Part shown: positions 1-12,842 of the stretch, one piece after another
Position numbering within the stretch: the stretch's first letter is position 1
Layout of the letters: each line of letters opens with the position of its first letter
From: an uncultured Acidobacteriota bacterium
Lineage (GTDB): Bacteria; Acidobacteriota; Thermoanaerobaculia; Gp7-AA8
Reading direction: 5' to 3'
DNA length: 12,842 nt
Assembly (NCBI GenBank): GCA_963741955.1
Contig: CAVUKB010000015.1
Location: forward strand, 1 to 12,842
Program-made: the position numbers and the translations under genes
The notes under the pieces: generated by a model
Database searches by the model: none
Told to the model about the DNA's origin: nothing
What the model saw: only the letters and a program-made list of their open reading frames with translations

Positions 1-3
1 TTT

Positions 4-38
4 GAGAGGCGAGAGGCGAGAGGCGAGAGGCGAGAGGC
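4..38 (+). repeat. Heptamer tandem repeat (GAGAGGC)x5
   Basis: Five exact GAGAGGC units read directly. They are the reverse complement of the GCCTCTC/CTCTCGC units at 156-274. Confidence 0.9.
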
Positions 39-155
39 GCAGAATAATATTCTCTCGACGGACGTAAAGACAGAATGTTATTTCTTACAGCGGCCAGAAA
101 ACAGCATAAACTTCTTTAAAGCGGTCGGGCGTGCCGGAGTCCCACGCTGCTGAAC

Positions 156-274
156 CCCTCGCCTCCCTTCTCCCTTCTCCCTTCTCCCTTCTCTCGTCTC
201 TCGTCTCTCGCCCCTCGCCCCTCGCCTCTCGCCTCTCGCCTCTCGCCTCTCGCCCCTCGCCTCTCGCCTCTCAC
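156..274 (+). repeat. Degenerate heptamer tandem repeat, 17 units (CTCTCGC/CCCTCGC/CTCCCTT/CTCTCGT)
   Basis: The 7-nt phase is unbroken from 156 to 274. The tract is pyrimidine-rich and inverted relative to 4-38. Confidence 0.9.
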
Positions 275-334
275 GGAACGCCCATTGCACACGCAGATCC
301 GCGTTATTGAATGCAGGAGAACGGGGGGCAGAAC

Positions 335-1628
335 ATGAAAGCCGTCGTCTTTCACGCCATCGGGGACATCCGTCTGGAGGACGTTGCAGAGCCGAAAATT
401 CAGAAGCCGGACGGACGCCATCGTGCGGATCACCACCAGCGCCATCTGCGGAACCGACCTCCACATGATCCGCGGAACGCATGCCGGAAGCATGAAGAAT
501 GGGACGCATTCTCGGCCACGAGGGCGTCGGCATCGTGGAGGAAGTCGGCAGCGGATGTTCGCAACCTCCGCACGCGGTGACCGGGTCGTCATCCCTTCGA
601 CGATCGCCTGCGGTACCTGCTCCTACTGCCGTGCCGGGTACTACGCCCAGTGCGATCATGCGAACCCGAACGGTCCGAACGCCGGCACCGCGTTCTTCGG
701 AGGCCCCGAAGAGCAGCGGGTCCCTTCGACGGACTGCAGGCCGAGCATCGCACGGGTTCCTTACGCCAACATCGGACTGGTACGCGTACCGGACGAAGGT
801 TCGGACGATGATCAGGCGATTCTCGCTGTCGGACATCTTTCCGACCGGCTACATGGCCGCCGACATCGCGGAGATCGGGGCCGGGGACACGGTGGCCGTC
901 TTCGGTTGCGGACCGGTCGGGCAGTTCGCGATCGTGAGCGCGATGCTGCTCGGAGCGGGCCGCGTGATCGCCATCGATCGCGGTCGATTCGCGACTGGAC
1001 GATGGCGCGCGAGATCGGGGCCGAAGTCGTCAACTTCGAGCGTGAGGATCCCGTCGAGACGATCCGGCGAGCTGACCGGCGGAATCGGCGTGGACCGCGC
1101 GATCGACGCGGTCGGGAGTCGACGCCGAGACCGCCACCTCCGGACCGGCCGCACAGCGAAGCGAACAAGAAGAGCGACGAGTTCCGTGAGGAACGGAAGA
1201 CCGTCGCACCGGAGAAGCATCCCGAAAGGCGACCTCTGGCAGCCGGGCCATGCGCCGTCGCAGGTCATTGCAGTGGGCGGTGCAACTCGCTGGCCAAGGC
1301 CGGGACCCTCTCGATCATCGGTGTCTACTCCGCAGAAGCTCGAGACGGTTCCCGATCGGGAATGGCCATGAACCGCAACCTCACCCTGCAGATGGGCAAC
1401 TGCAATCACCGGAAGTACATCCCGATGCTGCTCGACCTCGTTCAAAGCGGAGCGGTCCGTCCGGACCGCGTGCTCACGCAGCATGCTCCGATGGCTTCGA
1501 TCATCGATGCGTATCAGCACTTCGACCAGCGCGAGCCCGGGTGGTTGAAAGTCGCCGTCGAGCCGTCGCAGGAGCGACACCGAGAACGGGTCGCGCGGGC
1601 CGAAGAAGAGAGACCGGAAATCCGCTGA
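335..1628 (+). CDS. Zinc-dependent medium-chain alcohol dehydrogenase (formaldehyde dehydrogenase-like MDR), broken by multiple frameshifts (likely sequence errors; pseudogene not excluded)
   Basis: Stitching frames 311/384/499/1250 gives [17 protein letters not shown]..., ICGTDLH (catalytic Zn Cys), [21 protein letters not shown] (structural Zn), LSDIFPTG, the GCGPVG Rossmann motif and a C-terminal GWLKVAV. ATG at 335, TGA at 1626-1628, roughly ten frame switches. Confidence 0.88.
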
Positions 1629-1760
1629 AGCGAACTTCATCAGAATCCAGGAGAGGACCGGACGGAAGATCCCGATTACTGCATATCGGAGTGCATTCTC
1701 AACGGCATCGCGGCGCGCTCTGCTCCGGCGGGGCGCAACGCAGCGCCGACGAGGCGTTCC

Positions 1761-2150
1761 TCAGCAGGTTCCGTGAGCGAGGAGCGCCACGTGCTTCCCT
1801 TCACCCAGAAGGCTGGTGAACGTCCGGCAGGCTTGGGGAGTCCGCTCGAGGCGGACGTCGGCGATGCCGTGATCCCGCAGTTCCTGAATGACGCTCTCCG
1901 GGCACTCGATCGCCCCATAGACGCCGACTCCGATCACCAGGGTGTCGATCCCGTGATCGTAGATGGCGGCGAGCATCGACGGGTTCAGGGAATGCCCCTT
2001 CCTCTCCTGCCACTCCGAGACCTCGTGCTCGATGACCCGGATGTCCTTTCCCATCCCGGTTTTTCCCTGCGGAGTTCGGGCATGTGTCTGGCCGAAGATG
2101 CTGAAGGTGCCCCAGTCGACCCATTCGACGCTCTCGGGAGTTCTTGCCAT
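1761..2150 (-). CDS. Mth938-like (DUF498/AAMDC family) protein
   Basis: 129 aa with strong AGGAGG RBS. It has the TLVIGVGVYG motif, a T-x-x-A-C helix and a C-terminal HGTC, resembling the HxTC terminus of AAMDC/Mth938 proteins. Confidence 0.8.
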   Translation of the reverse strand: MARTPESVEWVDWGTFSIFGQTHARTPQGKTGMGKDIRVIEHEVSEWQERKGHSLNPSMLAAIYDHGIDTLVIGVGVYGAIECPESVIQELRDHGIADVRLERTPQACRTFTSLLGEGKHVALLAHGTC

Positions 2151-2172
2151 TGAGTCTCCTCCTGTCCAAACC

Positions 2173-2203
2173 GGGCCGTGCGTGTCCGAACGGCCCCTTT
2201 TTT
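2173..2203 (+). terminator. Putative intrinsic terminator
   Basis: GGGCCGT (2173-2179) and ACGGCCC (2190-2196) form a stem, followed by C and TTTTTT (2198-2203). Confidence 0.5.
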
Positions 2204-2278
2204 GAAGATCGTTCCGAAACTACGGCTGTGCAAGAGTGGTGCGGGAGGAAAGGATCTCGCCTTTCCCGCCGCGGTCCG

Positions 2279-2284
2279 TATAAT
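2279..2284 (+). promoter_or_regulatory. Putative sigma70 -10 box for the 2-oxoacid dehydrogenase operon
   Basis: Perfect TATAAT in GC-rich intergenic DNA, ~240 bp upstream of E1 alpha. No convincing -35. Confidence 0.5.
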
Positions 2285-2524
2285 GTCGCGTCGAGCTCGT
2301 CCCGGAGGCGTTCGGGGCGGGCTGGATAGTTCGCAACCTCCGGTCCCGGGCGAGTCGAATGGATCGGAGCAGCGACGTCCCGGTCGTCTGACCGACGATC
2401 GTGCCGGTGATCCACCGGCGAGCACGCATCGTGAATCGTCAGCAGGAAGGCTCCCGGGCACCAACCGGATTCAGGTGGAGAGATCGGGAGGCGAACGCCC
2501 GTCCGGGCCGCCGGAGGAACCACA

Positions 2525-3568
2525 TTGACCGAACAGGCAGCGAACGCAGCAGAGATCGGCCTCCCGCGGGAGGCACTCCTCGAAATGGATTACTACATGA
2601 GGATGACGCGCTCGCTCGAAGAGCGGATCGTCATCCTTTTCAGGCAATCGAAGGTGATCGGCGGCATCTACCGCTCACTCGGACAGGAAGGTGAAGCGGT
2701 CGCGGCGGCATACGCGCTCGATTTCGCCCGCGGCGACGTCGTCTCTCCTCTGATCCGGAACATGGGAGCGATGCTCGTGGCGGGCGCGAAACCGCTGGAG
2801 ATCCTCCGTCAGTACATGGCGAAGGGAAACGCGCCTTCCCGCGGCCGCGATCTCAATATCCACTTCACCGATCTGGACCGCGGCTTCGTCGGCCCGATCT
2901 CGATGCTCGGCGACATGGTCTCGGTGATCTCCGGCGTGGTGCTCGCCCGTCGGATGCAGAAGCGCGACAGCGTGGGCATGGTGTTCATCGGAGACGGCGC
3001 CTCTTCGACCGGAGCGTTCGCCGAAGGGATGAACTTCGCCGCGGTGAAGAAACTCCCTCTGGTCGTGGTGATCGAAGACAACGGATACGCCTACTCGACA
3101 CCGACCTCACGACAGACCGCCGCGCGAACCCTCGCGGACAAGGCCATGGCGTACGGCTGTTTCGGCGAGACGGTGGATGGCAACGACCCAATCGCCGTCC
3201 ACCGCGCCGCCCGTGCCGCGGTGGATCGCGCCCGGCGTGGTGAAGGTGTGACCCTCCTCGAAGTGAAGACCTTCCGCATGCGCGGTCACGCGGAGCACGA
3301 CAATCAGGCCTACGTCCCGAAAGAGCTGATCGAGGAATGGAAGAAGAAGGATCCGATCGACCGCTTCGAGCGCTTCCTCCTCGATTCCGGAACGGCGTCC
3401 GAGGACGATCTCGAGCAGATCCGCGTGAGAATCCGTGCGGAGCTCGATCACGCGGTGCAGGAAGCGGAGGCGTCGCCGATGCCCCTTCCGGAGGAAGCGC
3501 AGTACGGCGTGTGGCACGGCGATGGTTTCTGGGAGAACCCGCCTCTCTGCGAGGGAGGTGAGCGATGA
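2525..3568 (+). CDS. 2-oxoacid dehydrogenase E1 component alpha subunit (PdhA/BkdA family, ThDP-dependent)
   Basis: TTG start after GGAGGA. Contains the GDGASSTG...EDNGYAYST ThDP-binding motif, GQEG, VDGND and the FRMRGHAEHD loop. Substrate (pyruvate vs branched-chain) is not resolvable. Confidence 0.95.
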   Translation: MTEQAANAAEIGLPREALLEMDYYMRMTRSLEERIVILFRQSKVIGGIYRSLGQEGEAVAAAYALDFARGDVVSPLIRNMGAMLVAGAKPLEILRQYMAKGNAPSRGRDLNIHFTDLDRGFVGPISMLGDMVSVISGVVLARRMQKRDSVGMVFIGDGASSTGAFAEGMNFAAVKKLPLVVVIEDNGYAYSTPTSRQTAARTLADKAMAYGCFGETVDGNDPIAVHRAARAAVDRARRGEGVTLLEVKTFRMRGHAEHDNQAYVPKELIEEWKKKDPIDRFERFLLDSGTASEDDLEQIRVRIRAELDHAVQEAEASPMPLPEEAQYGVWHGDGFWENPPLCEGGER

Positions 3569-4563
3569 CCGCCGAAGCTCCGAAAGCGGGTGGCGAGACT
3601 TCTTACGTCGAAGCGATCCGTCAGGCGATGTGGGAAGAGATGGAACGCGACGAGCGCGTCTTCCTCATCGGCGAGGACGTCGGAATCTACGGAGGCGCCT
3701 TCAAGACCAGCGCCGGACTTCTCGACCGCTTCGGCGAGGAGAGAGTGATCGACACGCCGATCTCGGAGACCGCGATCGTCGGCGCGGCCGCAGGAGCCGC
3801 GATGGCCGGGATGCGGCCCATCGCCGAGATGCAGTTCATCGACTTCATCTCCGTCGCATTCGACCAGCTGACCAACTTCGCCTCGAAGCTGCGATACCGC
3901 AACGGCTACGGCTGTCCTCTCGTCGTGCGCGGCCCTTCGGGTGGCGGCGTCCACGGCGGACCGTTCCACTCCGGCAATCCGGAAGCTTTCTTCTTCAACA
4001 CCCCGGGGCTGAAGATCGTCGCGCCGGGAACGGCGCGTGACGCCAAGGGACTGCTGAAAGCGGCGATCCGCGACGAGGATCCCGTGATCTACCTCGAGCA
4101 CAAATTCCTCTACCGCCGGATCAAAGAAGAGCTCCCGGCGGACGACTTCGTCGTGCCGATCGGAAAGGCCAACGTTCGTCGTGAAGGAAAGGACCTCACC
4201 ATTCTCACCTGGGGAGCGATGAACTACGTGGCGGACGAGGCGGCGGACGAGCTCGCGAAAGATGGGGTTTCCGTGGAGATCGTCGATCTCCGGTCGATCC
4301 GTCCGTTCGACGAGGAGACGATCCTCGCGTCGGTGGCGAAGACCAACCGCGCGATCATTCTCCACGAAGCGCCGCTCACGGGCGGAGCAGGGGGCGAGTT
4401 CGCAGCACGGATCGCGGAGAAGGCATTCGAATACCTCGACGCACCGATCCGCCGCGTCGCGTCGAACGACACGCCTCCTCCCTATTCACCGCCGCTCGAG
4501 GAGTTCTTCCTCCCGAACAGGGAGAAGCTCCTTGCGGTTGCGAAGGAGCTGTTGCGCTACTGA
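3565..4563 (+). CDS. 2-oxoacid dehydrogenase E1 component beta subunit (PdhB/BkdB family)
   Basis: ATGA overlap with E1 alpha. Motifs GEDVG..GG, DTPISE, EMQFIDF, GGGVHGGPFHS (more like branched-chain enzymes), EHKFLY and DLRSIRPFD. Confidence 0.96.
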   Translation: MTAEAPKAGGETSYVEAIRQAMWEEMERDERVFLIGEDVGIYGGAFKTSAGLLDRFGEERVIDTPISETAIVGAAAGAAMAGMRPIAEMQFIDFISVAFDQLTNFASKLRYRNGYGCPLVVRGPSGGGVHGGPFHSGNPEAFFFNTPGLKIVAPGTARDAKGLLKAAIRDEDPVIYLEHKFLYRRIKEELPADDFVVPIGKANVRREGKDLTILTWGAMNYVADEAADELAKDGVSVEIVDLRSIRPFDEETILASVAKTNRAIILHEAPLTGGAGGEFAARIAEKAFEYLDAPIRRVASNDTPPPYSPPLEEFFLPNREKLLAVAKELLRY

Positions 4564-4683
4564 TGGGAACGCCGTGTGCAAAGTTGACACGCGACCCCGG
4601 AAGCGGAAGGATTGAATCTCGCGCTCGCGTGAAGGGCGTCTGCGCGTGAAGAGAAATCGAGCGAACGAAGGACGAAGCGAGAC

Positions 4684-6054
4684 ATGGCTACCGATGTCGT
4701 AATGCCACAGATGGGCGAGTCGATCGCCGAGGGAACGATCTCCCGCTGGATCAAGAAGCCGGGAGAGAAGGTGGAACGGGACGAACCGATTCTCGAGATC
4801 TCGACCGACAAGGTCGACGCGGAGATTCCGGCGCCGGTCTCGGGGACGCTCACCGAGGTCCTGGCGAACGAAGGGGACACCGTCCCGGTCAACAGCGTGA
4901 TCGCGAGAATCGCGGCGGAAGGAGAAGCCGCACCGCCCCCGCAGGCCGCACCGGCACCGAAGCCGGAGGCGACGCACCCCTCTGAACCCGCCGAGCAGCC
5001 CCAGGCTGCGGCGCCGCAGCCGAAGCCGTCCGCTCCGGAACCGGCAGCTGCACCACAGCCGGCGCCGCAGGCCTCGCCGGCGCCGCAGGCCGAGGAGAAC
5101 GTCACGTCCCTCGAGGAACGGCGCCGCACCAGGTCCTCTCCGCTGGTCCGGAAGATCGCACGCGAGAACGACATCGACATCTCGCAGATCGAAGGGAGCG
5201 GCGTCTCGGGAAGAGTGACGAAAGACGACATCCTCGAGTACATGGAGCGGCCGCGAGCAGCAGCGTCCGTACAGCCGGCTCCGCAACCGCGACCCTCCTC
5301 TCCTCCCGCCGCGCCGCAGCGAGAGCCGGGGCAGCCATCCGCGTCTCCCGGGGGCGAGAACATCCGGATCGAGCCGATGTCCGTCATGCGCAAGAAGATC
5401 GCCGATCACATGGTCTTCTCCAAACGGACCTCCGCACACGTCAGTACCGTGTTCGAGGTCGACTTCACCGCGATCGACCGACTGCGCAAACAGCACAAGG
5501 CTTCCTATGCGGAGCGAGGCGTCAGCCTGACCTACATGGCGTTCATCATCCAGGCGGTGATCACGGCATTGCGCGAGTTCCCCATCATCAACTCGTCGAT
5601 CGACGGCGACAACATCATCTATAAAGACGATCTGAACATCGGCATCGCCGTCGCGCTCGATTGGGGACTGATCGTTCCCGTCCTCAAGCGCGCCGACGAG
5701 AAGAACATCCTCGGGATCGCGCGCTCGATCAGCGAGCTCGCCGAACGCGCCCGCACCAAGAAGCTCAATCCGGAGGACGTACAGGGCGGGACATTCACGA
5801 TTACCAATCCCGGCGTCTACGGCGGTCTCTTCGGACTTCCGATCATCAACCAGCCGCAGGTCGCGATTCTCGGAGTCGGAGGAGTGAAGAAGCGTCCGGT
5901 GGTGGTGGAGACGGAGGCCGGCGACGCGATCGTGGTCCGCTCCATGTGCTATCTCTCGCTCACCTTCGATCATCGAATCATCGACGGCGCGGTGGCGGAC
6001 CAGTTCATGGCCAGAGTGCGGTCCATCATCGAGGCGGGACAGTACAGCCTGTAA
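4684..6054 (+). CDS. Dihydrolipoamide acyltransferase (E2) of a 2-oxoacid dehydrogenase complex
   Basis: Single lipoyl domain (EISTDKVDAEIPAP), Pro/Ala linker, E3-binding domain (SSPLVRKIARE...GSGVSGRVTKDD), second linker and catalytic domain with GGTFTITN, PIINQPQ and DHRIIDG. Confidence 0.96.
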   Translation: MATDVVMPQMGESIAEGTISRWIKKPGEKVERDEPILEISTDKVDAEIPAPVSGTLTEVLANEGDTVPVNSVIARIAAEGEAAPPPQAAPAPKPEATHPSEPAEQPQAAAPQPKPSAPEPAAAPQPAPQASPAPQAEENVTSLEERRRTRSSPLVRKIARENDIDISQIEGSGVSGRVTKDDILEYMERPRAAASVQPAPQPRPSSPPAAPQREPGQPSASPGGENIRIEPMSVMRKKIADHMVFSKRTSAHVSTVFEVDFTAIDRLRKQHKASYAERGVSLTYMAFIIQAVITALREFPIINSSIDGDNIIYKDDLNIGIAVALDWGLIVPVLKRADEKNILGIARSISELAERARTKKLNPEDVQGGTFTITNPGVYGGLFGLPIINQPQVAILGVGGVKKRPVVVETEAGDAIVVRSMCYLSLTFDHRIIDGAVADQFMARVRSIIEAGQYSL

Positions 6055-6105
6055 GGGCGGCCGCTCGCGCGCGGAGACGGTGCAACACTGAGCTCCATTC
6101 TCACG

Positions 6106-6769
6106 GTGATCTTCCTGGTGGTCCTCGCGATCGTCGTCCCGGCGCTCGCGTGGATGAGCCGCCGTGCGCTCGAGAGCGGGAGCTCGGATTCCGCGGCTCC
6201 CGCTCTACGCAGAGGTGGTGGTCCTCCAGCTTCTCCTCTTCGGGCTGGCGATGCTGGTGGCGTGGAGCGGAGGACCTCGATCTTCAGCCGCCGGGCCCTC
6301 GACTCCCGATGGGTGGGTCGCCTGCGCGCTCCTCCTCGTGATTGCCACCGTCGCGATGTTGCTGAACCTCCGGTTCGGAACCGCCGAGCAGGATGATCCT
6401 CTCTACCGCATCGCTCCCGAGTCGATGAACGGAGAGAAGCTCGCATGGATCGGCGTTTCGTGCGTCGCGGGAGTGAGTGAAGAGGTGGTCTACCGCGGTG
6501 TGGCGTACGTCGTGATCCAGCGCCTGGTGCACGGGATCTGGCCTCCGATCCTGATCGCATCCGTGCTGTTCGGCATGGCGCACCTGACCCAGGGCATCCG
6601 CCGCAGCGCGCTGGTCGCGCTCTTCGGATTCGGCTTTCACCTCGTCGTCCTCTACTCCGGAAGCCTCTACCCCGCTTTCGTGGTTCACGCTTTGTATGAC
6701 ATCCTCGCCGGACTGGCGCTCGCCCGCGATCGCCGCCGGAGGAACTGGACCGAACATGCGACTCTGTGA
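6106..6769 (+). CDS. CPBP family (CAAX/Abi) intramembrane glutamic endopeptidase, with one frameshift near 6180
   Basis: The hydrophobic N-terminus in ORF 6106 joins ORF 6164. Motifs SEEVVYRG, LFGMAH and VVHALYD, plus several TM segments. Start codon uncertain. Confidence 0.85.
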
Positions 6770-7847
6770 GCTGCGCAATCTCGATCTCGTCACCTATGAG
6801 AACGGCATGCGGATGCAGCAGGAGCTGGTGACGCTCCGTCAGGAAGAGCGCATCCCCGACCAGCTCCTCCTTCTCCAGCATCCTCCGGTGATCACGCTCG
6901 GACGCAGCGGGCACTTAGAGAACCTCCTCGCGTCGCCAACCGCCCTCGCCATGGAAGGGGTGCGCTTCTACGAGACGACCCGCGGCGGCGACATCACGTA
7001 TCACGGACCCGGGCAGCTCGTCGGCTATCCCCTGATCTCGCTGGGTGAGGGACGCCGGGACGTCCGCCGCTACGTGACGAACCTCGAGGAAGTCATCATC
7101 CGCACCGTCGGAGCTTTCGGCATCGAAGCAGGGCGCTGGGAAATACACCGTGGTGTCTGGGTCGGACGCGAGAAGATCGCCGCGATCGGAGTCCGCGTCG
7201 CGAAATGGGTCACTTCCCACGGCTTCGCACTCAATGTCGATCCGAACCTCGATCACTTCAACCTGATCACTCCCTGCGGGATCCGGGATGCAGGAGTCAC
7301 GTCGATCGCCAGGCTCACCGGACGGAAGATCACGGTGGAGAAAGTCCGTGAAGCGCTCGTCCCGCATTTCGCGGAGGTTTTCGAACGGGAGGTCCGCCCC
7401 GCGCATCCCGATCTCGCCCTGGTGAAGGTCGTCGTGCACGACGGCTCTCGCATTCTCCTCCTCCACCGGCGTCCCGATTCGGGCGATTTCTGGCAGCCGA
7501 TCACTGGACGGATCGAAGCCGGCGAAGCTGCCGAAGCCGCGGCACGACGGGAGATCGTGGAAGAGACGGGAATGGGTGGAGAGCCGGAAGGCCTCGATCT
7601 CCGGCAGTCGTTCCTGATCGAGGCGAAGTACCTGAAGAACGCCTCGGATCTCCCGATCTTCGCGGACGAGATCGCGTTCGCGGCACGGATCGATGCGTCG
7701 CGAGCGCTTCGTCTCGACGCTGCAGAGCACGACCGCTACGGCTGGTTCTCCACCGACGAGGCGCTCGCGAAGATCCGATGGAGCGACGACCGCGAAGCGA
7801 TCGAGCGGCTCAGGCTTCGAGCGTTCTCGGCCGCTCCGGTGGGATGA
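6756..7847 (+). CDS. lipB: Octanoyltransferase LipB fused to a C-terminal Nudix hydrolase domain
   Basis: ATG 6756 after GGAGGA. LipB motifs HPPVITLGR, RGGDITYHGPGQLVGYP, KIAAIG, HGFALN and PCG. From ~7420 in the same frame: LLLHRR..FWQPITG and the Nudix box GRIEAGEAAEAAARREIVEETG. Confidence 0.93.
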   Translation: MRLCELRNLDLVTYENGMRMQQELVTLRQEERIPDQLLLLQHPPVITLGRSGHLENLLASPTALAMEGVRFYETTRGGDITYHGPGQLVGYPLISLGEGRRDVRRYVTNLEEVIIRTVGAFGIEAGRWEIHRGVWVGREKIAAIGVRVAKWVTSHGFALNVDPNLDHFNLITPCGIRDAGVTSIARLTGRKITVEKVREALVPHFAEVFEREVRPAHPDLALVKVVVHDGSRILLLHRRPDSGDFWQPITGRIEAGEAAEAAARREIVEETGMGGEPEGLDLRQSFLIEAKYLKNASDLPIFADEIAFAARIDASRALRLDAAEHDRYGWFSTDEALAKIRWSDDREAIERLRLRAFSAAPVG

Positions 7848-7892
7848 CCCGGCGTCCTCGGCCGGTTGTCACCCGATGAGAGATCGAAACGC

Positions 7893-8789
7893 ATGATCAA
7901 CAAACGCGCAGGAGAACGGCCCGAGTGGCTGAAGATTCGTGTCCCCGGAGACCTCGACCGCCTGCCGGTGACCCGACTGATCAACGACCTCGCCCTCAAT
8001 ACCGTCTGCCAGGAAGCCCGCTGTCCCAACATCTTCGAATGCTGGGCCGCAGGAACGGCGACGTTCATGATCCTCGGCGAGGTCTGCACCCGCCGCTGCA
8101 CGTTCTGCGCAGTGACGAAGGGCGCACCACTCCACGCGGATCCCGGCGAGCCGCGCCGGGTGGCGGAGGCGGTCGCGAAAATGAAAGTGCGACATGCGGT
8201 GATCACCACGGTGAACCGCGACGACCTTCCCGATGGCGGGGCGGAGCATTTCGCGAAGACGATCGAAGAGGTTCAGGAGCGGAGCGGCGCTTCGGTCGAG
8301 GCGCTGATCTCGGATCTGGAAGGCGATCGTGAAGCGCTCCGGACGATCCTGGCCGCGCGTCCAAGGTGCTCGCTCACAACATCGAGACGATTCCGCGGCT
8401 CTATCCGCAGGTGCGGCCGACGGCGAAGTACCACCGTTCGCTCGATATCCTCCGCTGGGCCTCCGAGGAGCGGCACGAGGGGATGCTGACCAAGTGCAGC
8501 ATCATGCTCGGGCTCGGAGAGAGCCCTGAAGAGGTCCTGGAGGTCGCTGCAGATCTCCGGGAGGCAGGTGTGGACGTCTTCACCATGGGTCAGTATCTCG
8601 CTCCGACGGAACGGAACCACCCGGTGCGGAGGTACGGCTGCCCGAGGAGTTCCGGGAGCTCGGCCGGGCGGCGAAACGACTCGGTTTCCAGCACGTCGAG
8701 TGGGACCTCTGGTCCGGAGTTCCTATATGGCGCATCGTGCCGTAGAATCTTCGGCCTGCCCCGCCGACGCGGAGAGCGGACTCGGATGA
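7893..8789 (+). CDS. lipA: Lipoyl synthase (radical SAM), frameshifted near 8360 and 8640-8700
   Basis: RPEWLK, CQEARCPNIFEC (auxiliary cluster CX4CX5C), CTRRCTFC (radical SAM) and RDDLPDGGA, then HNIET and GQYLAPT in ORF 8366 and GPLVRSSY in ORF 8568, ending at TGA 8787-8789. Confidence 0.93.
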
Positions 8790-8793
8790 CACG

Positions 8794-9070
8794 ATGCCTC
8801 GAGTGACGTTCGAAGATCAGGAGCAGACTGCCGACTTCGAGCCCGAACGAACACTCCTGAGCTGCGCCATCGAAATGGGGGTTGGATCAGCCATGTCTGC
8901 GGTGGCGACGGCGCCTGCGGCACGTGCCGCATCGCCGTAGTCGACGGATGGGACAAGCTCTCCCCTCCGACGCCCGATGAGACGTACAAGGAGCTCGAGC
9001 CGCCATACCGGTCAGCTGCCAGGCGAAGCTGAAAGGCGACGTCGTGGTGAAAGTCGCAAAAATCGAGTGA
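8794..9070 (+). CDS. [2Fe-2S] ferredoxin (absent from the ORF track because of two indels)
   Basis: Manual translation: MPRVTFEDQEQTADFEPERTLLSCAIEMGV / ISHVCGGDGACGTCRIAVVDGWDKLSPPTPDETYKELEPPYR / SCQAKLKGDVVVKVAKIE-stop. It has the CX5CX2C...R(L)SCQ motif; indels near 8885 and 9011. Confidence 0.88.
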
Positions 9071-9079
9071 GAGGAAGTC

Positions 9080-9575
9080 ATGACGGAAACCGTATCGACG
9101 ATGACCGAGACCGAACAGAGGCTGGGACTCGTTTTCCAATACACGGTCGAAGCCTACAAGGTGTTCGAGAAGCTTGCTGAAGTGCTGCCGAATCCCGTGA
9201 CCGCGGCGATGTTCGAGAACTTCGCCGAGGATGAGAGGGGCCTTCGCGATCTGCTGGAGATCAAGTATTCGGCGGGACATGCGCGGGAAGATCACTCTCG
9301 GCGCAGATCTGCGCTACCTCGACATGGTGGAGGGCGATCTCTCGTATCGCGAGATGACCGAGATGATGATCGCGCGCGAGCGGGCGATGGAGAAGAAGCT
9401 GAACGAATGGGTGACGAACGGATCGGAGTCCGATCGCAACCTCTTCGCTATCTGGCGGCGACCAAGCGCGCTCATCTCGTATTTCTCGACCGCGAGCTGA
9501 CGCTGATCCAGTTCTATCCCCAGTGGTTCCGCCGCGAAGACGCCGAGTCGCTCATCGTGCACGGAACTTCCGAAA
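9080..9575 (+). CDS. Ferritin-like/rubrerythrin-fold helical protein with a degenerate metal site; frameshifted, 3' end uncertain
   Basis: GAGG RBS and ATG 9080. EAYKVFEKLAE...AMFENFAEDERGL and, after switching to ORF 9231 and back, ARERAMEKKL...DRNLFRYLAATKRAH match the two-repeat helix pattern of rubrerythrin-like proteins. Confidence 0.55.
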
Positions 9576-9867
9576 AATCAGCCCAACATCTCCATCACTC
9601 CGGAGGCCTCCGCCCGATTGCAGAGCGATCTGCAGGGGGGAGTCCTCCGGATCTCCTTCACCACCGGATGTGGAGGGAGCGGCTACCGGATTGCGTCTTC
9701 CTCCGCCCCCTGGATGAGGATGTGGTGGTGGAGGCGGAGAGGTCGTGGTTGCCCTCGACCAGATGGCGGCGCGCAACCTGGATGGCGCGGAGATCGTGTA
9801 CGCCGAGGAAGAATCGGGCTATTCGATCCGCCATCCGAATGCGGTCAGCGCGGTCTGGTGCGGCTGA
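9576..9867 (+). CDS. HesB/IscA-like (A-type Fe-S carrier fold) domain; frameshifted, no start codon of its own visible
   Basis: Stitched translation: NISITPEASARLQSDLQGGVLRISFTTGCGGSGYRIASSSAP/LDEDVVVEAE/VVVALDQMAARNLDGAEIVYAEEESGYSIRHPNAVSAVWCG-stop. This follows the IscA pattern ITxxA...LRI...GCxG.Y...D....LDG..I.Y......F...NPNA...CGCG. Confidence 0.75.
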
Positions 9868-9893
9868 ACCGCTGGCAAGAGATCTCCGATCGG

Positions 9894-10388
9894 TCAGACG
9901 AATCGCGGCTCCGACGTCCCCAGGATCCCTCCGCGATTGAGAAGCACCAGCTCGAGCTCACGAATCTGCGAGCTGTTTCCCGAGCGGAGAATCATTCTGC
10001 AATCGGTCAGCGGAAAGAATGGATCACGCTGCAGAAGGTAATCCGAGACTCTGACTCCGGTTCCCACCCAGAGCGTGCCACTGATCACTCCCCCGTTGAA
10101 CGCGCACGAAACATCTTTCTCGTTGGCGTTCGCCACGACTTTCGCGCTCGGCTCGGGGATGTCGGGAATGATCAGGATCACCGTCCGGCGCTGCAGAGCG
10201 AAGAACGGCACCCGTTTTTCGAGCCCCGGAAGGGCCACGTCTTTCAATTTGAAAAAGTCGTGCTGGTGATTGACGTAGTCGGTGAGGCTTCGCCGGGCCG
10301 GAACCATGAACCAGCCCCGAACCCATCCTGCGGTCGTCAGAAGCTGTGCCCCGAGGTCACGTTGAGTCGGAGGCGTGTACTGACTCAT
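9894..10388 (-). CDS. Hypothetical protein with two tandem copies of a small beta-rich domain (DUF6812-like)
   Basis: ATG at 10388 preceded by GGAG; 164 aa. Repeat 1 is GWVRGWFMVPARRSLTDYVN..DFFKLKD..FFALQRRTV and repeat 2 is GVISGTLWVGTGVRVSDYLL..PFFPLTD..LVLLNRGGI. The family name is from memory of the motif. The ORF-track extension to 10586 runs into the repeat array and is probably spurious. Confidence 0.7.
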   Translation of the reverse strand: MSQYTPPTQRDLGAQLLTTAGWVRGWFMVPARRSLTDYVNHQHDFFKLKDVALPGLEKRVPFFALQRRTVILIIPDIPEPSAKVVANANEKDVSCAFNGGVISGTLWVGTGVRVSDYLLQRDPFFPLTDCRMILRSGNSSQIRELELVLLNRGGILGTSEPRFV

Positions 10389-10544
10389 GCTCCACTCCGC
10401 GATCGGAGTCGCCTCCACCGGACCCTGTGATCCGTGGCGCAGCGGCGGCGATGCCGGATCCTCTATATCGGTACCGTCGCATTCTACAGGTTCTGCAGAT
10501 CCGAAACCGAACGGAGATTCCGGGACAGCCGCGCCGGGACGGGA

Positions 10545-12842
10545 GCCAGCGCCGGGGGAGCGCGGATCCTCTGATCCGCACGCCACACTCGCGTTCAGAT
10601 CGGATCGAGACCATCCCTGCGGCAGAAGCGGAGCTGTTCGCTCGAGACGCTGGAACCACCGACGCTTCGCGCACAGCCACAGCCTTCGTCTTCATCGCGT
10701 ACAACACGATTCGCGCGGCGGATCGGAGGATCCGCACCCCCTTCGAACGCGTGCGGCGGATCGCGCCGGCGCCGGGGGAAGCCAGCGCCGGGGGAGCGCG
10801 GATCCTCTGATCCGCACGCCACACTCGCGTTCAGATCGGATCGAGACCATCCCTGCGGCAGAAGCGGAGCTGTTCGCTTGAGACGCTGGAACCACCGACG
10901 CTTCGCGCACAGCCGCAGCCTTCCTCTTCATCGCGTACAACACGATTCGCGCGGCGGATCGGAGGATCCGCACCCCTTCGAACGCGTGCGGCGGAACGCG
11001 CCGGGGGGACCAGCGCCGGGGGAGCGCGGATCCTTCCGATCCGCACGCCACACTCGCGTTCAGATCGGATCGAGACATCCCTGCGGCAGAAGCGGAGCTG
11101 TTCGCTCGAGACGCTGGAACCACCGACGCTTCGCGCACAGCCGCAGCCTTCGAGTTCATCGCGTACAACACGATTCGCGCGGCGGACGGAGGATCCGCAT
11201 CCCTTCGAACGCGTGCGGCGGAACGCGCCGGGGGGAGCCAGCGCCGGGGGAGCGCGGATCCTCTGATCCGCACGCCACACTCGCGTTCAGATCGGATCGA
11301 GACCATCCCTGCGGCAGAAGCGGAGCTGTTCGCTTGAGACGCTGGAACCACCGACGCTTCGCGCACAGCCGCAGCCTTCGTCTTCATCGCGTACAACACG
11401 ATTCGCGCGGCGGATCGGAGGATCCGCACCCCCTTCGAACGCGTGCGGCGGATCGCGCCGGGGGAAGCCAGCGCCGGGGGAGCGCGGATACCTGATCCGC
11501 ACGCCACACTCGCGTTCAGATCGGATCGAGACCATCCCTGCGGCAGAAGCGGAGCTGTTCGCTCCAGACGCTGGAACCACCGACGCTTCGCGCACGGCCA
11601 CAGCCTTCCTCTTCCTCACGTACAACACGATTCGCGCGGCGGATCGGAGGATCCGCACCCCCTTCGAACGCGTGCGGCGGATCGCGCGGGGGAAGCCAGC
11701 GCCGGGGGAGCGCGGATCCTCTGATCCGCACGCCACACTCGCGTTCAGATCGGATCGAGACCATCCCTGCGGCAGAAGCGGAGCTGTTCGCTCGAGACGC
11801 TGGAACCACCGACGCTTCGCGCACAGCCACAGCCTTCCTCTTCATCACGTACAACACGATTCGCGCGGCGGATCGGAGGATCCGCACCCCCTTCAACGCG
11901 TGCGGCGGATCGCGCCGGGGAAGCCAGCTCCGGGGAGCGCGGATCCTCTGATCCGCACGCCACACTCGCGTTCAGATCGGATCGAGACCATCCCTGCGGC
12001 AGAAGCGGAGCTGTTCGCTCGAGACGCTGGAACCACCGACGCTTCGCGCACAGCCGCAGCCTTCCTCTTCATCGCGTACAACACGATTCGCGCGGCGGAT
12101 CGGAGGATCCGCACCCCCTTCGAACGCGTGCGGCGGATCGCGCCGGGGGAAGCCAGCGCCGGGGGAGCGCGGATCCTCTGATCCGCACGCCACACTCCCG
12201 TTCAGATCGGATCGAGACCATCCCTGCGGCAGAAGCGGAGCTGTTCGCTCGAGACGCTGGAACCACCGACGCTTCGCGCACAGCCGCAGCGCGTCTTCAT
12301 CACGTACAACACGATTCGCGCGGCGGATCGGAGGGTCCGCACCCCCTTCGAACGCGTGCGGCGGATCGCGCCGGGGGAAGCCAGCGCCGGGGAGCGCGGA
12401 TCCTCTGATCCCACGCGACACTCGCGTTCAGATGGGATCGAGACCATCCCTGCGGCAGAAGCGGAGCTGTTCGCTTGAAACGCTGGAACCACCGACGCTT
12501 CGCGCACAGCCACAGCCTTCCTCTTCATCGCGTACAACACGATTCGCGCGGCGGATCGGAGGATCCGCACCCCCTTCGAACGCGTGCGGCGGATCGCGCC
12601 GGGGGAAGCCAGCGCCGGGGGAGCGCGGATCCTCTGATCCGCACGCCACACTCGCGTTCAGATCGGATCGAGACCATCTCTGCGGCAGAAGCGGAGCTGT
12701 TCGCTCGAGACGCTGGAACCACCGACGCTTCGCGCACAGCCGCAGCCTTCCTCTTCATCGCGTACAACACGATTCGCGCGGCAGATCGGAGGATCCGCAC
12801 CCCCTTCGAACGCGTGCGGCGGATCGCGCCGGGGGAAGCCAG
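10545..12842. repeat. Tandem array of ~230-bp units (10 complete plus the start of an 11th), REP-doublet/BIME-like, truncated by the window end
   Basis: The anchor GCCAGCGCCGGGGGAGCGCGGATCC (or a close variant) recurs at ~10545, 10781, 11009, 11237, 11467, 11695, 11923, 12152, 12380, 12608 and 12838, with periods of 228-236. Units are near-identical and have no unique spacers. Confidence 0.95.

Follow-up and report, generated by a model that had tools for sequence, protein, structure and literature searches.

The right-hand end of the window, by which is meant the whole 12,842-bp stretch of DNA that was analysed, is occupied by a non-coding, satellite-like tandem array, which is interpreted here with moderate confidence as a REPIN/BIME-like doublet of palindromes amplified in tandem together with about 138 bp of captured sequence. 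Bacteria seldom have long satellite-like arrays whose units measure a few hundred bp, and such arrays usually break assemblies. The array appears to be a known type of repeat at unusual size rather than a new system, and a Y1 transposase may act, or may once have acted, on its hairpins in this lineage. Apart from side effects that it might have on the neighbouring gene, the array presumably has no dedicated role in the cell. The features on which the argument draws are as follows:

9894..10388, minus strand: DUF6812 gene, 164 aa, for which two tandem small beta-barrels are predicted
10389..10529, strand not applicable: unique spacer from the DUF6812 gene to the array; the array ORF of a close relative enters the same spacer, and P0004 aligns down to 10494
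10530..12842, strand not applicable: tandem array of 10.1 copies, unit consensus 230 nt, extending to the end of the contig, which is the whole 12,842-bp window
12533..12762, plus strand: cleanest complete unit, 230 nt, differing from the consensus by one substitution; used for folding
12551..12568, strand not applicable: palindrome H1 of the reference unit, GCGGATC-GGAG-GATCCGC, one per unit; the others start at 10718, 10954, 11410, 11639, 11868, 12095, 12323 and 12781
12625..12642, strand not applicable: palindrome H2 of the reference unit, GCGGATC-CTCT-GATCCGC, one per unit; the others start at 10562, 10798, 11254, 11712, 11939, 12169 and 12396
12551..12642, strand not applicable: REPIN-like doublet, with 24-nt arms (12551-12574 and 12619-12642) that are 88% complementary, around a 44-nt segment
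12643..12762, strand not applicable: rest of the unit, non-palindromic; about 138 nt if the 18 nt ahead of the following H1 are counted

A single array was detected by Tandem Repeats Finder, at 10530-12842, with a period of 228, 10.1 copies, 95% matches, 1% indels and a score of 4195. A repeat search placed ten copies in register at start-to-start spacings of 226-236 nt, and a 20-nt anchor sought across the whole window was found ten times, always inside the array, at spacings of 227-236 nt; the majority consensus of the units in a MAFFT alignment is 230 nt long. The initial annotation, which had described a tandem non-coding array of at least 10 head-to-tail copies with the cleanest units at 230 bp, is borne out by the repeat finder, the anchor and the alignment, and the unit at 12533-12762 measures exactly 230 nt. 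Its coordinates required adjustment, however, as the array begins at about 10530 rather than 10545, and lies about 142 bp, not ~155 bp, from the ATG of the gene at 9894-10388. The left edge falls within the segment between the palindromes, and the first palindrome is missing from the leftmost unit. Pairwise identity among the nine complete units is 91-98%, with 34 substitutions and 21 indel columns, and in nine variable columns (five substitutions and four one-base gaps) the minor state is common to two or three units. Many of the differences in unit length arise from one-base changes in C or G runs, and two conserved genes on the contig, those for an alcohol dehydrogenase and a lipoyl synthase, carry apparent frameshifts; exact unit lengths and copy number are therefore approximate.

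Within each unit, two 18-bp palindromes form an inverted doublet: their 7-bp stems are identical and perfect, their loops are of 4 nt, their starts lie 74 nt apart, and the pair spans 92 nt. With up to two mismatches allowed, the 18-bp palindrome pointed out earlier has 17 matches, where chance would give 0.49 on average, and every one of them falls within 10562-12798; the palindrome is thereby confirmed. The heptamer GCGGATC reaches a density of 10.8 per kb in the array versus 0.28 per kb elsewhere in the contig, each unit containing a third GCGGATC heptamer and, as a fourth element, a CGGATC hexamer besides the two perfect palindromes. REPs are short (20-40 nt), G+C-rich stem-loop palindromes, a type to which the 18-bp elements, two per unit, conform, and the inverted pairing with a linker, sometimes in tandem, that is seen in REPs and BIMEs is here repeated 10 times. 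On the other hand, none of the 17 matches lies in the remaining 10.5 kb of the contig, whereas REPs are normally dispersed at high copy number between genes, which, as far as this one 12.8-kb contig goes, would count against a REP. In the portion of the REP literature available, the two described superfamilies are defined by a conserved GTAG or CGTC tag at one end of the palindrome (PMC3733652, PMC3333891); neither tag is present beside the H1 and H2 stems, on either strand, in the printed flanks.

The same palindrome was found in other genomes. A hairpin-doublet pattern derived from the unit matched 79 loci in GTDB representative genomes, six of which are true CRISPR arrays. Among the remaining loci, Chloroflexota MAGs carry the palindrome at many sites in dispersed short tandem clusters, with periods of about 35-80 nt and higher-order periods of about 192 nt (72+120, 79+113) that resemble the 74+156 layout of the window. 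The array, with its 230-bp unit, conserved 138-bp part and at least ten copies, is larger than the clusters in the fetched loci, of which about 192 nt is the longest period, and this too stands against a REP. Three loci of one other MAG (L013, L033 and L064) contain inverted doublets whose arms are 72-75 nt apart and, as in the window, turn their G/C runs inward; over 28 nt, one arm aligns with the H2 region at 85.7% (E 0.011). Hairpins were located within 400 nt of an end of 281 ORFs at 72 loci, and five of these ORFs were flanked on both sides. The Pfam scan took in these five only, and three, from three different MAGs, match Y1_Tnp, the IS200-like family, above its curated cut-off (E 1e-9 to 1.5e-7), with hairpins ~15-60 nt from the genes. 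Since the loci were picked by the palindrome itself, and since the whole unit gave no blastn match at E <= 1e-3 to any of the 79, the resemblance is confined to the hairpin and its flank. No DUF6812 homologue occurs in the 79 loci, and among 57 ORFs of the window none had a domain of a Y1 transposase, a reverse transcriptase or a nuclease. The array had initially been proposed to be either a REP-doublet array or a structured RNA/ssDNA locus with a partner enzyme just outside the window; the first proposal is partly supported, by the inverted doublet and by the occurrence of the same palindrome elsewhere in dispersed mini-arrays, in REPIN-like doublets and beside Y1 genes. The GTAG/CGTC tag is absent.

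According to the mechanism proposed here, the unit would have been assembled from the inverted doublet of 18-bp palindromes and a captured non-palindromic segment of ~138 bp. The entire 230-bp block may then have been multiplied head to tail through cleavage and strand transfer by a Y1 HUH enzyme (TnpA-REP/RAYT), in the "rolling-circle-like" manner proposed for BIMEs, or, alternatively, through ordinary unequal recombination or replication slippage between copies. Later divergence of the array would reflect point changes and alteration of the linker between the two palindromes. As far as the available part of the source goes, BIME-2 elements exist in multiple tandem copies, TnpA-REP has cleavage sites in the iREP and the linker, and strand transfer can build tandem BIMEs and linker variability, while the unit can sequester flanking sequence (PMC3333891).

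Four other contigs have array-derived ORFs that can be placed on the array of the window (tblastn, E down to 1e-82). One of the related arrays belongs to a Thermoanaerobaculia MAG, a close relative, in which it occupies the same locus beside the same DUF6812 gene, and one at the same locus lies inside a 1,466,178-bp contig (that encoding MGA7616396.1), where the array yields three or more ORFs, together 712 residues long; the other contigs measure 705,193, 125,974 and 11,901 bp. Retention of locus and neighbouring gene in the close relative is also what would be expected of a locus-specific functional element. The relatives' arrays were compared as ORF translations, in which the palindromes and their adjacent blocks are conserved while the linker between the palindromes varies (15, 25 and 36 residues in one frame); the best-conserved stretch, on a residue-level map that the palindromes render noisy, is the first 50-60 nt after H2. 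Conservation of this stretch across lineages could point to a function that the REP-type interpretation does not explain. The units abutting the array boundary differ between two assemblies of the close relative. Together, the related arrays on four other contigs indicate, as judged from sequence comparison, that the array is real and evolves fast.

These relatives bear directly on whether the array, or most of its copies, could be an assembly artefact, that is, a concatemer or a mis-resolved repeat at the contig end. The contig does terminate within the array, and the two frameshifted genes, along with the length differences in C/G runs, suggest an error-prone assembly; yet related arrays are present in independent contigs, including the one inside the 1.47-Mb contig at the same locus, and substitutions are common to non-adjacent units, which makes an artefact very unlikely. 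Even less credible is the idea that the array is coding, either as a repeat protein whose frame was broken by sequencing errors or as overlapping minus-strand genes of ~77 codons, with each stop overlapping the next start. Long ORFs do arise in the array because each frame has few stops (in a perfect consensus array, one per three units in each plus-strand frame and two in each minus-strand frame), gene callers predicted such ORFs, and the ORFs of a relative keep one frame through more than two units. However, the codon signature of the window's genes was found in none of the six frames of the array: GC at codon position 2 is 0.64-0.73 in all six, versus 0.44-0.47 in six window genes, and the codon log-likelihood ranges from -0.31 to +0.10, versus 0.33-0.61 in the five genes on which the codon table was trained, the held-out DUF6812 gene scoring 0.13. 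The array translations are rich in Arg and Ser, and the scanned array ORFs matched no family in Pfam, NCBIfam or PADLOC; the sole PHROGs match among the array ORFs is that of P0007, to one family of unknown function (E 2e-06, 29 bits). Moreover, successive units stand in another frame relation in the window than in its relatives, so that no ORF structure is conserved, and the source annotation gives an accession for the relative's DUF6812 protein and records none for array ORFs. The open frame, genomic codon signature and conserved ORF structure that together mark a protein-coding sequence are therefore not found in the array. The initial annotation had reached the same non-coding conclusion from the fact that 230 is not a multiple of 3; the lack of a codon signature sustains the conclusion, but the argument from length is incomplete, as tandem overlapping small ORFs would also produce a 230-nt period.

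Two further explanations would assign the array a function. It might be transcribed, as a long RNA of structured modules or as many RNAs of ~230 nt, that would act with or be bound by DUF6812, a predicted tandem Sm-like protein. The DUF6812 gene lies just across the spacer from the array, an arrangement retained in the close relative; its protein is modelled by AlphaFold with confidence (pLDDT 89.1, pTM 0.84) as two similar small beta-barrels, and the best PDB fold matches in Foldseek are Sm/LSm RNA-binding proteins (E 0.014-0.06, target-normalised TM 0.55-0.70, about 71-93 columns). The unit, too, folds as a long hairpin and a second stem-loop, with the length-variable region of the relatives forming the hairpin loop, and tandem sRNA gene arrays are known, for example NsiR1 (PMC9045159, as described in the part of that paper available). 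Against this, no Foldseek match reaches E <= 0.001, a DUF6812 profile returned nothing from the PDB sequences at E <= 10, and small barrels are a common fold. A cmscan of the whole window against Rfam (E <= 1) gave no match in the array and two weak ones, both outside it, and no promoter-like or terminator-like site is present in 9800-12842. The z-scores of the unit fold go no lower than about -2 and do not differ between the strands, which is what an inverted repeat at the DNA level would give, and in the diverged arrays the stems are kept as sequence, so that no compensatory change is seen. In addition, no cluster from the DUF6812 search has as its longest contig one that matches those bearing the two more distant arrays (125,974 and 705,193 bp), in a search that reaches only relatives sharing exact words. 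A literature search for DUF6812 found nothing. A role as RNA, the main rival to the REP-type interpretation, is regarded as unlikely. In its more elaborate form, a conserved locus would yield a multi-module structured RNA (or single-stranded DNA) whose hairpins are bound by DUF6812 rings; the result would be a bacterial RNA-protein system derived from a REP satellite and adjusted through a rapidly evolving copy number, a decidedly speculative idea that seems rather improbable. Alternatively, the array could be a dense cluster of protein-binding sites (centromere-like, titrating or nucleoid-organising) for a dimeric binder, the sites being the palindromes, with half-sites one helical turn apart, and the extra half-sites; the repeats of plasmid centromeres offer a comparison. 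The additional heptamer and hexamer beside the two perfect palindromes of each unit would suit such a binder, as would the equivalence of the two strands and the conservation in diverged arrays of the palindrome sequence itself, beyond mere pairing. There is, however, no DNA-binding or partition gene in the window, where the neighbours are 2-oxoacid dehydrogenase and lipoate genes, and elsewhere the same palindrome behaves as a dispersed REP tied to Y1 transposases; a binding-site cluster is judged quite improbable.

Other identities were considered and set aside. Clustering of GATC as a Dam/SeqA-type signal was rejected: outside the array, 149 GATC sites were counted versus 33.5 expected from base composition but 138.3 under a second-order model, and a count so near the latter points to trinucleotide bias across the contig. 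An integron attC array was set aside by eye only: conservation would fall on the "cassette" and variation on the hairpin loop, the opposite of the arrangement expected. No tRNA or tmRNA gene was found in the window, the unit had no blastn match in plasmid and phage collections, and a literature search on bacterial satellite-like tandem palindromic repeats gave nothing relevant among the matches listed. CRISPR arrays likewise contain regularly spaced palindromic hairpins, and in the true CRISPR arrays of Candidatus Poriferisodalis MAGs the 36-nt repeat holds the same palindrome core as the window, a resemblance limited to that core. In contrast, the array has a 230-nt period, its hairpins are inverted rather than direct repeats, and neither unique spacers nor cas genes or domains are present in the window; the same inter-palindrome sequence recurs in all ten units, in agreement with the initial statement that an array lacking spacers is not CRISPR.

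With tandem amplification of a REPIN/BIME-like doublet as the preferred interpretation, the array is a satellite-like case that can be traced to a REP-type hairpin doublet, and the evidence so far makes it an interesting variant rather than a system of a new kind. Should a Y1 transposase be confirmed for this lineage, the array would offer, in an Acidobacteriota class that has received little study, a natural example of the tandem amplification and capture of flanks proposed for BIMEs. The locus differs between closely related strains and might serve as a typing marker, and the array gives a first testable lead for the uncharacterised DUF6812 family.

Several known systems share part of this organization. 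In NsiR1, each repeat is a short transcription unit, whereas no promoter-like or terminator-like signals were found in the array. The array resembles the tandem NsiR1 sRNA arrays of Nostoc, so far as the available text of the source describes them, in having head-to-tail non-coding units beside a gene (PMC9045159). The TIR repeats that flank the genes of TIRYTs (TIR-associated tyrosine transposases, among them an Acidobacteria group) are long inverted repeats, in some cases self-complementary, and occur as dimers or clusters, according to the section of PMC3733652 that was available; the window arms GGGGAGCG and GGGGTGCG, next to the stem, agree by eye with the TIRYT motif GGGGWSAS given there at 7/8 positions, an imperfect match. 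REPINs, in the available portions of PMC3116915 and PMC3337134, occur singly at dispersed sites and are mobilised by a RAYT present in one copy, whereas the window doublet, which spans 92 nt, is known only inside one tandem array, its layout and arm sequence being matched by the dispersed doublets of another MAG. Also among the closest counterparts is BIME-2 with TnpA-REP/RAYT (PMC3333891, PMC2817692; both available in part). Unlike BIME-2, the array is built of 230-bp units, in which ~138 bp are conserved and non-palindromic, and has at least ten copies and perfect 7-bp stems without GTAG, and neither dispersed copies nor a transposase were seen in the 12.8 kb of the window. Like BIME-2, it consists of short, G+C-rich palindromes, inverted with a linker and arranged as head-to-tail pairs, and, in the available text of PMC3333891, BIME-2 likewise shows linker variability between copies and strains. 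The mechanism published for BIME-2, as given in those parts of the sources, covers both tandem amplification and flank capture, and the palindrome of the array flanks Y1 genes in other MAGs.

Tandem Repeats Finder resolved positions 10530-12842 as one large array (period 228, 10.1 copies, 95% matches, 1% indels), which extends to the end of the contig; the window spans this 12,842-bp contig in full. A repeat search placed 10 in-register copies of the unit at spacings of 226-236 nt, and a 20-nt anchor has 10 occurrences, all confined to the array. The majority consensus of the aligned units is 230 nt, as is the exact length of the unit at 12533-12762, which confirms the initial annotation of at least 10 head-to-tail units of ~230 bp. 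The nine complete units are 91-98% identical in pairwise comparison, with 34 substitutions and 21 indel columns between them, and in nine variable columns (5 substitutions, 4 one-base gaps) the minor state is common to 2-3 units. This divergence, together with the shared minor states, indicates that the copies are genuine and diverged. Many of the differences in unit length are single-base changes in C or G runs. Apparent frameshifts also affect two conserved genes of the contig, those for a zinc alcohol dehydrogenase and a lipoyl synthase, in which the Pfam domains are distributed over two frames that overlap; the frameshifts reflect either indel errors of the assembly or pseudogenes. Taken with the changes in C and G runs, they imply that exact unit lengths carry sequencing error. 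The contig encodes the following outside the array:

384-1628: zinc alcohol dehydrogenase, apparent frameshift, ADH_N and ADH_zinc_N in two overlapping frames
6696-7847: LipB-NUDIX fusion, a single ORF with a lipoyl(octanoyl) transferase catalytic domain and a C-terminal NUDIX domain
7866-8806: lipoyl synthase, apparent frameshift, radical-SAM domain split over two overlapping ORFs
9894-10388, minus strand: DUF6812 protein, 164 aa, start ~142 bp from the array
Elsewhere outside the array: 2-oxoacid dehydrogenase E1 alpha, E1 beta and E2; a CPBP-type protease; a DUF498 protein

A scan of 57 window ORFs detected no Y1 transposase, reverse transcriptase, nuclease or cas domain. At its left end, the contig has tandem repeats of heptamers, namely (GAGAGGC)x5 at 4-39 and runs of CTCCCTT and CTCTCGC (the latter 11.7 copies) at 163-272, so that both contig ends terminate in repeats. 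By eye, CTCTCGC is the reverse complement of GAGAGGC in another register, and the two blocks would form an inverted pair flanking an A+T-rich stretch. Within 300-10400, CTAG is absent (0 observed; base composition predicts 33.5 and a second-order model 2.8), while GATC and TCGA reach ~4 times their base-composition expectation because of trinucleotide bias.

The array does not have the signature of coding sequence. In six window genes, GC at the three codon positions is ~0.62-0.71, 0.44-0.47 and 0.72-0.82, and the codon log-likelihood is 0.33-0.61 per codon for the five genes on which the codon table was trained, vs. 0.13 for the DUF6812 gene, which was left out of the training. In all six frames of the unit, position-2 GC is 0.64-0.73 and log-likelihoods run from -0.31 to +0.10. 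A perfect consensus array has, per three units, one stop in each plus-strand frame and two in each minus-strand frame, and ORFs of 149-271 codons appear in the array as a result of this sparsity. No Pfam, NCBIfam or PADLOC family was matched by the array ORFs scanned, and the sole PHROGs match, that of the array ORF P0007, is to a family of unknown function (E 2e-06, 29 bits). The initial annotation had dismissed a protein repeat on the grounds that 230 is not a multiple of three. That argument fails on its own, as the period is compatible with a minus-strand train of overlapping ~77-codon ORFs in which each stop overlaps the next start; this train was rejected in turn, since it has no coding signature and its inter-unit frame relations are not kept in relatives. 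The array is non-coding, as the codon signature and the frames show, and a coding array is extremely improbable.

Unit DNA had no match in plasmid and phage collections, and relatives were found by searching with translated array ORFs. With a minus-strand array ORF as query, three ORFs were recovered from one 1,466,178-bp contig, and they have a cluster mate on a contig of 11,901 bp; the full HMMER search extended this to an ORF of 481 aa from a contig of 125,974 bp. A plus-strand array ORF in turn matched an ORF of 342 aa from a contig of 705,193 bp. The array ORFs of these relatives all map back to the array (tblastn, E down to 1e-82). Two weak matches, P0028 (1272 aa, E 6e-5) and P0029 (279 aa, E 4.5e-4), were set aside: each translates a long tandem repeat of a different, apparently unrelated kind, located on a megabase contig; by eye, the P0028 repeat unit is ~160 residues. 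The 1.47-Mb contig also encodes a DUF6812 protein that is 98% identical to that of the window and annotated as from a Thermoanaerobaculia MAG, which suggests an acidobacterial origin for the window's contig. A boundary ORF of this close relative aligns beyond the array edge into unique spacer, to 10494, so an independently assembled contig has its array in the same position. For the close relative, two assemblies differ in the units that abut the boundary. These observations show that the array is real, predates any one strain and changes fast; it is very improbable that it, or most of its copy number, is an artefact.

Each unit contains two 18-bp palindromes, H1 and H2, with identical 7-bp stems and the loops GGAG (H1) and CTCT (H2), spaced 74 nt start to start. 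Including their flanks, the two palindromes make up an inverted repeat whose 24-nt arms are 88% complementary and enclose 44 nt. The segment between H1 and H2 contains a third GCGGATC heptamer, and a fourth element, the hexamer CGGATC, is located shortly past H2; the heptamer reaches 10.8 per kb in the array vs. 0.28 per kb elsewhere on the contig. At up to 2 mismatches the palindrome has 17 matches (chance mean 0.49), all inside the array and none in the other 10.5 kb. In the ORF translations of relatives, the palindromes and adjoining blocks are conserved; for instance, the 705-kb contig has an exact match to a 26-residue stretch that covers part of H2 and ~65 nt beyond. The length of the H1-H2 segment differs (15, 25 and 36 residues, with an A+T-rich insert in one case), and conservation also drops in the middle of the 138-nt remainder.

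Each strand of the unit is predicted to fold into a long hairpin and a second stem-loop (-104 and -115 kcal/mol), with z-scores of only about -2. The array has no Rfam match, and 9800-12842 contains no promoter-like or terminator-like site. An RNA acting with the DUF6812 protein as an Sm-like partner is kept alive by the confidently predicted structure of that protein, two small barrels (pLDDT 89.1) for which Sm/LSm proteins rank first among PDB folds, none at E <= 0.001; a sequence-profile search of the PDB with DUF6812 gave no match. Against such an RNA, which would be unlikely, stand stem sequences conserved without compensatory change and the equal folding of both strands. Moreover, none of the DUF6812 clusters listed has a longest contig that matches the contig of either distant array. 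In 18 of 19 DUF6812 homologue clusters (P0008-P0026) the longest contig is at most 7,260 bp, which may reflect an adjoining repeat that often breaks short-read assemblies, or low-coverage sources. An array of binding sites acting at the DNA level is less probable still.

A doublet pattern derived from the unit matched 79 loci in GTDB representatives, none of which resembles the whole unit. Six proved to be genuine CRISPR arrays from Candidatus Poriferisodalis MAGs, and their 36-nt repeat shares the CGGATC-N4-GATCCG core of the palindrome; these arrays (L010:9989-23171, L001, L023, L049, L063 and L077) are very long, with 182 palindrome matches in L010. Several Chloroflexota MAGs have the palindrome in short tandem clusters dispersed over dozens of sites, and some of these clusters show a higher-order period near 192 nt. 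Removal of the CRISPR loci and one duplicate left 72 loci, in which 281 ORFs of 90-400 aa have a hairpin at most 400 nt from one end. Hairpins flank five of these ORFs on both sides, and the domain scan, which covered those five, identified three, from three MAGs, as IS200-like Y1 transposases with hairpins 15-60 nt from the gene. All three have tight palindrome clusters of 35-nt period on their flanks:

L034:9183-10404: IS200-like Y1 transposase gene
L067:6161-7069: IS200-like Y1 transposase gene
L009:26-833: IS200-like Y1 transposase gene

Many palindrome copies in L034 read CGTC from the last stem base; a 2013 survey reported CGTC-tagged REPs to lack a dedicated transposase (PMC3733652). 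Three loci of another MAG have inverted doublets laid out as H1-linker-H2, and one doublet arm is 85.7% identical to the H2 region over 28 nt.

REPs are described as 20-40-nt palindromes, often in inverted pairs with a linker, and BIME-2 elements as being present in several copies in tandem; TnpA-REP, a Y1 transposase, cuts at iREP and linker sites, and its strand transfer can build tandem BIMEs with variable linkers and capture flanking sequence (PMC3333891). The doublet anatomy, dispersed clusters and Y1 association fit this picture and suggest, at about an even chance, that the unit is a REPIN-like doublet plus ~138 bp of captured sequence, which would then have been amplified in tandem. 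The initial interpretation is partly supported: its proposal of a highly amplified REP-doublet array gains from the inverted doublet and from the Y1 link in other MAGs. On the other hand, REP superfamilies described in the 2013 survey carry a GTAG or CGTC tag (PMC3733652), which H1 and H2 lack, and no palindrome copy is dispersed over the other 10.5 kb. In the same survey, tyrosine transposases, an Acidobacteria group included, are flanked by long inverted repeats that share a GGGGWSAS motif (PMC3733652); by eye the array arms match this motif at 7 of 8 positions, as a lead only. The conserved non-palindromic part of the unit is not explained by the REP/BIME reading. With membership putative, the description that fits best is a REP/BIME-like array, large in its unit and highly amplified.
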